DNA from: a phage
DNA: 45,326 nucleotides
Sequence record: PX405663.1
Reading direction: 5' to 3' (one strand)
This document shows positions 1 through 45,326 of this stretch, one piece after another. The notes beneath the pieces were generated by a model. The model made no database searches. It was given only the letters and a program-made list of their open reading frames with translations, and had not been told where the DNA came from. The position numbers and the translations under genes are program-made. How positions within the stretch are numbered: the stretch's first letter is position 1; each line of letters opens with the position of its first letter.

Positions 1-818
1 TGGCACGCATCAACGCTGGGGCGGAAGTCGGCACGGGTAAGCCCCTTCTTGCCTCGGGAATACGCCTCCAGTGCGGCAATAGCGCGCTTGGATGCAAACT
101 TCGCGAATATCTCCAGCGCTTCTACCGAAATATCCCACTCCGACGCCCCGCCGCAATACGGCTGGAAGATAACCAGTCGCACGGTCGTAATGTCGTACAT
201 AGTTTGCAGCTTGCGCAGCAGGCCGAGCGCGTACAACATAAGCTGTTTGTTCTCTTTCGCCTCGACCTTATGCCGCCCGGTCTTCAGGTCGCCAACAATC
301 AGCATGTACGTCCCATCGGTCTTTTTCATGACCATGACCATATCTGCAGTACCGAACGTTTTAATCCTGTTGCCGTCGATCTCGTAGCCTGAGTGAAGGA
401 CGCGGGTCAGATCGGCGCGCATCTCAAGCTGAACAAACTCCGCCACTTCGATGAGCGGTCGCCAGTGGTCGATGTACGCGTCGCACTGTTTCACCATGTC
501 GTCGTTGACCAGTACGCCGCCTTTCGGTGCTTTCGGGTGTGCCTTTACTGGCCCCTTGCCTTCGTTCTCGACGTAGCACCCTTTATACGTCTTTGCGGTT
601 ATCAGCTTTTCACCGGCGATAATGCGGTTTAGCACCACTTCAGATACGGTGTGCATACTCGTACCGTTAATCGCGGCTTGCCCGGATTCGTTCGGGATAT
701 CTTTTTCTACCACCAGGGCAGCTGGGCAACCCATCCATTTTTTAGCACCGGATGGCCCGAGTAATGAGTGTTCCGTATTGCTACCGGATTGCGTCTTACG
801 TTTTGGTTTAATCGCCAT
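1..818 (-). CDS. Cas4/RecB-family PD-(D/E)xK exonuclease (DUF2800-like), N-terminal part; ORF runs off the window start and continues at 45199..44587 across the circular junction (about 476 aa in total)
   Basis: Codon-by-codon hand translation of the minus strand from ATG at 816..818 (TAATG overlap with upstream stop) is open to position 1: MAIKPKRKTQSG...WMGCPAAL...GTADMVMVMKKTDGTYMLIVGDLKTGRHKVEAKENKQLMLYALGL...RPSVDACQ; N-terminal Cys, D/E-K core with QxxxY, and CQWCRFADQC (C-x2-C-x5-C) spanning the junction are typical of Fe-S Cas4/AddB-type nucleases. Confidence 0.7.
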   Translation of the reverse strand, partial: MAIKPKRKTQSGSNTEHSLLGPSGAKKWMGCPAALVVEKDIPNESGQAAINGTSMHTVSEVVLNRIIAGEKLITAKTYKGCYVENEGKGPVKAHPKAPKGGVLVNDDMVKQCDAYIDHWRPLIEVAEFVQLEMRADLTRVLHSGYEIDGNRIKTFGTADMVMVMKKTDGTYMLIVGDLKTGRHKVEAKENKQLMLYALGLLRKLQTMYDITTVRLVIFQPYCGGASEWDISVEALEIFAKFASKRAIAALEAYSRGKKGLTRADFRPSVDAC

Positions 819-1006
819 TATTCCACCCGTGTAAATTGAGCAATGTAATAATCGTGTTCAACATTGGCCCGCTTCGCGGCTTCGTTCATGGTCGAGGCGA
901 GTTCGCAGGCTTGCGTCCAGCAGCGAATACAGTCCACATTCATAACAATTTCCGGTTGCTCGTCGCCGGTAATACGGCAACGAAATAAAACAAAGAATAT
1001 AGCCAT
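818..1006 (-). CDS. hypothetical protein (62 aa)
   Basis: ORF track; GGGAGA Shine-Dalgarno about 9 nt upstream; stop overlaps exonuclease start. Confidence 0.45.
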   Translation of the reverse strand: MAIFFVLFRCRITGDEQPEIVMNVDCIRCWTQACELASTMNEAAKRANVEHDYYIAQFTRVE

Positions 1007-1258
1007 TTATTTTGTCTCCCAGCGGTCAATTGTTTTTGCTTCGGATGCAACTGCGAAGCGAACATATTCCAGATTGGAATCCGCCCAAATATAAAAGTCG
1101 GGGTTAGTAAAGGTGGTGCGCTTAATTTGCGCGGGGGTGTTACGGCGTTTATCTATTACCGCAACGCGGGATTGAAAGCTGCCGATGCGTTCGAATAGCC
1201 AATAGTACGGGCGCTGGTCGCGGGAATCCACCGCCTCGATTAGCGTGAAGCGTGCCAT
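1007..1258 (-). CDS. hypothetical protein (83 aa)
   Basis: ORF track; GAGGA SD 8 nt upstream of ATG. Confidence 0.5.
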   Translation of the reverse strand: MARFTLIEAVDSRDQRPYYWLFERIGSFQSRVAVIDKRRNTPAQIKRTTFTNPDFYIWADSNLEYVRFAVASEAKTIDRWETK

Positions 1259-1306
1259 TGTCTCGTCCTCTAAAAATAGGCCCGCAGATTAGCGGGCCGG
1301 ATAATA

Positions 1307-1825
1307 TTAGTCTTCCAGTTCGAAATAAGTTTCGACGATTTCTTTAAGATCTTTGTGGAAGTCTTCGACGTCGTCATCTTCCAGCTTGGCGATTGATTTG
1401 ATCTCGAACGATTCCAGCAGGTCGTCGAATTCGTCGTTGGCATCGTCGTCGTCACCACCAGCGATAATAGCGGCATACTGTTTGATCTCGTCGCGCATCT
1501 CTGCCAGCGGATCGGCATCTTTCTTGCCTTTGCCTTTCGCCGGTGCTTTTTTACCCTTCGCCGGTTTTTCGTCTTCGGCTTCTTCATCGTCGTCATCTTC
1601 TACGACTTCTTTTTTGGCCTTACCTTTAGCCGGTGCTTTTTTGGTTTTCGCCGGTTTTTCGTCTTCGGTTTCATCGTCGTCATCTTCTACGACTTCTTTT
1701 TTGGCCTTAGACGGCTTCTTGTCTTCCGGCTTACCAACGGCAGCGCCAACGGTTTCATAATGCTTAGCGATGGTTTCCAGTGCTACTACGCCGCGAGTAA
1801 TCAGGTTTACGATTTGTTCAAACAT
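1307..1825 (-). CDS. highly charged tandem-repeat protein (172 aa), first gene of the minus-strand arm
   Basis: ORF track; GGAGA SD; protein has two copies of an approx 25-aa block KAKKEVVEDDDDE..EDEKPAK.KKAPAKGK and an acidic C-terminal half; underlying approx 75-bp tandem DNA repeat near 1540..1720. Confidence 0.6.
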   Translation of the reverse strand: MFEQIVNLITRGVVALETIAKHYETVGAAVGKPEDKKPSKAKKEVVEDDDDETEDEKPAKTKKAPAKGKAKKEVVEDDDDEEAEDEKPAKGKKAPAKGKGKKDADPLAEMRDEIKQYAAIIAGGDDDDANDEFDDLLESFEIKSIAKLEDDDVEDFHKDLKEIVETYFELED

Positions 1826-1925
1826 GGTATATCTCCGATTGGTTAAGTTTGGCGTCCGGGCGGTATGCCCGGTCGACGAGGGAGATATTAGATTGGTTGC
1901 AGAAGGGAGTCAACAACTAATTTCA

Positions 1926-1962
1926 AAAAAAAAGCGCCGAGGCAAAATGCAACGGCGCTAAC
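1926..1962 (-). terminator. hairpin plus T-run (read on minus strand) in the divergent control region; possible leader attenuator
   Basis: Plus strand shows A9 then AGCGCCG...CGGCGCT inverted repeat; on the minus strand this is a stem-loop followed by T9. Confidence 0.35.
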
Positions 1963-2025
1963 CAATAAGAGACAATGAGACGGGAATTATTATTACACGC
2001 GTGCGCGCCCGTTTCAATATCCAAA

Positions 2026-2058
2026 GGATTTGACACCGTGCAGTTTTGGGTGTAGTTT
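2026..2058 (+). promoter_or_regulatory. sigma70-like promoter for the plus-strand arm
   Basis: TTGACA, 17-nt spacer, TAGTTT about 35 nt upstream of the 2090 start codon. Confidence 0.4.
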
Positions 2059-2089
2059 CGTTGGTCATTAACCAACTGAGGGCAGAGCA

Positions 2090-2419
2090 ATGAATGTAAA
2101 CGACGCAATCGAAATGTTAACGAAGACTGTTAGCAGTGAAACAAGCCGGTCATGGGCTTATACCGATGCCGTTGGGGCGGTGTTGTTTGAAATCGAACGT
2201 CTGCGACTTACCGAAAAAGAATTGCGCGCGAAGCTGGAATTACTCAACGGTACTGCAGCAAGCAAGCTGCAAAAGCACAATGAAGAAATGGAAGAATACA
2301 AAAAACAGGTTATCCGTTTGCGCGCCGAGGGCAAATCCTGGGCAATGATTGCCGAGTTGACTGGGATTAATCAGAGCACAGTGCGCTCCTGGGTACGCAA
2401 TAATAAAACTTCTAAGTAA
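2090..2419 (+). CDS. coiled-coil plus C-terminal helix-turn-helix DNA-binding protein (109 aa)
   Basis: ORF track; GAGGG SD; C-terminal SWAMIAELTGINQSTVRSWV resembles an HTH. Confidence 0.55.
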   Translation: MNVNDAIEMLTKTVSSETSRSWAYTDAVGAVLFEIERLRLTEKELRAKLELLNGTAASKLQKHNEEMEEYKKQVIRLRAEGKSWAMIAELTGINQSTVRSWVRNNKTSK

Positions 2420-2429
2420 GGCCACGGCA

Positions 2430-4694
2430 ATGAGCTTAATTAAATTCGCTGTAACACGACCCGCTAAAAAAGGCGAAAAAGCCAGGGCGGAAAACTTCCA
2501 GATGACCACCGATGAATTTTTCGAATTTATCAAAGATGCGAAAGAAATCTCATCGGTGCATATCAACAAGACGGAAGATAAAGCCGAGTATGCGCGCCGC
2601 AAGCGTAAGGCCGATGGCATCGTAGCATATACCAGTGACGGCCTTCGCCGCAAGACCAGTGCGGTGGACCGCTCGATCCTGTTCTTCGATATCGACCGTA
2701 CCGACACCCGCACCTTACGCCGCTGCCGTAAGGCGTTCATTGACGCGGGTCTGGAACATGTGTTTCACACCACTACCGGCGACCGTCACCCGCTTAAAGG
2801 TGGAACGCGTTGCGCTCGCTTCCTGGTACTCACTGACAAGCCTGTACCGGCTGAAGACCTGGGCCGCGTCCAGTATGCACTATTACACCAACTGGGTCTG
2901 TCAGATGTGGACTTCGACGACTGCACGAAAGACACAAACCGCCTGATGTACCTGCCCCACCAGCAGTCTGTTATTAAGTGCCACTATGGCAAGCGCGCCC
3001 GCGTCCGTCGTCTGCTCCGCCTGGCTGACAAGCTGGGGGTGGAAAAAGAGGAAGTACGCCGCGAGCTTACCCAGGGCGACGACGCAGTGGCAGACGGTAT
3101 TCTGGACTGGTGCTTCCAGGCAGGATTCGAGGAGTTATCTTCCGGGCGGGGCTATGAAGTGCCGTGCCCGAACGAACATCTGCACAGCGGCGAAGGGTCC
3201 ACCGCCATAATGGTCAAGGATGGCGAGATCCGTTTCAAGTGTATGCACACCGGCAACGAGTGTTGCTCGGAACTGAATAGACACCAGCACCTGGCGCTAC
3301 GTCTTATCGGGATCCCGGACCACCTGAACGTCGAGCCACACAATATGTCCCGTAAGCAAATCGCCGCCATCCTTCCGGGGCTGGACGACGAGGAAGTCGA
3401 ATCCTTATATGAACATATTGTTGATGCGGTTGGAGACGGCGAAGAATACGGCGTGTGCACCGATGCGGATCTGGATAACGAGCCGGTTGCGCTGTTCAGT
3501 AAGCACGACCCGATTATCGAGGGGTTGATTAACTTTAAATCGACCTGGTACATGGCGGGTGAGTCGAATATCGGTAAGTCTTTCTATGTGCTGGGCCAGA
3601 TGGGCGCGGTTGCCGCCGGTATTCCGTTTGGTGGCGCGAAGGTCGTCCAGTCTCATTGCTTCTATTTCGACGCGGAAGGTGGCGAAGCCTCTAACCAGCG
3701 TAAAGAAGCATTGCAGATTAAATATGAGCACGACCTGGACAAGCTGCACATTATAGACCTGCAGTCACGCGGCTGGGATATCACCAGCAAATCAGGCTTG
3801 CGCGAAGTTATCAGCTTTATCAACCGCACCGCTAACGGCGAACCGGTTGGCCTGGTGGCGTTCGACTCACTCAACCAGACTGTTGCGTTGCGGTCCGCTG
3901 ATGCTAAACCGTTCGACGAGAACAACGCCAGCGATATGGGTGAAGTGGTCAAAGCGCTGAAGGCCATCGCGGAAAATACAGGTGGCAGTGCGGGCGTCAT
4001 CCACCACCCGGCTAAAGGTGCAAACGGCAGCAGAACGCCACGCGGGTCCGGCGCGCTGCATGGTGCTGTCGATTCTGCGTTCTTCCTGGAACAGCCGGAC
4101 GACAACCAGCCCGGACAATTGAACCTGTATCATGAGAAGTCACGTAACGGCATCAAGCAAGCGCCGCGCGGCTTCGTCCTGCTCAAGTGCAAGGTGAAGG
4201 TGGATCTCCGCAAGTCAGAAGCGTTCGAGGCGCACCAGTCCACCAGCACCGGGCCAGACTTCGGCGACGTGGTTGCCGGATGGGACGTCAAGCCGATTGC
4301 CTCCACGCCACGCGACGAGACTCTCTACCTCGTACCGGTTGCCCTGGCACCTTTCGCTATTGAACAGGCGAAGGCAGCAGGCAAGGCCGCGGTTAAGGAA
4401 GAGAACACCGCCGGACCGCGCAACGAAAAAGAGAAAGTGCTTTATGCGGCACTGGAAAAACTGATGGAAGATAACCCGGACCATACTGGATTCAGTAAAT
4501 CGGCAATTGTCCGCCAGGCGGGACTCGCGAAAGGCGGCACTTCGACGAAGGCAATCGACGATATGGTGGAGCGCGGGGTGATAGGTTTTTACACCGATCC
4601 GCACACCGGGGCCATCTATGGGTCGTCTAATTTGGTCATCAAATCGGATATCCCTATCACGCTTTCCGCGACCGATGACGATTTAAAAGATTAA
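2430..4694 (+). CDS. DNA primase-helicase (primase-polymerase-like N-terminal domain, zinc-binding region, P-loop NTPase/helicase C-terminal half)
   Basis: 754-aa ORF; FFDIDRTD and HVFHTTTGD primase-like motifs; CPNEHLHSG...CMHTGNEC zinc motif; Walker A GESNIGKS. Confidence 0.75.
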   Translation: MSLIKFAVTRPAKKGEKARAENFQMTTDEFFEFIKDAKEISSVHINKTEDKAEYARRKRKADGIVAYTSDGLRRKTSAVDRSILFFDIDRTDTRTLRRCRKAFIDAGLEHVFHTTTGDRHPLKGGTRCARFLVLTDKPVPAEDLGRVQYALLHQLGLSDVDFDDCTKDTNRLMYLPHQQSVIKCHYGKRARVRRLLRLADKLGVEKEEVRRELTQGDDAVADGILDWCFQAGFEELSSGRGYEVPCPNEHLHSGEGSTAIMVKDGEIRFKCMHTGNECCSELNRHQHLALRLIGIPDHLNVEPHNMSRKQIAAILPGLDDEEVESLYEHIVDAVGDGEEYGVCTDADLDNEPVALFSKHDPIIEGLINFKSTWYMAGESNIGKSFYVLGQMGAVAAGIPFGGAKVVQSHCFYFDAEGGEASNQRKEALQIKYEHDLDKLHIIDLQSRGWDITSKSGLREVISFINRTANGEPVGLVAFDSLNQTVALRSADAKPFDENNASDMGEVVKALKAIAENTGGSAGVIHHPAKGANGSRTPRGSGALHGAVDSAFFLEQPDDNQPGQLNLYHEKSRNGIKQAPRGFVLLKCKVKVDLRKSEAFEAHQSTSTGPDFGDVVAGWDVKPIASTPRDETLYLVPVALAPFAIEQAKAAGKAAVKEENTAGPRNEKEKVLYAALEKLMEDNPDHTGFSKSAIVRQAGLAKGGTSTKAIDDMVERGVIGFYTDPHTGAIYGSSNLVIKSDIPITLSATDDDLKD

Positions 4695-4794
4695 ATTTTG
4701 CGCGCATTGGTTGCCATTTTGCGTGCTTTTAGTCGGTCGTATTGGTTGCCGTGTAGTGTAAATATAGTGAATAGTTATGCAATAAAACTGCATA

Positions 4795-4965
4795 AAGTAA
4801 GCGGGACAAAAAGCGGGACAACCAGGGGGCGGGACAAAGCGGGACAGCACCCCTGTCCCGCCCCGGATGACGCGGCCTGGAGAGGAGCGGGACAGCGGGA
4901 CAGCACCCCAGTCTTTCAGACTAGACGGGGGGTCTGGCACCCCCCTCGTCTGAGACTGCATAAAA
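4795..4965. repeat. noncoding array 1: GCGGGACA(A/G) repeats in direct and inverted orientation ending in a conserved 51-bp imperfect hairpin (4908..4958)
   Basis: At least 7 copies of GCGGGACA within about 120 bp including the palindrome GGGACAGCACCCCTGTCCC; near-identical copy of the terminal element at 22101..22150. Confidence 0.8.
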
Positions 4966-5112
4966 TCCAGGATTGCATAATACACGGCAGCGTGATGCGA
5001 ATTGCGGTCGTCGACGAACTAGGCAACCAATACGAGTTGCAGAATGGTGGGTGAAAAATGCAGTTTGCAGTTTCAGCAGATAGCGATCAACTTTTTCATG
5101 CGCGTGATTGAT

Positions 5113-5169
5113 ATTGGTTGCACCCACCCTGGCACCCTGCTATATTGGTTGCACACCAACATGAGGACC
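5113..5169 (+). promoter_or_regulatory. tandem TATTGGTTGCA promoter-like motifs with TATATT -10 and conserved leader
   Basis: TTGCAC, 17 nt, TATATT; 27-nt stretch TATATTGGTTGCACACCAACATGAGGA is identical to the minus-strand sequence at 16214..16240. Confidence 0.55.
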
Positions 5170-5174
5170 GAACA

Positions 5175-5501
5175 ATGAAAGCGATTATCTGGAATTACGC
5201 AATGGCTATGGCGGCGGCACAAGAAGCGGCGGAGTTCGCCGGTGAAGGAGCGGAAGCGGTCGAAAGACTATCGGCAGCGTGGTCCGTTGTTCGCGTCACG
5301 CAGCAGGCCATCGCCTGTATGCTTGAGCGCCGCTTCGACACTATGGGAGAGATCCAGCCGTTGGCGAACGCTATCCAGGACTACGCGCTGGCATTTGCCC
5401 GTGAGCGCCTGGCGTATCGCTTCGGGATCGGTGAGACGGCAGCGACAAACGTCGCCCGGATTAAAGCCCAGCGCGAACTATTCGCCCAGCTTGCGAAATA
5501 A
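5175..5501 (+). CDS. hypothetical early protein (108 aa)
   Basis: ORF track frame, start moved to the ATG 7 nt after GAGGA. Confidence 0.5.
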   Translation: MKAIIWNYAMAMAAAQEAAEFAGEGAEAVERLSAAWSVVRVTQQAIACMLERRFDTMGEIQPLANAIQDYALAFARERLAYRFGIGETAATNVARIKAQRELFAQLAK

Positions 5502-5510
5502 GGGGTCAAA

Positions 5511-5780
5511 ATGGACCGCAGACGAGCTAAACGGCTTTCCTGGAGCATCCCATTGCATTGCGTACGAATATGGGCTAAGAATGCGAATGAGGGCGATTCT
5601 GTGTTCTGGTGCTACCGCGATGATGTGAAGCCGTTAACGCAGACTCGCTACTTGCACCAGTTCGCAGCACAACATGATTTCAGGGTGCGGACTTCCTTGC
5701 AACCAATGGGAATACGTATTACATTACGCCGGAAGCCCACCGTTGAGCGGGTAGGCAAACACTGGAGACTGAGCAAATGA
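5511..5780 (+). CDS. hypothetical protein (89 aa)
   Basis: ORF track; AAGGGG SD. Confidence 0.4.
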   Translation: MDRRRAKRLSWSIPLHCVRIWAKNANEGDSVFWCYRDDVKPLTQTRYLHQFAAQHDFRVRTSLQPMGIRITLRRKPTVERVGKHWRLSK

Positions 5781-5965
5781 TGATTAGGCTAAGCGACCAG
5801 GTGACGGACTCCGAGCTTGCGGAGTGGATCGCCGAAGGACGTGTCAGTTATCGATACGGGCCGCAGGTATGGGCTATTAAGCGCTGCCGTTGTGATATGC
5901 GCCCGCATAACGTGCGCAAGTTTATACGCAAGCATGGGGTATTTCTGGAGGCCGAGAAATGTTAA
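5777..5965 (+). CDS. hypothetical protein (62 aa)
   Basis: ORF track; ATGA start/stop overlap with upstream gene. Confidence 0.4.
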   Translation: MMIRLSDQVTDSELAEWIAEGRVSYRYGPQVWAIKRCRCDMRPHNVRKFIRKHGVFLEAEKC

Positions 5966-6093
5966 TAGGCGGATTCTCGCAGGAGTTTATCTACCTGCAC
6001 ATGTGCGTACTTGACTACGAACAAAACGGCATCGCTACGGTATGCGATGGCGACACGAAGACTATCGAAGAGATTGAGGAGACAGAGCAATGA
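5959..6093 (+). CDS. small acidic protein (44 aa), not in ORF track
   Basis: Hand-read ORF MLIGGFSQEFIYLHMCVLDYEQNGIATVCDGDTKTIEEIEETEQ; start overlaps the upstream stop, stop overlaps the next start (ATGA). Confidence 0.25.
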   Translation: MLIGGFSQEFIYLHMCVLDYEQNGIATVCDGDTKTIEEIEETEQ

Positions 6094-6734
6094 AATTACT
6101 ATTCCGCCGTAAAGCTGACGGCCGTATTCTGAAGCCGATCCAGACCCTGGATTCCTACGTCCGCCTACAAAACGCGGCAGGCAATCGGGTGTGGCGGGCG
6201 CCGAAACACACGCTGCCGCAGTTCTTCGACGTACTCACGCACGATATTGAGCGCGGCGATGTGCTGCGTGATATCCGCGACGGTAGTATGTGGATCGTTG
6301 AATATGTCGGGCCGCACGCGTTGCGGATGCAATCCCGCACGGATGGCGTAGCTGGTATGACTTACTTCGGGCTGGTCAACTATGAGCGAGTGGGCCGAAA
6401 ATACTGCCTTCGTGACCGCCAGCCACATGAGCGCGTTGAGTTCCGCAAGTCACAGCCCGCCTATGCGACCTACGACTCCCACCAGGTGCAGGCGAAGATG
6501 GGCCGCGCCGTACACCAAATCGTCAATCGCTTGGACGCCGTGACGAACGCACAGCGCCATGCGCAGGAATACGGTGTGGGATTCATCCGGGTAGAACGAG
6601 ACGGCAGTATGACGTCCATCGACCCGCGCTCGACCCAACTGAAGATAGTCGAAGTGAGCAAATGTTGCCGGGCAGAAGTTGTTCGCGACCCCGGCGGGCA
6701 AGCCTTCTGTCGCGAGTGTGCGGGTGTGATATGA
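6090..6734 (+). CDS. hypothetical protein with C-terminal Cys-rich zinc-ribbon-like motif (214 aa)
   Basis: ORF track; GAGGAGA SD; C-terminus KCCRAEV...CRECAG. Confidence 0.55.
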   Translation: MKLLFRRKADGRILKPIQTLDSYVRLQNAAGNRVWRAPKHTLPQFFDVLTHDIERGDVLRDIRDGSMWIVEYVGPHALRMQSRTDGVAGMTYFGLVNYERVGRKYCLRDRQPHERVEFRKSQPAYATYDSHQVQAKMGRAVHQIVNRLDAVTNAQRHAQEYGVGFIRVERDGSMTSIDPRSTQLKIVEVSKCCRAEVVRDPGGQAFCRECAGVI

Positions 6735-6877
6735 GCGCAACCATCCGTGATATGCTTATGCACAACCGTTTTGAGATAGGCGGTCGGGTATTTCGCAATT
6801 ACTTCGTGGCGCGTGCATGGGCGCGCCATATTGGCAAACCGGAAGGGGCAATTCGATGCTATACGTCTTCGCGGTAG
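6731..6877 (+). CDS. small hypothetical protein (48 aa)
   Basis: ATGA overlap with upstream gene; same frame as track ORF 6662..6877. Confidence 0.25.
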   Translation: MSATIRDMLMHNRFEIGGRVFRNYFVARAWARHIGKPEGAIRCYTSSR

Positions 6878-6953
6878 TATGTGGCGGTAGTCTGGCGGCC
6901 CTGGTGCTGTTGGCGTCGGTTATTAGTCTGGTTAAATACCTATGGAGCAGATT

Positions 6954-7241
6954 ATGATTCATGATGTGATTTATTGGTTTGGTTTGATCTGCGGGCTGTG
7001 CCTGCTTACAGCGGTGCTGTTGGGCGTCCTGATGTTCGTAGTATGGCCCGCCGTGGAAGCTGCCAGCATTACCCGCATGACGTTCGAGATATACAAGCGC
7101 CGTGGAATCAAGGAGCACCCGACCAGGTTGCGCATGTGGTGGCTGTGGTATCGGGATATGATAGGCGGTCGAACATTCGAAGCCGTCCGGTCTAGTGGAT
7201 GGGAGTGGAAAGGCGTCGGCAAGTGGTCCATTTTCGATTAA
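6954..7241 (+). CDS. small membrane protein (about 95 aa)
   Basis: ORF track 6942..7241; second in-frame ATG is 7 nt after GGAG; hydrophobic N-terminal segment. Confidence 0.45.
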   Translation: MIHDVIYWFGLICGLCLLTAVLLGVLMFVVWPAVEAASITRMTFEIYKRRGIKEHPTRLRMWWLWYRDMIGGRTFEAVRSSGWEWKGVGKWSIFD

Positions 7242-7258
7242 TTATGCAAGCGTGATAT

Positions 7259-7293
7259 AGTCCCAGTGAGCTAAAACTTACTGGGACTTTTTT
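7259..7293 (+). terminator. rho-independent terminator-like hairpin immediately before the lysis genes
   Basis: AGTCCCAGTGAGCTAAAACTTACTGGGACT followed by T6; the next ATG (7294) abuts the T-run. Confidence 0.5.
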
Positions 7294-7584
7294 ATGGATA
7301 AGCTAAACGAGTGGTTATTCGCCCTTGCGTGTCTTGCTGGTGGCTTCGTCGGCGCACGCATTCATGGCGAGGCAACGAAAGGGCCGTTGAATTTCGTTTT
7401 ATATGTCGTAGTTGGCTTCCTGTGTGCCATATTTGGTGCGCCAGCTATTGCCGAGTGGTCTGGTTTGTCTGGCGAGCGCACTGTCGCCGGTTTGGGCTTC
7501 GTAACTGCGATCTTCTGGATGCCAATCGCTGACCGGATCCGGGAGACTATTGCGTCGTTCCGACTTCCGGGGGGTGCAAAATGA
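7294..7584 (+). CDS. holin-like membrane protein (96 aa)
   Basis: ORF track; 2-3 predicted hydrophobic helices; sits immediately upstream of the endolysin. Confidence 0.5.
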   Translation: MDKLNEWLFALACLAGGFVGARIHGEATKGPLNFVLYVVVGFLCAIFGAPAIAEWSGLSGERTVAGLGFVTAIFWMPIADRIRETIASFRLPGGAK

Positions 7585-7826
7585 TTATCTCCGTCCTGTT
7601 GTTTGTTATCATAGGGGCTTCGTCCCTGTTTAACGTGTATGCGCCGTCCGTCCGGGATGGCATTTTCGGTCGGGTGCTGTATCTGTTAACGGCAATGGTC
7701 TGTATTATCGGATTGTTGCAAACAGGAGACGTATCGGATACCACCTGGACCGCGTTAATCTGGCTGTTTGCATTGCGCACCCTGCGTAATGCTGTTTTGA
7801 ATGGGGTAAAACATGCGATTCAGTGA
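7581..7826 (+). CDS. small membrane protein, holin/antiholin candidate (81 aa)
   Basis: ORF track; three hydrophobic segments; ATGA overlap with upstream gene. Confidence 0.5.
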   Translation: MIISVLLFVIIGASSLFNVYAPSVRDGIFGRVLYLLTAMVCIIGLLQTGDVSDTTWTALIWLFALRTLRNAVLNGVKHAIQ

Positions 7827-8304
7827 TAACGGTCTACGATTTACGGCAGCATGGGAGGCTTTCAGCCCGGTGCCGTATTTCGCGACCAAGAAAGAGCAGG
7901 CCCGCGGCCTGTATACCTGGGGCTATGGTCACACCGGCACTAATCCGCCTCGAAGCATTACCCGTGCTGAAGCGCTGGAACTGCTCAAGCGCGATGTGGC
8001 GTATGCCGAGGACTGGGTGAACAAATACGCACATCCGAGCATTAACCAGGCGCAATTCGACGCGCTGGTGGACCTGGTAATCAACGCCGGTCCAGGTCCG
8101 ATCGTACCGGATGACGTCGCGAATGATTTCGATGATGCGGTGCGACTGGGAGACTGGGCGAAGGTCCGGGCTACTCTGCCGCAGTTCCGCAAGCAGGGTG
8201 GATCGGTGCTCTTAGGTCTGGTCCGTCGTGCAATCGGCAGACAGGCGCTATTCGATGGTAAGCAGTGGGACGTTGCCGAGCGAATCGGGCGTAACGCAGC
8301 ATAA
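7813..8304 (+). CDS. endolysin, lysozyme-like (glycoside hydrolase family 24-like)
   Basis: 163-aa ORF with AWEAF...YTWGYGHTG...QFDALVDLVINAG pattern characteristic of phage lysozymes. Confidence 0.8.
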   Translation: MRFSDNGLRFTAAWEAFSPVPYFATKKEQARGLYTWGYGHTGTNPPRSITRAEALELLKRDVAYAEDWVNKYAHPSINQAQFDALVDLVINAGPGPIVPDDVANDFDDAVRLGDWAKVRATLPQFRKQGGSVLLGLVRRAIGRQALFDGKQWDVAERIGRNAA

Positions 8305-8320
8305 TACGAGGTAACACAGT

Positions 8321-8482
8321 ATGTTAAAAAGCATTCTTGATCATAACGCCGACGCGCTTGCCGCGCTGGCTAAAACCGAAGATCCGGGCGCGCGAGCTAT
8401 CATCGCGGACACTATCAACCACGCTGGGGTCTTCGATGCGAAGCTGCCGAGTCCGCCACCGCCGGAAGAACCAGAAGTGTAA
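8321..8482 (+). CDS. small Pro-rich hypothetical protein (53 aa), not in ORF track
   Basis: Hand-read ORF MLKSILDHNADALAALAKTEDPGARAIIADTINHAGVFDAKLPSPPPPEEPEV with GAGG SD. Confidence 0.25.
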   Translation: MLKSILDHNADALAALAKTEDPGARAIIADTINHAGVFDAKLPSPPPPEEPEV

Positions 8483-8488
8483 ACTACC

Positions 8489-8515
8489 AAGCCCGGATAA
8501 TTCCGGGCTTTTTAT
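8489..8515 (+). terminator. rho-independent terminator after the lysis cassette
   Basis: AGCCCGGATAATTCCGGGCT followed by TTTTTATT. Confidence 0.55.
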
Positions 8516-8548
8516 TGCTTGACTCGGGACCGTGGTATATTGTCCACG
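8513..8548 (+). promoter_or_regulatory. promoter-like element with inverted repeat CCGTGG..CCACGG flanking TATATTG
   Basis: TTGCTTGACT...TATATTG upstream of 8575; palindrome suggests an operator. Confidence 0.35.
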
Positions 8549-8574
8549 GTCCACTAATCAGGAATTAATTAAAT

Positions 8575-9717
8575 ATGCACCCGCAAACTAAAATTACCGA
8601 TGAGCAATTGATCGCAGAAATCCAGGCAGGGACTACAGTTAAAGAGATTGCGAAGAAATACGGGATTGCCCTACGCAATGTCTATATGCGGAAAGCCCGC
8701 CTGTCGAAAAAGGGAATTGGTCACGGCAACGATGCCGTAATCCGCAAGCGCGTTGCCGATGGCTTCGGTGTCAAGCGCGTATCGGCCCTGGTACGCGGCA
8801 ATGGCGAAGAGGTCATGTCGTGGGTCATCACTGAGCAGGACAAAGAGCGCCAACTCGAAGCTATGCGCGCTGTTGTCGAGGGTATGAACAGCGAAATCAC
8901 ACCGGCAGCGCCAGTAAAAGCCCCGCCAGTACCGATCCAGGCGCTCGACTTGCTCAACCTGTACACCGTGTCAGACTTCCACCTGGGCATGTTGGCCTGG
9001 GGTGAGGAGACTGGCGAGGACTGGGATATGGCAATCGCCGAAGATCTGTTTTACCGCTGGTTTGTCGAAGCCTTCGCACGCGCACCGGACGCGGGCACTG
9101 CCGTAATTAATATTCTCGGTGATATGGCGCACTTTGATAGTCTCGATGCTGTCACTCCGGCAAGTGGTCACATACTGGACGCTGACACCCGCTACCAGAA
9201 ACTGGTCCGATACATGATTCGCATGGTGCGCAACGTAGTCGAACTGGCGCTGCAAAAACACCACAAAGTCAAACTGCTAATCGTCCAGGGAAATCATGAC
9301 GAGTCGGGTATGATTTGGCTGGCTGAGATGTTCAATACTCTGTACGAGAACGAGCCGCGCGTCGATGTGGATACGTCACCGGACGTATACAAGATGGTGC
9401 AGCACGGTAAGACCACGCTGTTTTTCCACCACGGGCACAAAGCGCGATTCGATGCTATCGAGCAGGTTATGATCGCTAAATTCAGACAGGCTTTCGGGTC
9501 CAGTGAGTACAGCTACGCGCACGTAGGCCACTTGCACCACCAGAAGATTGTAGAGTCACGCAACATGATTGTTGAACAGCACCGAACGCTCGCAGCGAAA
9601 GACGCCTACGCCAGCCGTGGCGGATGGATGTCAGGTCGTAGTGCCAACGTCATTACCTACAGCGCCAACTACGGCGAAGTTGCACGCTTAACCATTAGCC
9701 CGGAAATGTTGAAGTAA
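8575..9717 (+). CDS. N-terminal HTH domain fused to calcineurin-like metallophosphoesterase
   Basis: 380-aa ORF; metallophosphatase motifs ILGDMAHFD, GNHDES, HHGH, GHLHH. Confidence 0.6.
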   Translation: MHPQTKITDEQLIAEIQAGTTVKEIAKKYGIALRNVYMRKARLSKKGIGHGNDAVIRKRVADGFGVKRVSALVRGNGEEVMSWVITEQDKERQLEAMRAVVEGMNSEITPAAPVKAPPVPIQALDLLNLYTVSDFHLGMLAWGEETGEDWDMAIAEDLFYRWFVEAFARAPDAGTAVINILGDMAHFDSLDAVTPASGHILDADTRYQKLVRYMIRMVRNVVELALQKHHKVKLLIVQGNHDESGMIWLAEMFNTLYENEPRVDVDTSPDVYKMVQHGKTTLFFHHGHKARFDAIEQVMIAKFRQAFGSSEYSYAHVGHLHHQKIVESRNMIVEQHRTLAAKDAYASRGGWMSGRSANVITYSANYGEVARLTISPEMLK

Positions 9718-9847
9718 CGGCGACCCGTAACCCTCCCAGCCTGCCGATTTGGTGGGCTTTTTTGCGCCTGTTATAATCCCCCTTAGATGGCAGGGCCGTC
9801 TCCTATGTTGCCGATGGTCGGCGCATATGAACAAAAGGGCTTATATC

Positions 9848-10399
9848 ATGGCAGAAATCAAAGTTAAGGGCCGACGCGCCAAACTGGACGGACGAGTAGC
9901 AGTAACCCCGCGCCGTAAACCAGGCGAGCAAACAGAGCATACCAATCTCGGACCTGAGATCGAGTACGGCAAACGTCGTAAAGGCGGCAAATGCGGACGC
10001 CCTACTGACTACCGATCTGTTTACTGCGACCAGCTTCGTCGCTATTTCGCCGATGCCGTAGCCTGGCAGATCAACTACTCTGACAAGGGCGCTGCGCAAG
10101 TCATCCCCCGCCACAAGATGCCGACTCTCGGTCGCTTTGCCGCGGATATTGGCGTGGGCATTGCCTGCCTGTATCGCTGGGCGCGCGCACATGAGGAGTT
10201 CGCCGAGGCGATGGCTGACGCTATGGAGTTACAGAAAACGTTCCTGATGGAAGCTGGCGGCGTGACCATCGCGGCGGGCTTCGCTACATTCCTGCTTAAA
10301 GCAAACCACGGCGTCCGGGACGATATTCCACTGGATGACGACGAAGATGATAACGGCGACGTCGTTGTCGAACCTACCGGCAAAGGTCAGGGCGAATAA
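9848..10399 (+). CDS. terminase small subunit (candidate); start may instead be 9827
   Basis: ORF track 9749..10399; internal ATG with AAAGGG SD; basic N-terminus, acidic C-terminus; stop overlaps TerL start (TAATG). Confidence 0.5.
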   Translation: MAEIKVKGRRAKLDGRVAVTPRRKPGEQTEHTNLGPEIEYGKRRKGGKCGRPTDYRSVYCDQLRRYFADAVAWQINYSDKGAAQVIPRHKMPTLGRFAADIGVGIACLYRWARAHEEFAEAMADAMELQKTFLMEAGGVTIAAGFATFLLKANHGVRDDIPLDDDEDDNGDVVVEPTGKGQGE

Positions 10400-11784
10400 T
10401 GCGTAACTATGCGGCAGAACACCGCGCACTGGAGCGCACGATCGCAAAGCGCAACCGACCACCACGCCCGACGCGCGTTGCGCAGGCCGTCCGCCTGTAC
10501 CAGCCTGATTGCCTTCCGCACCAGGTGGAACTACTGCGCGACACGAAGACTAAAATCCTCGGCCTGTGTTCCGGCTTCGGTGGTGGAAAGTCGTGGGTCG
10601 CTGCGAGAAAGGTCATCCAGCTTCTGACACTGAACCCGGGGCATGACGGCATCGTGACCGAGCCGACTATCCCACTCCTGGTTAAAATCATGTATCCGGA
10701 ACTGGAGAAGGCTTTCGACGAGGCGGGCTTCCGGTGGAAGTTCAACAAGCAGGACAAGATCTATAGCGTTCTGGTGAAAGGAAAATGGACCCGCGTTATC
10801 TGCGAGTCAATGGAGAACTACACCCGCCTAATCGGGGTTAACGCCGCGTGGATTGTTGCCGACGAGTTCGACACCACGAAGCAAGACGTCGCAATGGCGG
10901 CTTATCACAAATTGCTCGGTCGTCTGCGTGCAGGTCTTGTCCGCCAGTTTGTCATCGTGTCCACGCCGGAAGGCTTCCGGGCGATGTATCAAATCTTCGA
11001 GGTGGAGAAGGATAGCCAAAAGCGCCTGATCCGGGCGAAGACCACCGACAACCACCATTTACCGGCAGACTTTATCGACACGCTTCGCAGTCAGTACCCG
11101 GCTAACCTGATCGATGCGTACCTGAACGGTATGTTTGTTAACCTTACGTCGGGCGCGGTATACAAGATGTTTAACCGTGAGGAGAACGCAAGCACCGAAG
11201 AAGTGCAGCCGGAAGACACGCTGATTATCGGTATGGACTTTAACGTCACGAAAATGGCGGCGGTCGTGTATGTAAGACGGCAGCGTACCACCGAGAACAA
11301 GGAGTTCCGCGACGAGATTCACGCGGTGGATGAATTTGTGGACCTGTTTGACACACCGGCTATGATTGAGGCGATCGAGGAGCGCTACCCAGATCATTGC
11401 GCTGCCGGTAAGGTTGTCGTTTACCCGGACAGCAGCGGCAAATCCCGCAAGACGGTCAACGCGTCGTCGTCCGATATCGCACAACTGGAAGATGCGGGCT
11501 TCGAGGTGGAATATGACAGTGTTAACCCGCCTGTGAAAGACCGATTGATCGCGATGAATACGATGATGTGCAACTCGAAGGGTGTGCGCCAGTATTTTGT
11601 CAACCTGGATAAATGCCCTACACTAGCGAAATGTCTGGAACAGCAGGTGTACGACCTGAAGAAAGGCGAGCCGGATAAAACTGCCGGTGTGGACCACATG
11701 AATGACGCAGCGGGCTACCCTATTGCGCACTTGTTCCCTGTGATTCGTCCGATCGCCGTTGTTCCTACCGTAGATTTCTACTAA
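10399..11784 (+). CDS. terminase large subunit
   Basis: 461-aa ORF; Walker A GFGGGKS near N-terminus, ADEFD Walker B-like, nuclease-like C-terminal half. Confidence 0.85.
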   Translation: MRNYAAEHRALERTIAKRNRPPRPTRVAQAVRLYQPDCLPHQVELLRDTKTKILGLCSGFGGGKSWVAARKVIQLLTLNPGHDGIVTEPTIPLLVKIMYPELEKAFDEAGFRWKFNKQDKIYSVLVKGKWTRVICESMENYTRLIGVNAAWIVADEFDTTKQDVAMAAYHKLLGRLRAGLVRQFVIVSTPEGFRAMYQIFEVEKDSQKRLIRAKTTDNHHLPADFIDTLRSQYPANLIDAYLNGMFVNLTSGAVYKMFNREENASTEEVQPEDTLIIGMDFNVTKMAAVVYVRRQRTTENKEFRDEIHAVDEFVDLFDTPAMIEAIEERYPDHCAAGKVVVYPDSSGKSRKTVNASSSDIAQLEDAGFEVEYDSVNPPVKDRLIAMNTMMCNSKGVRQYFVNLDKCPTLAKCLEQQVYDLKKGEPDKTAGVDHMNDAAGYPIAHLFPVIRPIAVVPTVDFY

Positions 11785-11795
11785 GGAAACCGACC

Positions 11796-13316
11796 ATGAC
11801 CGTTAACGTTGACAACCAGCACCCGCTCTATGCGCGCATCGCGCCAGAGTGGAAAATGATCCGTGACTGCGTAGCGGGGGAGCGCGCCGTGAAGGCGTGC
11901 GGCCCCTTGTACCTACCACACCCCGCAAGCGGCGACACAACCGACCCGAAATCACGGGCACGGTATAAGGCGTATAAGCAACGTGCTGTCTTCCTGAACG
12001 CCACCGCCCGCACACTGAATGCGCTGTTAGGTGTCGCCTTCGCCAAACCGGTGAGTATGGACCTTTCCGGGGCAATGGCTGACCTGATTGATGACGTAGA
12101 CGGCAGCGGGATGCCGCTGGCGCAACTCCTGCGCGGCGCTATGTCTGAAGTTCTGCAATCAGGCCGTGCCGGGTTTATGGTAGACTACGACCGCCAGGCG
12201 CATTTTGACGAACTGGGTAACGTAGTACCGCAGACAGCCGCGGAGATGGCGGCACACCGCCCGCTTATCCGCCTGTATACGGCTGAACAGATCATTAACT
12301 GGCGGCAGACCCACGGGGTTGACACGCTAATCGTGCTGAAGGAAACGGACGAAATCAGCACCGAAGACCCGGACGACTTCGCAAACCACGAAGTAACGAT
12401 CTGGACCGAGCTTCGCATGATTGCAGGTAAGGCCCACGCCCGCCGCTGGTTTTACAACGCGGACACGTCCGAGGTGCAGATGGACTTGCCGCGAGGCTTC
12501 ACCCGCACCGACCTTGTACCGTTGGTGGATGCTGCCGGTAACGCGCTTACGCAACTGCCTTTCTGTTGGTGTGGTGCGGTTGATAACAATGCAACACCAG
12601 ATGCCGCACCGCTGGCGGATATCGCGTCCATCAACATTAAGCACTACAACGCCGAAGCGGACGTCGCCGAGATTGCGCACATCGTGGGCCAGCCTACGCT
12701 CATTACAACCGGCCTGACTCAATCATGGGCGGACAAAAACCTGAAGGGCGGGATCGCACTAGGCGCAACTAAGGGTGTTATCCTGGGCCAGAACATGGAC
12801 GCTAAACTTCTTCAGGCGGAGGAGCGCAACCTGTCGGTTGCCCTATGTGAGCGCCGTGAATTGCAAATGGCTAAACTGGGCGCTGCCCTGGTTGAGAAGG
12901 GGACCGCACCTAAGACGGCAACGGAGGCGGCTTATGATGCGCAGACTGATAACAGTATCTTGTCGCTGATTGCCGGTAATGTTGAGAAGGCTTTCAACCG
13001 TGCGCTGCAAATCGTCCAGCTTTTCACGGGGGACGCCGCAACCCAGCAAGTCACGTTGAATAAGTTCTACACCGAAATCACGGTTGACGCGCAGCTTATG
13101 ACCGCAATGATGTCGGGGGTGCAGACTGGTACTATCCGTCTGGCAGACTTTATCAAGTGGATGATGGCCCAGGGCGTTATCGATGACTCGCAAACCGTTG
13201 AGCAGGTGGAAGACGAATTGCGAAATCAGAATCCATTGCCTCAAATGTCCCCGGATGCGGTAGAATCTACCGAAGAAGACCCGGACAAGGTAGCGGACAA
13301 TGGCGAAGACAATTAA
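11796..13316 (+). CDS. portal protein
   Basis: 506-aa ORF immediately after TerL with AAGGA SD; size and position. Confidence 0.8.
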   Translation: MTVNVDNQHPLYARIAPEWKMIRDCVAGERAVKACGPLYLPHPASGDTTDPKSRARYKAYKQRAVFLNATARTLNALLGVAFAKPVSMDLSGAMADLIDDVDGSGMPLAQLLRGAMSEVLQSGRAGFMVDYDRQAHFDELGNVVPQTAAEMAAHRPLIRLYTAEQIINWRQTHGVDTLIVLKETDEISTEDPDDFANHEVTIWTELRMIAGKAHARRWFYNADTSEVQMDLPRGFTRTDLVPLVDAAGNALTQLPFCWCGAVDNNATPDAAPLADIASINIKHYNAEADVAEIAHIVGQPTLITTGLTQSWADKNLKGGIALGATKGVILGQNMDAKLLQAEERNLSVALCERRELQMAKLGAALVEKGTAPKTATEAAYDAQTDNSILSLIAGNVEKAFNRALQIVQLFTGDAATQQVTLNKFYTEITVDAQLMTAMMSGVQTGTIRLADFIKWMMAQGVIDDSQTVEQVEDELRNQNPLPQMSPDAVESTEEDPDKVADNGEDN

Positions 13317-14403
13317 TCAATATATGGCGGATCGCATGATTCGCCGTCACATCTTCACCCAGCGCCTGAGTAATGACCAGGCGCGGAGGGTGCTGGCTAT
13401 GTGGGAGAAGTTCCGGCCCACGTTACTGGGTAAGCTGACCGAGTTACTTGATGGCAAAAAGTCCATGAATAACAAAGCACTTACCACACTGTTAACGCAA
13501 CTCGACAAGACCGTCAAAACGGAACTGCGCACCGAGTTTAAGGCGTTGGCTGAAAGCCTTCAGGAGTTCGCCGACACCGAGGCTGATTATCTCGCCGACA
13601 CATTAACGGCAGCGATCCAGCCGGTAGTCGCCGTACCGGCGGTCGAGGTGGTTGGCGTAGTGACCGGCTCGCAGATCGCAGCAACGGCAATGAAAAACCC
13701 GTTCCAGGGCAATACCATGATGCAATGGCCCGACTCACTTTCTGAGTGGACCAGGACGCAGATCGGTAATCAGGTGCGGGCGGGATTCATCCAGGGCAAG
13801 CCAACGATGGAAATTATCGCGGACGTGAGGCGCGCGCTAGGCGGTCGTAGTGCGCAAGCTATATCGAGCGTTGTTAAGTCCGCAGTCAACCACTATGCGG
13901 CGACCGCCCGCGAATTAATGGTGAAAGCTAATGACGATATTCTCGAAGGTCGCCAATGGTTATCTACATTGGACACGCATACTTCTCCCATGTGCCAGCT
14001 ACGCGATCGCCTGTTTTATCCGGTTGATGTTACTCCCGATACGAAAGGGAAGCGAGGCGGAAAAGTGGTGGCGGGATCACAATATGGCGCCGGTCCGGGC
14101 AAGCTACATTATTGCTGCCGCTCGACGGAGACGTGGAAAGTCAAAGGTATGGAAGATTGGCCCAGTGGTAAGCGTCCGGCACTGAAGGCCGACGCAGGCA
14201 GATTGCTGAGTGAGCAGGTCGACGCGCAGACTGATTTCTTCTCATGGGTGCAGCGCCAGCCGCGCCATATCCTGGAGGAATTATATGGAGTGCAACGCGC
14301 CGACCAGATTATGCGCGGCGTGAAAGTGCCGAAGATGTTCGCCGATTCTGGTGAACTGATGTCTATTGCACAGCTTAAAAACCGGGGGTTATGGCGTGAT
14401 TAA
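13300..14403 (+). CDS. head morphogenesis / minor head protein
   Basis: 367-aa ORF directly after portal, overlapping its end; position and size. Confidence 0.6.
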   Translation: MAKTINQYMADRMIRRHIFTQRLSNDQARRVLAMWEKFRPTLLGKLTELLDGKKSMNNKALTTLLTQLDKTVKTELRTEFKALAESLQEFADTEADYLADTLTAAIQPVVAVPAVEVVGVVTGSQIAATAMKNPFQGNTMMQWPDSLSEWTRTQIGNQVRAGFIQGKPTMEIIADVRRALGGRSAQAISSVVKSAVNHYAATARELMVKANDDILEGRQWLSTLDTHTSPMCQLRDRLFYPVDVTPDTKGKRGGKVVAGSQYGAGPGKLHYCCRSTETWKVKGMEDWPSGKRPALKADAGRLLSEQVDAQTDFFSWVQRQPRHILEELYGVQRADQIMRGVKVPKMFADSGELMSIAQLKNRGLWRD

Positions 14404-14725
14404 ATACGCAGCGATTGGGCTGGTTATCGGTCTGGCGGTAGGATTCTGGCTAGGTGACTCCTATCGCGCTGGCGTAGTGGCGGAGGCGGCGCAAGAAGCG
14501 CAAGCCCAAGCCCAACGGCAGCAAACTAAAGTTGTTGAGCGCTCCGTGCAGGCCGAACAAGCCCGCGACGTAGAATACCGGACTATCACGAAAGAGGTTG
14601 TTAAATATGTTACGCGCCCTAACCGCCCTGATTGTAGTTTTGATGCTGAGCGCGTGCGGATCAAGCAACGTGCCGTTGATGCCGCTAACGGAGTCGGCGC
14701 TGCGACAGCCGTGCAAGTTCGATAA
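14396..14725 (+). CDS. i-spanin (Rz-like): N-terminal TM helix plus periplasmic coiled coil; start uncertain (track ORF 14366..14725 begins at TTG, GTG at 14396 has a GGGGG SD)
   Basis: AIGLVIGLAVGFWLG TM then AEAAQEAQAQAQRQQ coiled coil; o-spanin gene starts inside it in another frame. Confidence 0.55.
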   Translation: MIKYAAIGLVIGLAVGFWLGDSYRAGVVAEAAQEAQAQAQRQQTKVVERSVQAEQARDVEYRTITKEVVKYVTRPNRPDCSFDAERVRIKQRAVDAANGVGAATAVQVR

Positions 14726-14837
14726 CCCGTCCGCGGACCCCGACGAAGATTTGATGATTGACGTGAAAAATATGGAGTGCGGGGCGAGGCTGAGGGCGCA
14801 GGTCCTGGAGTTGCAGCAAATAATGAAGGGGCCGTAA
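14598..14837 (+). CDS. o-spanin (Rz1-like outer-membrane lipoprotein), overlapping the i-spanin gene
   Basis: 79 aa; signal peptide with lipobox LSAC; Pro-rich mature part; AAAGAGG SD. Confidence 0.6.
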   Translation: MLNMLRALTALIVVLMLSACGSSNVPLMPLTESALRQPCKFDNPSADPDEDLMIDVKNMECGARLRAQVLELQQIMKGP

Positions 14838-14849
14838 TGGCCCCTTTTT
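14826..14849 (+). terminator. rho-independent terminator at the o-spanin stop
   Basis: GGGGCCGTAATGGCCCC followed by TTTTT. Confidence 0.5.
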
Positions 14850-14851
14850 CG

Positions 14852-15616
14852 TTATCGCGGAATACCGCAAATCTCGTTGAGAGTTTTCACATCCAGCGCC
14901 ACCGCCGTGGATTTTGGCTTGTCCGGGTAAGGGATGAATTGCTCAACTTCAGGCCATGCCTTAATCAGCTTCTTGTCAGTATTGTGCAGGTCCAGCACAC
15001 CGGTAACGGTCAACTTGAACGCGTCATACTTAGCCCGCAACTCACGGCGGGCCTTGTCGTTACGGTCCAGGCGCTTACAGAAATCATGATCCGCCGGGAA
15101 ATCCGCACGGCAGTGTGGCTTATAGATCGGCAGCGCTTTCCCGTCCTCGTCCACTTCGCACACTGACGCGAGCATAACTTCTTCAAACCCCGGTACGATA
15201 TCGCCTAAATCGGGGGATAGCTTATTCATGTATTTATATTCCCAGTATCCGCGATGTGCGCGGCATTGGCGACCGTCACCGCTCAAGGATAAGGTGCGAA
15301 CATTTCCGCCTGCGTTGATTTCGAAAGTGGCGTCGTAAACGCTGCCGATACCTTTCGGGCGGTCGGCGTCATAACGATATGTCGCCTTGTTGGTGTAGAC
15401 GCAGACGCCGTACATCTGCGACGGGTCATCGCTGATTGCCTCGATACGCTCGCGGAGCGCTGCGAACGTGCGAATGCCTTCCGGCATACAGTCCAGCGTA
15501 ATGGCGTACGCCAGGTCGCGAGAGTCCATCATGATTTGTTTGGCTTCGGTTGCGATTTCGTGGTCGCGCAGGATGTTAGCCAGAATCTGATTTTTAATGT
15601 CTTTCGTCAGTCTCAT
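14852..15616 (-). CDS. hypothetical protein (254 aa), antisense island within the morphogenesis module
   Basis: ORF track; GAGGA SD 8 nt upstream; no motif recognised. Confidence 0.6.
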   Translation of the reverse strand: MRLTKDIKNQILANILRDHEIATEAKQIMMDSRDLAYAITLDCMPEGIRTFAALRERIEAISDDPSQMYGVCVYTNKATYRYDADRPKGIGSVYDATFEINAGGNVRTLSLSGDGRQCRAHRGYWEYKYMNKLSPDLGDIVPGFEEVMLASVCEVDEDGKALPIYKPHCRADFPADHDFCKRLDRNDKARRELRAKYDAFKLTVTGVLDLHNTDKKLIKAWPEVEQFIPYPDKPKSTAVALDVKTLNEICGIPR

Positions 15617-15697
15617 TTTTGTGTCCTCGTTGTTGGGGCTTTCGCCCCGTTTGGTTTAGTTAAACTTGATGTTGCCGCCAATAGGGTGCTTTGTTAG

Positions 15698-16210
15698 CTA
15701 CAAACGCATCGGCATGATAACAAGGAAGGCACCGCCTTTGAACAGCACACGTGTCGCCTTGTCTACTCCCTGAAATTCCAGTTTTAAGCTATCAAACTTA
15801 CGGTCGAACAATTTAGCAATTTTGCAGGCGTCGGACAGGTATACCCCGGCAAACCCTATAGCCTCCACTTTAGCGCTGTCGAAAGACGTAACACGACGCC
15901 AGTCTGGGAATCTGCCGTCTATGATCTCTACGGGTATGGTACCGATTAATACGTCTTTACTATCAAAGAACGCAGCGGATGTGCCGTCTATGTTGCAGTA
16001 TTCGAATTTTGTAGGTAAGCGGCCTTTAATTGCTACTATTTTACTTTCACCTTCGGGAATAACCGCGGACCCGCAGAACAAACGATGACCGTCGGTGGCC
16101 ACGATGAATCCTTTCTCGTCGAAAAATACACCCTTCAGATAGTACCGCACGTCATTAGTTGCGGCGCACATCATAGCGGCTTTAAGATCGGCATAGTTAA
16201 CTTTAATCAT
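15698..16210 (-). CDS. truncated DnaN-like protein (DNA polymerase III beta sliding-clamp domain fragment, about 170 aa)
   Basis: Track ORF 15698..16657 trimmed to the ATG 7 nt after GAGGA; VRYYLKGVFFDEKGFIVATDGHRLF, IIDGRFPDWRRV and C-terminal VIMPMRL closely match conserved E. coli DnaN segments. Confidence 0.7.
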   Translation of the reverse strand: MIKVNYADLKAAMMCAATNDVRYYLKGVFFDEKGFIVATDGHRLFCGSAVIPEGESKIVAIKGRLPTKFEYCNIDGTSAAFFDSKDVLIGTIPVEIIDGRFPDWRRVTSFDSAKVEAIGFAGVYLSDACKIAKLFDRKFDSLKLEFQGVDKATRVLFKGGAFLVIMPMRL

Positions 16211-16213
16211 TGT

Positions 16214-16262
16214 CATTTCCTCATGTTGGTGTGCAACCAATATACTGCAACCAACATACGCA
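16214..16262 (-). promoter_or_regulatory. tandem TATTGGTTGCA promoter-like motifs driving the antisense DnaN-like operon
   Basis: Minus strand reads TATGTTGGTTGCAGTATATTGGTTGCACACCAACATGAGGA; 27 nt identical to 5143..5169. Confidence 0.55.
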
Positions 16263-16358
16263 ACGCAAGCGAATTTTGCGATTATTTTTATCGCTGATAA
16301 TATTAGAAGCGTGAAGTCAAGCGGGTGGCCCGCTTTGCCACAATCCCAGGGGGATAGC

Positions 16359-17060
16359 ATGAAACTTACTAAAGCTGAATATGACGCGTTGCCGGAAGGT
16401 ATGAAAGCGCTTTTTGTTGCCGATGGTGACGGGTATAAATCAACGTTCATGACCGCCGAAGAAGTACAGGCGGAGATCAAGGGTCTGAAAGACAACAACG
16501 CGAAGCTGGTTAGCGAGAAGAAAGCAGAAGCCGAACGCCGCGCCGAAGCCGAGCGCCTTGCGAAAGAGAAAGAGGAAGCCGCAGCGCGCAAAAATGGCGA
16601 CCTCGAAGCGATCGACAAGTCCTGGAAAGATAAGTTTGCGAAACACGAAGCAGACACATCGGGAAAAATCGAAGCCTACCGCAAGCAGATCCACGACCTA
16701 ACCATCGGCAGCGCTGCCAAAGATTTGGCCTCGAAGCTGTTCGGTAAGAATGCGGGCATCATGCAACGCCACGTTATGGACCGTCTGACGCTGGAAGATG
16801 GCGAAGACGGCAGCTTGAAGGTGCGTGTCTTGCAGGATGGCAAACCGTCAGCGCTGACTATGGAAGAGCTTGAAAAAGAGTTCCGTAATAACGCCGATTT
16901 TGCATCCGTCCTGGCGGGCACGCCAGCCGGTGGTGCGCCGAGCAAACCGACGCAGGTCGTCGAAGATGTGAAGTCTAAAATCACTATGGGCCACAGCTTT
17001 GGCATCACCGACCTGACGAAACAGGCGGGTGAAATCATCGCTAAAATGGGCGACGAGTAA
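16359..17060 (+). CDS. scaffolding protein (candidate)
   Basis: Track ORF 16311..17060 trimmed to the ATG after AGGGGGA; Ala/Glu/Lys-rich coiled coil; directly upstream of the major capsid gene. Confidence 0.6.
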   Translation: MKLTKAEYDALPEGMKALFVADGDGYKSTFMTAEEVQAEIKGLKDNNAKLVSEKKAEAERRAEAERLAKEKEEAAARKNGDLEAIDKSWKDKFAKHEADTSGKIEAYRKQIHDLTIGSAAKDLASKLFGKNAGIMQRHVMDRLTLEDGEDGSLKVRVLQDGKPSALTMEELEKEFRNNADFASVLAGTPAGGAPSKPTQVVEDVKSKITMGHSFGITDLTKQAGEIIAKMGDE

Positions 17061-17156
17061 GCAAATGCCCGCGAAAGCGGGCAATTTTGCGAGCGCGTAA
17101 ATCTAGGGTAACATTAACGGTACTGGGCGAATGCTCACAACTCAAAGGATTCCGAT

Positions 17157-18257
17157 ATGTCTTTAACAGTGTTCCAGCGTAAACTCGTCACCGCGGTTAC
17201 GCAAATGATCCCTGATAACCTGAACGTGTTCAACGCTGCCGCTAACGGTGCTGTTGTTCTCGGTACGGGTGAAGTGCTGAAGGACGTTGTAGAAAAAATG
17301 TCCGTAGGCTTGATCGCCAACCTCGTTACCGACCGTAACGCCTATGCCCCTGTCGGTACTCCGGCGACCGCAAAAGTGCTGGCGCGTATGCTGACCAACT
17401 CCGTCAACCTGTCCGCGAAAGTGGGTCCGGTAGCAATCACTAAGGCTATGATGGCTAAAATCGAAACCAACGTTAACAGCGTTGCGGCTGAGATTGCGGC
17501 ACAGGCTACTCAAGCGATTATGCTGCATTACCTGAAGGCTGGCATCGGCGCAAGTAAAGCGGCGATCGAAAGCAACGCAGCGGCAAAATACACCCAACCG
17601 GCGCGCGTTGACGGCGTTGGCGGTCGCACCTTCCCGACCCTGGCAGACTTCCCGCTGGCGGCTTCTAAGTTCGGCGATCAGGCGTCTTTGATTAAGTCCT
17701 GGTTTATGGACGGCGTTACCTGGGCAAACTTCATTGCGTACCAGGCACTCCCTTCCGCGGAACAGGTATTCGCAATTGGCGATCTCCAGGTAATGGGTGA
17801 TGGCCTGGGCCGTCGCTTCATTATCTCCGATGCCGCTGCCGATGCTATGGGCGCGGGTAACATGTTGGGTCTGGTCCCTGGCGCGGTTGCAGTTACCACC
17901 AACGGCCTTGATATGCTGGCGCAGGAGAAAGGCGGTAACGAGAACATCGAACGCTGGTGGCAGGGCGAGTTCGACTTCAACGTGGCGGTTAAAGGCTATC
18001 GTCTGAAGGCGTCCGCACGTACTCCGGTCGAAGGTGTTCGCTCGTTCAAACTGTCCGACATCACCACTTCCGCTAACTGGGAACTGGATCAGGGCCAAGT
18101 AGACAACGCACCGGCAACCGTTCAGGATGTTGGCGCTGTTGGTGACGGCGATACTAAAGGCCGTCGTAAGACCCAGGCCGCGCAGGAAGTGCCGACCCGT
18201 CACATCAAAGAAACGGCAGGCGTACTGGTTACGCTTACCCCGACCAAAGCGTCCTGA
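17157..18257 (+). CDS. major capsid protein
   Basis: 366-aa ORF after scaffold, AAGGA SD, followed by a strong terminator. Confidence 0.75.
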   Translation: MSLTVFQRKLVTAVTQMIPDNLNVFNAAANGAVVLGTGEVLKDVVEKMSVGLIANLVTDRNAYAPVGTPATAKVLARMLTNSVNLSAKVGPVAITKAMMAKIETNVNSVAAEIAAQATQAIMLHYLKAGIGASKAAIESNAAAKYTQPARVDGVGGRTFPTLADFPLAASKFGDQASLIKSWFMDGVTWANFIAYQALPSAEQVFAIGDLQVMGDGLGRRFIISDAAADAMGAGNMLGLVPGAVAVTTNGLDMLAQEKGGNENIERWWQGEFDFNVAVKGYRLKASARTPVEGVRSFKLSDITTSANWELDQGQVDNAPATVQDVGAVGDGDTKGRRKTQAAQEVPTRHIKETAGVLVTLTPTKAS

Positions 18258-18275
18258 TCTACGCACATCCCAAAT

Positions 18276-18301
18276 GGGCGGGCATAAGCCCGCCTTTTTT
18301 A
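18276..18301 (+). terminator. rho-independent terminator after the capsid gene
   Basis: GGGCGGGCATAAGCCCGCC followed by T6. Confidence 0.6.
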
Positions 18302-18315
18302 TAGGAGTGAATCTA

Positions 18316-18816
18316 ATGTATGGCGACCCGCAAACATTTGTTGTTTATGCCGCGGCGCGAGGCGTTGAAATTACGCAGAGCGACGCAACGCGACACCTTA
18401 CCATTGTTAATGACTTCCTTAACGGCATCGACTGGATCGGCGAACAAGCGGACCCGACCGGAATTGACGCATGGCCCCGCGTCAACTACCCGTCAGACGG
18501 TAAGCCGGTGCAAAACACGCTTACTGAAGATTTGACAGTAGTTCCGGCGGGGCAGATTGTAGACTTCGCATCAATCCCTGTTGCCGTTGAGCAAGCAGTT
18601 TACCGGCTGGCAATGTTGGTGGCGGACGATGTTGATATTTCTCCGGTCAGCGATGGAAAGGAGACTATCCGTGAAACGGTAGGCCCGATCACGATGGAGT
18701 ATGACGCCGCGACGATTGGTAGCGGTGTGTCTTTCCCGTGGTGGGATGGCTTGCTGGGCTACTGGGTGAATGTAGACGGCAACGCAGCGGGTAATTTTGA
18801 CGTATTCCGGGGGTGA
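18316..18816 (+). CDS. head completion / head-tail connector protein (candidate)
   Basis: Track ORF 18127..18816 trimmed to the ATG after AGGAGTG; position between capsid and neck genes. Confidence 0.5.
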   Translation: MYGDPQTFVVYAAARGVEITQSDATRHLTIVNDFLNGIDWIGEQADPTGIDAWPRVNYPSDGKPVQNTLTEDLTVVPAGQIVDFASIPVAVEQAVYRLAMLVADDVDISPVSDGKETIRETVGPITMEYDAATIGSGVSFPWWDGLLGYWVNVDGNAAGNFDVFRG

Positions 18817-18920
18817 TATGAATCCTGCATTACTGGCGGCTATTATCGCCGCAAATACTAAACGCCAACCGGAACAGGAACCAGCGCCAGAACCGGAACC
18901 ACCGGTACAGGAGGATGAAA

Positions 18921-19274
18921 ATGGCGGGCTTTAATTACACGGGATTAAAGCGGAAAGTCAATCCGCTGATTAAAAAGTTCGGCATGACCGTTACGGTTAC
19001 GCGTCCTGGGTCGGTTGACCGCGTAGACGGCGACGAAGTGGTCATCCCTGCGACCTCGTTTGACGTCATCGGGCTTCGCGAGGAGTACAAGCCGAGCGAG
19101 ATCGACGGTACGCGTATCGTTGCCGGGGATGTGAAGTTTTTATGCCGGGCCGTCAAGGAAGTAAAGGTCGGAGATTTGGTTAGCCTGAACAATACAGACT
19201 ACCGGGTTATCAACCCCAACCCCCTGCAACCGGCGGGCATTACCATGCTGTTTCAATTACAGCTAAGGGGCTAA
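18921..19274 (+). CDS. head-tail joining protein (lambda FII-like position and size)
   Basis: Track ORF 18915..19274; second ATG is 7 nt after CAGGAGG; 117 aa. Confidence 0.5.
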   Translation: MAGFNYTGLKRKVNPLIKKFGMTVTVTRPGSVDRVDGDEVVIPATSFDVIGLREEYKPSEIDGTRIVAGDVKFLCRAVKEVKVGDLVSLNNTDYRVINPNPLQPAGITMLFQLQLRG

Positions 19275-19275
19275 C

Positions 19276-19869
19276 GTGGCTGAGGTCTACTCATTCGCTG
19301 CCACCATTGCAACATGGGTGGATAAGACGAAGGAGAACAACGATAAGGCGGTGCGGGCGTACGGTATGCAAATACTCGGACGCCTTATTGAGATCTCCCC
19401 GGTGGGCGACCCTCGCCGGTGGAAGATTAACAAGGCTTATGCGATGGCCCGCCAGCACGCGAACAAGGTGAACGCCGCACAGCGCCGCAAGAATGGCGGC
19501 AAACTGAAGCGCGGGCAGAAGAAGCACGCCAGTGTGCTCATCTCATTTAAAACTAAAAACGGCAACGTCACGTTCCGCCAACGTGGCTGGGCTGCGAAGA
19601 ATTACACCGGCGGACGCTTCCGGGGAAACTGGCAGGTTACGTTCGACCGCCCGGCTGTTGGCGCTATTGACCGCGTGGATAAGGCCGGAACGGCAACATT
19701 AGCCGCTGGGCGTGAAGTGTTGGCGCACTATGATTCGAGTGAATACGGATCGATCTGGTTTACTAACAACGTGCCATACGCGCAGAGACTTGAGTATGGC
19801 TGGAGTAAACAAGCGCCCGCGGGGATTGTTCGCGTCGTAGCGGCAGAAATTAATTCGAAGGTGAAATAA
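19276..19869 (+). CDS. tail completion protein (lambda Z-like position)
   Basis: 197-aa ORF with GTG start per track; synteny. Confidence 0.5.
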   Translation: MAEVYSFAATIATWVDKTKENNDKAVRAYGMQILGRLIEISPVGDPRRWKINKAYAMARQHANKVNAAQRRKNGGKLKRGQKKHASVLISFKTKNGNVTFRQRGWAAKNYTGGRFRGNWQVTFDRPAVGAIDRVDKAGTATLAAGREVLAHYDSSEYGSIWFTNNVPYAQRLEYGWSKQAPAGIVRVVAAEINSKVK

Positions 19870-20291
19870 TGAGCAATACCGTAATCCGCAAAGCGCTTAA
19901 CAGCGTGGTAGAAGAGTTATCGGCGAGCATGAGCACAAGCCCGAGTCCGATCAAGGTTAACTGGGAGAACGTGCAAGGGGACCACGCAAACGGGAGTGGT
20001 ATCTACCTGGAGCCGTACCTGCTACCTGCCCCGACCCAGTTTGTTGGCCTACAGCAAAAGGGGAGAATCTATGCAGGCGTATATCAGGTTGCCGTGGTGT
20101 TCCCTGCGGGCACGGGCACACAGTACGCGAGCGAACTGGCGGACGCCATCGCTACGTCGGATAAGTGGCTGACGGTAAAGATTTCCGGCGCTGCATTCCA
20201 GCTTCAGGACGCGCCATACACCAGTTCAGTGGTTGAGGACGTTGATCGCGCCCGCATCGTAGTTACCGTCCCCTACACCTGTTGCGTCTGA
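19869..20291 (+). CDS. tail terminator protein (lambda U-like position)
   Basis: 140-aa ORF, ATGA overlap with upstream gene; synteny. Confidence 0.5.
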   Translation: MSNTVIRKALNSVVEELSASMSTSPSPIKVNWENVQGDHANGSGIYLEPYLLPAPTQFVGLQQKGRIYAGVYQVAVVFPAGTGTQYASELADAIATSDKWLTVKISGAAFQLQDAPYTSSVVEDVDRARIVVTVPYTCCV

Positions 20292-20352
20292 TTTGGCGCT
20301 ATTCTGCGCGTGCTGTATCATTGAACCGTATATCTAAACAGGAGCGTTCATT

Positions 20353-21078
20353 ATGGGTTATCAACTTCCTAACGGGTCCAGCGTCCAGATTGGGTCCGTA
20401 CTGGGCAACGGCATCGCTGTTACGGCAGCTACCAACGCCGCCGCGTCGATCTCTGATCTTACGAAAGGTTGCGTTATCACCTGCGCGGCTTCTCATGGCC
20501 TGAAAGTTGGTGACGTGGTTATGTTCACTAAGACCCCGTGGGTCCGTGCGCTGAACCGCGCGTTCATCGTGGGCAAAGTGGCGACTAACGACGTTACACT
20601 GGCGCGCTTCGATACTCAAGACGTCACCAAATACCCTACCGGCGCTTTCAGCACAGGCACACCGGGTGAGGTGGTGAAGGTGTCGAGCTTTGTCGACTTC
20701 CCGTATATCACTAACGTTGCCGTGTCGGGTGGCGACCAGCAGACAACCACTTTCCAGCCGTTGCAGGTGAATACTGCGATCAGTCTGAATACCACGAAAA
20801 ACCCGTTGGTCCAGACCTACACTTTCACCCACGACGAAGAAGACCCGATCCGCCCGATTCTGGAAGACCTGGACGACACACAGAAAACCACTGTGATTAA
20901 GTTCACTAACCCGGCAGCGGCGAGCGGCAAAGGTGAGATCCGCATTTACCCGGCTAAGGTGTCTTTCCAGAAGATTCCATCGGCTGAAGTAAACAACGTG
21001 GAGACAGTGGAGGCCACGCTGACCATGCAGTCCGATATGGTTATTTACCGTAAGGACTTGGTCGAGGCGCTGTCTTGA
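20353..21078 (+). CDS. major tail protein (lambda V-like position)
   Basis: 241-aa ORF, GGAG SD, directly upstream of the chaperone and tape measure genes. Confidence 0.6.
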   Translation: MGYQLPNGSSVQIGSVLGNGIAVTAATNAAASISDLTKGCVITCAASHGLKVGDVVMFTKTPWVRALNRAFIVGKVATNDVTLARFDTQDVTKYPTGAFSTGTPGEVVKVSSFVDFPYITNVAVSGGDQQTTTFQPLQVNTAISLNTTKNPLVQTYTFTHDEEDPIRPILEDLDDTQKTTVIKFTNPAAASGKGEIRIYPAKVSFQKIPSAEVNNVETVEATLTMQSDMVIYRKDLVEALS

Positions 21079-21146
21079 TTTGGTCGCTTAAATAGCGGGT
21101 GATAATATGGGGCCAGCACGGCCCCTTTTTATTGGAGAATACTACA

Positions 21147-21509
21147 ATGGCTAAAGCACCACTCTTTACACTTGACCCTAAGCCTACCTTTAAGCTGCCG
21201 ATTGAGATCCCGCGCCCTGGTGAGAACGAACCGGGCAAAATGACGTTTACCGTGCGCCACCGTCCGATCGACGAGTTTTCGCAGACCATGCAGGATACTG
21301 AGCGCAAGTTGTCGGAATATGACGACAATGATCCTGACGGCTTTAACGTTATGGTCGAGGCCATCATGCACGTCGCAGAAGGCTGGAATCTGCCGGACGA
21401 ATTTAACGCGGAGAACGTCCGCCGCCTGGTGGTCAACTATCCGCGCGCGTTCGGCGTGTTCCACACTTCGTACTATCTCGAACTGATGGGATTGCGTGAA
21501 AAAAACTAA
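21147..21509 (+). CDS. tail assembly chaperone (lambda G-like)
   Basis: Track ORF 21099..21509 trimmed to the ATG after GGAGA; ends in slippery A_AAA_AAC. Confidence 0.6.
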   Translation: MAKAPLFTLDPKPTFKLPIEIPRPGENEPGKMTFTVRHRPIDEFSQTMQDTERKLSEYDDNDPDGFNVMVEAIMHVAEGWNLPDEFNAENVRRLVVNYPRAFGVFHTSYYLELMGLREKN

Positions 21510-21823
21510 TTGAGGCGGCGCGACGCTTTTATGGCCCGCCGCCACCCTCCGAAGATTTAGCCGCGAGTTTATGGGGGGCGACCCCTGAAGACGTTTGCCC
21601 CCCGATTGCACTATGGCCCGACAATGCGAAGGTAGTCGCAGTCTTCACAGATTGCTCCACGCAATGGCGCACCGGATTCGGTGGCGCATACGGCATCGAC
21701 TACGGTGTACTGGAATGGCTATTTAAGATGCACGGCATCGAAAACGCGCAACGTGCGTTTAAAGATATCAAGCTAATGGAACGCGTTGCGCTTGATGAAA
21801 TGGCGCGGCAGAACCCCACATAG
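21147..21823 (+). CDS. tail assembly chaperone frameshift product (lambda GT-like) via programmed -1 ribosomal frameshift at A_AAA_AAC (21500..21506)
   Basis: The -1 frame from 21506 is open for 105 codons to TAG at 21821..21823 (hand translated: LIEAARRFYGPPPPSEDLAAS...MARQNPT); position just upstream of the tape measure gene matches the conserved G/GT arrangement. Confidence 0.5.
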
Positions 21824-22160
21824 TTAAGCGGGACAGGCGGGACGTCCCGTTCTGTCCCGTTCCGTCCCGCCTCCTGCAAAACTGCATACTTACGCACCAC
21901 ATTTGCATAAACTAAAAGCGGGACAGGGGTGCTGTCCCGATCCGTCCCACCCCAAAAATGTGAATGTCTATTCAGTTTTAGTGCATAAAACAAACGGGAC
22001 AAAAAGCGGGACAGAATTGGGCGGGACAAAGCGGGACAGCACCCCTGTCCCCGCCAGTGCTGCCGCGGGTTTTAGCCAATCAGGACAGGCGGGACAAAGC
22101 CCAGTCTTTCAGACTAGACGGGGGTCGATGGCCCCCCTCGTCTGAGACTGAATAAGGTTT
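21824..22160. repeat. noncoding array 2: more than 15 GGGACA-core repeats in both orientations plus the conserved 51-bp hairpin (22101..22150), inserted between the tail chaperone and tape measure genes
   Basis: GCGGGACAG, GCGGGACG, CGTCCCG, CTGTCCCG and others; the palindrome GGGACAGCACCCCTGTCCC is shared with array 1. Confidence 0.8.
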
Positions 22161-22218
22161 GTTTTAAATTCGCTGATACAATGACCGACGGCAACTGCAT
22201 AAAAAGGGGGACTGCATA

Positions 22219-24861
22219 ATGGCAGATCAGGCAGCGGGCATCACGCTCAAGGCGGACGTCGCGCAAATTAAAACGGCTAATACTGTGCTGGACACATTTG
22301 CGCAGAAATCCGAGAACACAGAACAGAAAGTAAAAAAATTAAACGACACCCTCGGCAAGTCGAAAAAGGTTACTGGCGACGCCGCGGGCGGAATGGAAAA
22401 GTTAGCGACTGAATCGCAGCGCGCCGCCGACGGCATGACGAAACAGGAGCGACTCGCCAGCCGATTAGGCATGTCGACCAAAAACCTGGGATTTGCTTCA
22501 CGGAACGCGGCATTCCAGTTACAAGATATTGCGGTAACGCTTGAGATGGGTATGCCGGTGCACCGCGTCATGCTTCAGCAGTTACCACAGCTAACCGGCG
22601 CATTCGGCGGATTAGGTAACACGCTGCGTTATGTTGCGGGCTTCCTCGGCCCAGTAGGGATCGGACTTGCGGCAGTAACGGCGACGTTAGGCGTGGGCGT
22701 GGCAATCACGTCACGGGCAGAGAACCAGGTAGCCGCGCTTAATAAGACGCTGGCGCTGTCCGGTAATATCTCCGGCCTCACAGCTAACCAGATCCTGGTG
22801 CTGTCCGAGAACGCTGAGCGCATGGGCGGGTCATTTCGCAAGACGCGTGACACAATCCAGGCGCTGGCGGCGGCGGGTGTGAAAGCGGGTGGTGACTTCG
22901 GCGCATTGGCTAAGGTAGTTAATGACTTTGCGAAGGTGTCCAGCCAGCCGATCGAGGATGTGGTAGCGGCGGTGGCGAAGCTGTCAACCGACCCCGTTGG
23001 CGGACTGCGTGCGCTGGCGGATAAGTATCACGTCGTAAACGAAGCGCAGATCCAGCAGGTACAGTCGCTTGTTGATGCGGGTCGTGAGACAGACGCAGTT
23101 GCGTTGGCTAATAAAACAGCCGCTGCGTCGTTCACTAGCATGACCAATGAGATCAAGACGAACATGGGAACGCTTGAGCGGTCTATGAACGTCGTCACAT
23201 CGGCAGCGAAATCTATGTGGGACGCCATCCTGGATGTAGGCCGCGCGCAGTCCTCCAATGAATCCGAGATGAAAGCGCGCGAATCACTGCAGCGGCTGAC
23301 CACTGCTTACTATGCCGAGATGAAAGCGGTAAACGCTGCCGGTGGGGTAATGACTGAAGCGCAGAAAGCACGTATTAACATGCTTTACAGCGAACTGGTC
23401 GCCCAGGAAAAAGTGGTGGCATCGCTCACCCTGCGTAACCGTGCTGAGCGAGACAACGCCCGCGCCGCAGACGAATCCGCAAAGGCGAACGAGGAGGCCA
23501 ACCGCACTGCCCGTGACCGCGCCGCGTTCGAGAAGGAATACGCCACCAACGCTAAGAAACGCGCCGACGAGATCGCCCGTCTCAATTTGCTGAATAAGCG
23601 CGGCGTTATCGACGAGAAAGAGCTTGCCGAGGCGGTGAAGCAGGTAAACGAGCGGTACAAAGACCCAGCCCCGAAGAAGGCCGCCGCTGTTCGCGTGGAT
23701 GCCGGTATGAAAATGCTGGAAGTCGCACGGAGCGAACTGGCCCAGCTTCGAGAATCCGGCAAGCAGATCGAAGCCAACGCATCGACGCAGACCCGCACGC
23801 AACGCGCTCAAGCGGCCTTAAACAAGCTGATCGCGGATAATGAGCAGTTAATCGCCGCAAGCAAAGAAAGGGCGCTAACGGCAGCAGAAAAGCAGCAGAT
23901 GGTCGAATTCGGACGCGTGAAGGAAGTGCGCGAGCAGATCGTCGAAGAAGCCAAATTGCTGGACGCGAAAGAGAAGCAGGTTAAGGCGCACGCGCAGATC
24001 GATGCCTTCGTTAAGAACCAGAACGCCGAACTAAAAGCCACCGCCGCGGGGTATGCGCTTTCCACTCGCGAAGCGGCAAACCTGCGCGAAGAATTGCAGC
24101 TAATTGACCGCCTGAAGCGGGTTGGCGCTAACGATACCGATATTGACAAGGCGGTGTCTAAGCTGCGAGAAGTGCAGGAAGCACAGACCGGCGCTAACGC
24201 CTCGTTATGGGATGGATTCAGTCGCGGGCTTAAAGATAGCGTGGATGAAATGGGTAACGGATATACGCAGATGGCGTCGCTCACGAAATTCACATTCAGC
24301 GCTATGCAAGACACGATGAACGAGTTTTTCGAGACTGGCAAGCTGAACGCAAAGGATATGGTTAAATCCATCCTGAGCGAACTAATCAAGCTGGCTACCT
24401 CGCAGGCGTTCAAGTCCATCGTTAGCGCTTTCGGTGGCGACGGCGGCAAAAACGGATTGTTCGGCGCTATATTCTCTGGCCTCACTAAGAATGCGGACGG
24501 CGGAGCGTACGCAGGAGGCAATCTCGCGGCCTATTCGGGGAAAGTCGTAAGCCAGCCTACCTTTTTCAGTTATGGCGTCCAGGCGTTCGCTAAGGGCGCT
24601 GGGTTGATGGGTGAGGCTGGACCCGAGGCCATCATGCCACTGAAGCGCGGGCCGGACGGGAAACTGGGCGTTGCCGCGTCTGGCGCAGGCGGTGGTATGG
24701 TCGTGACGACTAACGTTTACACGGGGACCGGTAAAACGGATACCAGTGTCAGCGGGCCGGACCCCCGTACTGCGCAAGCGTTCGGCAAGCAAATCACCGA
24801 GGCGGTGAAGGCCGAGATCGTGAAGGCTACGAAACCGGGTGGTGTACTTTACAAACGATGA
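22219..24861 (+). CDS. tail tape measure protein
   Basis: 880-aa Ala/Gln/Lys-rich coiled-coil ORF; synteny. Confidence 0.85.
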   Translation: MADQAAGITLKADVAQIKTANTVLDTFAQKSENTEQKVKKLNDTLGKSKKVTGDAAGGMEKLATESQRAADGMTKQERLASRLGMSTKNLGFASRNAAFQLQDIAVTLEMGMPVHRVMLQQLPQLTGAFGGLGNTLRYVAGFLGPVGIGLAAVTATLGVGVAITSRAENQVAALNKTLALSGNISGLTANQILVLSENAERMGGSFRKTRDTIQALAAAGVKAGGDFGALAKVVNDFAKVSSQPIEDVVAAVAKLSTDPVGGLRALADKYHVVNEAQIQQVQSLVDAGRETDAVALANKTAAASFTSMTNEIKTNMGTLERSMNVVTSAAKSMWDAILDVGRAQSSNESEMKARESLQRLTTAYYAEMKAVNAAGGVMTEAQKARINMLYSELVAQEKVVASLTLRNRAERDNARAADESAKANEEANRTARDRAAFEKEYATNAKKRADEIARLNLLNKRGVIDEKELAEAVKQVNERYKDPAPKKAAAVRVDAGMKMLEVARSELAQLRESGKQIEANASTQTRTQRAQAALNKLIADNEQLIAASKERALTAAEKQQMVEFGRVKEVREQIVEEAKLLDAKEKQVKAHAQIDAFVKNQNAELKATAAGYALSTREAANLREELQLIDRLKRVGANDTDIDKAVSKLREVQEAQTGANASLWDGFSRGLKDSVDEMGNGYTQMASLTKFTFSAMQDTMNEFFETGKLNAKDMVKSILSELIKLATSQAFKSIVSAFGGDGGKNGLFGAIFSGLTKNADGGAYAGGNLAAYSGKVVSQPTFFSYGVQAFAKGAGLMGEAGPEAIMPLKRGPDGKLGVAASGAGGGMVVTTNVYTGTGKTDTSVSGPDPRTAQAFGKQITEAVKAEIVKATKPGGVLYKR

Positions 24862-24896
24862 TAAAATGGCCCTCACTACAACGTGGGGGCTTTTTT

Positions 24897-25496
24897 ATGT
24901 CACAAGGTACAATCACACTAACGAACGGAAGTAAGACCGTCACGGGCGCGGGGACGGCGTTCCTGAGCGAGATTGGGAAGGTCCGCGTATTTGCCCGCAT
25001 CGACGGCAACGACTACACCGGAAAAATTGCGGCATTCAACTCTAACACCGTAATCACCCTGGCGGATAACTGGGCAGGCCCGACAAAAGTCGGTGCAGCT
25101 TATGAGCTAATCGAAGCGCACGACCCGCGATCAAACGAATGGCCCTATTACTGGCACATGCAATTGCAGGGCGGTGGCGACGTGCAGTTAGCTTTCCGGT
25201 CGGAGGAATTGCAATTCGGTAATGGCTACGGACAGAACATCGCGGACGGCCCGAACGCCGAAACGAAACAGTTCCCCGTGCAATTCGTCGGGCTGACTAC
25301 TGACAAATGGTGTAACCCCAAACTGGTTTACAACTTCCTTCGCGGGCACTTCGTAAAACCGTTTGTCGTCACCGCGCCGGATGGCGAAACAGGTTTATTC
25401 GTGGTCGAGCGTTCGAGCTTGTCGTACACGGACAACGGGCACAACACGGCAACCGTATCCGCCACCCTTAAGACTGCTATTGGATTCGTAAGATGA
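24897..25496 (+). CDS. minor tail protein (lambda M position); alternative start 24858 overlapping the tape measure stop
   Basis: Track ORF 24858..25496; N-terminus MSQGTITLTNGSKTVTGAGTAF resembles the tail fibre N-terminus MAAGTLSVTNNSKAVVGVGTTF. Confidence 0.6.
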   Translation: MSQGTITLTNGSKTVTGAGTAFLSEIGKVRVFARIDGNDYTGKIAAFNSNTVITLADNWAGPTKVGAAYELIEAHDPRSNEWPYYWHMQLQGGGDVQLAFRSEELQFGNGYGQNIADGPNAETKQFPVQFVGLTTDKWCNPKLVYNFLRGHFVKPFVVTAPDGETGLFVVERSSLSYTDNGHNTATVSATLKTAIGFVR

Positions 25497-26281
25497 ATAA
25501 ACTATATCGCGAGGCGACACGCTTCGACCCATCTGGACGCGTTCGCCTGATTCACATTGACGCGCAGGACGTGGAACCTGGAGACGGTGCGATCGGCGCG
25601 GGCCATCACTATTTCCACTACTGCTTTATCCCGCACACTGCCGAGGATATTGCTGCCGCTGGTGGTGACGAGGATAAGCTAAAACCTAAATCCATCTTCT
25701 TCGGCGGGCAGGAGTTCGAATTCTGGCCCTTCGATCTGTCTGGCCTTAACTTCTCCACATCGACGGCAGCGGAACCGCAGCTAACCATCGTTGATATTGG
25801 CGGAATAATCACCAGGCTGTCGCTAAACCATGACCAGCTACTGGGCGCGAAGGTTGAGATCATTGATACGTTCGCGAAGTTCCTGGACAACGGGACAGAT
25901 CCAGACCCGACGCAGAAGCGAGTCCAGGAGTATTACATCGACTCGCAGGTCGGGCGCAATCCGGGCAAGCAAATTACCTTCGCACTATCCTCGCCTGCGG
26001 ATATGGAAGGGCAGGTCGTTCCCCGTCGCCAAATCATGAATATGTGCGAATGGGCGCTCAACGGGAAGTACGCCAGCGGGGACGGGTGCACCTGGAACCT
26101 TGCGAAACCCGGCATCAAGTATTACGACGAGCGAGGTAATGAAGTCATTGCGATGAATATGGACCGATGCGGCGGCTGTTTGTCCGACTGTTATCTTCGA
26201 TTTGGGCAAGGGCTTGCGGACCCGAAAGCGGCGGTGCTGGACTTCGGCGGCTTTCCGGGGTCCAGATTAATTAAGGGGTAG
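25493..26281 (+). CDS. minor tail protein (lambda L-like)
   Basis: 262 aa; C-terminal Cys cluster DRCGGCLSDC consistent with the Fe-S-containing L family; synteny. Confidence 0.65.
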   Translation: MNKLYREATRFDPSGRVRLIHIDAQDVEPGDGAIGAGHHYFHYCFIPHTAEDIAAAGGDEDKLKPKSIFFGGQEFEFWPFDLSGLNFSTSTAAEPQLTIVDIGGIITRLSLNHDQLLGAKVEIIDTFAKFLDNGTDPDPTQKRVQEYYIDSQVGRNPGKQITFALSSPADMEGQVVPRRQIMNMCEWALNGKYASGDGCTWNLAKPGIKYYDERGNEVIAMNMDRCGGCLSDCYLRFGQGLADPKAAVLDFGGFPGSRLIKG

Positions 26282-26283
26282 TT

Positions 26284-27024
26284 ATGTTAACGAAGAAGGT
26301 TAAAAGCGATATCGCCGCACACGTCGCGGCATGTCTGCCGGAAGAAGCCTGCGGCCTTGTTGTCATGGTGGGTCGCAAACAAGTTTTTATCCCGTGCGTT
26401 AACGTATTCGAAGACCCTACCGGTGCGCGCTCGCGTAAGGACGCGTTTACCATTAGTGATACGGCCTGGATGGACGCTGAGGATATGGGCGACGTCGTTC
26501 GCGTAGTCCACTCACACCCGGGTCAGCGCGAGTTAACCCCATCATTGGGTGACGTTAACGGATGCAACGGCAGCGGCGTCGTCTGGACCATCACTAACGA
26601 ATATGGCGACTTTATCGAGATCGACCCGGAAGACCCGCCGCTGGTGGGCCGCCGATTTGTTCTCGGAATTACGGATTGTTACGGCCTCGTCATGGACTGG
26701 CACAAAAAGCAGGGGGTAAACCTGCCAGACTTCCGCGTGCCGTATAACTGGTGGGAGACAGGCGAAAACCTGTATATGGACAATTGGTACGGTGCGGGCT
26801 TCAGGGAATGCGAGGAGAATACGCCGGGGGCGATGGTTATCATGCAGATCAGCGCGCCAGTACCTAACCATGCCGGGATATTCCTTCCGGGCAACCAACT
26901 ACTACACCACATCTACGGCAGCCTGTCGAGCGTGATACCCTTCCGATCAGGATTTTTCCGGGACAATGTGGTTAAATGGGTACGTCATAAAGACCTACCG
27001 GGGAATATAACAGAATGGCAATGA
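26284..27024 (+). CDS. tail tip protein K-like (MPN/JAB metalloprotease plus NlpC/P60 domains)
   Basis: EACG...VHSHPGQRELTPSLGD JAMM motif; TDCYGL and NHAGIF Cys/His NlpC-P60-like motifs. Confidence 0.75.
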   Translation: MLTKKVKSDIAAHVAACLPEEACGLVVMVGRKQVFIPCVNVFEDPTGARSRKDAFTISDTAWMDAEDMGDVVRVVHSHPGQRELTPSLGDVNGCNGSGVVWTITNEYGDFIEIDPEDPPLVGRRFVLGITDCYGLVMDWHKKQGVNLPDFRVPYNWWETGENLYMDNWYGAGFRECEENTPGAMVIMQISAPVPNHAGIFLPGNQLLHHIYGSLSSVIPFRSGFFRDNVVKWVRHKDLPGNITEWQ

Positions 27025-27632
27025 CCACATTTAAATTATACGGCGTTTTAGGACGTCGATTCGGTAAAGTGCATAAGCTGGACTGCTTCACACCGGGTGA
27101 AGGAATCACCGGCTTATGTGTGAAGTTGCCAGGCTTACAGGACTTTCTAATGTCGGCCCACCTGGACAACATGATGTTCAAAGTGCGCAAGGGCAATCAC
27201 ACTATGACCGGCTACGACGAATTGGGTGAGTTCCACGGCAACCGTGTCGTCACCATCGCGCCGGTTATGACTGGCGCAAAACGCGGACTAGGCCAATTGC
27301 TGGCGGGTGTAGCGATCGTAGTGGCGTCGTTCTATACGGGCGGGCTTGCTACTGCCGCTTTCGGGGCTTCGGCTGCCACCGCTGCCGCTATCGGTACGGC
27401 GACGTTTTCGTTCGGTATGTCGATGGCGCTGGGTGGCGTTATGCAATTGCTGTCGCCACAGCCGAAAGGATTGCAGACACGGCAGGACGTAGATAACAAG
27501 GCGTCTTATGCGTTCGGCGGGCCAGTAAATACGACCGCGCAAGGTACGGCGCTTGGTGTATTATGGGGGGAGCGTGAGATCGGCGGCGCTATTATTTCCG
27601 CCGGAATCGTAACCGAGGACTTGAACGAATGA
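27015..27632 (+). CDS. tail assembly protein I-like
   Basis: 205 aa, Gly/Ala-rich hydrophobic C-terminus; synteny. Confidence 0.65.
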   Translation: MAMTTFKLYGVLGRRFGKVHKLDCFTPGEGITGLCVKLPGLQDFLMSAHLDNMMFKVRKGNHTMTGYDELGEFHGNRVVTIAPVMTGAKRGLGQLLAGVAIVVASFYTGGLATAAFGASAATAAAIGTATFSFGMSMALGGVMQLLSPQPKGLQTRQDVDNKASYAFGGPVNTTAQGTALGVLWGEREIGGAIISAGIVTEDLNE

Positions 27633-30600
27633 CGATTATCTACGACGTCACAGGGCATAAAGGCGGCGGCGGCAAACAGCACACCCCACAGGAGACGCCC
27701 GATAGCCTGCATTCGATGGCTAAAATCCGCATCTTGCTCGCACTGGGCGAAGGGGAATTCGAAGGCATTCCCGACCCTAACGAATTGCGTCAGCGCGTAT
27801 ATCTTGACGGCACCCCGATCCAGAACGAGGACCGGTCCGAAAACTTCCCGGGCGCGCGCGTGGAGTTCCGCCCAGGCACACAGCACCAGGATGTGATCCA
27901 CGGATTTTCGGCGGTGGAAAGTGAGCAATCTGTCAGCGTAAAACTGGAAAACGGCACGCCGTGGGTGCGCCAGATTAACGATACCAGTCTGGACGCCGTT
28001 CGCATTCGAGTCGGCATACCGGCCCTGTACACTAACGAAGATAATGGCGACCTGGTTGGCGGGCGCATCGACTATAAAATCGTGGTGTATACGGATAACG
28101 CCGACCCGCGTGAGTTCAGATTCGCCGCCGTTGGTAAAACAATGTCGCTGTACGAGCGCGACCACCGCATCGAATTACCGCCAAACGTGAATACTGGCTG
28201 GCGAGTGGAGGTGCACCGCATAACGGCAGACTCCACATCGGCGAAAGTGGTTAATGATATCCGGGTGCAATCCATCACTGAGATTATCGACGCCCGCCTG
28301 CGTTACCCGCTAACCGCGCTGTTGTTTGTGGAGTTCGACGCTAAAGCGTTCCAGAACATCCCGCGCGTGTCCATCAAGTGCAAAGGCCGCAAAGTTCTAA
28401 TACCTAACAACTACGACCCGATTAATCATACCTATTCCGGGGACTGGGACGGCACGTTTAAACGCGCATGGACGGATAACCCGGCGTGGCACTGGTACGA
28501 TATTTGTATTACTGAGCGCTTCGGCCTCGGTCGCCGGATCAAGCCGCAAATGCTGAACCGGTACGCGCTTTACCAGATTGCGCAGCGCTGCGATCAACTG
28601 GTCAGTGACGGCAACGGTGGTCGAGAAATCCGCTTTAAGAATGATATGTACATTCAGTCACAGACGGATGCCTGGACCGTGCTTAAGGATTTAGCCGCCA
28701 TCTTCGCCGGAATGACCTGGTGGGGCAACCAGATGTTGAATATCGTCAGTGACCAGCCGGTAGCAGCGGTGTCCCACACTATCACCAACGCCTCGGTTAT
28801 TGATGGGCGCTTCGACTACGCGTCCGGTAGCCAGAAAACTCGGTACTCCACGTTCGCAGTAGCATACGGCAACCCGAAGAACCACTATGAAGATGCCATC
28901 GCAACGGGGCAACGTGTCGAACTGGTACGCCGCCATAAGATTAACCGTCTTGATATTACGGCGATCGGCTGTACGCGTGAATCTGAAGCGCAACGCCGCG
29001 GGCACTGGGCGCTAATTTCCAACCAGCTTGACCAGCAAGTTAGCTTTAAGGTGGGCATGGAGGGGTTATTCTTTATCCCTGGTAGCGTAGTCGCGATCGC
29101 AGATACTAATATTTCTGGCGGATTCGAGACTCGTGGCGGTCGACTGTTGTCAGACCCCGGAACGCGTACCGTGCTGAACACGGACAGCGAAATCACGTTC
29201 CGCCCTGGCGATAAGTTCCTGGTGCGCACCGATAGCGGTAATGTGGAGACTCGCGAGATCGCCAGCGTCAACGGCAACAAGGTTACGCTAAAAACTGCAC
29301 TGGATGCCGACCCGATTCCAGACCAGCCGTTTTGCGTTGATGGCAACGATATCCAGTTGCAGAAGTTCCGCATAACCGACCTGGAATATGACGACTCTAC
29401 CAGCACTTTTTCGGTGCGCGGGATTGAATACAACGATAGCAAATATGATGCCGTTGATAATGGCGCGCGCCTTGACCCAGGCATCTTTACGCAAGTGCCG
29501 GACGGTGTGATGAAGGGGCCGGAATCCGTGACCATAACCCCGTCGCAGATTTCATCGCAAGGCCAGCTAATCACCAACGTGGATATTGTTTTCCCGCCGG
29601 TTAAGGATGCCGTGGTGTATGAAATCCAGTGGCGACGTACCAGCTTGCAGAATATGGAAATCCAGTGGGGCAACGACTGGGTGAATATTCCGCGCACGGC
29701 GTCGAATGGCGCGCACATTCCTAACGTGTTCTCCGGTAACTACCAGGCACGCGTCCGTGCGATCGGTATGGGCGAGATTTCGTCCCCGTGGGTGTCGTCC
29801 GCTATCACGCCGATAGAAGGTCGTCTCGGCGGGCTTAACGCGCCTATCATCACCAACGCGATTTCGGGCCTCCACCAAATTTTGTGGAAGTGGAACCACA
29901 ACAACGCCGCGACGGATATTTCGTACACCGAGCTTGAAGTGCGCAAGACCGGTGAAACGGAGTGGAAATTTCTTACCAACGTCCCATATCCAGGGGCGGA
30001 GTATGCGCAAACGTCACTGGAGTTCGGGATCTATCAGCAGTTGCGCGCCCGTGTAGCGGATAAAATCGGCAACCTGTCGGACTGGTCGGCCCCGTTTGAA
30101 GGGCAGGTGAGTGACAAAGTTGACGAATACATGAAGGGGCTTGATGACGAGTTCTTGACTTCCGAGGACGGTAAACGCTTCCAGGAAGCGATCGACACCA
30201 TGCCGCAAGGTATCTATGAGTCTATGCTTACGGACGCCCAGCAGCTATTCAATGCCCGCGCCGAGTATAAAGGGATTTATGCGGAAATCACGGTGGCGTA
30301 TAACGTGGCGGCGGACGCGCATAAAGCCGTAGCGCAACTGGAAACGTTGATCGGCACGCGCCTTGATGACGCCGAAGCATCAATCCACACGTTGCAGACT
30401 GCGCAAAGCACACATGAACAAGCGTTCGCCCAGTACCAGCAAACTGTTGCCGCTAAGTTTTCGGAACAGGAAGCAGCCATCCAGCAGGTACAAACGGCAA
30501 CGGCGGACGTGGCTGGCGCACTGGCTGAGTACAAGACCCAGGTCGCGGCGCAGTTCGGTCAGCAGTCCGCAGCTATCGAGCAGAAGATGACGTCTTCGTT

Positions 30601-31075
30601 TAACCATGCTGGTGGCAGCGCCACGTACAGTCTTAAGGCTGGCGTGACGTATAACGGGACTTACTATGACGCCGGTATGCAGCTTTCGGTTGTGACGTCT
30701 GGCAACGCAGTTAAATCGCGTATTGCGTTCAAAGCCGACCAGTTCTATATCATGCACCCATCTAATGGGTCGCTTTCGTCCGCGTTTATCGTTGATGGTG
30801 GGCAGGTGTACATCGACACGGCACGCATCAAGGATGCGTCAATCAACTTTGCACAGATCACGGACACGCTGCAATCAAATAACTTCGTTTCCGGGTCACG
30901 TGGCTGGCGTATCCAGAAAGGCGGGGCCGCGGAGTTTAACGAGGTGACGGTGCGCGGCAACTTGTTCGCGACTACTGGTAACTTCGGGTTTTCCGGCGGG
31001 ACGGTGACGATCGACGCCACAGGCGTTAATGTGCCATTACCCGGCGGGGGGAGGGTGAAAGTCGGTACGTGGTAA
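27629..31075 (+). CDS. central tail fibre / tail tip protein J-like
   Basis: 1148-aa ORF, ATGA overlap with upstream gene; size and position. Confidence 0.85.
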   Translation: MTIIYDVTGHKGGGGKQHTPQETPDSLHSMAKIRILLALGEGEFEGIPDPNELRQRVYLDGTPIQNEDRSENFPGARVEFRPGTQHQDVIHGFSAVESEQSVSVKLENGTPWVRQINDTSLDAVRIRVGIPALYTNEDNGDLVGGRIDYKIVVYTDNADPREFRFAAVGKTMSLYERDHRIELPPNVNTGWRVEVHRITADSTSAKVVNDIRVQSITEIIDARLRYPLTALLFVEFDAKAFQNIPRVSIKCKGRKVLIPNNYDPINHTYSGDWDGTFKRAWTDNPAWHWYDICITERFGLGRRIKPQMLNRYALYQIAQRCDQLVSDGNGGREIRFKNDMYIQSQTDAWTVLKDLAAIFAGMTWWGNQMLNIVSDQPVAAVSHTITNASVIDGRFDYASGSQKTRYSTFAVAYGNPKNHYEDAIATGQRVELVRRHKINRLDITAIGCTRESEAQRRGHWALISNQLDQQVSFKVGMEGLFFIPGSVVAIADTNISGGFETRGGRLLSDPGTRTVLNTDSEITFRPGDKFLVRTDSGNVETREIASVNGNKVTLKTALDADPIPDQPFCVDGNDIQLQKFRITDLEYDDSTSTFSVRGIEYNDSKYDAVDNGARLDPGIFTQVPDGVMKGPESVTITPSQISSQGQLITNVDIVFPPVKDAVVYEIQWRRTSLQNMEIQWGNDWVNIPRTASNGAHIPNVFSGNYQARVRAIGMGEISSPWVSSAITPIEGRLGGLNAPIITNAISGLHQILWKWNHNNAATDISYTELEVRKTGETEWKFLTNVPYPGAEYAQTSLEFGIYQQLRARVADKIGNLSDWSAPFEGQVSDKVDEYMKGLDDEFLTSEDGKRFQEAIDTMPQGIYESMLTDAQQLFNARAEYKGIYAEITVAYNVAADAHKAVAQLETLIGTRLDDAEASIHTLQTAQSTHEQAFAQYQQTVAAKFSEQEAAIQQVQTATADVAGALAEYKTQVAAQFGQQSAAIEQKMTSSFNHAGGSATYSLKAGVTYNGTYYDAGMQLSVVTSGNAVKSRIAFKADQFYIMHPSNGSLSSAFIVDGGQVYIDTARIKDASINFAQITDTLQSNNFVSGSRGWRIQKGGAAEFNEVTVRGNLFATTGNFGFSGGTVTIDATGVNVPLPGGGRVKVGTW

Positions 31076-31102
31076 ATGCGAAGGGGCCATCCGGCCCCAT
31101 TT

Positions 31103-32068
31103 TCAATACATATTTGGGATGACGAGTAGCGGGGTAGGTACGGCAATATTTTTACCCGGCATCTGAAATTGCTGCCGTGAGTAGTTGCCGATGACGCGGT
31201 TTTTAGCGACGCGCACATTATTACCCGCCATGCGAATACCGTTCATGCGGACGTGATTATAGCCCCCGTTGTTCTGAATCAGCGCACCGGTGTATGAAAG
31301 CTGGATCAGGCTGTTTCCAATATTCTGGTCGCCCGTTCCGATGTTAATAGTGCGGTCATATACGAACGGCTTGTTCACCGTCGAGAACGTGACCTGATTC
31401 TGGCTATTCGTCATGGTGATCCCGGCCCCTGGCGTTGGTGGTGTATTGTTGAATATTACCAAATCCATGTCCACCGAAGCCGCCACATCGTCGATGCCAC
31501 CGTAGGACGCGTTGCGGACGATAATACTGCCGCCGTCGAAGCCTACTGATACGTTGCCATCGTCCCATCGGGCGAATGGGACACCGCTAACGGGCAATGC
31601 CATACTACCGTTGACGCGCACGCGCTGTGCGTATCGGCAGGTCATTAGCTTAGTCACGTTGGATATAGCGGTGAAGTCCGTCGAGTTCTCCACCAGTAAG
31701 CCCGCGTTACGTGAACCAACCGGCAGCACTTCCATTATGACGCCTGCCCATTGTGGTAAGCCAGAGTACGCGCCATACGCATCCTCCCCGCGCAGGGTGA
31801 TACCACTATTCCCGTTGCGGGTAACAGACGTAACGTAAAACGGGTCGGGAATTACCAGGGTCTGGTCGAATACCTCAATCACTTCTACCGGGCGAGTAAG
31901 CGCGACGACGACCTGCGACCCCTCCGTAAGAGGGGTATTAATCGTAAGCGTCTTGTTGGACTGGCAGCGCTGATCAAACGCAGTGCAGTATGACGGAGCG
32001 CGCAACCCGGCGGTTATCTCCATTACCGGCCTGCCGTCGTTATAGTCGATAAGTATTCCAGCGCCCAT
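31103..32068 (-). CDS. Asn/Gly/Val-rich beta-rich protein (about 321 aa), antisense between J and the tail fibre; receptor-related candidate
   Basis: Track ORF 31103..32077; the second ATG has the better GGGAG spacing. Confidence 0.5.
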   Translation of the reverse strand: MGAGILIDYNDGRPVMEITAGLRAPSYCTAFDQRCQSNKTLTINTPLTEGSQVVVALTRPVEVIEVFDQTLVIPDPFYVTSVTRNGNSGITLRGEDAYGAYSGLPQWAGVIMEVLPVGSRNAGLLVENSTDFTAISNVTKLMTCRYAQRVRVNGSMALPVSGVPFARWDDGNVSVGFDGGSIIVRNASYGGIDDVAASVDMDLVIFNNTPPTPGAGITMTNSQNQVTFSTVNKPFVYDRTINIGTGDQNIGNSLIQLSYTGALIQNNGGYNHVRMNGIRMAGNNVRVAKNRVIGNYSRQQFQMPGKNIAVPTPLLVIPNMY

Positions 32069-32070
32069 TA

Positions 32071-32292
32071 TTACCACTCCCGTGATTTAACTGATACTGT
32101 GCCTGAGAAGTTGCCGTCGCTATCGGATGACAGCCCAGTGAATCGCATGTCTACATCTCCTGCCGGGACTTTTTGCCCGTCAACGTAGCGCAACATGCAG
32201 CTACCGTAAGCAACCGTAACGCAATCGCCGTTGTTGCGATCTACGGCGCAACCGGACAAAAGAACCGCACAAATCATAATTAAAGTTTTCAT
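32071..32292 (-). CDS. small lipoprotein (about 73 aa), candidate superinfection-exclusion lipoprotein
   Basis: Track ORF 32071..32355 trimmed to MKTLIMICAVLLSGCAV (signal peptide with lipobox LSGC). Confidence 0.55.
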   Translation of the reverse strand: MKTLIMICAVLLSGCAVDRNNGDCVTVAYGSCMLRYVDGQKVPAGDVDMRFTGLSSDSDGNFSGTVSVKSREW

Positions 32293-32334
32293 GGTATCAT
32301 CTCTTATATTTGGTTGAGTTTTAGTATTACACCG

Positions 32335-32362
32335 CTCAACCAGGATTGCAACCAATTTACGA
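32335..32362 (-). promoter_or_regulatory. TATTGGTTGCA-type promoter-like motif oriented toward the antisense lipoprotein gene
   Basis: Minus strand reads AAATTGGTTGCAATCC about 45 nt upstream of the lipoprotein start; overlaps the tail fibre SD on the other strand. Confidence 0.45.
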
Positions 32363-32372
32363 GGATTTAGCT

Positions 32373-34688
32373 ATGGCAGCGGGTACGCTATCCGTAACGA
32401 ACAATAGCAAGGCGGTAGTAGGGGTCGGCACGACGTTTACCGCGTTTAAAGCTGGCGACTTCTTAACGCTGGTGGTAGGACAAGTCCCATACACCGTGGC
32501 AATCGCGTCCGTTGAAAGCGCAACCGCGCTTACGCTGGTGCTGCCGTTCGACGGCCCAACGGCAACCGGCCTCGCGTGGGATGGTGTTAAGCGCGATACC
32601 ATGTCACTGGCGACGATGGGCGTAACCGTACAGGCGCAGAAAGCGTTGCGATTGATGATCGCCGATGAAAACAACTGGCGTGCAATCTTCGGAGACGAAG
32701 AAGAAATCTCGATCACGCTGCCGAATGGTCAGGTAATGCAGGGTATGTCGTGGGGCTACCTGTCGTCTTTGCTGAAGGAAGTAGACCCCGTTGAGATGCG
32801 CAACCTGCAACAACAAGCCGCCGCATCTGAAGCCGCCGCGCAAGGATTTCGCAATGAGGCGGAAGGCTTCAAGAACACCGCGAATACCGCGAAAGATGCC
32901 GCAGTAGCAGCGAAGACCGCGGCGGAGACTGCACGGGGCGAAGCCAACACCGCAAAAACGGCAGCAGAGTCCGCAAAGACCGCCGCGGAGACCGCTAAAG
33001 ACCAGGCCGTAACCGCTAAAGACCAGGCTAAAGTCTTCCGCGACGAGGCCGAGGGTTTCGCAAATAGCACAGACGCGTCACAGAAAGTGCCGTACGCGGG
33101 TGTGCAAGTAGCATCTGCAACTGGAATGGCGGACCTGCTCAAGCAGTTGCGCGATAATGTTAAAGGTGGATTCTGGCGCATCGCTAATACATCTCAGTTC
33201 CCCGAGGGCGAACTGAGACCTTTTACACACGGACCCGGTATTTGTGGTGGTGCTGGGGATACATTCTTTGCTATTAACGTTGATTACTCATCAGCGCGCG
33301 TTAAAGTTTACGCTGGAAACAATAACGCTATCAATGGTACGAGTGGACAGGTGCGCGCCCTTGAGTTGGCTAGGCTAGATTCCCCCACTTTTACGGGTAA
33401 AGTGAATGCGCCTAATATTGGGGTTGGCACGGTTACACTACGGCCCGTAACTTCCGGGGAAGGCAGCGGTGACGGGGTTGTTTGGGAGTCTAGAAACGCC
33501 TCGGAGGCAAGTTTCGGTATTGCGAATGTCGGCGGGGGGTCCGCGGTTTTCCACAACTACTCAAAACCGGCAAACGGATCCGGCGTGGCTACAGGAGTGC
33601 TTATTGGGGGGTATGGGTCGCGTCCGTGGACTGGTACTACATATACGGACCACTCAAACGTGTCGCAGCACTTCCTCATGGACGGGACCGCTTCGGATAC
33701 TAACCACGGCGGCTGGTTTAGGTTGCTAACAACCCCATTGAATAAGACCAACGCCGACCGGAGGCAAACATTCGCGACCAGCAACAACGGCGACCTTTAT
33801 ATAGGTTTCGATGTGCCTATGGGGCTTTATAAGCTAACGCAGGAAAGTTACAACGGATTGGAAGTATTAAACGGTCGCGGTCTTAAACAAGTAAATAACA
33901 CAGCTAATGAAATAGCCTTAATCACCCCACGAAACGGGTCGACCGCTAATATAAACATCCGAGGTGTGGCTTTTGACGGCACAATGGCTGGCACTAAGGG
34001 GGCAACTCAGCCGGGAGACAACTTGTGGCTATCTTTTGCAGGTCACGATGGGGTGAAATTCACGGGTGCCGCTGCCGGTATGCGTATTCAGGCGTCGACT
34101 GGCTGGTCAACCACAAACACGCAATGCGGAATAACGTTTGCGACAACGAAAGCAGGGTCCACGCAGAGGGTGGATCGGTGGAGCATTACGAGCGACGGGT
34201 CGCTGTCCCCCGCAGCCGACAACACATACCCGATCGGCAGTGCAGTCTCCCGTGTTACCGCAGTCTTTGCCACAAATGGTGCAATACAGACCTCGGATGC
34301 AAGAATGAAGACCGAGGTTAGGGGTTTAACAGCGGCTGAGATGGGTGCCTCTAAAGAAATCGCCCGTGAGATTGGTATTTTCCAGTGGCTTGCGCGAGTA
34401 GCCGAAGAGGGGGATGAGGCGAGGCTCCATGCCGGTATTACCGTGCAGAAAGTGATGGAAATCATGCGGTCTTACGGTCTGGACCCCTTGAAGTATGGAT
34501 TCGTGTGTTACGACGAATGGGAGGAGACTTCAGAGGTTATAAGCGACCCCGATGATAATTCGAAGTCGACGATCAAGATAACCCCCGCGGGCAATAGATA
34601 TAGCTTGCGATATTCGGAACTAAACGTGTTTATCGCCCGAGGACTTGAGCAAAGAATCTCAGAACTGGAGGCTAAGTTAGCTGGTTGA
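32373..34688 (+). CDS. side tail fibre with C-terminal intramolecular chaperone (peptidase S74-like) domain
   Basis: Track ORF 32346..34688 (TTG) trimmed to the ATG 8 nt after GAGGA; C-terminal SDARMK...IGIFQWL...LKYGFVCYDEWEE...RISELEAKLAG resembles the self-cleaving chaperone of endosialidase/L-shaped fibres. Confidence 0.75.
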   Translation: MAAGTLSVTNNSKAVVGVGTTFTAFKAGDFLTLVVGQVPYTVAIASVESATALTLVLPFDGPTATGLAWDGVKRDTMSLATMGVTVQAQKALRLMIADENNWRAIFGDEEEISITLPNGQVMQGMSWGYLSSLLKEVDPVEMRNLQQQAAASEAAAQGFRNEAEGFKNTANTAKDAAVAAKTAAETARGEANTAKTAAESAKTAAETAKDQAVTAKDQAKVFRDEAEGFANSTDASQKVPYAGVQVASATGMADLLKQLRDNVKGGFWRIANTSQFPEGELRPFTHGPGICGGAGDTFFAINVDYSSARVKVYAGNNNAINGTSGQVRALELARLDSPTFTGKVNAPNIGVGTVTLRPVTSGEGSGDGVVWESRNASEASFGIANVGGGSAVFHNYSKPANGSGVATGVLIGGYGSRPWTGTTYTDHSNVSQHFLMDGTASDTNHGGWFRLLTTPLNKTNADRRQTFATSNNGDLYIGFDVPMGLYKLTQESYNGLEVLNGRGLKQVNNTANEIALITPRNGSTANINIRGVAFDGTMAGTKGATQPGDNLWLSFAGHDGVKFTGAAAGMRIQASTGWSTTNTQCGITFATTKAGSTQRVDRWSITSDGSLSPAADNTYPIGSAVSRVTAVFATNGAIQTSDARMKTEVRGLTAAEMGASKEIAREIGIFQWLARVAEEGDEARLHAGITVQKVMEIMRSYGLDPLKYGFVCYDEWEETSEVISDPDDNSKSTIKITPAGNRYSLRYSELNVFIARGLEQRISELEAKLAG

Positions 34689-34717
34689 AAAAGAAAGGGC
34701 CATACGGCCCTTTCTTA
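34688..34717. terminator. bidirectional rho-independent terminator between the convergent arms
   Basis: A-rich run, GGGCCATACGGCCC hairpin, T-rich run; flanked by stop codons of both convergent genes. Confidence 0.65.
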
Positions 34718-35290
34718 ATTTGAGTTTTCCCAGTCCATTTTGCGCCGCACCAGAGGGCTTTCGTAGTATTCCTTACCTTCAACCTCCACTAAAGGCCAAT
34801 CGTTCACGATCACGTATGGCTCTGCTATATCCTCAATCACACCGTGCGCGCTATGCTGCCCGAACGACACACCGACCAGAATAACACCGGCAACTCGACG
34901 GGTCAGATACTCGCGAGCGCAACGTGCCTCGACCAGTCCTCGACGGATGCCGCTGGTGGCTTTGACCTCATAGGTCCAGACGGCATCAATCATATGTTCG
35001 CGGAAGTCAGGGCCGGACTTAACCTTGCGCTTGCCGACCATGATGATATCGCCGCGGTCAATGGTGTTGGCGCTAAACAGGCCGGTACGCATAAGTAAGC
35101 CTTGCGGTATGCAACTACGCCCGCCCGCCTGCCCCTCAAGGTACATGCCCGCAAACATCTCGCCCAGCACACCGACAAGACGGCTTTGCTTGCACGCGTC
35201 AGACTTTAGGCGCCATTGGTCAAACTCGATGCTTGCGATCATTGCCGCCAGGTGGAATTGTTTACCGGTTATTTCATATTCGCCGTACAT
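34715..35290 (-). CDS. hypothetical protein (191 aa), possible PD-(D/E)xK-like fold
   Basis: ORF track; GAGGA SD; weak D...E.K pattern only. Confidence 0.5.
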   Translation of the reverse strand: MYGEYEITGKQFHLAAMIASIEFDQWRLKSDACKQSRLVGVLGEMFAGMYLEGQAGGRSCIPQGLLMRTGLFSANTIDRGDIIMVGKRKVKSGPDFREHMIDAVWTYEVKATSGIRRGLVEARCAREYLTRRVAGVILVGVSFGQHSAHGVIEDIAEPYVIVNDWPLVEVEGKEYYESPLVRRKMDWENSN

Positions 35291-35332
35291 TGTGTGGTCC
35301 TCATTGATGCGGGCCGAAGCCCGCGATTAGAG

Positions 35333-35827
35333 TTATTTAAGTGCGCCAGTCACCAGTGTTTTTTCCATGTTGCGGAAGTCTTCCGGCGTCATGAGGATTT
35401 TGGATCCGTCTTCGCCGGTGAGCACGACCATAGGCTGGAATTCTTGACCCGCAATGCCGAACTTAGCAGCATTGAAATTAGTGGCTTTGATCTTGGTAGG
35501 CCAGTCTTTTAGGCTGTCGTATTGCGCTGCCGTTGTATCGACCTGGATCTCGTCCTGCACGGTCATATAAGACTCGCCCAGCAGGGCGGCATACGCCACC
35601 AGATCCACGATATTATCTTCCTGGTGCTTACGGTGCTGGCGCACCAGCTTCAGGCAGATCAGGAAGGTCCAGGCTTCTTGCTCGGTCAGGTCGCGACCGG
35701 TAAGCGCGTTAAACACGGCGGCGATCTGTTTAGCGCTGCGTTCTTCTTTCGCGTTGTCATAGCCGTTTTCTTTCCCGCGCTGTTCCATAGTGGTGGCGGC
35801 GTTTTTGCAGTATTCGTATGCTTTCAT
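35333..35827 (-). CDS. hypothetical protein (about 164 aa)
   Basis: Track ORF 35333..35953 trimmed to MKAYEY with AAGGA SD. Confidence 0.5.
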   Translation of the reverse strand: MKAYEYCKNAATTMEQRGKENGYDNAKEERSAKQIAAVFNALTGRDLTEQEAWTFLICLKLVRQHRKHQEDNIVDLVAYAALLGESYMTVQDEIQVDTTAAQYDSLKDWPTKIKATNFNAAKFGIAGQEFQPMVVLTGEDGSKILMTPEDFRNMEKTLVTGALK

Positions 35828-35837
35828 TATGTTTTCC

Positions 35838-35905
35838 TTTTTAGTGGGGGCGGTATTGCCCCCGACGTGATTAAGATACTGCAACCAACCTATTGGTTGC
35901 AAGTG
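35838..35905 (-). promoter_or_regulatory. inverted pair of TGCAACCAA/TTGGTTGCA motifs followed by a leader hairpin
   Basis: Plus strand 35880..35902 TGCAACCAACCTATTGGTTGCA; GGGGGCGGTATTGCCCCC hairpin between motif and SD. Confidence 0.45.
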
Positions 35906-36360
35906 AATTTTGCAACGTTTATCGCATAAATTTTCGGGACCAGATCGCCGCACGCCCGACGAATTGCCGCGATGTTCTTCGGACAGTCTTCAATGATGAC
36001 CAGTTCCGACACGTCCGCGTAACAGACCATTTTGAACACGGCGCACGCCTTAAACTCTGGTGGCGGGGTGTCGTCCAGCATGTGGCGCATAAACAACCGG
36101 CCTACAGGGAATACCTCCAATTGCTCGGCGGTAGTGTCCCAACATTCTCTCTGCCGGTTGGTCAGATACGCGATCTCGAAGCCTTGATCTCTGTACATGC
36201 GCAGCAGCGGCAGCATATCCATGTTCAGGTCTTCGCGTACGTGCGCTTTGTGCCACTTCGCCCAAAATGTTGATTTGGTTTTTATACCCGGAACCAGGTC
36301 GGCACGCGCATCGCTTGAACCGTTAATAACGCCATCCAGATCGCAAATCAGTAATTTCAT
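35890..36360 (-). CDS. HAD-superfamily phosphatase-like protein
   Basis: 156 aa; N-terminal LICDLDGVI matches HAD motif I; GAGGAG SD. Confidence 0.5.
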   Translation of the reverse strand: MKLLICDLDGVINGSSDARADLVPGIKTKSTFWAKWHKAHVREDLNMDMLPLLRMYRDQGFEIAYLTNRQRECWDTTAEQLEVFPVGRLFMRHMLDDTPPPEFKACAVFKMVCYADVSELVIIEDCPKNIAAIRRACGDLVPKIYAINVAKFTCNQ

Positions 36361-36581
36361 TTCAACTCCTCGATCAGATTCATACGAACAACACGGGCAG
36401 AAAAAGCGTCACACACAAGATGACAACGGGCGGACATTACAAGCCAGCCGGTAAGGTCCATGCCGAGCAATTGCTCTGGGCGACTGACCCGCTGCACTTT
36501 GTTCTCCCTCGGGTTAATTTGGTAGCGTTTAACGATTTCGTCCACGACGCGCATACTGCGGTCAACGACTAAGATATTCAT
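36357..36581 (-). CDS. small hypothetical protein
   Basis: Track ORF 36357..36590 (GTG) or the ATG at 36581. Confidence 0.3.
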   Translation of the reverse strand: MNILVVDRSMRVVDEIVKRYQINPRENKVQRVSRPEQLLGMDLTGWLVMSARCHLVCDAFSARVVRMNLIEELK

Positions 36582-37047
36582 GTAGCTCACTCTCGCTCAT
36601 TATTTCAATTTGTGCGCTGCCGCTGGGCGGCGCTTCGTCAAATATTATTAATTGCTGGCACTTGTTATTGCTCGGACCGACTTCGCCGGTGACGGCGTGG
36701 ATGAATCTAATCCGCCAGTCCAGAAGAATTATCATATTGGCGGTCTTCCGGGCCAGCCTCGCCCACTTCGTCGACGTGTCCTGATTCAGCAGCATGACAG
36801 TCCGGCGTCCGTGCGCTGCGCACTCGACCCACGGCAGCGGATCGGAATATGGCGGGTTGCACCATTTCCACCCTTTCAACTCGGACCAGTCAGCATCAAG
36901 CGCGCTGTGTTCCGCCGTGAAGTATCGCGGTAGCAGGTGATTGGCATCGCTTGCCGCCATATCGTAACGGAATCGGTATTTCCGGCGCAGCGGTTTAAAT
37001 AAAGCTGGCGGCGTGCGCCAGCTATCTTTCTGCTCACTCTTCGTCAT
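36562..37047 (-). CDS. DNA N6-adenine methyltransferase (phage Dam-like)
   Basis: Track ORF 36562..37164 trimmed to avoid a 130-nt overlap; WRTPPALF and WCNPPYS (NPPY catalytic motif). Confidence 0.65.
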   Translation of the reverse strand: MTKSEQKDSWRTPPALFKPLRRKYRFRYDMAASDANHLLPRYFTAEHSALDADWSELKGWKWCNPPYSDPLPWVECAAHGRRTVMLLNQDTSTKWARLARKTANMIILLDWRIRFIHAVTGEVGPSNNKCQQLIIFDEAPPSGSAQIEIMSESELHEYLSR

Positions 37048-37492
37048 TCTGCGGGTCCAGTGCGTACAGGGCCGTTTTCTTGTCTCGGGTAAGTACGCGC
37101 TGGATCCGCGCCATCTCATCCTTGCCAAGAGGTCGGCTATCGGAATAGTAGCTGCCGTTCGCACGCCACGCTATCAGCACCAGGTCTTTCCTGTCGATCT
37201 TAGACTGGCGGCCCTTCGGTCGCACGTACTCCTCGGCGCGTTTACAATGCTCGCGCAGACCTTCGGCAGTGATGCGGTTTAGCGCCACGCTGGTGGTGTA
37301 TCCTGTGCGCTGCATAATCCCCATCAATTCGAAAAGCAGTTCGAAGCGCTCCTCTAACTCCATGCGGCGCTTTTCTTCCGTTTCATAGCTTGACAGGTAG
37401 GTATCTGCCAGCGCGCTGACGCGTTCTGCCTGCTCGCGGGCTTTAAGGCATTGCGCGGACCAGTAATCTTTTTCTTCTTGTAAAATTTTCAT
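37034..37492 (-). CDS. hypothetical coiled-coil protein (152 aa)
   Basis: ORF track; GGAG SD. Confidence 0.5.
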   Translation of the reverse strand: MKILQEEKDYWSAQCLKAREQAERVSALADTYLSSYETEEKRRMELEERFELLFELMGIMQRTGYTTSVALNRITAEGLREHCKRAEEYVRPKGRQSKIDRKDLVLIAWRANGSYYSDSRPLGKDEMARIQRVLTRDKKTALYALDPQNDEE

Positions 37493-37501
37493 CGTGTTGT
37501 C

Positions 37502-37580
37502 TCCAGGTATTAAAAAGGGCGTCCAAACCGGACACCCTCAATATAATGCAACCAATACGATTATGCAACCAATTTACGCA
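37502..37580 (-). promoter_or_regulatory. tandem TATTGGTTGCA motifs with TATATT, followed by leader hairpin plus T-run
   Basis: Minus strand reads AAATTGGTTGCATAATCGTATTGGTTGCATTATATTGAG then GGGTGTCCGGTTTGGACGCCC TTTTT then SD and ATG. Confidence 0.5.
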
Positions 37581-37897
37581 TAAAAGTTAGGGTCGCGCGC
37601 AACGTCCACCAAATAAAGATTGCTGATCCGGTTGCCGTAATGGCCTGGCGTGCGCTGACGGCACACAACGGCGAAGCCTGGGGGGATTGTATTGCCGGTC
37701 GCGATAATCCACGCCACGCGCGCGCCAGACAGCGTCTTGCCGTTGCATTCGATACGAGTACCGCCATCGGCAGTATTGAGGTTGCCAATCTTGCAGCCGG
37801 TTGACTTAAGGCGGATAACGCCGGTCTTGCTGTCGTAGGAAAAAAGCTGATTGGTCATTGCCACTGAAAAGTCGATGGCGTCGAATGCAGTATTCAT
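37574..37897 (-). CDS. HNH endonuclease-like protein (possibly degenerate)
   Basis: 107 aa; ARVAWIIATG...GHYGNRISNL resembles phage HNH homing-endonuclease layout but canonical His residues are not all evident. Confidence 0.35.
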   Translation of the reverse strand: MNTAFDAIDFSVAMTNQLFSYDSKTGVIRLKSTGCKIGNLNTADGGTRIECNGKTLSGARVAWIIATGNTIPPGFAVVCRQRTPGHYGNRISNLYLVDVARDPNFYA

Positions 37898-38589
37898 TTT
37901 AAATTTTCCTCGTTAACCGCTATTGCGAAGCCGCGCGGGGTGAGCGACCTGATTAATTTGGTGCGGGCAGATTTGCCTCCGAGGCGACTATACTGCTTCG
38001 AGTACCCTTTTTCAACGAAAACAGGTTTCTTCTCTGGCATACGGAAGCCGTTGCCGGTCCATAAGCAGGTCAGCTTCGGATATGAATCGCGGGCGTTGAT
38101 GTATTCCGGGAATAACGGGTGCACGTCATCCTCCGGCAGATATCCGCCATACTCCCACGGATCAAACGAGTGGTCCGGCTTACGCCATTGAGTTGATAGC
38201 ACGCTGCGCGGATTCTCAATCATATATGGCACTTCGAAGAAGTCACCCAGGTAAGCGGCGATCTTCGCGGTGCGCACCGCCTTAAGCTGAAAGGCTGGGT
38301 CTTTTGCACGCTTGCGCGGGAAAGCTGGCGCACCGCTCACCGCCAGATCCGTACACGGTGGGAACGCATAAATGATATCCGGCGTACCGAAATCGCCATT
38401 CATCGCGCGGTCTACAAAGTCCAGATCAATAAACTCATTGCGATATCGGATCCCGCGACCATAAATCCGGTAGTCCAGGTAAGACCCGTGATCAGCTTCG
38501 GAGTAGTTGAAGCAATAACACTTATGCCCCATCTCGGCAGCACGCTCAATCATCAAGCCGCTGCCGTCAAACAATGACCAGATAATCAT
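37894..38589 (-). CDS. divergent C5-cytosine methyltransferase-like protein (231 aa)
   Basis: SLFDGSG (motif I-like FxGxG), FPPCTD (motif IV-like Pro-Cys), ENP (motif VI-like); shorter than typical; ATGA overlap with helicase gene. Confidence 0.4.
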   Translation of the reverse strand: MIIWSLFDGSGLMIERAAEMGHKCYCFNYSEADHGSYLDYRIYGRGIRYRNEFIDLDFVDRAMNGDFGTPDIIYAFPPCTDLAVSGAPAFPRKRAKDPAFQLKAVRTAKIAAYLGDFFEVPYMIENPRSVLSTQWRKPDHSFDPWEYGGYLPEDDVHPLFPEYINARDSYPKLTCLWTGNGFRMPEKKPVFVEKGYSKQYSRLGGKSARTKLIRSLTPRGFAIAVNEENLK

Positions 38590-40010
38590 TTGCGCGCCTT
38601 TTTAGCTTTCATGTATTCCATCAAGTCGTCCTGAATATCGCGCTTACTGTCGCGACGCTCGGCGACCAGTTCGTCAAGTGTGCCGCGTGCCTGGATAATA
38701 TAGACGAATACAGGACGGGGGTGTCCGGCTTGCATCTGGCGAACCGGCCCGATACGCTCCACGATCTGCGCAAAGTGCTCATAGTTCCAGGTGTCTGAGA
38801 AGATAGCAAGGTGGTGTCCGCCATCCTGCAAGTTAAGGCCGTGACCCGCCGATGCCGGGTGTGCGAACATGATGGGGATCTCGCCCCTGTTCCACGCTTC
38901 CATATCCTTATTGCCTTGCTTTCCCTTACCCATAGCGACGCCGTGTGGGAATTTCTTCTTAAGACGTGCCAAGTCATGCTTGTACTGGTATGCGACGAGC
39001 AACGGTGCGCCGTTCAACTCCTCCACGATACTTTCCAGCGCGTCCAGCTTAGCGTCGTGAATTTTCACCCATTCGTCGGTCCGTTCGCCGTCTTCGTCGA
39101 CCTTATACACGGCCCCGGAAGCAAGCTGAAGGCACTTAATGGTCTTCGACGCAGCGTTCGCCGCCTCCACAGTTCCGCTTTCCAGTTCGGCAAATAGCTC
39201 CGCTTCGAACTGGTCATAAATCTTGCGGGCTTTCCTCGGCAGGTCCACAACAACCGGCGTATAGATTGGTTTATCACATCCGAAGTATTCAGCCGCGTCA
39301 ACGGTGAGCGATACGTCAGACAGGCGTTGTTGTATTTCTTTCTCGGAGTTCTTGAGCGGGGCGTGTTGCATCGTGAAGCTGCCAGGCTTAACAGGCTTGC
39401 TAATAAACCAGCGGTCCGTAAATGCCTTATAGCTACTGCCGAGGCGTTCGCCACCATCGACAAACCACGTCTGACCCCACAGGTCTTTCAGTCCGTTTGG
39501 CGCGGGTGTGCCTGTAAGGTTAATCCAGCGCTTGACGCGCTTATGTGCGATCGCCGCCAGGGCGCGGGCGCGCTTACTGCCCTGCTTGCTGCGGTAGCCT
39601 TTCAGCTTAGTGGATTCATCGGCAACAACGACCGTAAAGGGCCACTCGTCGCCGCAATAGTCAACCAGCCACTCAACCACATCATAGTTAACACAAACCA
39701 CGTTAGCGTCGCTCTCAAGCGCAGCGATGCGGTCCTTCTCTGACCCGGTGCCGTCTACTACCAGCAGGGCGGGGAAGCGCCATTTCTCCTGCTCCGGGGG
39801 CCATGTACCGGACGCAACGCGCAGCGGGGCCAGCACCAGTACGCGGTCCTCCTGGTTGGACAGGATACCAGTCTGGAACATTTTATTCAGCGCCCACATA
39901 GTCGCGCCGGTTTTACCCGACCCCATTGTCGCCCATATATTGCATCGCTTATGCTTGAGGATGAACGCGGTTATCAACTTCTGATATTCGCGACGTCGGA
40001 AACGTGCCAT
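38586..40010 (-). CDS. SNF2/DEAD-like superfamily 2 helicase
   Basis: Track ORF 38586..40100 trimmed to MARFRR; Walker A GSGKTG, DEST Walker B-like, C-terminal helicase domain. Confidence 0.75.
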   Translation of the reverse strand: MARFRRREYQKLITAFILKHKRCNIWATMGSGKTGATMWALNKMFQTGILSNQEDRVLVLAPLRVASGTWPPEQEKWRFPALLVVDGTGSEKDRIAALESDANVVCVNYDVVEWLVDYCGDEWPFTVVVADESTKLKGYRSKQGSKRARALAAIAHKRVKRWINLTGTPAPNGLKDLWGQTWFVDGGERLGSSYKAFTDRWFISKPVKPGSFTMQHAPLKNSEKEIQQRLSDVSLTVDAAEYFGCDKPIYTPVVVDLPRKARKIYDQFEAELFAELESGTVEAANAASKTIKCLQLASGAVYKVDEDGERTDEWVKIHDAKLDALESIVEELNGAPLLVAYQYKHDLARLKKKFPHGVAMGKGKQGNKDMEAWNRGEIPIMFAHPASAGHGLNLQDGGHHLAIFSDTWNYEHFAQIVERIGPVRQMQAGHPRPVFVYIIQARGTLDELVAERRDSKRDIQDDLMEYMKAKKARK

Positions 40011-40014
40011 ATCT

Positions 40015-40233
40015 TTATTCCGCCTTTTTCCAGACTTCGGTTTCACTGTTCCAATTCCTTTTTGTGGCGTCGTAGTTGGTGCGGTGCCCGATGTGCACAC
40101 CCGTCGCCCTGAAGCCCTTAAATTTTTGCCAGCATACCGTCAACGGCAGCGGGTCGTTCATGCCCGCGATAAACCATACGCGATCGCCCGGTTTACATTC
40201 GCCCAGCTTGGTGAGTCGGTAATGATCTTTCAT
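40015..40233 (-). CDS. hypothetical protein (about 72 aa)
   Basis: ORF track 40015..40239; AGGAGA SD favours the second ATG. Confidence 0.4.
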   Translation of the reverse strand: MKDHYRLTKLGECKPGDRVWFIAGMNDPLPLTVCWQKFKGFRATGVHIGHRTNYDATKRNWNSETEVWKKAE

Positions 40234-40244
40234 CGTCATGTCTC

Positions 40245-40270
40245 CTAAAAATGGCGGGCTTGTCCCGCCG
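40245..40270 (-). terminator. intra-operon hairpin plus T-run (minus strand) whose stem is GCGGGACAAGCCCGC
   Basis: Read on the minus strand: stem-loop followed by ATTTTT. Confidence 0.4.
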
Positions 40271-40276
40271 TATTAA

Positions 40277-40450
40277 TTATTTTTGCGCTGCGCGGTAGCG
40301 GCGCTGCCGTTCACGCTCTTTTTTATTGCGGCACGATTTGCACTCGGCACGATACCCATCGGGGCTGCGCGCAGTTTTGCCGGTGTATTTGTGGAACTGG
40401 GATAGCGGCTTGACGCAACCGCAATTACTACAACGTTTTTCTTCAACCAT
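40277..40450 (-). CDS. small zinc-ribbon protein (about 57 aa)
   Basis: Track ORF 40277..40522 trimmed to MVEEKRCSNCG with GAGGA SD; CxxC...CxxC. Confidence 0.4.
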   Translation of the reverse strand: MVEEKRCSNCGCVKPLSQFHKYTGKTARSPDGYRAECKSCRNKKERERQRRYRAAQK

Positions 40451-40490
40451 TTCTAAAATCCTCGATAGGGCTAACCTGCCAACTATACTG

Positions 40491-40769
40491 CTACGCGACC
40501 AATTCAGCAACCAATAAATCACAGTCGGCTATGTTGTCGATGACGCGAACGTCCGCACCGCGGCGGGCCATTCGCTCATGTTCTCGTACCTGGTGCGGCT
40601 TCGGTTTTCCTCTGGGGCGCTTCACTTCGACGAACACTATTTTGCCGTTGATTATAATAATCAGGTCGGGCGCACCTGCGCGCCCCTCCCATGCCAGTTT
40701 GCGGCAGAATCCGCCGACCTCTTTCACCCGTCGCATCAGGTGACTTTGAATCTTGCCTTCTGGTGTCAT
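40491..40769 (-). CDS. VRR-NUC domain nuclease
   Basis: 92 aa; APDLIIIINGKIVFVEVKRPRGKPKPHQVREHERM matches the VRR-NUC D..EVK..Q pattern. Confidence 0.65.
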   Translation of the reverse strand: MTPEGKIQSHLMRRVKEVGGFCRKLAWEGRAGAPDLIIIINGKIVFVEVKRPRGKPKPHQVREHERMARRGADVRVIDNIADCDLLVAELVA

Positions 40770-40957
40770 TTGGTCTGCAACTCCACGTTACGCAGACGGA
40801 GGTCTACCGGTATATCCGATCGCCCGGTTAGCGCCAGCGCCAGGTTTTCAGGCGTGACAAGTGCAGTTATGGTCTTGCCGCGTTCCAGTCTAATGACAAT
40901 TCGAATCTCGTCATTGTCCGTCGCGCCAGCGCGCATTATGCTCATTTCTGCTTTCAT
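40766..40957 (-). CDS. hypothetical protein (about 63 aa)
   Basis: Track ORF 40766..41002 trimmed to the ATG after AGGAAA; lies just after the polymerase stop. Confidence 0.4.
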   Translation of the reverse strand: MKAEMSIMRAGATDNDEIRIVIRLERGKTITALVTPENLALALTGRSDIPVDLRLRNVELQTK

Positions 40958-40961
40958 AATC

Positions 40962-43253
40962 TTATTTCCTGTATCTGTACATAATGTCGCCTTCCGCGGC
41001 AAGCGGGAAGCCTTTCGCCCAAACAGGCAGGTCGCACATCAGCGCGCATAGCTCCTCGGTCGTGTAGTCGTCAGTATCCGGAACTTCGGTGATCAATTCA
41101 TCGTGCACTGACAGGACGATCTCATAGCCAGCAGCCTCAACGCCGGGCATGGACCACGCGAGGATATCGCGACACAGCGCCTGTACGATGTTTTCCGTCA
41201 GTTTGCCGCCGTAGGTATACTGGAAGCCCCACTGGCGCGTCGTCTGATTCTCGCCCTGGTATTTGATGCGGGTGCTGGTGCGCTTCTTGCCGGTGTCTTC
41301 GTCGATCTCGGTCGTGACAGACAGCGCGATGCCGGGGTAGCTCATGATGCGCCCTGACGGCAACTCAATTTTCAACCACCACCCCGCGGCGTTCGGGTCG
41401 TCGCGCTCCTCGTCGAAGGTGGGGTCGTGCTTCGCCTTCGTGCGGACTATCTTGAGCGCTTTCTTGCCATCCGGGCGAACGTTCGCGCCAGCCCAGTACG
41501 CTTTGCCCGGATTGCGGATCGCGCAGAGCACCGCGTCTTCCAGTTCAGCCCAAAATTCTACCGTCTTCGGGTGCGACTCGCGCCACATTCGTTTGATCGC
41601 ATCACACGTCAACCATACGTTTTTCGGCAGTATATAAGTTGGGCGCTCGTCCTTCTTGCCAGGCTTCGGCGGGCGCTTCGCTTCGTTGATCCGGGCGTAC
41701 TCATAACCCCGTTTCGCCGCCGCCCAAATGTGATCGGGGAATGTGCCCTTCATCACTTCAGCCATCGCGTAAAGGTCGAGGCCCAGGTTTTTAGCGAACT
41801 GCAAGAACGCCGCCACGCCACCACCATAGCCCAGGCCCAATTCGCACGCCTTACCGATCTGGCGTAAGTCTTTGCGGTTGGCTTTAATGTATTCCGGGTC
41901 GAGGCCAAACATCTTACCGGCAGTTTCACAATAGATATCGCGACCCGCCCTAAACACCATTAGCGCGGTTTTCTCGCCAGCGATCCAGGCGAGGCCACGC
42001 CCTTCTACGTTGGAGAAGTCCGCTACGACAAACTTCTTACCCTTCGCCGGAATAATGCACCCGCGAACAGTAGAGGCCGTTAGCTTCGATATGTCATACG
42101 CCCAGTGTGCGGTCCCGCGTAACAGGGAGTTGATGCCGTTGGTGAGCATGTGCGACCGCACCCAAAACGCGACGTCGCTCTCGCCATCCCGGCGCTTAAT
42201 CTTCCCTTCGTGGTCGTCGCTATACTCGCCACGTGCCAGGTTTTGCGGCTGGAAGCCCTTTCCGGCCCAGCGTAGCGTGCGCTTTGCCCCACCATACTGA
42301 AGACAACCACGGCGGCGTCCATCGGCAGACAGCCCATTTACGAGCGGATTGTACTTAGTCGATGCCGTTGATGACGCGCCGAGGCGCATCTCGATAAGCA
42401 CTTTGCCCTCGTCGGGGAAGTCCGGGTCTTCCAGCAGTTCGTTAAGCGTGGATTTCTGCGCGTTGTGTATTGTGAACGCAGGTGCGAGGTCGCGCAGCGC
42501 TGGCAGGAAGTCATTGCCGGTCAGCTTACCGCCGAAGCGCTCCCATGCTTCTTCCTTCAATTCTTCCTTATGCGCCTGCACCGCTTTGATCGCGGCGTTA
42601 GCCAGGTCAACGTCCACATAGAAGCCGCGGTCGTTAATCATCTGGTCAATAAGCAGGATTTCATCTTCCTTCGGCGTGTTGCCCCAGTCTGGTATGCGCC
42701 AGTAGACTTCACGCATAGCAACAATATCCAGCGCGGCGTAGCGCAGGAATTTAGCCCACTCCTCGGGGTGCGTCTCGCGCGTATAGCGACGGATTTTGTA
42801 GGTCTTAGGGGTTGGCTTACAGAATCGTTTGATTAGCGCCTTGCCAGCCTTATCCTTCGCGTGCTCTGCGTCAACGCCCAACACCTGGCACTGCATATCG
42901 AGGCTACCCGGCAGCGCGTGGCGAAAGGCCATAATCATGGTATCTTCGATCTGGCCTACCGGCAGGTCAATGCCCCACTTCTCGCGAATAACCAGGCGGT
43001 CAAACAGGAGGCCGTTAGCCATCACGATTTTTGCTTTCTTGCGGGATACCCGGCGGAGCGCCTTGCGCAGTTCACGCGGCATTGTGGGGGATTCGGTGCA
43101 ATCCCATGTCTGTACGCGGCCCTCGTCGATGGCGTATGTGCAAATCATAATCTCGGTAGTTGGGTGTTCCGCGTAGGCGTATGCGCCCACTTTCTTCAGG
43201 TCCACCCCGCTAAATGTCTCGGTATCGAGAAAAAGGCGTTCGAAGTCTTTCAT
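40962..43253 (-). CDS. family A DNA polymerase with 3'-5' exonuclease domain
   Basis: 763-aa ORF; N-terminal LFLDTETFSG (Exo I DxE), C-terminal polymerase region; GAGGA SD. Confidence 0.9.
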   Translation of the reverse strand: MKDFERLFLDTETFSGVDLKKVGAYAYAEHPTTEIMICTYAIDEGRVQTWDCTESPTMPRELRKALRRVSRKKAKIVMANGLLFDRLVIREKWGIDLPVGQIEDTMIMAFRHALPGSLDMQCQVLGVDAEHAKDKAGKALIKRFCKPTPKTYKIRRYTRETHPEEWAKFLRYAALDIVAMREVYWRIPDWGNTPKEDEILLIDQMINDRGFYVDVDLANAAIKAVQAHKEELKEEAWERFGGKLTGNDFLPALRDLAPAFTIHNAQKSTLNELLEDPDFPDEGKVLIEMRLGASSTASTKYNPLVNGLSADGRRRGCLQYGGAKRTLRWAGKGFQPQNLARGEYSDDHEGKIKRRDGESDVAFWVRSHMLTNGINSLLRGTAHWAYDISKLTASTVRGCIIPAKGKKFVVADFSNVEGRGLAWIAGEKTALMVFRAGRDIYCETAGKMFGLDPEYIKANRKDLRQIGKACELGLGYGGGVAAFLQFAKNLGLDLYAMAEVMKGTFPDHIWAAAKRGYEYARINEAKRPPKPGKKDERPTYILPKNVWLTCDAIKRMWRESHPKTVEFWAELEDAVLCAIRNPGKAYWAGANVRPDGKKALKIVRTKAKHDPTFDEERDDPNAAGWWLKIELPSGRIMSYPGIALSVTTEIDEDTGKKRTSTRIKYQGENQTTRQWGFQYTYGGKLTENIVQALCRDILAWSMPGVEAAGYEIVLSVHDELITEVPDTDDYTTEELCALMCDLPVWAKGFPLAAEGDIMYRYRK

Positions 43254-43419
43254 TGCTTAATCCTCACTACGGCGTCAGCGCTGCCGATCATGGAGAATAT
43301 ACCGTCGGAAAGGGCTATCTCCTCGCCGTTGTTGCGGATCTCGGCAACTGTGAAATACTCCCCCAGTAGCTTGGACCATACCCGCATTCCGACTTTTACT
43401 TCGCTGGCTTTAATGCGCA
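43252..43419 (-). CDS. small hypothetical protein (about 55 aa), not in ORF track
   Basis: Hand-read ORF MRIKASEVKVGMRVWSKLLGEYF...; stop overlaps polymerase start (ATGA). Confidence 0.3.
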
Positions 43420-43433
43420 TTTTTCATTGTCCT

Positions 43434-43460
43434 ATTAAAAAGCCCGCATTAAGCGGGCTT
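43434..43460 (-). terminator. rho-independent terminator (minus strand) after the SSB-like gene
   Basis: Minus strand AAGCCCGCTTAATGCGGGCTT followed by TTTTT. Confidence 0.55.
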
Positions 43461-43478
43461 GATTAGTGGGCTTTGCCC

Positions 43479-44261
43479 TTAACGGCGGCGACGTTTGCGT
43501 GGCGCTTCGTCTTCGTCGTCGTCCTCATCTTCGTCATCGCGTGGCTTACGACGTTTGCGAGGTTTTTCATCTTCCTCGTCGTCGTCGTCATCGCGGCGCT
43601 TGGACTTTTTGGACTTGCGCGGCTTGTCATCTTCATCATCGTCATCACGACGTTTTGACTTCTTAGCCTTGCGCGGTGCTTCGTCTTCGTCATCGTTGTC
43701 CAGGTCTTCATCGGAGCAAGAAGAACCACCACCACCGAAGGATTCGCCGTCATCACGGAAGCGCAGACCCAGCAAGCCAGCACCGAGTCCCTTGCCGTTG
43801 GTATTGTTCCACGCCCAGATATCGAGTGACACGTTGCAATAACAACCGGAGTAGATCTCCTGGCCTTCGATCTCGTCGCCGTCGATGGTCAGGCCTTGTT
43901 CCGTCTGCTTCTCGCCGAGTGACGTTTGAATGATCGGCTGTTTGAACGATTTGGCGTTGATGTACAACATGCCTTCGAACTCTTCGGTTACTTCATCGCG
44001 CTCGTCGCCGTCGCGAACTGCGCATTCCTTAGAATCCTGTGCGTAGTGGCGGTCCATCCACTTATCGGCATTCTTCTCGGATTTCAGCTTGTCGGTGAGC
44101 ACTGCGCGCGCTGCCGCTTCCACTTTGTCCACCTGCGGATCTTCTTTATCAAGAAGAATCACGGCGCGGTATGCCGGTTTTTGTCCATCCTGTTTAGGGG
44201 TATCACGTTCCCAAATTTTCAGGAAACATACGCGCACATTTTTCAGGTTGACTTTAGCCAT
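43479..44261 (-). CDS. DUF2815-like putative ssDNA-binding protein with charged repeat C-terminal tail
   Basis: Track ORF 43479..44282 trimmed to MAKVNLKNVRV with GAGGAA SD; C-terminal repeats of DDDDE/KPRKSKKSKRR blocks; sits between exonuclease and polymerase genes. Confidence 0.5.
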   Translation of the reverse strand: MAKVNLKNVRVCFLKIWERDTPKQDGQKPAYRAVILLDKEDPQVDKVEAAARAVLTDKLKSEKNADKWMDRHYAQDSKECAVRDGDERDEVTEEFEGMLYINAKSFKQPIIQTSLGEKQTEQGLTIDGDEIEGQEIYSGCYCNVSLDIWAWNNTNGKGLGAGLLGLRFRDDGESFGGGGSSCSDEDLDNDDEDEAPRKAKKSKRRDDDDEDDKPRKSKKSKRRDDDDDEEDEKPRKRRKPRDDEDEDDDEDEAPRKRRRR

Positions 44262-44351
44262 TTTCCAATTCCTCATTTTCACATGTATCGGGGCTATTGG
44301 AAGCCACCCCGTTCGGCTTGGTTGCTAATCTACTTGGTTGCGCCTAAGCGG

Positions 44352-44594
44352 TCAAGCATTTTCATTAAAAAGATTTCGGGTAACGTAGTTGGTGGCGTTC
44401 TCGATCCAGCTTAACGGCGGTCGGTCGATGTTCTTCGCCACCCACCCGACGGCGGCGTCGCTATAGCCGTCGTCAAGCCAGCGGGTTGGATGACGAATCA
44501 TCCAGGCCACCATTAGCACGCCTTGCGCGCAATGCAGGATAAAGCCCAGCGCGCCGAGCAAAAACATCAATAAGATTGCGAATACTTTATTCAT
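44352..44594 (-). CDS. small membrane protein (80 aa)
   Basis: ORF track; GAGGAC SD; two hydrophobic helices. Confidence 0.45.
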   Translation of the reverse strand: MNKVFAILLMFLLGALGFILHCAQGVLMVAWMIRHPTRWLDDGYSDAAVGWVAKNIDRPPLSWIENATNYVTRNLFNENA

Positions 44595-45326
44595 TGCTTA
44601 AGTCCTCATCAGTGGCTTCAGACCATGCAGGGCGCGGGTCGTCGATTGGGGCTAATACCGGTTTAGCCGGTGCGCGTGTGATTTTATCACACAGCTTCGC
44701 CCACACTTTTGGTTTTTCGTCCTTCAATACCTTCTCGGCATCCGTAGGGCTGAGCAATGTTTCTTTGTACATCACATCGCGCTTGATCCGGGCCTTCGTG
44801 AAGATTTCAATCACTTCGCTCTCGTCCGCCCACTTACGGATCCCTTCCTTACCGGCAACCATCTTGAGGCCCAGCGATTCGCCATCGCCCGCCATTACAG
44901 CCTTAAATACCGCGGACTCGATCGCTTTGATGTGCTGGCGCATTGCGTCCAGGCCCTCATAAGCCTTGCGCAGTTCCGCAGCGCTCATAGCTCCGGGGGC
45001 CGCTTCTTTCTTACCACGCTTCGCACGTCGTGCCGCCTTCCGGGCTTCGCGGGCCATATTGCGGTCGTGGTTGGCGCATTCTTCCTCTGTCGCAATACTC
45101 ACGTCGTCGCCCAGGTCTTCGTCGGTTGCCGTTGGCGGTGTCATCGTATCGATTGCGGCCTTAGCGCGGGCACTACACTGATCCGCAAATCGGCACCACT
45201 GGCACGCATCAACGCTGGGGCGGAAGTCGGCACGGGTAAGCCCCTTCTTGCCTCGGGAATACGCCTCCAGTGCGGCAATAGCGCGCTTGGATGCAAACTT
45301 CGCGAATATCTCCAGCGCTTCTACCG
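44587..45326 (-). CDS. C-terminal part of the junction-spanning Cas4/RecB-family exonuclease (unique part 44587..45199; 45200..45326 duplicates 1..127)
   Basis: Track ORF 44587..45144 is the downstream part of a frame that stays open upstream to the window end and is in frame with the minus-strand ORF at 818..1. Confidence 0.7.
   Translation of the reverse strand, partial: VEALEIFAKFASKRAIAALEAYSRGKKGLTRADFRPSVDACQWCRFADQCSARAKAAIDTMTPPTATDEDLGDDVSIATEEECANHDRNMAREARKAARRAKRGKKEAAPGAMSAAELRKAYEGLDAMRQHIKAIESAVFKAVMAGDGESLGLKMVAGKEGIRKWADESEVIEIFTKARIKRDVMYKETLLSPTDAEKVLKDEKPKVWAKLCDKITRAPAKPVLAPIDDPRPAWSEATDEDLSNE
45200..45326. repeat. 127-bp exact duplicate of positions 1..127 (assembly overlap of a circular or terminally redundant genome)
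   Basis: Identical sequence at both window ends; the coding frame is continuous across the join. Confidence 0.85.

What the first reader, a model, noticed from the sequence alone, without database searches (positions are those of the whole stretch)
24897..25100. Shared N-terminal motif between the M-position minor tail protein and the side tail fibre
MSQGTITLTNGSKTVTGAGTAF (24897) and MAAGTLSVTNNSKAVVGVGTTF (32373) start two otherwise different tail proteins. A common N-terminal module suggests both dock to the same site on the tail tip or were assembled by domain shuffling; it also supports the choice of start codons.
Basis: seen in the sequence. Interest (0 to 1): 0.4.

Follow-up and report, generated by a model that had tools for sequence, protein, structure and literature searches.

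The report
Fibre-anchor domain fused to distal tail protein
In this E. coli phage (genus Dhillonvirus) the ring protein that closes the tail tube carries, at its very start, a copy of the same small 75-residue domain that heads the side tail fibre; the match is real and selected for, but it is a lineage-specific variation on known tail-tip designs and its exact job is unproven.

Summary
The 22-residue motif is the start of a gap-free, roughly 73-residue similarity (34% identity, BLASTP E=2e-7; z=15 against shuffles).

The window is a Dhillonvirus. The gene at 24897-25496 encodes the gpM/distal tail protein (Dit): a ~75-residue beta-barrel module, a short linker, then the gpM fold. The gene at 32373-34688 is the lateral tail fibre (LTF), with the same module at its N-terminus.

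The module is a large family without a Pfam model (3,983 cluster representatives). It nearly always sits at residue 1 of fibre proteins. It is homologous (profile E=8e-8) to the N-terminal attachment domain of F-type pyocin side fibres, whose anchoring role is shown by cryo-EM.

Close relatives have a plain 123-residue gpM with the same upstream DNA and start codon, so the module is an in-frame insertion of about 78 codons at the 5' end of gene M. Those relatives keep a near-identical LTF N-terminus, so the Dit copy is not required for fibre docking. It is still under purifying selection (dN/dS 0.13).

Domain shuffling and both start codons are supported. "Both dock to the same site" is not shown. 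I judge this a new variant of the "evolved Dit", of moderate interest.

The parts
24897..25496 (+). Gene for the distal tail protein (gpM homologue, 199 aa), directly after the tape-measure gene
   Evidence: PF05939 E=2.2e-11 over residues 86-193. phrog_9922 matched full length, E=1e-139. Near-identical over all 199 residues (E=5.8e-131) to PDB 23gd chain B 'Distal tail protein gp20' of phage Oekolampad.
24885..24889 (+). GGGGG Shine-Dalgarno-like run, 7 nt upstream of ATG 24897
   Evidence: Read from the sequence. Conserved with the ATG in the plain-gpM relatives L004 and L005.
24897..25121 (+).
   Evidence: BLASTP against the LTF. Profile hits to 23gd_B at 5.9e-26 and to the F2-pyocin side fibre 25ve_A at 8.4e-8. 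AlphaFold2 pLDDT 84-94 for residues 1-70, seven to eight short strands. Absent from close relatives. dN/dS 0.13.
25122..25151 (+). Linker (residues 76-85, HDPRSNEWPY) between the module and the gpM fold
   Evidence: Low pLDDT from residue 79. Plain gpM proteins start about 4-5 residues before the conserved WPYYW motif.
25152..25496 (+). gpM / tail-tube-fold core of the Dit (residues 86-199, plus stop)
32361..32365 (+). GAGGA Shine-Dalgarno sequence, 7 nt upstream of ATG 32373
   Evidence: Read from the sequence.
32373..34688 (+). Lateral (side) tail fibre gene, 771 aa
   Evidence: Tail-fibre PHROGs. Residues 365-769 match the T5 L-shaped tail fibre pb1 (4uw8), E=5.6e-106. PF13884 S74 chaperone domain at 641-702. 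The orthologue in Oekolampad is annotated 'lateral tail fiber protein'.
32373..32597 (+). N-terminal module of the LTF (residues 1-75), paralogue of the Dit module
   Evidence: 54-65% identical to the fibre N-termini of N15 gp25 and L004. Conserved across Dhillonvirus while the rest of the fibre varies (PMC8594841, S2 Fig legend).
32598..32780 (+). Conserved post-module stem of the LTF (residues 76-136), not shared with the Dit
   Evidence: 80-98% conserved across Dhillonvirus together with the module. dN/dS 0.05.
27629..31075 (+). J-like central fibre gene (context: one candidate docking partner for the LTF module)
   Evidence: Residues 7-859 match the F2-pyocin central fibre, E=2e-224. Residues ~892-1101 (Ala/Gln-rich helical shaft plus tip) match F2 residues 977-1186, E=4e-18.
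22219..24861 (+). Tape-measure gene (context: fixes the 'M position')
   Evidence: PF06791 and PF09718.

Best explanation
The shared N-terminus is a mobile beta-barrel domain of about 75 residues, of the kind that anchors side fibres to lambda-like (gpJ-type) tail tips.

In the lateral tail fibre it is the virion-attachment end of the trimer. In the distal tail protein it is a lineage-specific acquisition: about 78 codons were inserted in frame immediately after the start codon of gene M in the Dhillonvirus lineage.

Each of the six Dit subunits therefore carries a tethered copy on a linker of about 10 residues. The N-terminus of gpM lies on the outside of the ring, so these six copies should sit at the tube/Dit junction. 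That is where lambda and T5 build their fibre collars.

My preferred reading is that the six copies form a built-in partial collar that packs side by side with the homologous LTF domains. This would stabilise fibre attachment or set the number of fibres, but it is not strictly required for attachment.

Shown: the homology, the domain boundaries, the insertion event, the start codons, purifying selection, and the anchoring role of the homologous pyocin domain. Inferred: the position on the ring and any contact between the Dit-borne and fibre-borne copies.

My confidence is about 0.95 for the identity and origin of the module. The 0.4 below applies to the collar/adaptor function.
For: - Homology and extent.
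- Architecture (module plus gpM fold).
- Family behaviour: 3,983 cluster representatives at E<=1e-3. Of the 153 proteins my scan of the sequences held so far picked up (the best 150 search hits plus Dit proteins found earlier), 126 have one module at residue 1 and a median length of 405 aa. Where database names exist they read 'phage tail protein' or 'tail fiber domain-containing protein'. Cultured examples are the fibres of N15, HK225, ES18, ENT39118 and nickie; the four gene maps I opened (N15, ENT39118, nickie, and the window's own type) place the fibre downstream of a J-type gene.
- Anchoring role of the homologue: three cryo-EM studies of F-type pyocins show residues ~2-76 of the side fibre attaching it to the central fibre. 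[quoted passage not shown]
- Insertion event: the tape-measure 3' end, intergenic region, SD and ATG are conserved with L004 and L005, and divergence starts right after the ATG. The plain gpM proteins are 56-66% identical to the core.
- Function retained: dN/dS is 0.13 for the Dit module, against 0.04 for the core and 0.07 for the LTF module. The invariant family residues G4, T5, T9, S12, G17, T20, F22, S49, G61, P62 and A68 are kept.
- Position: in Ur-lambda the Stf collar domains contact gpM K2 and W6, that is, the N-terminus of gpM (PMC12617516). W86 of the window protein sits in an invariant tryptophan column shared with the plain gpM proteins and N15 gp17; that this column corresponds to lambda W6 is my own inference, because lambda gpM was not aligned here.
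Against: - Four relatives with a plain gpM (L004, L005, L006, L022) still carry an LTF with the module. In L005 its N-terminus differs from the window's at about 4 of 107 positions (my count). The Dit copy is therefore dispensable for docking.
- N15 and the F-pyocins also have a plain gpM.
- There is no co-variation between the Dit and LTF modules in 17 genomes (r=-0.04, Mantel p=0.5). The divergence range is small, so the test has low power.
- The Dit module is 33-45% identical to the fibre modules I compared, which are 54-65% identical to each other. It has drifted away from the fibre type.
- The solved Oekolampad tail tip (PDB 23gd: gp15, gp20, gp21, gp24) has no LTF chain, so no ordered mixed collar was modelled.
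- In F-pyocins the homologous domain docks on the coiled-coil shaft of the central fibre, not on the Dit. This phage's J has a homologous shaft.
Confidence: 0.4

Rival explanations
1. The Dit-borne module is an independent decoration or adhesion domain. Like the OB-fold domain B of T5 pb9, the carbohydrate-binding insertions of 'evolved' Dits, or Ig-like domains on tube proteins, it would contact the cell surface weakly or simply decorate the ring. On this view it plays no part in fibre attachment, and it shares ancestry with the fibre anchor only because this small barrel is a promiscuous building block.
For: - The module is present or absent among close relatives that have the same LTF N-terminus.
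- In L005 and L006 the neighbouring hub protein gpL instead carries an insertion of about 150 residues that resembles part of the R4C 'Megatron' protein. Peripheral tail-tip decorations are therefore swapped in this group.
- The module also occurs as 2-13 tandem copies inside giant proteins that carry PKD domains, typical of stalk or adhesin domains.
- The Dit copy evolves about three times faster than the core and shows no co-variation with the LTF.
Against: - No ligand is known for this module.
- Every characterised homologue is a fibre anchor.
- The Dit copy keeps the family's invariant polar residues and the free N-terminus typical of the fibre-borne form.
- Its predicted position coincides with the known collar site (inference).
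Confidence: 0.33
2. Same-site occupancy. The tethered Dit module binds in cis the very surface on the tube/Dit junction that a fibre-borne module would bind. It would fill six of the collar positions and so limit or fix the number of fibres by competition rather than by co-assembly.
For: - The domain family is the same and the conserved surface residues are retained.
- Lambda and T5 collars have 12 positions around a six-fold ring.
- A plain-gpM relative and a fused form use nearly the same LTF N-terminus.
Against: - The docking site of the LTF in this phage group is unknown.
- In F-pyocins the site is on the central-fibre shaft, which a Dit-tethered domain cannot reach.
- The Dit copy has diverged to 33-45% identity from the fibre copies compared.
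Confidence: 0.12
3. A neutral relic or a chance resemblance: low-complexity G/T/S-rich N-termini that look alike, or a recombination scar with no function.
For: The motif is rich in G, T, S and N. Phage tail genes are mosaic.
Against: - z=15 against composition-preserving shuffles.
- Profile E-values of 1e-30 or better.
- The module is predicted as a confident folded domain.
- dN/dS is 0.13 at dS about 0.4.
- The fused form is conserved in about 158 sequenced Dhillonvirus genomes.
Confidence: 0.03

Closest known systems
N-terminal attachment ('OB') domain of F-type pyocin side fibres (PyoF13 / PA0643 / PA0646; PDB 25ve, 25vj)
   Same: Homologous by sequence profile (E=8.4e-8, residues 5-76). 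Same position at the extreme N-terminus and the same size. It belongs to a tail tip whose J, L and M proteins are also homologous to this phage's. It anchors a trimeric side fibre.
   Different: In pyocins the domain is only on the fibre, the gpM homologue is plain (113 aa), and the docking site is the central-fibre coiled coil. Here a second copy is fused to the Dit.
Phage T5 pb9, a Dit with an OB-fold decoration domain (PDB 4jmq)
Side-fibre collars of Ur-lambda (Stf N-domain) and of T5/DT57C (p132 / LtfC)
   Same: Small beta domains arranged around the tube/Dit junction that hold trimeric side fibres. The lambda collar touches the N-terminus of gpM, which is where the module is fused here.
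   Different: Those domains are described as Ig-like, form homododecamers and are unrelated in sequence (no PDB hit from the LTF). None is covalently part of the Dit.
'Evolved' Dits and galectin-domain Dits of Gram-positive siphophages and monocin
   Same: The general principle is shared: the Dit ring is a platform that gains extra domains for fibre attachment or carbohydrate binding (summarised in PMC13455828).
   Different: The added fold and the insertion point differ (C-terminal or internal). Those Dits are not gpM-type minimal Dits.
Tail fibres of N15 (gp25), HK225, ES18 (gp33), SPN3UB, ENT39118, nickie
   Same: They carry the same N-terminal module (38-45% identity to the Dit copy; 42-44% to the window LTF over about 130 residues for N15, ES18 and the SPN3UB-like phages, ~40% for ENT39118). 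Where I opened the gene map (N15, ENT39118, nickie) the fibre gene lies downstream of a J-type gene.
   Different: N15, the one of these whose gene M I looked at, has a plain gpM (gene 17, 115 aa). None of these phages matched the window Dit over its full length.

Membership tests
gpM / Phage_min_tail (PF05939), the lambda-type distal tail protein | Sequence match to the family model above the curated threshold | tested here: met
   44.5 bits against a 39-bit cut-off, E=2.2e-11, residues 86-193 covering model positions 5-106 of 108.
gpM / Phage_min_tail (PF05939), the lambda-type distal tail protein | Gene position directly after the tape-measure gene and before the L, K, I and J homologues | tested here: met
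   Gene order TMP, M, L, K, I, J with matching Pfam and PHROG hits.
gpM / Phage_min_tail (PF05939), the lambda-type distal tail protein | Tail-tube fold and a place in the hexameric ring of the virion | tested here: met
gpM / Phage_min_tail (PF05939), the lambda-type distal tail protein | Minimal single-domain size (about 110-125 aa) | tested here: not met
   The protein is 199 aa, with about 78 extra N-terminal residues compared with the closest plain homologues. It is a member with an added domain.
F-pyocin-type side-fibre N-terminal attachment domain (no Pfam model) | Significant sequence homology to the solved domain | tested here: met
   Profile A4 against the PDB gives 25ve_A at E=8.4e-8 over residues 5-76. 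The Dit protein alone gives E=0.0037.
F-pyocin-type side-fibre N-terminal attachment domain (no Pfam model) | A small all-beta barrel of about 75 residues at the extreme N-terminus | tested here: met
F-pyocin-type side-fibre N-terminal attachment domain (no Pfam model) | Attaches a trimeric fibre to the tail tip | not testable with these tools
   For the LTF this is inferred from homology and from conservation of the N-terminus against a variable distal part. For the Dit copy there is no evidence either way.
T5 pb9-like Dit with an OB decoration | The OB-fold decoration domain follows the Dit fold | tested here: not met
   Here the extra domain precedes the Dit fold.
T5 pb9-like Dit with an OB decoration | Structural similarity of the decoration domain to pb9 domain B | tested here: inconclusive
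Lambda Stf / T5 p132 Ig-like collar domains | Sequence or fold relationship to the collar domain | tested here: not met
   Neither the LTF nor the Dit query hit a Stf or p132 chain in the PDB sequence search, although Ur-lambda entry 9e7m is in the library.

The most novel reading that the evidence does not exclude
Dhillonviruses build a hetero-oligomeric fibre collar. Six Dit-tethered modules alternate with six fibre-borne paralogous modules, two from each of three LTF trimers as in F-pyocins, to close a 12-membered ring around the tube/Dit junction. Sister phages with a plain gpM would have to fill all positions with fibre domains, or dock fibres on the J shaft. Gain or loss of about 78 codons in gene M would then switch the number or site of side fibres. 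It would also be direct sequence evidence that Dit decoration domains (as in T5 pb9) and fibre anchor domains belong to one interchangeable family.
Probability: 0.15. Interest if true: 0.6.

Novelty: new variant of a known kind. Interest (0 to 1): 0.38.

Why it matters
How side fibres are fastened to siphophage tails has only recently been seen, in Ur-lambda, T5/DT57C and the F-pyocins, and each showed a different solution.

Here the domain that anchors fibres in F-pyocins is also found covalently built into a minimal lambda-type Dit. Natural sister phages lack the fusion but keep the same fibre N-terminus. That amounts to a ready-made natural deletion experiment.

The finding matters in three ways:
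- It links Dit 'decoration' domains and fibre 'anchor' domains through plain sequence homology.
- It defines a large domain family, about 4,000 cluster representatives, that has no Pfam model and could be used to mark the attachment end of fibres when annotating or engineering host range.
- It fixes the start codons of two genes that are inconsistently annotated in public records (199, 212 or 218 aa).

It does not reveal a new kind of system.

Tried and rejected
- A word-indexed homology search with the 80-residue module alone found nothing, a limit of that tool for short queries. The full HMMER scan and tblastn replaced it.
- Single-sequence AlphaFold2 failed (pLDDT 40). The alignment-based run was used instead.
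- I found no paper describing PDB 23gd or the Dhillonvirus Dit. The Oekolampad paper covers only the RBP-LptDE complex. The AlphaFold study of Dhillonvirus receptor-binding proteins does not mention the Dit.
- The Rhizobium phage RHph_X2_26 'putative minor tail protein M' looked like a second Dit fusion. It is a 367-residue protein far downstream of the tape-measure gene, so it is probably a fibre named by transfer from the module.
- I considered a recent intragenomic duplication of the LTF 5' end and rejected it. The Dit module is only 33% identical to its own LTF and no closer to it than to foreign fibres.
- I rejected an upstream start at ATG 24858, which overlaps the tape-measure stop. That frame is closed by TAA in L005, and the homologous start in the relatives is the downstream ATG.
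- The co-variation (Mantel) test gave no signal, but it has low power.

Full report
**1. Observation**

The similarity goes well beyond 22 residues.
- BLASTP aligns residues 1-73 of both proteins without a gap: 25/73 identical, 53% positives, E=2e-7.
- Smith-Waterman scores exceed all 5,000 shuffles. For 22 residues z=10.4, and for 80 residues z=15.
- A profile of the module finds two and only two copies in the six-frame translation of the window.

**2. What the two genes are**

The window is a Dhillonvirus, a small E. coli siphophage. The tested stretch is 91-94% identical at the DNA level to phiEco273, PC2, Oekolampad, EK99P-1, SO-1 and others. The tail module has the lambda gene order:

| Gene | Coordinates |
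|---|---|
| Tape measure | 22219-24861 |
| M | 24897-25496 |
| L | 25493-26281 |
| K | 26284-27024 |
| I | 27015-27632 |
| J | 27629-31075 |

The M-position protein (199 aa) matches PF05939 (gpM) only over residues 86-193. Residues 1-72 instead match the N-termini of several tail-fibre PHROGs. It is near-identical (E=5.8e-131 over all 199 residues) to PDB 23gd chain B, 'Distal tail protein gp20', which is exactly bas18_0020 of phage Oekolampad. That entry also holds gp15 (tube), gp21 (hub) and gp24 (J), so it is a tail-tip complex. I found no paper describing it.

The second protein (771 aa) is the lateral tail fibre. By residue range it consists of:
- 1-75: the shared module.
- 76-136: a stem conserved across Dhillonvirus.
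- about 137-240: an Ala-rich stretch that I read as coiled coil (from the sequence; not tested).
- 365-640: a T5 pb1-like receptor-binding region.
- from 641: an S74 intramolecular chaperone domain.

**3. The module as a domain family**

*Fold.* With an alignment, AlphaFold2 predicts residues 1-72 of the Dit as a confident small all-beta domain (pLDDT 84-94). A low-confidence linker and the gpM fold follow.

*Size and position of the family.* An exhaustive HMMER scan with a two-sequence profile found 3,983 cluster representatives at E<=1e-3 and 505 at E<=1e-10. My domain scan of the sequences held at that point (the best 150 hits plus the Dit proteins found earlier) picked up 153 proteins:
- 126 carry one copy starting at residue 1, with a median length of 405 aa.
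- Five start 9-30 residues in. At least P0001 and P0002 are start-codon calls upstream of the true ATG.
- 22 are large proteins with 2-13 tandem internal copies. The four largest that I scanned against Pfam carry PKD domains.
- Only the Dhillonvirus Dit proteins (P0001-P0004, all from one lineage) combine the module with a gpM domain.

*Names and hosts.* No Pfam model covers the module. Where databases give names, they are 'phage tail protein' or 'tail fiber domain-containing protein'. In cultured phages the module heads the fibres of N15 (gp25), HK225, ES18 (gp33), SPN3UB, ENT39118, nickie and others. In the three of these whose gene maps I opened (N15, ENT39118, nickie) the fibre gene lies downstream of a J-type central-fibre gene.

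*Solved homologue.* A 19-sequence profile hits the F2-pyocin side fibre (PDB 25ve) at E=8.4e-8 over its residues 5-76. Three independent cryo-EM studies show that this domain attaches the trimeric side fibre to the coiled-coil shaft of the central fibre. [quoted passage not shown] One of the studies calls it an OB domain resembling the decoration domain of the T5 Dit (PMC13455828; 10.64898/2026.02.24.707460; PMC12874032).

The module is therefore a known kind of object, a fibre-attachment domain. For the LTF, the role of virion anchor follows by homology. [quoted passage not shown]

**4. How the Dit acquired it**

The closest homologues lacking the module are 122-125-residue gpM proteins, 56-66% identical to the core. 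Their contigs (L004, L005, L006, and L022 from IMG/VR) are Dhillonvirus-like. For L004-L006 the called genes show the same order and nearly the same sizes: tape measure 880 aa, K 246 aa, I 205-206 aa, J 1085-1148 aa.

A DNA alignment shows that the tape-measure 3' end, its stop codon, the 35-nt spacer, the GGGGG(C/T)TTTTT motif and the ATG are conserved. Similarity collapses immediately after the ATG. At the protein level the window has 78 extra residues between Met1 and the conserved WPYYW motif.

This is a clean in-frame insertion at the 5' end of gene M, or equivalently a replacement of its first codons by the 5' end of a fibre gene. It settles ATG 24897 as the start. In L005 the upstream in-frame ATG (24858 in the window) runs into TAA. 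Some database entries (212 and 218 aa) start too early.

The donor was not this phage's present LTF. The Dit module is 33% identical to its own LTF and 37-42% to N15 gp25 and the L004 fibre (up to about 45% in the tblastn hits), while those fibre modules are 54-65% identical to one another.

**5. Is the Dit-borne copy functional, and does it talk to the fibre?**

I compared 17 fused genomes: the window, Oekolampad and 15 IMG/VR contigs.

| Region | dN/dS (dS about 0.4-0.6) |
|---|---|
| Dit module | 0.13 |
| LTF module | 0.07 |
| LTF stem | 0.05 |
| Dit core | 0.04 |

The Dit copy is maintained by selection, though about three times more loosely than the core. Its mean pairwise divergence is 8.9% against 2.8% for the core.

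Three results argue against an obligatory Dit-module/LTF-module partnership:
- (a) All four plain-gpM relatives still have an LTF with the module. In L005 it differs from the window's at about 4 of 107 positions by my count.
- (b) N15 and the F-pyocins have plain gpM proteins.
- (c) Divergence of the Dit module does not correlate with divergence of the LTF module (r=-0.04, Mantel p=0.50). It does track the Dit core (r=0.79, p=0.04). The test has little power at these low divergences.

In addition, no LTF chain is present in any PDB entry, so the deposited Oekolampad tip has no modelled fibre domain.

**6. Where the copies probably sit (inference)**

In Ur-lambda, twelve Stf N-terminal domains form a collar at the gpV/gpM junction and touch gpM K2 and W6 (PMC12617516). 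W86 of the window protein lies in an invariant tryptophan column shared with the plain gpM proteins and N15 gp17. Equating that column with lambda W6 is my inference, because lambda gpM was not in the alignment. If it holds, a domain fused to the gpM N-terminus through a linker of about 10 residues would lie on the outside of the ring at the collar position.

Six such domains cannot close a ring around a tail tube; lambda and T5 use twelve. That is what suggests a mixed collar with fibre-borne paralogues.

There is an alternative. This phage's tip is closely related to the F-pyocin tip (J residues 7-859, E=2e-224). Its J also has an Ala/Gln-rich helical shaft homologous to the distal part of the pyocin shaft. 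The LTF might therefore dock on J as in pyocins. A Dit-tethered domain could not take part in that case. The acidic kink that binds pyocin fibres lies upstream of the aligned segment, so I could not map it onto J.

**7. Explanations and weights**

I regard the following as established (about 0.95): the motif is the start of a homologous domain of about 75 residues; it is a fibre-anchor domain family; the Dit copy arose by a 5' in-frame acquisition specific to Dhillonvirus; it is selected for; and both start codons are right.

The role of the Dit copy is inferred. My weights are:

| Reading | Weight |
|---|---|
| Built-in partial collar or adaptor that packs with LTF domains and helps fibre attachment without being essential | about 0.40 |
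| Independent decoration or adhesin domain, like pb9 domain B | about 0.33 |
| Cis-occupancy of the fibre-docking surface, which sets fibre number | about 0.12 |
| Neutral relic or chance resemblance | about 0.03 |
| Something else | remainder |

The decoration reading is supported by the presence/absence polymorphism, by the alternative ~150-residue insertion in gpL of L005 and L006, and by the tandem arrays in PKD-containing giant proteins.

**8. Comparison with known systems and novelty**

The protein is a member of the gpM/Dit family with an added domain, and both window copies are members of the F-pyocin-type fibre-anchor domain family. The arrangement works like an 'evolved Dit'. It resembles T5 pb9 in concept, but the decoration is N-terminal rather than after the Dit fold (the pb9 domain order is from my own knowledge of 4jmq). 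It is not related to the Ig-like collars of lambda and T5.

I found no publication noting that the Dhillonvirus Dit and LTF share this domain. The pieces exist in databases (phrog_9922, PDB 23gd). I classify it as a new variant of a known kind, of moderate interest. Its main value is the natural fused/unfused pair of phage lineages, and a large unannotated domain family that marks the attachment end of fibres.

Noticed in passing
L005:10362-11609 and L006:6133-7380 (gpL homologues of plain-gpM relatives); window gpL is 25493-26281: In two relatives that lack the Dit module, the hub protein gpL is 415 aa instead of 262 aa. It carries an insertion of about 150 residues (roughly residues 55-205). 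Residues 70-194 weakly match residues 497-617 of the 'Megatron' protein of roseophage R4C (8gtc_M, E=1.6e-4). Peripheral tail-tip decorations seem to be exchanged between M and L in this phage group.
   Followed up: partly
Proteins P0011, P0012, P0013, P0015, P0035, P0038 and others: The same ~70-residue module occurs as 2-13 tandem internal copies in 22 proteins of 374-2,894 aa. The four largest that I scanned also have PKD domains and fragments of CBM_5_12 or NHL. The arrays also give cumulative weak matches to PF05354 (Phage_attach, gpFII). Their genomic context could not be looked up with the tools allowed.
   Followed up: partly
window 27629-31075 (J), especially about 30266-30598: J is strikingly close to the F2-pyocin central fibre (E=2e-224 over residues 7-859). 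It also has an Ala/Gln-rich helical shaft (about residues 880-990) homologous to the distal part of the pyocin coiled coil and to T1 J. In F7 pyocin that coiled coil undergoes a fold switch (PMC12874032). Whether the phage J does the same is open.
   Followed up: partly
window 24858-24896: An in-frame ATG overlaps the tape-measure stop codon (ATGA) and would add 13 residues. Public protein clusters include 212- and 218-residue versions that start upstream (P0001, P0002). Comparison with plain-gpM relatives shows these starts are wrong.
   Followed up: yes
window 31103-32077 (-) and 32071-32355 (-): Between J and the LTF, on the opposite strand, lie a DUF6453 protein (324 aa as listed from a GTG start; the orthologues are 321 aa) and a small phage lipoprotein (PF24052). 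This is the locus that the BASEL papers treat as the true receptor-binding-protein locus of small siphophages, and that an AlphaFold study proposes as a hidden tail-tip RBP (PMC12309495).
   Followed up: no
window 33465-34688: The distal half of the LTF is a close homologue of the T5 L-shaped tail fibre pb1 receptor-binding domain plus its S74 chaperone (4uw8, E=5.6e-106). A T5-type tip is thus grafted onto a Dhillonvirus-type anchor. Other Dhillonviruses carry different distal parts (fibre reading frames of 554-909 codons in the loci scanned, and a Phage_tail_C_2 tip in L004).
   Followed up: partly
L003:7968-9071 (Rhizobium phage RHph_X2_26): A 367-residue protein annotated 'putative minor tail protein M' lies far from the tape-measure gene and matches only the module (35% identity, E=6e-4). 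The name was probably transferred from Dhillonvirus Dit entries through the shared module, so it looks like an annotation error.
   Followed up: partly

What the first reader, a model, noticed from the sequence alone, without database searches (positions are those of the whole stretch)
31103..32292. Antisense lipoprotein plus beta-rich protein pair wedged between the J-like tail tip gene and the side tail fibre gene
A small secreted lipoprotein (lipobox LSGC) is followed on the minus strand by a 321-aa Asn/Gly/Val-rich protein, with a TTGGTTGCA motif upstream. Small lipoproteins encoded next to receptor-binding genes in T5-like and T1-like phages (Llp, Cor) block the phage receptor to give superinfection exclusion; the larger protein could be a receptor-binding or exclusion partner.
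Basis: partly seen in the sequence, partly recalled or inferred. Interest (0 to 1): 0.6.

Follow-up and report, generated by a model that had tools for sequence, protein, structure and literature searches.

The report
LptD-binding tail protein plus exclusion lipoprotein
These two genes are the already described module that Oekolampad-like coliphages use to bind the outer-membrane LPS exporter LptD (321-aa tail-tip protein) and then, very probably, to block that receptor from the periplasm with a small lipoprotein; it is a known, ordinary feature of this phage group.

Summary
On the minus strand, between the J-like gene and the lateral tail fibre gene, lie a 73-aa lipoprotein gene (32071-32292, lipobox LSGC) and a 321-aa gene (31103-32068), 2 nt apart.

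The window is a Dhillonvirus genome, about 92% nucleotide identity to Oekolampad/Bas18, Gluttony and SO-1.

The 321-aa protein (Pfam DUF6453) is 96.3% identical over its full length to the Oekolampad receptor-binding protein. That protein's cryo-EM structure bound to the LPS translocon LptDE is in the PDB (9RPT/9RPW/9RQI; PNAS 2025, PMC12685063).

The lipoprotein (Pfam PF24052) is 97.3% identical to Oekolampad bas18_0026 and 38% identical to Rtp45. Rtp45 was solved bound to the periplasmic face of LptDE (9RPS) and displaces loop EL4, so the receptor-binding protein cannot bind.

The receptor is LptD, not FhuA, BtuB or LamB, and neither protein is homologous to pb5, Llp or Cor.

Exclusion by the Oekolampad-type lipoprotein itself has not been shown.

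The TTGGTTGCA motif is real but occurs 11 times across the genome, mostly upstream of genes, so it is not specific to this locus.

Verdict: already known; low interest.

The parts
27629..31075 (+). J-like central tail fibre / tail tip protein (1148 aa). It is the presumed docking platform for the separately encoded receptor-binding protein.
   Evidence: Pfam FNIII-A_GpJ, Phage-tail_3 and Phage_Tail_Tip; phrog_31 'central tail fiber J'. It is 97.1% identical to Oekolampad bas18_0024, with 189 of the C-terminal 200 residues identical. The literature says Dhillonvirus J lacks a C-terminal receptor-binding domain (PMC12309495), and that the receptor-binding protein is thought to attach non-covalently to J (PMC8594841).
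31083..31098 (.). GC-rich hairpin GGGGCC-ATCC-GGCCCC between the converging J gene and receptor-binding protein gene. It is terminator-like on the + strand (followed by ATTTT). The same hairpin lies 4 nt after the receptor-binding protein's stop codon on the - strand, where the T tract is weaker.
   Evidence: the only terminator-like site in 30900-32600; sequence.
31103..32068 (-). Receptor-binding protein (321 aa, 34.5 kDa) of the central tail fibre, specific for the outer-membrane LPS translocon LptD(E). Orthologue of Oekolampad bas18_0025 (RBPOeko) and a distant homologue of Rtp44.
   Evidence: Pfam DUF6453, E 4.5e-121. PDB 9RPT/9RPW/9RQI chain C, E 3.3e-205 over residues 1-321. 309/321 residues identical to bas18_0025 and 34% to Rtp44. 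No transmembrane segment: maximum Kyte-Doolittle 19-residue average is 1.2. Gln299, which hydrogen-bonds LptD Ser350 in the complex, is invariant in 8 Dhillonviruses.
32071..32292 (-). Small lipoprotein (73-aa precursor; mature form 59 aa, 6.3 kDa). Probable superinfection-exclusion factor acting on the periplasmic face of LptD. Orthologue of Oekolampad bas18_0026 (SEOeko) and homologue of Rtp45.
   Evidence: Pfam PF24052 Phage_lipoprotein, 76.3 bits against a cut-off of 27; phrog_4281. 71/73 residues identical to bas18_0026. PDB 9RPS chain D (Rtp45), E 1.2e-8; 38% identity to Rtp45 with the C-x7-C pair (Cys24/Cys32) aligned to the Rtp45 Cys30-Cys38 disulfide. Lipobox LSGC, Cys15, Ala at +2.
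32293..32372 (.). 80-bp divergent intergenic region between the lipoprotein gene and the lateral tail fibre gene. It contains the candidate promoter of the lipoprotein/receptor-binding protein operon on the - strand: -35 TTGCAA (32351-32346), a 17-nt spacer, then TGt-AATACT (-10 at 32328-32323). It also contains an 8-bp inverted repeat, TGGTTGAG (32311-32318) / CTCAACCA (32335-32342), that straddles the -10.
   Evidence: Sequence. Hexamer scoring gives 4/6 + 4/6 with a TG extension. This is below the threshold of the scan, which did not list it. Mean column identity is 97% across 8 Dhillonviruses, and PEC9 and Bas84 carry a two-sided change in the repeat (T>C with A>G).
32347..32355 (-). It is one of 11 copies of a recurrent element found upstream of genes across the genome, and here it overlaps the -35-like hexamer.
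   Evidence: 11 matches against 0.53 expected; 0 of 100 shuffles reach 11. Site contexts. Invariant in 8 relatives. Oekolampad also has 11 copies: 9 lie between annotated genes, and 6 of those are 31-80 nt upstream of the next gene on their strand.

Best explanation
This is the LptD-type "bona fide RBP locus" of small siphoviruses, a two-gene operon read towards the J gene.

**The 321-aa product.** It is a monomeric beta-sandwich receptor-binding protein. It is thought to sit on the distal end of the trimeric J-like tail tip. It inserts its loop-bearing tip into the lumen of an open state of the outer-membrane LPS translocon LptDE, contacting LptD extracellular loops EL3-5 and EL11. This gives irreversible adsorption. 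Binding is shown for the 96%-identical Oekolampad protein; the position on J is inferred.

**The upstream gene.** It makes a Sec/signal peptidase II-processed lipoprotein, sorted to the inner leaflet of the outer membrane. By homology to Rtp45, it binds the periplasmic side of LptD between LptE and LptM and pushes a hairpin up the barrel lumen. That displaces EL4 by up to about 20 A, so LptD can no longer accept the receptor-binding protein. Infected cells and their debris then stop adsorbing progeny or superinfecting LptD-dependent phages. This role is inferred for this lipoprotein; the structure exists only for Rtp45.

**Expression.** Both genes are probably transcribed together from a sigma-70-like promoter that carries the genome's recurrent TTGGTTGCA element (inferred).
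For: **Receptor-binding protein.**
- PDB sequence search finds one hit, 9RPT/9RPW/9RQI chain C, E 3.3e-205, full length. The 12 differences are the same as those against Oekolampad bas18_0025, and PMC12685063 names these entries as SfLptDE bound to the Oekolampad receptor-binding protein.
- That paper reports a 2.8 A map, an interface of about 1,700 A2, and 20 hydrogen bonds. LptD point mutants Y671N and D352Y, selected as Oekolampad-resistant, abolish binding of the protein in vitro.
- Maffei et al. 2021 linked this locus allele to LptD dependence in Bas18 and six other phages.
- A 2026 preprint confirms that the locus downstream of gpJ tracks receptor specificity.

**Lipoprotein.**
- PF24052 above cut-off.
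- 97.3% identical to SEOeko.
- Homologous to Rtp45 in 9RPS, with both disulfide cysteines aligned.
- The Rtp45 mechanism is described.

**Synteny.** The order J(+), receptor-binding protein(-), lipoprotein(-) is the same in 7 Dhillonviruses and in Rtp.

**Distribution.** Receptor-binding protein homologues occur in 440 phage records and lipoprotein homologues in 323.

**Lipoprotein features and operon layout:**
Against: - Nothing was measured for this phage itself.
- Exclusion by the Oekolampad-type lipoprotein is untested: its expression failed, and the structural work used Rtp45, which is only 35-38% identical. The spot assays in that paper were done only on LptD mutants, not on cells expressing the lipoprotein.
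- In vitro formation of the complex between the Oekolampad protein and LptDE is very slow and involved a degraded LptD jellyroll domain.
- The 12 substitutions relative to the Oekolampad protein could not be mapped onto the interface here.
- Attachment of the receptor-binding protein to J is assumed from genetics and models, not from a virion structure.
- The proposed promoter scores 8/12 and was not listed by the consensus scan.
Confidence: 0.92

Rival explanations
1. A Cor- or Llp-type system aimed at a TonB-dependent transporter or porin (FhuA, BtuB, LamB). The lipoprotein would block FhuA-like receptors, and the 321-aa protein would bind them.
For: A weak phrog_1119 (Cor) hit, E 0.0013. 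Other Dhillonviruses do use FhuA, through different alleles of this locus.
Against: The Cor match covers only residues 1-30, which is the signal peptide. The full-length matches are to PF24052/Rtp45 and DUF6453/RBPOeko. The PDB sequence search returns no Llp, pb5 or FhuA-complex chain. FhuA-, BtuB-, LptD- and YncD-linked alleles are described as four unrelated protein families.
Confidence: 0.02
2. The 321-aa protein is a host-directed 'membrane protein' moron, as PHROGs and RefSeq label it, and not a virion component.
For: phrog_1265 is annotated 'membrane protein; moron, auxiliary metabolic gene and host takeover'. Several RefSeq records repeat 'membrane protein'. The gene is transcribed against the structural genes.
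Against: There is no signal peptide and no hydrophobic segment (maximum Kyte-Doolittle 19-residue average 1.2). The orthologue is a soluble protein that binds the extracellular face of LptDE, and LptD resistance mutations abolish that binding.
Confidence: 0.02
3. The lipoprotein's main role is something other than, or more than, exclusion. It could throttle LPS export through LptD during infection, help the receptor-binding protein fold or assemble, or protect progeny only at lysis.
For: In the Rtp45 structure a hairpin occupies the LptD lumen and LptM is displaced. The lipoprotein and the receptor-binding protein are co-transcribed and nearly translationally coupled. No in vivo exclusion data exist for this subfamily.
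Against: The Rtp45-induced EL4 conformation directly clashes with binding of the receptor-binding protein, which is a sufficient exclusion mechanism. In Gordonclarkvirinae the lipoprotein homologue lies 45 kb from the DUF6453 gene, which argues against an obligate chaperone role. The lipoprotein is periplasmic and the receptor-binding protein is cytoplasmic until lysis.
Confidence: 0.06

Closest known systems
Oekolampad (Bas18) receptor-binding protein bas18_0025, RBPOeko; PDB 9RPT, 9RPW, 9RQI (Dunbar et al., PNAS 2025, PMC12685063)
   Same: Same length (321 aa), 96.3% identity, same Pfam family (DUF6453), same position and orientation downstream of a 97%-identical J protein, and Gln299 retained.
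   Different: Twelve substitutions (window residue first, Oekolampad residue second): V15R, A30S, D32N, C35A, E49A, E95D, E127A, T139A, Q148K, A215T, S222N, G246S. Most also occur as natural variants in other Dhillonviruses. Their position relative to the LptD interface was not mapped.
Rtp45, the superinfection-exclusion lipoprotein of phage Rtp; PDB 9RPS. Also Oekolampad bas18_0026 (SEOeko).
   Same: Same Pfam family (PF24052), a lipobox, a C-x7-C cysteine pair, the conserved VPAG(D/E)VD(M/V)R(F/Y) core, a mature size of about 6 kDa, and a gene immediately upstream of the receptor-binding protein gene on the same strand. 97.3% identical to SEOeko.
   Different: Only 38% identical to Rtp45, with a 5-residue insertion and a different C-terminal third. 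SEOeko could not be expressed, so binding and exclusion are untested for this subfamily.
Phage T5 pb5 (receptor-binding protein, binds FhuA) and Llp (exclusion lipoprotein)
   Same: The same logic: a dedicated monomeric receptor-binding protein at the tip of a siphovirus tail, plus a small periplasmic outer-membrane lipoprotein that makes the receptor unable to bind it. The two genes are adjacent (PMC12685063 and PMC9586334).
   Different: No detectable sequence similarity. The receptor is LptD, not a TonB-dependent transporter. [quoted passage not shown] Here the two genes form one operon. From my own recollection (Decker et al. 1994, not checked here), T5 llp is expressed early and separately from oad.
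Cor lipoproteins of phi80, N15, HK022 and T1 (FhuA inactivation)
   Same: A small lipoprotein encoded next to the tail tip or host-specificity genes, and associated with exclusion.
   Different: Similarity is confined to the signal peptide (phrog_1119, residues 1-30, E 0.0013). Cor is a different family acting on a different receptor.
Lambda gpJ C-terminal receptor-binding domain (binds LamB)
   Same: The same structural site, the end of the central tail fibre, and the same job.
   Different: In lambda the receptor-binding domain is part of J. Here J ends about 30 residues after the Phage_Tail_Tip domain, and receptor binding is carried out by a separate gene product.

Membership tests
LptD-targeting receptor-binding proteins of small siphoviruses (Pfam DUF6453 / RBPOeko / Rtp44) | Sequence match to PF20051 above the gathering score, over the full length | tested here: met
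   404.1 bits against a cut-off of 25; residues 4-297 match profile positions 1-290 of 291.
LptD-targeting receptor-binding proteins of small siphoviruses (Pfam DUF6453 / RBPOeko / Rtp44) | Homology to a member with an experimentally solved complex with LptDE | tested here: met
   9RPT chain C, E 3.3e-205 over residues 1-321; 309/321 identical; 34% identity to Rtp44.
LptD-targeting receptor-binding proteins of small siphoviruses (Pfam DUF6453 / RBPOeko / Rtp44) | Encoded directly downstream of a gpJ homologue, paired with a small lipoprotein gene | tested here: met
   J stop at 31075 and receptor-binding protein stop at 31103, converging. The lipoprotein gene is immediately upstream on the same strand. 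The layout is identical in 7 Dhillonviruses and in Rtp.
LptD-targeting receptor-binding proteins of small siphoviruses (Pfam DUF6453 / RBPOeko / Rtp44) | Physical binding to LptD, and dependence of infection on LptD loops EL4, EL5 and EL11 | not testable with these tools
   Shown for Oekolampad. Needs plating on lptD mutants or a pull-down for this phage.
Rtp45-type phage lipoproteins (Pfam PF24052) | Sequence match to PF24052 above the gathering score | tested here: met
   76.3 bits against a cut-off of 27; residues 3-73 match profile positions 8-80 of 80.
Rtp45-type phage lipoproteins (Pfam PF24052) | Signal peptide with a lipobox, and a non-Asp residue at +2 (outer-membrane sorting) | tested here: met
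   MK, a hydrophobic core, then L-S-G-C15 followed by Ala16. This is a rule-based reading only; no SignalP or LipoP was available and processing is untested.
Rtp45-type phage lipoproteins (Pfam PF24052) | Cysteine pair corresponding to the Rtp45 Cys30-Cys38 disulfide | tested here: met
   Cys24 and Cys32 align with the two Rtp45 cysteines. The disulfide is described.
Rtp45-type phage lipoproteins (Pfam PF24052) | Binds periplasmic LptD and prevents binding of the receptor-binding protein (exclusion phenotype) | not testable with these tools
   The structure exists for Rtp45 only, and expression of the Oekolampad orthologue failed.
Cor superinfection-exclusion lipoproteins (phrog_1119) | Full-length similarity to the Cor family | tested here: not met
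   E 0.0013, covering only residues 1-30 (the signal peptide) of 73.
T5 Llp / pb5 | Detectable sequence similarity to Llp or pb5, both of which are in the PDB | tested here: not met
   PDB-wide phmmer at E<=1 (lipoprotein) and E<=0.01 (321-aa protein) returned no Llp or pb5 chain. No fold comparison was run.

The most novel reading that the evidence does not exclude
The Oekolampad-type lipoprotein has never been expressed or assayed, and it may do more than exclusion. If it plugs the LptD lumen as Rtp45 does, it could shut down or rewire LPS (and LptM) export in the infected cell. That would make it a phage-encoded inhibitor of an essential outer-membrane machine. Its co-transcription with the receptor-binding protein from the genome's recurrent TTGGTTGCA promoter/operator element would tie receptor blockade to a specific stage of infection.
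Probability: 0.08. Interest if true: 0.5.

Novelty: already known. Interest (0 to 1): 0.1.

Why it matters
It matters little as a discovery. The module was predicted in 2021 and solved by cryo-EM in 2025 for a phage whose two proteins are 96-97% identical to these.

It is useful for annotation. Public records still call these genes 'hypothetical protein' or 'membrane protein', and this window's phage can confidently be predicted to depend on LptD.

The one open experimental point is whether this lipoprotein subfamily really confers exclusion.

Tried and rejected
- **Cor/FhuA reading.** Rejected: the PHROG Cor hit covers only the signal peptide.
- **pb5/Llp homology.** Rejected at the sequence level.
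- **'Membrane protein' annotation of the 321-aa protein.** Rejected: no hydrophobic segment, and the orthologue is soluble.
- **O-spanin reading of the lipoprotein.** Considered and dropped. The spanin genes are annotated elsewhere in the Oekolampad genome, and this protein is a full-length PF24052 member.
- **TTGGTTGCA as a locus-specific signal.** Rejected: 11 copies across the genome.
- **The inverted repeat as an mRNA hairpin of the lipoprotein transcript.** Unlikely, because its 5' arm lies upstream of the predicted -10 element.
- **Wietzorrek et al. 2006 (Rtp genome paper).** Could not be retrieved. What I recall of it, that Rtp45 was proposed as Cor-like and that repeated inverted repeats were proposed for regulator Rtp52, is memory only.
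- **Contact residues of the Oekolampad protein.** The supplementary files held as text did not list them, so the 12 substitutions were not mapped.
- **Structure prediction and the large protein-database searches.** Deliberately not run, because a 96%-identical solved structure already answers the question.

Full report
**1. Observation.**

The region 31103-32292 holds two minus-strand ORFs.
- The first is a 73-aa ORF at 32071-32292 that begins MKTLIMICAVLLSGC.
- The second is a 321-aa ORF, with its ATG at 32068 and its stop at 31103-31105.

The lipoprotein stop codon TAA lies 2 nt before the second ATG, and a GGGAG Shine-Dalgarno sequence precedes that ATG, so the two genes form one operon.

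The lipoprotein precursor has a lipobox, L-S-G-C15, with Ala at +2. The mature form is 59 aa and 6.3 kDa, with further cysteines at positions 24 and 32.

The larger protein is Val/Gly/Asn-rich (10.6, 10.3 and 9.0%). It has no hydrophobic segment: the maximum Kyte-Doolittle 19-residue average is 1.2.

The pair sits between two plus-strand genes.
- Upstream is a J-like gene at 27629-31075, with Pfam FNIII-A_GpJ, Phage-tail_3 and Phage_Tail_Tip.
- Downstream is a lateral tail fibre gene at 32373-34688, with a C-terminal S74 chaperone domain.

A GC-rich hairpin at 31083-31098 separates the converging J gene and 321-aa gene.

**2. What the window is.**

Megablast places the locus and the left 25 kb of the window in the genus Dhillonvirus. 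Nucleotide identity is about 92-93% to Gluttony_ev152, Oekolampad (Bas18), SO-1, StarDew and others. The same four-gene layout (J +, 321-aa gene -, lipoprotein gene -, lateral fibre +) is annotated in all seven Dhillonvirus relatives fetched and in the Drexlerviridae phage Rtp, where the genes are rtp43, rtp44 and rtp45.

**3. Identity of the two proteins.**

*Family assignments.*
- The lipoprotein is a full-length member of Pfam PF24052 'Phage_lipoprotein' (76.3 bits, cut-off 27) and of phrog_4281.
- The 321-aa protein is a full-length member of DUF6453 (404 bits) and of phrog_1265.

*The 321-aa protein.* A sequence search of the PDB gives a single hit, chain C of 9RPT/9RPW/9RQI, at E 3.3e-205 over all 321 residues. 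The 12 differences are exactly those found against Oekolampad bas18_0025 (96.3% identity).

*The lipoprotein.* It hits chain D of 9RPS, 'Phage lipoprotein', at E 1.2e-8. It is 97.3% identical to Oekolampad bas18_0026. It is 38% identical to Rtp45, and both non-lipobox cysteines align with the Rtp45 pair.

**4. What is known about these proteins.**

*Maffei et al. 2021 (PMC8594841).*
- Small siphoviruses carry 'bona fide RBP loci' directly downstream of gpJ, together with cognate exclusion genes.
- The allele at this locus matches the terminal receptor.
- Oekolampad (Bas18) and six other phages that share this allele are blocked by in-frame deletions in lptD.

*Black et al. 2025 (PMC13035648).* They modelled this receptor-binding protein family as two lectin-like beta-sandwiches with a loop-bearing tip.

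*Dunbar et al. 2025 (PNAS, PMC12685063) on the receptor-binding protein.*
- The interface is about 1,700 A2, with contacts to EL3-5 and EL11. One of them is Gln299 to LptD Ser350.
- The spontaneous resistance mutations Y671N and D352Y abolish binding in vitro.
- Gln299 is present here and is invariant in the eight Dhillonvirus proteins aligned.

*Dunbar et al. 2025 on the lipoprotein.*
- Expression of the Oekolampad lipoprotein failed, so they solved Rtp45 on LptDE instead.
- Rtp45 binds the periplasmic side between LptE and LptM and sends a hairpin up the lumen.
- This displaces EL4 by up to 20 A, a state incompatible with binding of the receptor-binding protein.
- It is a steric mechanism, not the allosteric one of T5 Llp on FhuA.

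A 2026 preprint summarises both results in the same terms.

**5. Mechanism, and what is shown versus inferred.**

*Shown, for a 96%-identical orthologue:* the 321-aa protein binds LptD, and LptD loop mutations that block infection also block binding.

*Inferred from genetics and models only:* the receptor-binding protein docks on the C-terminus of J. Dhillonvirus J is reported to lack its own receptor-binding domain.

*Inferred from 38% homology to Rtp45 plus conserved hallmarks:* the lipoprotein is lipidated, reaches the outer membrane, binds periplasmic LptD and causes exclusion. No in vivo exclusion assay was found for either Rtp45 or the Oekolampad-type protein in the papers read. This is the one real gap.

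**6. Rivals.**
- *A Cor/Llp-type system aimed at FhuA.* This is excluded at the level of family membership. The Cor PHROG hit covers only the signal peptide, and neither protein finds Llp or pb5 in the PDB.
- *The database label 'membrane protein / moron' for the 321-aa protein.* This is contradicted by the lack of any hydrophobic segment and by the soluble, LptD-binding orthologue.
- *An additional role for the lipoprotein, such as interference with LPS export.* This is not excluded, but it is speculative.

**7. The TTGGTTGCA motif.**

The motif is at 32347-32355 (-), 63 nt upstream of the lipoprotein ATG. It occurs 11 times in the window, against 0.53 expected.

Oekolampad also has 11 copies. 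Nine of these lie between annotated genes, and six of the nine are 31-80 nt upstream of the next gene on their strand.

At this locus the motif supplies a -35-like TTGCAA, followed after 17 nt by TGt-AATACT. That is weaker than the threshold of the consensus scan, which did not list it.

The whole 80-bp intergenic region is 97% conserved across eight Dhillonviruses. I read the motif as a shared phage promoter or operator element, not as something particular to this operon.

**8. Comparison and novelty.**

Functionally this is the LptD counterpart of T5 pb5/Llp. By descent it belongs with RBPOeko/Rtp44 and with SEOeko/Rtp45. Homologues of the receptor-binding protein occur in 440 phage records and homologues of the lipoprotein in 323, in phages of Escherichia, Shigella, Klebsiella, Salmonella and others.

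The finding is a correct reading of an already characterised module. Novelty: already known. Interest: 0.1. Its practical value is better annotation and a confident prediction that this phage depends on LptD.

Noticed in passing
L008 (Escherichia phage EP335, NC_070979.1) 1147-3190 and L009 1468-1749; also phiEco32, SU7, NJ01 and ECBP2: Gordonclarkvirinae (phiEco32/Kuravirus-like) podoviruses carry distant homologues of both halves of the LptD module.

- EP335 gp018, annotated 'tail fiber protein', has the J-type Phage_Tail_Tip domain (E 1e-24).
- It is directly followed by gp019, a DUF6453 protein (E 2.1e-23; 25% identity to the window's receptor-binding protein).
- gp105, in the early region 45 kb away, is a PF24052 lipoprotein (E 3.5e-36; 34% identity; both cysteines kept).

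No paper in the held library links this subfamily to LptD. The SU10 virion paper describes a tail needle (gp18) resolved only to 15 A and never mentions gp19. I did not verify that gene numbering corresponds between SU10 and EP335.

Lead: these podoviruses may use LptD, or a related outer-membrane protein, as terminal receptor through a DUF6453 protein on the needle tip.
   Followed up: partly
window, + strand at 1893, 5114, 5145 and 35893; - strand at 5698-5706, 16232-16240, 16246-16254, 32347-32355, 35880-35888, 37547-37555 and 37564-37572: TTGGTTGCA occurs 11 times (0.53 expected; 0 of 100 shuffles reach 11).

- Copies often come in pairs 14-31 nt apart.
- In several pairs the first copy supplies a -35-like TTGCAn and the second is preceded by TATATT at the spacing expected for a -10 element.
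- At 35880-35901 two copies form a perfect inverted pair, TGCAACCAA-N4-TTGGTTGCA.
- Oekolampad also has 11 copies. Nine lie between annotated genes, and six of those are 31-80 nt upstream of the next gene on their strand.

It is probably a phage promoter or operator element. No cognate regulator was identified.
   Followed up: partly
window 32311-32342: An inverted repeat, TGGTTGAG-N16-CTCAACCA, lies between the lipoprotein and lateral fibre genes. Each arm resembles the TTGGTTGCA motif.

PEC9 and Bas84 carry a change on both arms (T>C with A>G) that keeps complementarity. EK99P-1 and AV129 carry one-sided changes that would still pair as G-U only on the + strand.

It could be a dyad operator over the -10 of the lipoprotein promoter, or a hairpin in the 5' UTR of the lateral tail fibre mRNA. 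There are too few sequences to decide.
   Followed up: partly
window 32373-34688 (+): The lateral tail fibre (771 aa, S74 intramolecular chaperone at the C-terminus) is mosaic.

- Residues 1-335 are about 80-83% identical to other Dhillonviruses.
- The distal part is shared at full length with only one record in the collection (phiEco273, 89%).
- Residues 298-769 are about 52% identical to Klebsiella phage fibres.
- It is only 37% identical overall to the Oekolampad fibre, whereas J, the receptor-binding protein and the lipoprotein are 96-97% identical.

This suggests a recent swap of the glycan-binding distal fibre, independent of the LptD module.
   Followed up: partly
window 32293-32305 (-), ribosome-binding site of the lipoprotein gene: The window has AAGAGATGATACC-ATG where the seven relatives have AGGAG, AGGGG or AGGTG. 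The Shine-Dalgarno sequence of the lipoprotein gene is therefore weakened by a G>A change in this phage. The consequence is unknown.
   Followed up: no
window 35333-35953 (-): The mechanical ORF starts at a GTG (206 aa). However, a TTGGTTGCA site at 35880-35888 and a good ribosome-binding site (AAAAGGAAAACATA-ATG) precede an internal ATG that begins MKAYEY. The real gene is probably the shorter form, which matches the 522-nt bas18_0029 in Oekolampad.
   Followed up: no

What the first reader, a model, noticed from the sequence alone, without database searches (positions are those of the whole stretch)
35890..38589. Clustered DNA-modification and nuclease-like genes: HAD phosphatase, Dam-type N6-adenine methyltransferase, HNH-like protein and an atypical short C5-methyltransferase-like protein
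Four adjacent minus-strand genes carry nucleotide- or DNA-modifying signatures. The 231-aa protein has FxGxG, Pro-Cys and ENP motifs in the order expected for C5-cytosine methyltransferases but is much shorter and lacks a canonical PCQ motif, so it may be a divergent or repurposed pyrimidine C5-modifying enzyme. Together with the HAD phosphatase this could be a genome-protection or modification module.
Basis: partly seen in the sequence, partly recalled or inferred. Interest (0 to 1): 0.55.

Follow-up and report, generated by a model that had tools for sequence, protein, structure and literature searches.

The report
Known short phage cytosine methyltransferase cluster
The flagged genes are real, but they are the ordinary early-gene cluster of a well-sampled E. 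coli phage genus (Dhillonvirus), and the "atypical" 231-residue protein belongs to a widespread family of very short phage DNA cytosine-C5 methyltransferases, one of which has been shown experimentally to make 5-methylcytosine.

Summary
The window is a Dhillonvirus coliphage genome (96% identity to phage phiEco273; 161 related GenBank records). All four flagged minus-strand genes exist and are under purifying selection. Two hypervariable ORFs lie between them, so they are not strictly adjacent.

- **Dam.** A clear PF05869 N6-adenine methyltransferase.
- **HAD protein.** It most resembles the 3'-phosphatase domain of T4 polynucleotide kinase, not a base-modification enzyme.
- **HNH-like protein.** A degenerate, genus-restricted core gene.
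- **Module idea.** No evidence links the HAD phosphatase to the methyltransferases.

Verdict: already known and low interest. The one open point is the target specificity of this enzyme family, which has almost no target-recognition domain (TRD).

The parts
37894..38589 (-). 231-aa short Dcm-like DNA cytosine-C5 methyltransferase (motif I F7-G11, catalytic P78-C79, E125-N126-P127; almost no target-recognition domain)
37574..37897 (-). 107-aa degenerate HNH-like protein; start overlaps the dcm stop by 4 nt
   Evidence: phrog_99 E 4e-16 only; no Pfam hit; present in 158 Dhillonvirus records at >80% identity plus Edwardsiella eiAU phages at 40%; the canonical HNH His cannot be aligned; purifying selection, but a stop or frameshift in 2 of 16 loci.
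37034..37492 (-). 152-aa hypervariable ORF of unknown function (the PHROG label 'DNA ligase' is unsupported)
   Evidence: phrog_10530; no Pfam or PDB hit; polymorphic at 0.43/0.38/0.78 of codon positions 1/2/3, with indels.
36562..37047 (-). 161-aa phage Dam-family N6-adenine DNA methyltransferase (NPPY at residue 64)
   Evidence: PF05869 E 2.8e-36, 125 bits against a cut-off of 28.1; TIGR01712 88.3 bits, below its cut-off of 97; intact in 16 of 16 loci; start chosen as in relatives.
36357..36590 (-). 74/77-aa hypervariable ORF of unknown function
   Evidence: phrog_10685; highly polymorphic, with indels.
35890..36360 (-). 156-aa stand-alone HAD phosphatase, closest in fold to the T4 Pnkp 3'-phosphatase domain
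38586..40010 (-). SNF2-family helicase immediately upstream; its stop overlaps the dcm start (context)
   Evidence: PF00176 E 4e-11 and phrog_62 E 1e-156.

Best explanation
The interval is part of the leftward early/replication operon of a Dhillonvirus coliphage. The operon carries two independent orphan DNA methyltransferases, plus neighbouring genes that are not mechanistically tied to them.

The 231-aa protein is an active S-adenosylmethionine-dependent DNA cytosine-C5 methyltransferase of the short phage 'Dcm-like' family. Cys79 of the PPC motif attacks C6 of a flipped-out cytosine, Glu125 of ENP protonates N3, and the FxGxG loop holds SAM. The product is 5-methylcytosine. The enzyme is essentially the catalytic domain alone. 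DNA recognition must come from the conserved insert at about residues 137-173 and the short 180-205 loop, possibly with dimerisation as in DNMT3.

The Dam protein makes N6-methyladenine. Both enzymes would modify replicating phage DNA to blunt some host restriction. The C5 enzyme can also expose the phage to defences such as retron Ec86/Eco1, which senses this methylation.

The HAD protein is a Pnkp-type 3'-phosphatase or nucleotidase working on nucleic-acid ends or nucleotides, not on bases. The HNH-like protein is a degenerate homing-endonuclease relative retained as a genus core gene.

Shown here: fold, motifs, homology, selection and distribution. Shown by others for a 54%-identical relative: 5mC formation and retron triggering. 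Inferred: activity of this copy, its target site, and the roles of the HAD and HNH-like proteins.
Against: The window's own protein misses the Pfam PF00145 and NCBIfam thresholds entirely. Profile comparison with E. coli Dcm aligns only motif IV (E 0.15). Motif VIII (QxRxR) is not recognisable, and K176 of the tested enzyme is Leu173 here. No Dhillonvirus enzyme has been assayed. BASEL found Dhillonvirus phages sensitive to type II restriction-modification systems, so any protective benefit is narrow. One Dhillonvirus (Shigella phage 1b) carries only a 186-nt remnant of the gene, so it is dispensable.
Confidence: 0.8

Rival explanations
1. The four genes form one integrated genome-protection or hypermodification module, in which the HAD phosphatase processes an intermediate of a base modification installed by the C5-MTase-like enzyme.
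For: The genes lie in one operon with overlapping start and stop codons, and about 150 Dhillonvirus genomes keep all of them.
Against: KarlBarth (Bas17) lacks the HAD gene but keeps Dam, HNH-like and Dcm-like. Outside the genus the Dcm-like family (about 1,350 further records) and the HAD family (about 39 records, mostly 76-kb podoviruses) do not travel together. K42 Dcm alone is active in E. coli. The HAD fold is closest to the T4 Pnkp end-healing phosphatase. No kinase, glycosyl- or amino-transferase of known hypermodification pathways is annotated in relatives.
Confidence: 0.05
2. The 231-aa enzyme transfers something other than methyl, for example carboxymethyl from Cx-SAM (which E. coli makes with CmoA), as the phage enzyme CmoX does.
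Confidence: 0.05
3. The 231-aa protein is catalytically dead or acts on RNA rather than DNA (a Dnmt2-like role), and is retained for another function.
Against: All catalytic residues are invariant under strong purifying selection. The orthologue methylates DNA in vivo. DNA methyltransferases outrank Dnmt2 in both fold searches.
Confidence: 0.07

Closest known systems
Phage K42 / KarlJaspers (Bas06, Drexlerviridae) 236-aa 'Dcm-like C5 cytosine methyltransferase' (bioRxiv 10.1101/2023.08.16.553469; cited elsewhere under the title 'DNA methylation activates retron Ec86 filaments for antiviral defense'); PHROG family phrog_757
   Same: Same length class. 54% identity over the full length. Same catalytic Cys/Glu/Lys positions. 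Same family, present in 1,512 phage records. Already annotated under this name in BASEL Dhillonvirus genomes.
   Different: Different phage group (Dhillonvirus rather than Hanrivervirus). K176 of the tested enzyme is Leu here. This copy sits between an SNF2 helicase and an HNH-like gene. Untested biochemically.
Canonical bacterial and eukaryotic DNA C5-cytosine methyltransferases (Pfam PF00145: M.HhaI, M.HaeIII, E. coli Dcm, DNMT3A/3B catalytic domain)
   Same: Class I SAM-MTase fold. Motifs I, IV (PC) and VI (EN-) in the same order. Best structural matches.
   Different: About 100 residues shorter than M.HhaI or M.HaeIII (324-328 residues in the PDB chains). Only about 20-40 residues where the target-recognition domain should be. 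PCT instead of PCQ and ENP instead of ENV. No QxRxR. Below Pfam threshold. Only motif IV aligns with E. coli Dcm, so 'Dcm-like' is a label, not orthology.
T4 polynucleotide kinase/phosphatase (Pnkp), 3'-phosphatase HAD domain
Phage Dam family PF05869 / TIGR01712
   Same: Full-length match with the NPPY catalytic motif.
   Different: Below the TIGR01712 equivalog cut-off (88.3 against 97.05 bits). Target site not determined here.

Membership tests
DNA cytosine-C5 methyltransferase (PF00145-type) | Class I SAM-methyltransferase fold most similar to known C5 MTases | tested here: met
DNA cytosine-C5 methyltransferase (PF00145-type) | Motif I FxGxG (SAM binding), motif IV Pro-Cys nucleophile, motif VI Glu-Asn-x, in that order | tested here: met
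   FDGSG 7-11, PPC 77-79, ENP 125-127; F7, G9, G11, P78, C79, E125 and N126 invariant in 32 relatives.
DNA cytosine-C5 methyltransferase (PF00145-type) | Motif VIII QxRxR and a target-recognition domain between motifs VIII and IX | tested here: not met
DNA cytosine-C5 methyltransferase (PF00145-type) | Score above the Pfam gathering threshold for PF00145 | tested here: not met
   No hit for the window protein at E<=0.1. 20 of 32 relatives hit at E<=1, best 1.3e-6.
DNA cytosine-C5 methyltransferase (PF00145-type) | Formation of 5-methylcytosine in DNA | not testable with these tools
   Shown by LC-MS for the K42 orthologue of a protein 54% identical to this one.
Short phage Dcm-like family (phrog_757; K42/KarlJaspers Dcm) | Full-length homology and the same length class (about 225-245 aa) | tested here: met
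   phrog_757 E 2e-82 over residues 1-229; 54% identity, E 1e-86, to bas06_0055; 2,886 relatives.
Short phage Dcm-like family (phrog_757; K42/KarlJaspers Dcm) | Residues mutated in the inactive K42 variant (C82, E128, K175, K176) conserved | tested here: inconclusive
   C79, E125 and K172 align and are invariant. K176 aligns with Leu173 in this copy, though it is Lys in the family consensus.
Short phage Dcm-like family (phrog_757; K42/KarlJaspers Dcm) | CCWGG target specificity | not testable with these tools
   The K42 preprint assumed it by analogy and supported it only by mutating the msDNA site. CCWGG is not depleted here (139 sites, O/E 0.92). The polymorphism test was uninformative.
CmoX DNA cytosine C5-carboxymethyltransferase | SPPC motif, carboxylate-binding Arg (R350), and CmoA/CmoY neighbours | tested here: not met
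   FPPC rather than SPPC. No CmoA- or CmoY-like gene annotated in Dhillonvirus relatives. The Arg equivalence could not be resolved without coordinates. Signature taken from PMC12783734.
HAD-superfamily phosphatase | Motif I DxDx(T/V), motif II S/T, motif III K, motif IV acidic pair | tested here: met
Polynucleotide kinase/phosphatase (T4 Pnkp) | P-loop 5'-kinase domain fused to the HAD 3'-phosphatase | tested here: not met
Phage Dam N6-adenine methyltransferase (PF05869) | Pfam gathering score and the (D/N)PPY catalytic motif | tested here: met
   125.2 bits against a cut-off of 28.1; NPPY at residue 64.
HNH endonuclease | Beta-beta-alpha-metal motif with the catalytic His (H-N-H/N) | tested here: not met
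   No Pfam HNH-family hit. Only phrog_99, E 4e-16. The sequence reads ...VVCRQRTPGHYGNRISNL..., with no His where the conserved Asp-His of HNH_3-type enzymes would fall (the motif comparison is from my knowledge of the family).

The most novel reading that the evidence does not exclude
The short phage C5 methyltransferases, this one included, do not copy host Dcm. With almost no target-recognition domain they may read a short or relaxed motif, or act on single-stranded or hairpin DNA. That would explain why host Dcm in dcm+ MG1655 neither heavily methylates nor triggers retron Ec86 msDNA while the phage enzyme does. They would then be the smallest known DNA C5 methyltransferases, with an unconventional recognition mode. 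A weaker add-on is that the conserved degenerate HNH-like neighbour, found next to C5 MTases in two phage genera, is a functional partner, for example in handling T:G mismatches.
Probability: 0.3. Interest if true: 0.5.

Novelty: already known. Interest (0 to 1): 0.18.

Why it matters
It matters little as a discovery. Proteins 100% identical to this one are already in GenBank. The gene is already annotated as a Dcm-like or C5 cytosine methyltransferase in many Dhillonvirus records. A family member has been tested and linked to activation of retron Ec86/Eco1. The practical value is a corrected annotation of the cluster:
- the C5 MTase is genuine despite having no Pfam hit;
- the HAD protein is a Pnkp-type phosphatase rather than part of a modification pathway;
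- the 'HNH' and 'DNA ligase' labels are weak.

It also shows that the target site and DNA-recognition mode of this minimal methyltransferase family remain undetermined.

Tried and rejected
1. Sequence search of the 231-aa protein and of its family profile against PDB sequences. The results were only noise and a sub-threshold M.HaeIII match over motifs I-IV (E 0.64). Fold comparison was needed instead.
2. Profile-profile comparison with E. coli Dcm. Only motif IV aligned (E 0.15), so orthology to host Dcm is rejected.
3. Restriction-site statistics. CCWGG (O/E 0.92) and GATC (0.86) are neither avoided nor enriched, so they say nothing about specificity.
4. Search for a 5mC-deamination footprint. 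C-to-T polymorphism by sequence context was measured at synonymous third positions across 16 Dhillonvirus loci. Inner C of CCWGG was polymorphic at 7 of 24 sites against a 41.6% background. No -1/+1 context was elevated; the only nominally significant context was a deficit at CCA (0.26 against 0.42, p 0.003, uncorrected for 16 tests). The sites are saturated and few, so the test is inconclusive.
5. Literature search for methylomes of phages carrying this family found nothing usable.
6. PDB sequence searches for the Dam, 152-aa and HNH-like proteins gave no significant hits.
7. I checked whether the non-specific adenine methyltransferase paper covers PF05869. It does not mention it, so no claim about Dam specificity is taken from it.
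8. The CmoX (carboxymethyl) reading was considered and ranked low.

Full report
**What the window is.** The 4.8-kb stretch around the finding matches 161 phage records. The best is Escherichia phage phiEco273 at 96.3% identity, and nearly all are Escherichia or Shigella phages of the genus Dhillonvirus. RefSeq and BASEL annotations of SSL-2009a and KarlBarth show the same gene order. The window is therefore a typical Dhillonvirus genome of about 45 kb and about 54% GC.

**Checking the observation.** The mechanical ORF list and start-site inspection give this order on the minus strand:
- SNF2 helicase, 38586-40010
- 231-aa ORF, 37894-38589
- 107-aa ORF, 37574-37897
- 152-aa ORF, 37034-37492
- Dam, 36562-37047 (the ATG start used in relatives)
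- 74/77-aa ORF, 36357-36590
- HAD, 35890-36360
- a DUF6378 protein, 35333-35827

Several start and stop codons overlap (ATGA), so this is one compact leftward operon. The HAD protein has DLDGV and the Dam protein has NPPY.

Sixteen Dhillonvirus loci were aligned to the window. All four flagged genes show the third-codon-position excess expected of real, constrained genes: Dcm-like 0.11/0.09/0.62 polymorphic at positions 1/2/3, Dam 0.19/0.12/0.58, HNH-like 0.19/0.12/0.80, HAD 0.26/0.13/0.68. The two interleaved ORFs are hypervariable and rich in indels.

**The 231-aa protein.** It gets no hit in Pfam or NCBIfam, which explains why it looked atypical. It does match PHROG family phrog_757 ('DNA methyltransferase') at E 2e-82. 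It has 2,886 relatives in the large protein collection, almost all 225-250 aa long, and 823 cluster representatives at 50% identity.

In an alignment of 32 relatives the invariant residues include:
- F7, G9, S10, G11;
- P77, P78, C79;
- E125, N126, P127;
- a long conserved stretch at 135-177;
- a C-terminal LGGK...TK.IRSL.PRG block.

Twenty of the 32 relatives reach Pfam PF00145 at E<=1 (best 1.3e-6), although the window's own copy does not.

The protein is essentially the catalytic domain alone. After the strand at 174-179 there is only a loop and three short helices, so the usual target-recognition domain is nearly absent. Against E. coli Dcm only motif IV aligns (hhalign E 0.15). 'Dcm-like' is a convenience label, not orthology.

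**Already characterised.** BASEL annotates the orthologue in Dhillonvirus KarlBarth, and a 236-aa protein in the Drexlerviridae phage KarlJaspers, as 'Dcm-like C5 cytosine methyltransferase'. The window protein is 54% identical (E 1e-86) to the KarlJaspers protein over its whole length.

A preprint on retron Ec86 (10.1101/2023.08.16.553469) studied the 711-bp dcm of phage K42, whose genome is 95.4% identical to KarlJaspers. It reports the following:
- All retron escapers had lost the dcm gene or its expression.
- Expressing it alone was toxic only in the presence of the retron.
- LC-MS showed high 5mC in msDNA with the wild-type enzyme, but not with the C82A/E128A/K175A/K176A mutant.

Those residues align with C79, E125, K172 and L173 here. 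The family is in 1,512 phage records (Escherichia, Klebsiella, Salmonella and others), and 100%-identical proteins are already deposited.

One caveat from reading the preprint is that CCWGG specificity was assumed by analogy with host Dcm. It was supported only by mutating the CC of the msDNA site. The dcm+ host by itself gave low msDNA methylation. The real target and recognition mode of these TRD-poor enzymes therefore remain open.

**Attempts to get at specificity.**
- CCWGG (139 sites, O/E 0.92) and GATC (178 sites, O/E 0.86) are neither avoided nor enriched.
- A test for 5mC-driven C-to-T hypermutability at synonymous sites found nothing: inner C of CCWGG was polymorphic at 7 of 24 sites against a 41.6% background, and no dinucleotide context was elevated. 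Third positions are saturated and sites are few, so this is inconclusive.

**Dam.** The protein scores PF05869 at 125 bits against a cut-off of 28.1 and has NPPY. It falls below the TIGR01712 equivalog cut-off. It is intact in 16 of 16 loci. It is a routine phage orphan adenine methyltransferase, and its site was not determined here.

Three results argue against a role in base modification:
- KarlBarth lacks the gene but keeps Dam, HNH-like and Dcm-like.
- HAD homologues occur in only 192 phage records. Outside Dhillonvirus they are mostly in 76-kb Klebsiella and Pectobacterium phages, whereas the Dcm-like family is mainly in T1-like and rV5-like phages.
- K42 Dcm works alone.

The 'modification module' reading is therefore not supported. 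An end-healing or nucleotide phosphatase is the better inference.

**HNH-like protein.** Only phrog_99 matches it (E 4e-16), and no Pfam HNH family does. It is confined to Dhillonvirus (158 records at >80% identity), plus a 40%-identical 151-aa homologue in Edwardsiella eiAU phages. In eiAU it sits between the helicase and a 330-aa PF00145 methyltransferase followed by a PF05869 Dam.

The segment VVCRQRTPGHYGNRISNL keeps the Asn-containing half of an HNH_3-type motif but has no His where the catalytic Asp-His normally lies (the motif knowledge is mine). It is a core gene rather than a sporadic homing endonuclease. Even so, it carries a premature stop in one locus and a frameshift in SSL-2009a. 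Its function is unknown. A partnership with the methyltransferases is only a speculation prompted by the shared synteny.

**Dispensability and benefit.** Shigella phage 1b retains only a 186-nt remnant of dcm. BASEL reports Dhillonvirus phages as comparatively sensitive to type I and II restriction systems, and found no simple link between methyltransferase genes and restriction resistance in the related Drexlerviridae. Any protection is therefore narrow, and the enzyme can be a liability against retron Ec86/Eco1.

**Verdict.** The 231-aa protein is a genuine, very short C5 cytosine methyltransferase. It is a known, widely annotated and experimentally sampled family, and the proposed link to the HAD phosphatase does not hold. 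Novelty: already known. The one interesting residue is the undetermined specificity and recognition mechanism of a methyltransferase family that lacks a conventional target-recognition domain.

Noticed in passing
whole window (k-mer statistics): By maximal-order Markov expectation the most depleted 5-mers are GAGCC/GGCTC (9 observed against 42 expected, O/E 0.21), GAACC/GGTTC (0.37) and CTTGG/CCAAG (0.38). CTAG has O/E 0.25. The CTWGG and CTAG depletion resembles the E. coli very-short-patch-repair signature; the GAGCC depletion is unexplained.
   Followed up: no
window 36357-36590 and 37034-37492 (minus strand): The 77-aa and 152-aa ORFs between the conserved methyltransferase genes are hypervariable among 16 Dhillonvirus loci (0.50/0.41/0.81 and 0.43/0.38/0.78 polymorphic at codon positions 1/2/3, with many indels). 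The PHROG/RefSeq label 'DNA ligase' for the 152-aa protein has no support: no Pfam or PDB hit and no KxDG motif.
   Followed up: partly
L007 3489-3674 (Shigella phage 1b, OR420686.2): This Dhillonvirus keeps only a 186-nt remnant of the dcm-like gene between the helicase and the HNH-like gene, so the methyltransferase is dispensable, or the record has an assembly gap.
   Followed up: partly
L006 2860-4882 (Edwardsiella phage eiAU-183): The synteny is the same but with a full-length enzyme: helicase, a 151-aa homologue of the HNH-like protein, a 330-aa PF00145 C5 methyltransferase, then a PF05869 Dam. The HNH-like gene thus accompanies C5 methyltransferases of two different architectures.
   Followed up: partly
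L004 (KarlBarth, MZ501088) against window 34715-36360: KarlBarth lacks the HAD, DUF6378 and phrog_10558 genes altogether. The tail-fibre module abuts the small ORF upstream of Dam, so this is a variable accessory island at the end of the leftward operon.
   Followed up: partly
window 35333-35827 (minus strand): This DUF6378 protein (PF19905, E 1.4e-9) also matches PHROGs labelled 'phosphofructokinase', which is probably a propagated misannotation.
   Followed up: no
window 40277-40522 (minus strand): This small Cys-rich ORF matches phrog_5558 'Lar-like restriction alleviation protein' (E 2e-18), but also the N-terminal zinc-finger parts of endonuclease VII/HNH PHROGs. It could be an anti-restriction gene near the methyltransferases, or only a zinc ribbon.
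   Followed up: no
window 34691-34716, 37003-37023, 40251-40271: These are GC-rich hairpins. The first is an 11-bp-stem bidirectional terminator between the rightward tail-fibre gene and the leftward operon. The second lies inside the end of the 152-aa ORF, just upstream of the Dam start. The third lies between the helicase-proximal small ORFs.
   Followed up: no
L015 and L019 at the position of window 37574-37897: The HNH-like gene carries a premature stop in one IMG/VR Dhillonvirus contig (L015) and a 1-nt gap in contig L019. The C-terminus of the SSL-2009a protein (P0290) also diverges in a frameshift-like way. The gene is otherwise strongly conserved.
   Followed up: partly

What the first reader, a model, noticed from the sequence alone, without database searches (positions are those of the whole stretch)
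37502..37530. Structured leaders between promoter motif and start codon in minus-arm operons (hairpin plus T-run at 37502..37530, hairpin at 35843..35868, hairpin plus T-run at 1926..1962)
Several minus-strand promoters are followed, before the Shine-Dalgarno, by a GC-rich hairpin, in two cases with a T-run, i.e. an intrinsic-terminator-like element inside the 5' leader. This pattern suggests attenuation or antitermination-dependent expression, or RNA processing sites, rather than simple constitutive transcription.
Basis: partly seen in the sequence, partly recalled or inferred. Interest (0 to 1): 0.4.

Follow-up and report, generated by a model that had tools for sequence, protein, structure and literature searches.

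The report
Terminators and 5' hairpins after phage promoters
In this E. coli phage genome the three flagged hairpins are real and conserved, but they look like three ordinary, different things: a terminator with a promoter nested in it, a hairpin capping an mRNA 5' end, and the terminator of a tiny separate RNA.

Summary
The window is a whole Dhillonvirus (HK578-like) genome. All three hairpins exist, fold better than shuffles (z -2.2 to -3.2) and are kept in about 20 relatives through structure-preserving changes. They are not one class.

A (37515..37539, T-run 37512..37516) is a canonical intrinsic terminator after the HNH gene. The conserved promoter P_A sits so close that its predicted start (37533) lies inside the 5' arm. 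Read-through RNA would meet a -17 kcal/mol terminator, while P_A transcripts keep only 4 bp.

B (35844..35866) never has a U-tract. It begins at the predicted +1, as a 5'-terminal stem-loop. A sister hairpin C (1851..1877) follows promoter P_L1.

D (1933..1959, T9) lies upstream of P_L1. It lies downstream of a second, invariant promoter P_L2, which predicts a terminated RNA of about 56 nt.

Three further internal terminators have no downstream promoter, so the replication genes behind them need read-through. Leaky or regulated termination in the minus arm is therefore plausible. The specific "attenuator in the leader" geometry fits only D. A and D are already annotated as putative terminators in relatives. 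Start sites and termination are predictions, and no transcript data exist. Interest is low to moderate.

The parts
37515..37539 (-). Hairpin A: 10-bp stem (GAGGGUGUCC/GGACGCCCUU) with loop GGUUU. This is the stem-loop of an intrinsic terminator after the HNH gene (stop codon 37576..37574).
   Evidence: dG is -17.6 kcal/mol and z = -3.23. It is conserved in 20 of 20 relatives, and all 7 sequence variants fold alike at -12.5 to -19.1. The equivalent is annotated 'putative transcriptional terminator' in WF5505 and lies under a 'terminator' feature in PTXU06, WFI and WF5505.
37512..37516 (-). U-tract of terminator A (TTTTT, then AATA).
   Evidence: Read from the sequence. The tract has 5-10 T in every relative.
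37540..37572 (-). Promoter P_A. The -35 is TTGCAT (37568..37563), the spacer is 17 nt, and the -10 is TATATT (37545..37540). Two copies of the motif TTGGTTGCA lie at 37572..37564 and 37555..37547. The predicted start is G at 37533.
   Evidence: The -10 is conserved as TATATT or TATCTT in all relatives, whereas the alternative upstream CATAAT is not conserved. The start site is an inference from the usual sigma-70 spacing and was not measured.
35844..35866 (-). Hairpin B: GU.GGGGGC-AAUACC-GCCCCC.AC. It starts at the predicted +1 of promoter P_B and has no U-tract.
   Evidence: dG is -14.7 kcal/mol and z = -2.16. The stem is kept in about 17 relatives, with both arms shortened together in 5 loci and broken by a mismatch in 2. 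None has a T-run.
35873..35902 (-). Promoter P_B. The -35 is TTGCAA (35902..35897), the spacer is 18 nt, and the -10 is TATCTT (35878..35873; TATAGT in most relatives). It holds the palindrome TTGCAACCAA-TAGG-TTGGTTGCA.
1933..1959 (-). Hairpin D: AGCGCCG..GCA-UUU-UGC..CGGCGCU. This is the stem-loop of an intrinsic terminator in the divergent early control region.
   Evidence: dG is -16.4 kcal/mol and z = -2.72. L079 has two compensatory pairs (AUCCCCG/CGGGGAU) and L010 an unrelated complementary stem. The equivalent is annotated as a terminator in WF5505.
1925..1933 (-). U-tract of terminator D (T9). It also lies at about -48 to -56 of P_L1, the position of an UP element.
   Evidence: Read from the sequence. 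Relatives have T8 to T13. The UP-element role is an inference.
1989..2017 (-). Promoter P_L2: TTGAAA, 17-nt spacer, TGtAATAAT (extended -10). The predicted start is about 1981, giving a terminated RNA of about 56 nt (1981..~1926) with the 5' sequence GUCUCAUUGUCUCUUAUUGGUU.
   Evidence: It scores 10 of 12 with TG. Both hexamers are invariant in 19 Dhillonvirus sequences; the sequence varies just upstream of the predicted +1 and is constant from +1 on. L010 has an analogous promoter and keeps the block CTCATTGTCT.
1885..1913 (-). Promoter P_L1: TTGACT, 17-nt spacer, TAATAT, with the motif TGCAACCAA in the spacer. It lies between D and the first minus-arm gene (ATG at 1825).
1851..1877 (-). Hairpin C (not in the finding): core CCGGGC-AUACC-GCCCGG at 1872..1856, starting at the predicted +1 of P_L1. 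It is a sister of hairpin B, sharing the start GUCG, the loop (A)AUACC and stems that differ by compensatory changes.
   Evidence: It is poorly conserved: most relatives carry a structured element of about 150 nt at this site, and a few have weaker hairpins or none.
1279..1298 (-). Internal terminator T1 (GGCCCGC-UAAUCU-GCGGGCC, then UAUUUUUAG) after the first minus-arm gene. The SD and ATG (1258) follow directly.
   Evidence: It is conserved in relatives.
43441..43459 (-). Internal terminator (AGCCCGC-UUAAU-GCGGGCU, then UUUUAAUA) directly before the small gene 43250..43420 and the DNA polymerase gene.
   Evidence: The equivalent is annotated in WF5505.
40253..40269 (-). Internal terminator (GGCGGG-ACAAG-CCCGCC, then AUUUUUAGG) directly before gene 40015..40239 and the helicase gene.
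   Evidence: The equivalent is annotated in WF5505.

Best explanation
The three elements are three different, ordinary transcription signals of a Dhillonvirus.

(1) A is a Rho-independent terminator that ends the helicase-Dcm-HNH transcription unit. The next promoter, P_A, is nested against it, so that RNA polymerase starting there begins inside the 5' arm at about 37533.
- RNA coming from upstream would form the full 10-bp hairpin plus U-tract and would terminate, completely or partly.
- P_A transcripts would keep only a 4-bp 5' hairpin and would run on into the downstream genes.
- A would thus be a terminate-and-restart boundary, not an attenuator of P_A.

(2) B, and its sister C after P_L1, are GC-rich stem-loops without a U-tract. 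They begin at the predicted first nucleotide (GUCG...). The most likely role is a 5'-terminal stem-loop that protects the mRNA from 5'-end-dependent decay. A protein-binding role is possible.

(3) D terminates a short transcript of about 56 nt from the strong, invariant promoter P_L2. The main leftward promoter P_L1 lies just downstream of D, whose T-tract sits where an UP element would. D then defines a small RNA unit of the 5'-UTR premature-termination type. It may also insulate P_L1.

What is shown and what is inferred:
- Shown: the sequences, folds, conservation and geometry.
- Inferred: the start sites, termination itself and every function.
For: Identity and context:
- The genome is 96% identical to phage phiEco273, and 159 Dhillonvirus records match.
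- The minus arm is the replication arm and starts at the divergent region 1826..2089.

Element A:
- dG is -17.6 kcal/mol and z = -3.2.
- It is present in 20 of 20 relatives at a fixed 0-2 nt from the -10. Two stem/loop forms both pair, and the T-run is always 5-10.
- The -10 is conserved and the alternative upstream -10 is not.
- The full hairpin is -17.2 kcal/mol, against -5.4 for RNA started at the 7th nt after the -10.
- The module stays in place while three different genes follow it.
- It has the same build (hairpin, UUUUUA, SD, ATG) as three other internal terminators.
- It is annotated as a terminator in relatives.

Elements B and C:
- No relative has a T-run after B.
- The stem is kept in most relatives, with concerted arm shortening in 5 loci.
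- B and C are the only two copies of GUCG..GGGC-(A)AUACC-GCCC on that strand. Both follow a motif-bearing promoter at the same distance.

Element D:
- It lies 12 nt or more upstream of the P_L1 -35.
- P_L2 matches 10 of 12 positions and has TG.
- Compensatory stems occur in L079 and L010, and the 5' block CTCATTGTCT is conserved.
- Nothing is annotated in the interval, and the only ORF across it has no plausible product.
- There is experimental precedent for promoter-proximal terminators that yield short RNAs in virulent phages (PMC10914365).
Against: - No transcript data exist for any Dhillonvirus. Every start site is a prediction from sigma-70 spacing.
- The P_A and P_B -35 hexamers match the consensus at only 3 of 6 positions, and the tool's promoter scan did not list them. 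Their use may depend on whatever binds the TTGGTTGCA motif, which could shift the start.
- Formal covariation in A is weak. The lower stem shows one-sided changes only, and the upper stem changes by an indel-type rebuild. L084 has one mismatch.
- B's stem is invariant G/C runs, so it carries no classical covariation, and two relatives have an A-C mismatch.
- C is not conserved.
- No significant target was found for the putative small RNA.
- Conservation of P_L2 within a region that is 90-99% identical is weak evidence by itself.
Confidence: 0.5

Rival explanations
1. A, B and D are attenuators or antitermination targets inside 5' leaders. Transcripts start upstream of each hairpin, stop there by default, and read through only when a phage early factor (or an RNA element) modifies RNA polymerase. 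This would give temporal control of the minus arm.
For: - A and D are canonical terminators.
- Three more internal terminators have no downstream promoter, so the replication genes need read-through.
- D does lie in the leader of P_L2 transcripts.
- Promoter-proximal terminators with two read-through modes are documented in virulent phages (PMC10914365).
- Most small early proteins have unknown function, so an unrecognised antiterminator cannot be excluded.
Against: - The predicted P_A start lies inside A's stem.
- B has no U-tract in any relative.
- P_L1 lies downstream of D, so gene expression does not require reading through D.
- No N/Q-like protein and no boxA/boxB-like sequence was seen.
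- No alternative antiterminator pairing is predicted for D, whose 5' 22 nt stay unpaired.
Confidence: 0.2
2. The P_L2-D unit is a genuine trans-acting small regulatory RNA, Hfq-type. It would have a single-stranded seed CUCAUUGUCU(C) and a terminator hairpin with a long U tail, and would act on phage or host mRNAs, for example by pairing over start codons of the form GACAAUGA. This refines part 3 of the best explanation.
For: - It has its own strong promoter, a 22-nt unpaired 5' region, and a terminator with U8-13.
- The 10-nt block is kept in the divergent L010 while the stem is replaced.
- A 9-nt complement, GAGACAATG, covers the start codon of gene 1007..1258 and is conserved in Dhillonviruses.
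- Three of five 8-mer complements in the window lie in translation initiation regions, two of them over the start codon itself.
Against: - Complementarity to start regions is not clearly better than for shuffled seeds: p = 0.35 for the best site, 0.10 for the top five and 0.04 for the mean.
- Genome-wide 9-mer matches are at the chance level once the self-match is removed.
- The gene-2 start-region match is absent in L010.
- Host targets could not be searched.
Confidence: 0.25
3. The hairpins act at the DNA level. They would be inverted repeats serving as protein-binding sites, recombination hot spots or module boundaries, and RNA folding would be incidental.
For: - The slot downstream of A holds three alternative genes in different relatives.
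- The site of C is a swap point: a short hairpin, a 150-nt element, or nothing.
- The loop of terminator T1 is inverted between relatives, TAATCT versus AGATTA. This is what flipping a DNA hairpin would give.
Against: - G-U pairs (U18-G33 in A, and more in L008 and L080) pair in RNA only on the minus-strand transcript. They are A-C mismatches on the other strand.
- The strictly conserved one-sided T-runs after A and D make sense only for RNA.
- Each hairpin is positioned relative to a -10 and an SD.
Confidence: 0.07
4. The hairpins are RNA processing sites (RNase III or RNase E) that cut polycistronic early RNA into stable units, as in the T7 early region.
For: They are intercistronic stem-loops in a long operon. 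B and C have no terminator tail.
Against: - The stems are only 6-10 bp, far shorter than the roughly 20-bp duplexes RNase III needs (established knowledge, not tested here).
- No Rfam family matched anywhere in the window.
Confidence: 0.05

Closest known systems
Rho-independent terminators inside phage operons (for example lambda tL1/tR1 and the T4 early terminators that middle-mode promoters bypass)
   Same: A, D and the three other minus-arm sites have a GC-rich stem of 6-10 bp, a 4-6-nt loop and a U-tract immediately after. They lie between co-directional genes. As with T4 middle genes, downstream genes can be reached both by read-through and by a new promoter (P_A, P_B). The T4 and lambda comparisons come from general knowledge and were not tested here.
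   Different: At A the restart promoter lies upstream of the terminator and overlaps it, so its start site falls in the stem. No antiterminator (N, Q) or MotA-like factor was identified. Termination efficiency is unknown.
Terminators in 5' UTRs just downstream of promoters in virulent Pseudomonas phages, giving short RNAs plus read-through (ONT-cappable-seq, PMC10914365)
   Same: P_L2 followed after about 50 nt by terminator D, upstream of an early gene, predicts the same pattern: an abundant short RNA with the same 5' end as any longer read-through transcript. That study also found such units conserved among relatives.
   Different: Here nothing is measured. A second promoter (P_L1) lies between the terminator and the gene. 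The predicted RNA of about 56 nt is shorter than that method's detection limit of about 80 nt.
5'-terminal stabilising stem-loops (E. coli ompA 5' UTR; T7 phi10 leader)
   Same: B and C are stable hairpins that begin at or within about 2 nt of the predicted 5' end. They lie upstream of the SD, do not occlude it, and lack a U-tract. The properties of these precedents come from general knowledge.
   Different: The 5' end is only predicted and no half-life data exist. B and C share a loop sequence, (A)AUACC, which a pure stability element would not need to conserve.
Lambda oop RNA, or pR'-tR' 6S RNA
   Same: Both are short phage RNAs made from a constitutive promoter and ended by a strong intrinsic terminator in a control region.
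   Different: The P_L2-D RNA is not antisense to any gene, unlike oop. No Q-like antiterminator or qut site is evident, unlike pR'-tR'. There is no sequence similarity.

Membership tests
Rho-independent (intrinsic) terminator | GC-rich stem-loop (about 5-14 bp, loop 3-8 nt) | tested here: met
   A has a 10-bp stem and a 5-nt loop. D has a 7-bp outer stem with a small inner stem. B has 6-8 bp and a 6-nt loop.
Rho-independent (intrinsic) terminator | U-tract of at least 4-5 U starting within 0-2 nt of the stem | tested here: met
   Met for A (U5, and 5-10 in relatives) and for D (U9, and 8-13 in relatives). Not met for B, which is followed by ACUAAAAAGG in all relatives. B is therefore not filed here.
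Rho-independent (intrinsic) terminator | Causes 3' ends and release of RNA polymerase | not testable with these tools
   No Term-seq or in vitro data exist for this genus.
Transcription attenuator (regulated terminator inside a 5' leader) | The transcript start lies upstream of the complete terminator hairpin | tested here: inconclusive
   The test rests on promoter geometry only. For A it is not met: the start is predicted at 37533, inside the 5' arm. For D it is met with respect to P_L2, whose start is about 1981. No start site was measured.
Transcription attenuator (regulated terminator inside a 5' leader) | A competing antiterminator structure, leader peptide, ligand-binding domain or dedicated factor | tested here: not met
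   In the D RNA the 5' 22 nt stay unpaired and no alternative fold appears. No Rfam family, riboswitches included, matches in the window. No N/Q-like protein was found among 10 early proteins. This is a limited test.
Lambda N/nut or HK022 put processive antitermination | boxA/boxB (a 5-bp stem with a GNRA-like pentaloop) or a put two-hairpin RNA after early promoters, plus an N protein for nut | tested here: not met
   The loops of B and C are (A)AUACC on 6-bp G/C stems, with no boxA-like sequence nearby. PHROGs and Pfam found no N or Q. There was no put model to search with.
5'-terminal mRNA-stabilising stem-loop | A stable hairpin at most about 2-4 nt from the 5' end, not occluding the RBS | tested here: inconclusive
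   B starts at the predicted +1 (35866) and C at the predicted +1 (1877). In both the SD is free. The 5' ends are predictions only.
Hfq-type trans-acting small RNA (for the P_L2-D unit) | Own promoter, a Rho-independent terminator with a long U tail, and a conserved single-stranded seed | tested here: met
   All are sequence predictions.
Hfq-type trans-acting small RNA (for the P_L2-D unit) | Conserved complementarity to target mRNAs | tested here: inconclusive
   A 9-nt match lies over the start codon of gene 1007..1258. Complementarity to start regions is not clearly above that of shuffled seeds, and the match is absent in L010.

The most novel reading that the evidence does not exclude
The divergent early control region may encode a conserved, previously unannotated small RNA of about 56 nt (P_L2 to D, seed CUCAUUGUCU) that regulates phage or host translation. 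The adjacent P_L1 leader, which is hairpin C in this window, may be a swap site. In most Dhillonviruses, and in several other siphovirus groups, that site carries a covarying structured RNA of about 150 nt with no Rfam family at the extreme 5' end of an early transcript. Together these would make 5'-leader RNAs a regulated, exchangeable layer of early gene control in these phages.
Probability: 0.25. Interest if true: 0.6.

Novelty: new member of a known kind. Interest (0 to 1): 0.3.

Why it matters
As stated, the finding describes routine phage transcription punctuation. Two of the three sites are already annotated as putative terminators in GenBank relatives.

What could be useful is the following:
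- A gives a compact terminate-and-restart design, with the start site inside the terminator stem. It explains how a promoter can sit directly upstream of a strong terminator, and it could serve as an insulating part in synthetic constructs.
- The chain of promoter-less internal terminators makes Dhillonviruses, which are widely used in defence-system screens, a simple test case. They can show whether replication-gene timing depends on leaky termination or on an unknown antiterminator.
- The P_L2-D unit is a cheap, testable candidate for a small RNA encoded by a lytic phage.

Tried and rejected
- **Rfam.** The whole window and a relative, at gathering thresholds, gave no match. A relaxed search of the relative's control region gave only sub-threshold terminator look-alikes.
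- **Literature.** Searches on Dhillonvirus promoters, terminators and transcriptomes, and on the motif itself, found nothing relevant.
- **Metagenome scan.** The pattern TTGGTTGCANTATNTT returned 120 stretches, none related to the window by BLAST.
- **Small-RNA target search.** Genome-wide 9-mers are at the chance level. Duplex energies with 62 annotated start regions of PaulFeyerabend are not convincingly better than for shuffled seeds (the duplex structure strings printed there looked odd, so the absolute energies may be unreliable). The gene-2 match is not kept in L010.
- **Coding in the D interval.** The 61-codon ORF has a TTG start and no plausible product. The 'resolvase/HTH' annotations in relatives belong to the neighbouring gene 2090..2419.
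- **Alternative -10 for P_A.** An upstream CATAAT would put all of A in a leader, but it is not conserved.
- **Nested promoter at T1.** A TAATAT lies 5 nt upstream of T1, but no -35 is present and it overlaps the stop codon.
- **150-nt element as coding sequence.** Reading it as an N-terminal extension of the first gene, as some records annotate, was rejected. The changes are nonsynonymous yet compensatory in RNA.
- **Formal pair counts on hairpin A.** These were not run, because the two stem forms differ in register in the alignment.

Full report
**What the window is.** Region 34700..38600 is 96% identical to Escherichia phage phiEco273 and matches 159 records, almost all Dhillonvirus (HK578-like siphoviruses of E. 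coli). The 45.3-kb window is a whole, circularly permuted genome. The annotation of StarDew shows that the minus arm holds the DNA-metabolism genes. It starts at the divergent intergenic region 1826..2089, runs leftwards across the window junction, and ends at the bidirectional terminator 34691..34716. I found no paper with transcript mapping, promoter analysis or terminator analysis for this genus. Everything below about start sites and termination is therefore inference from sequence.

**The observation.** All three hairpins are present on the minus strand.
- A is GAGGGUGUCC-GGUUU-GGACGCCCUU at 37539..37515, followed by UUUUU at 37516..37512. dG is -17.6 kcal/mol and z = -3.23.
- B is GU.GGGGGC-AAUACC-GCCCCC.AC at 35866..35844, with dG -14.7 and z = -2.16.
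- D is AGCGCCG...CGGCGCU at 1959..1933, followed by nine T. dG is -16.4 and z = -2.72.

Relative to 4000 random 40-nt windows of the genome, the 40 nt after the -10 hexamers rank at 1.3% (A) and 3.8% (B). Eight other candidate promoters have unstructured leaders. Structured leaders are thus a property of three promoters and are not a rule.

**The promoters.**
- There are 11 exact copies, and 22 with at most one mismatch, against 11.5 +/- 3.2 expected.
- The copies lie in intergenic regions, often in pairs, with one copy placed 1-3 nt upstream of a -10-like hexamer.
- The motif is absent from the related phage group whose DNA polymerase is about 65% identical.
- P_A reads TTGCAT, 17-nt spacer, TATATT (37568..37540).
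- P_B reads TTGCAA, 18-nt spacer, TATCTT (35902..35873).
- P_L1 reads TTGACT, 17-nt spacer, TAATAT (1913..1885).
- A further promoter without the motif, P_L2, reads TTGAAA, 17-nt spacer, TGtAATAAT (2017..1989). It is the best sigma-70 match in the region (10 of 12 plus TG).
- P_L2 stands back to back with the rightward promoter TTGACA, 17-nt spacer, TAGTTT.

**Element A.**
- In 20 of 20 relatives the hairpin begins 0-2 nt after the -10.
- It exists in two forms. One has a GGGUGUCC/GGACGCCC core with loop GGUU(U). The other has GGGUGUUCC/GGAACGCCC with loop GAAG, that is, an added U-A pair and a new loop.
- Some G-U pairs are present. The T-run always has 5-10 T.
- All seven variants fold the same way, at -12.5 to -19.1 kcal/mol.
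- The -10 is conserved (TATATT or TATCTT), while an alternative upstream CATAAT is not.
- With the usual sigma-70 spacing, the start is the G at 37533 (7th nucleotide, preceded by a pyrimidine). Any start 6-9 nt from the hexamer lies within the 5' arm.
- RNA started there keeps a 4-bp hairpin (-5.4 kcal/mol) in place of the 10-bp one (-17.2).
- A also has exactly the layout of three other internal minus-arm terminators: hairpin, UUUUUA, SD, ATG. These lie at 1298..1279, 43459..43441 and 40269..40253.
- The equivalents of A and D are annotated as 'putative transcriptional terminator' in phage WF5505. A 'terminator' feature also lies under the A match in PTXU06 and WFI.

My reading is that A ends the helicase-Dcm-HNH unit and that P_A restarts transcription from inside its stem. 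The P_A/A module stays fixed while three different genes follow it in different relatives.

**Element B and its sister C.**
- B is followed by ACUAAAAAGG and the SD in every relative, and never by a T-run. It is not a canonical terminator on either strand.
- Its G/C stem is kept, with both arms one base shorter in five loci. Two loci have an A-C mismatch.
- The predicted start (35866) is the first base of the hairpin.
- C (core CCGGGC-AUACC-GCCCGG) likewise begins at the predicted +1 of P_L1.
- B and C are the only two copies of GUCG..GGGC-(A)AUACC-GCCC on that strand. Their stems differ at two positions on both sides.

A hairpin flush with the 5' end and clear of the SD is the arrangement of known 5' stabilisers (general knowledge: ompA, T7 phi10). 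I take that as the most likely role, at moderate confidence. The shared loop leaves room for a protein-binding function. C itself is not conserved, as described under the side finding below.

**Element D.**
- D is not between P_L1 and the start codon. It ends 12 nt upstream of the P_L1 -35.
- It is about 22 nt downstream of the predicted start of P_L2 (about 1981). This gives an RNA of about 56 nt: 5'-GUCUCAUUGUCUCUUAUUGGUU, then the hairpin, then U9.
- Across 19 Dhillonvirus sequences the P_L2 hexamers are invariant. The sequence varies just upstream of the predicted +1 and is constant from +1 onwards.
- L079 has two compensatory pairs in the stem.
- The divergent L010 (polymerase 81% identical) has a different promoter and an unrelated complementary stem with U13. 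It still keeps the block CTCATTGTCT.
- Nothing is annotated there in relatives, and the only ORF across it is implausible.

This is the pattern found experimentally in virulent Pseudomonas phages. There, 42 terminators lie in 5' UTRs just downstream of promoters, and they give abundant short RNAs plus some read-through (PMC10914365).

I looked for targets of the putative seed.
- A 9-nt complement covers the start codon of gene 1007..1258 and is conserved within the genus.
- Overall complementarity to start regions is not clearly above that of shuffled seeds.
- The match is absent in L010.

The function of this RNA therefore remains open. D's T-tract also lies where an UP element for P_L1 would be (inference).

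**Does the arm use attenuation or antitermination?**
- The three promoter-less internal terminators mean that the nuclease, polymerase and helicase genes can only be reached by read-through.
- I found no recognisable N or Q protein among ten early proteins.
- I found no Rfam element in the window.
- Leaky terminators that set expression ratios are the simpler alternative.

The specific picture of a promoter, then an attenuator, then the gene fits only D.

**Side finding outside the window.**
- At the site of C, most Dhillonviruses, including the closest relative, carry a non-coding element of about 150 nt.
- BLAST finds it in 172 phage records. These include Drexlerviridae (PHB17, ityhuna, swan01, KMI8, Motto), Murrayvirus Lumpael, Sortsnevirus IME279 and Klebsiella phage KA2-1. 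In the seven loci examined it lies in an intergenic gap of about 200-250 nt, just after a promoter-like sequence, on the gene strand.
- An 11-sequence alignment gives 10 of 31 predicted pairs with two-sided compensatory changes. The outer closing helix also covaries by eye.
- There is no Rfam match.
- A covariance model built from the alignment finds it in 14 Dhillonvirus loci. It does not find it in the window or in the 65%-polymerase group.
- It is dispensable, since this phage and a few others lack it. It may be a new structured RNA family of early leaders.

**Verdict.** The hairpins are real and under selection. They are best explained as ordinary signals of three kinds, and two of them are already annotated in relatives. 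The attenuation reading is partly supported in spirit and is not supported as a common mechanism.

Noticed in passing
Not in the window. The site corresponds to window ~1850..1872. See L041:6143-6305, L207:~500-660, L208, L209, L210, L211, L212, L213.: Most Dhillonviruses, and several other siphovirus groups (Drexlerviridae, Murrayvirus, Sortsnevirus, Klebsiella phage KA2-1), carry a conserved non-coding element of about 150 nt at the extreme 5' end of an early transcript. In an 11-sequence alignment, 10 of 31 predicted pairs show compensatory changes. It has no Rfam match, and some records mis-annotate it as coding. This window lacks it and has short hairpin C instead.
   Followed up: partly
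window 1893, 5114, 5145, 5698, 16232, 16246, 32347, 35880, 35893, 37547, 37564 (9-mers), plus near-copies at 4707, 4742, 40506, 44318, 44334: The motif (A)TTGGTTGCA occurs in either orientation, often in pairs or as a palindrome. It lies in intergenic regions, with one copy 1-3 nt upstream of a -10-like hexamer. It is specific to Dhillonviruses. It looks like the binding site of a phage regulator overlapping the promoter spacers.
   Followed up: partly
window 2090..2419 (+): The first rightward early gene encodes a 109-aa protein with a C-terminal helix-turn-helix. It passes the Pfam cut-offs for HTH_23, HTH_28 and Sigma70_r4_2. Relatives annotate it variously as Gam-like, resolvase or transposase. 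It is a candidate binder of the promoter motif.
   Followed up: no
window 1279..1298 and homologous sites in L012, L041, L081, L011, L042, L003: The loop of internal terminator T1 is TAATCT in some relatives and its reverse complement AGATTA (or ATATTA) in others, with identical stems. It looks as if the whole hairpin had been flipped at the DNA level.
   Followed up: no
window 1307..1825 (-): The first minus-arm gene, bracketed by P_L1 and terminator T1, encodes a 172-aa protein. It has tandem repeats that are strongly acidic and lysine-rich (KKEVVEDDDDE...KPAKGKKAPAKGK). It matches phrog_3127 (unknown function) and no Pfam family.
   Followed up: no
window ~5141..5167 (+) and ~16244..16218 (-): Two promoters on opposite strands share an identical 27-nt stretch, TATATTGGTTGCACACCAACATGAGGA. 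It spans the -10, a small hairpin (UUGGU-UGCAC-ACCAA) and the SD.
   Followed up: no
window 37492..37574 and homologous sites in relatives: The slot just downstream of the P_A/terminator A module holds different genes in different relatives. These are the 152-aa gene (PHROG annotation 'DNA ligase'), an extra small gene of about 80 codons, or the methyltransferase directly (HK578). It is a variable-gene insertion point.
   Followed up: partly
window 2012..2044: The divergent early promoters P_L2 and P_R stand back to back. Their -35 hexamers are only 12 bp apart, and the short inverted repeat ATCC-TTT-GGAT lies between them.
   Followed up: no
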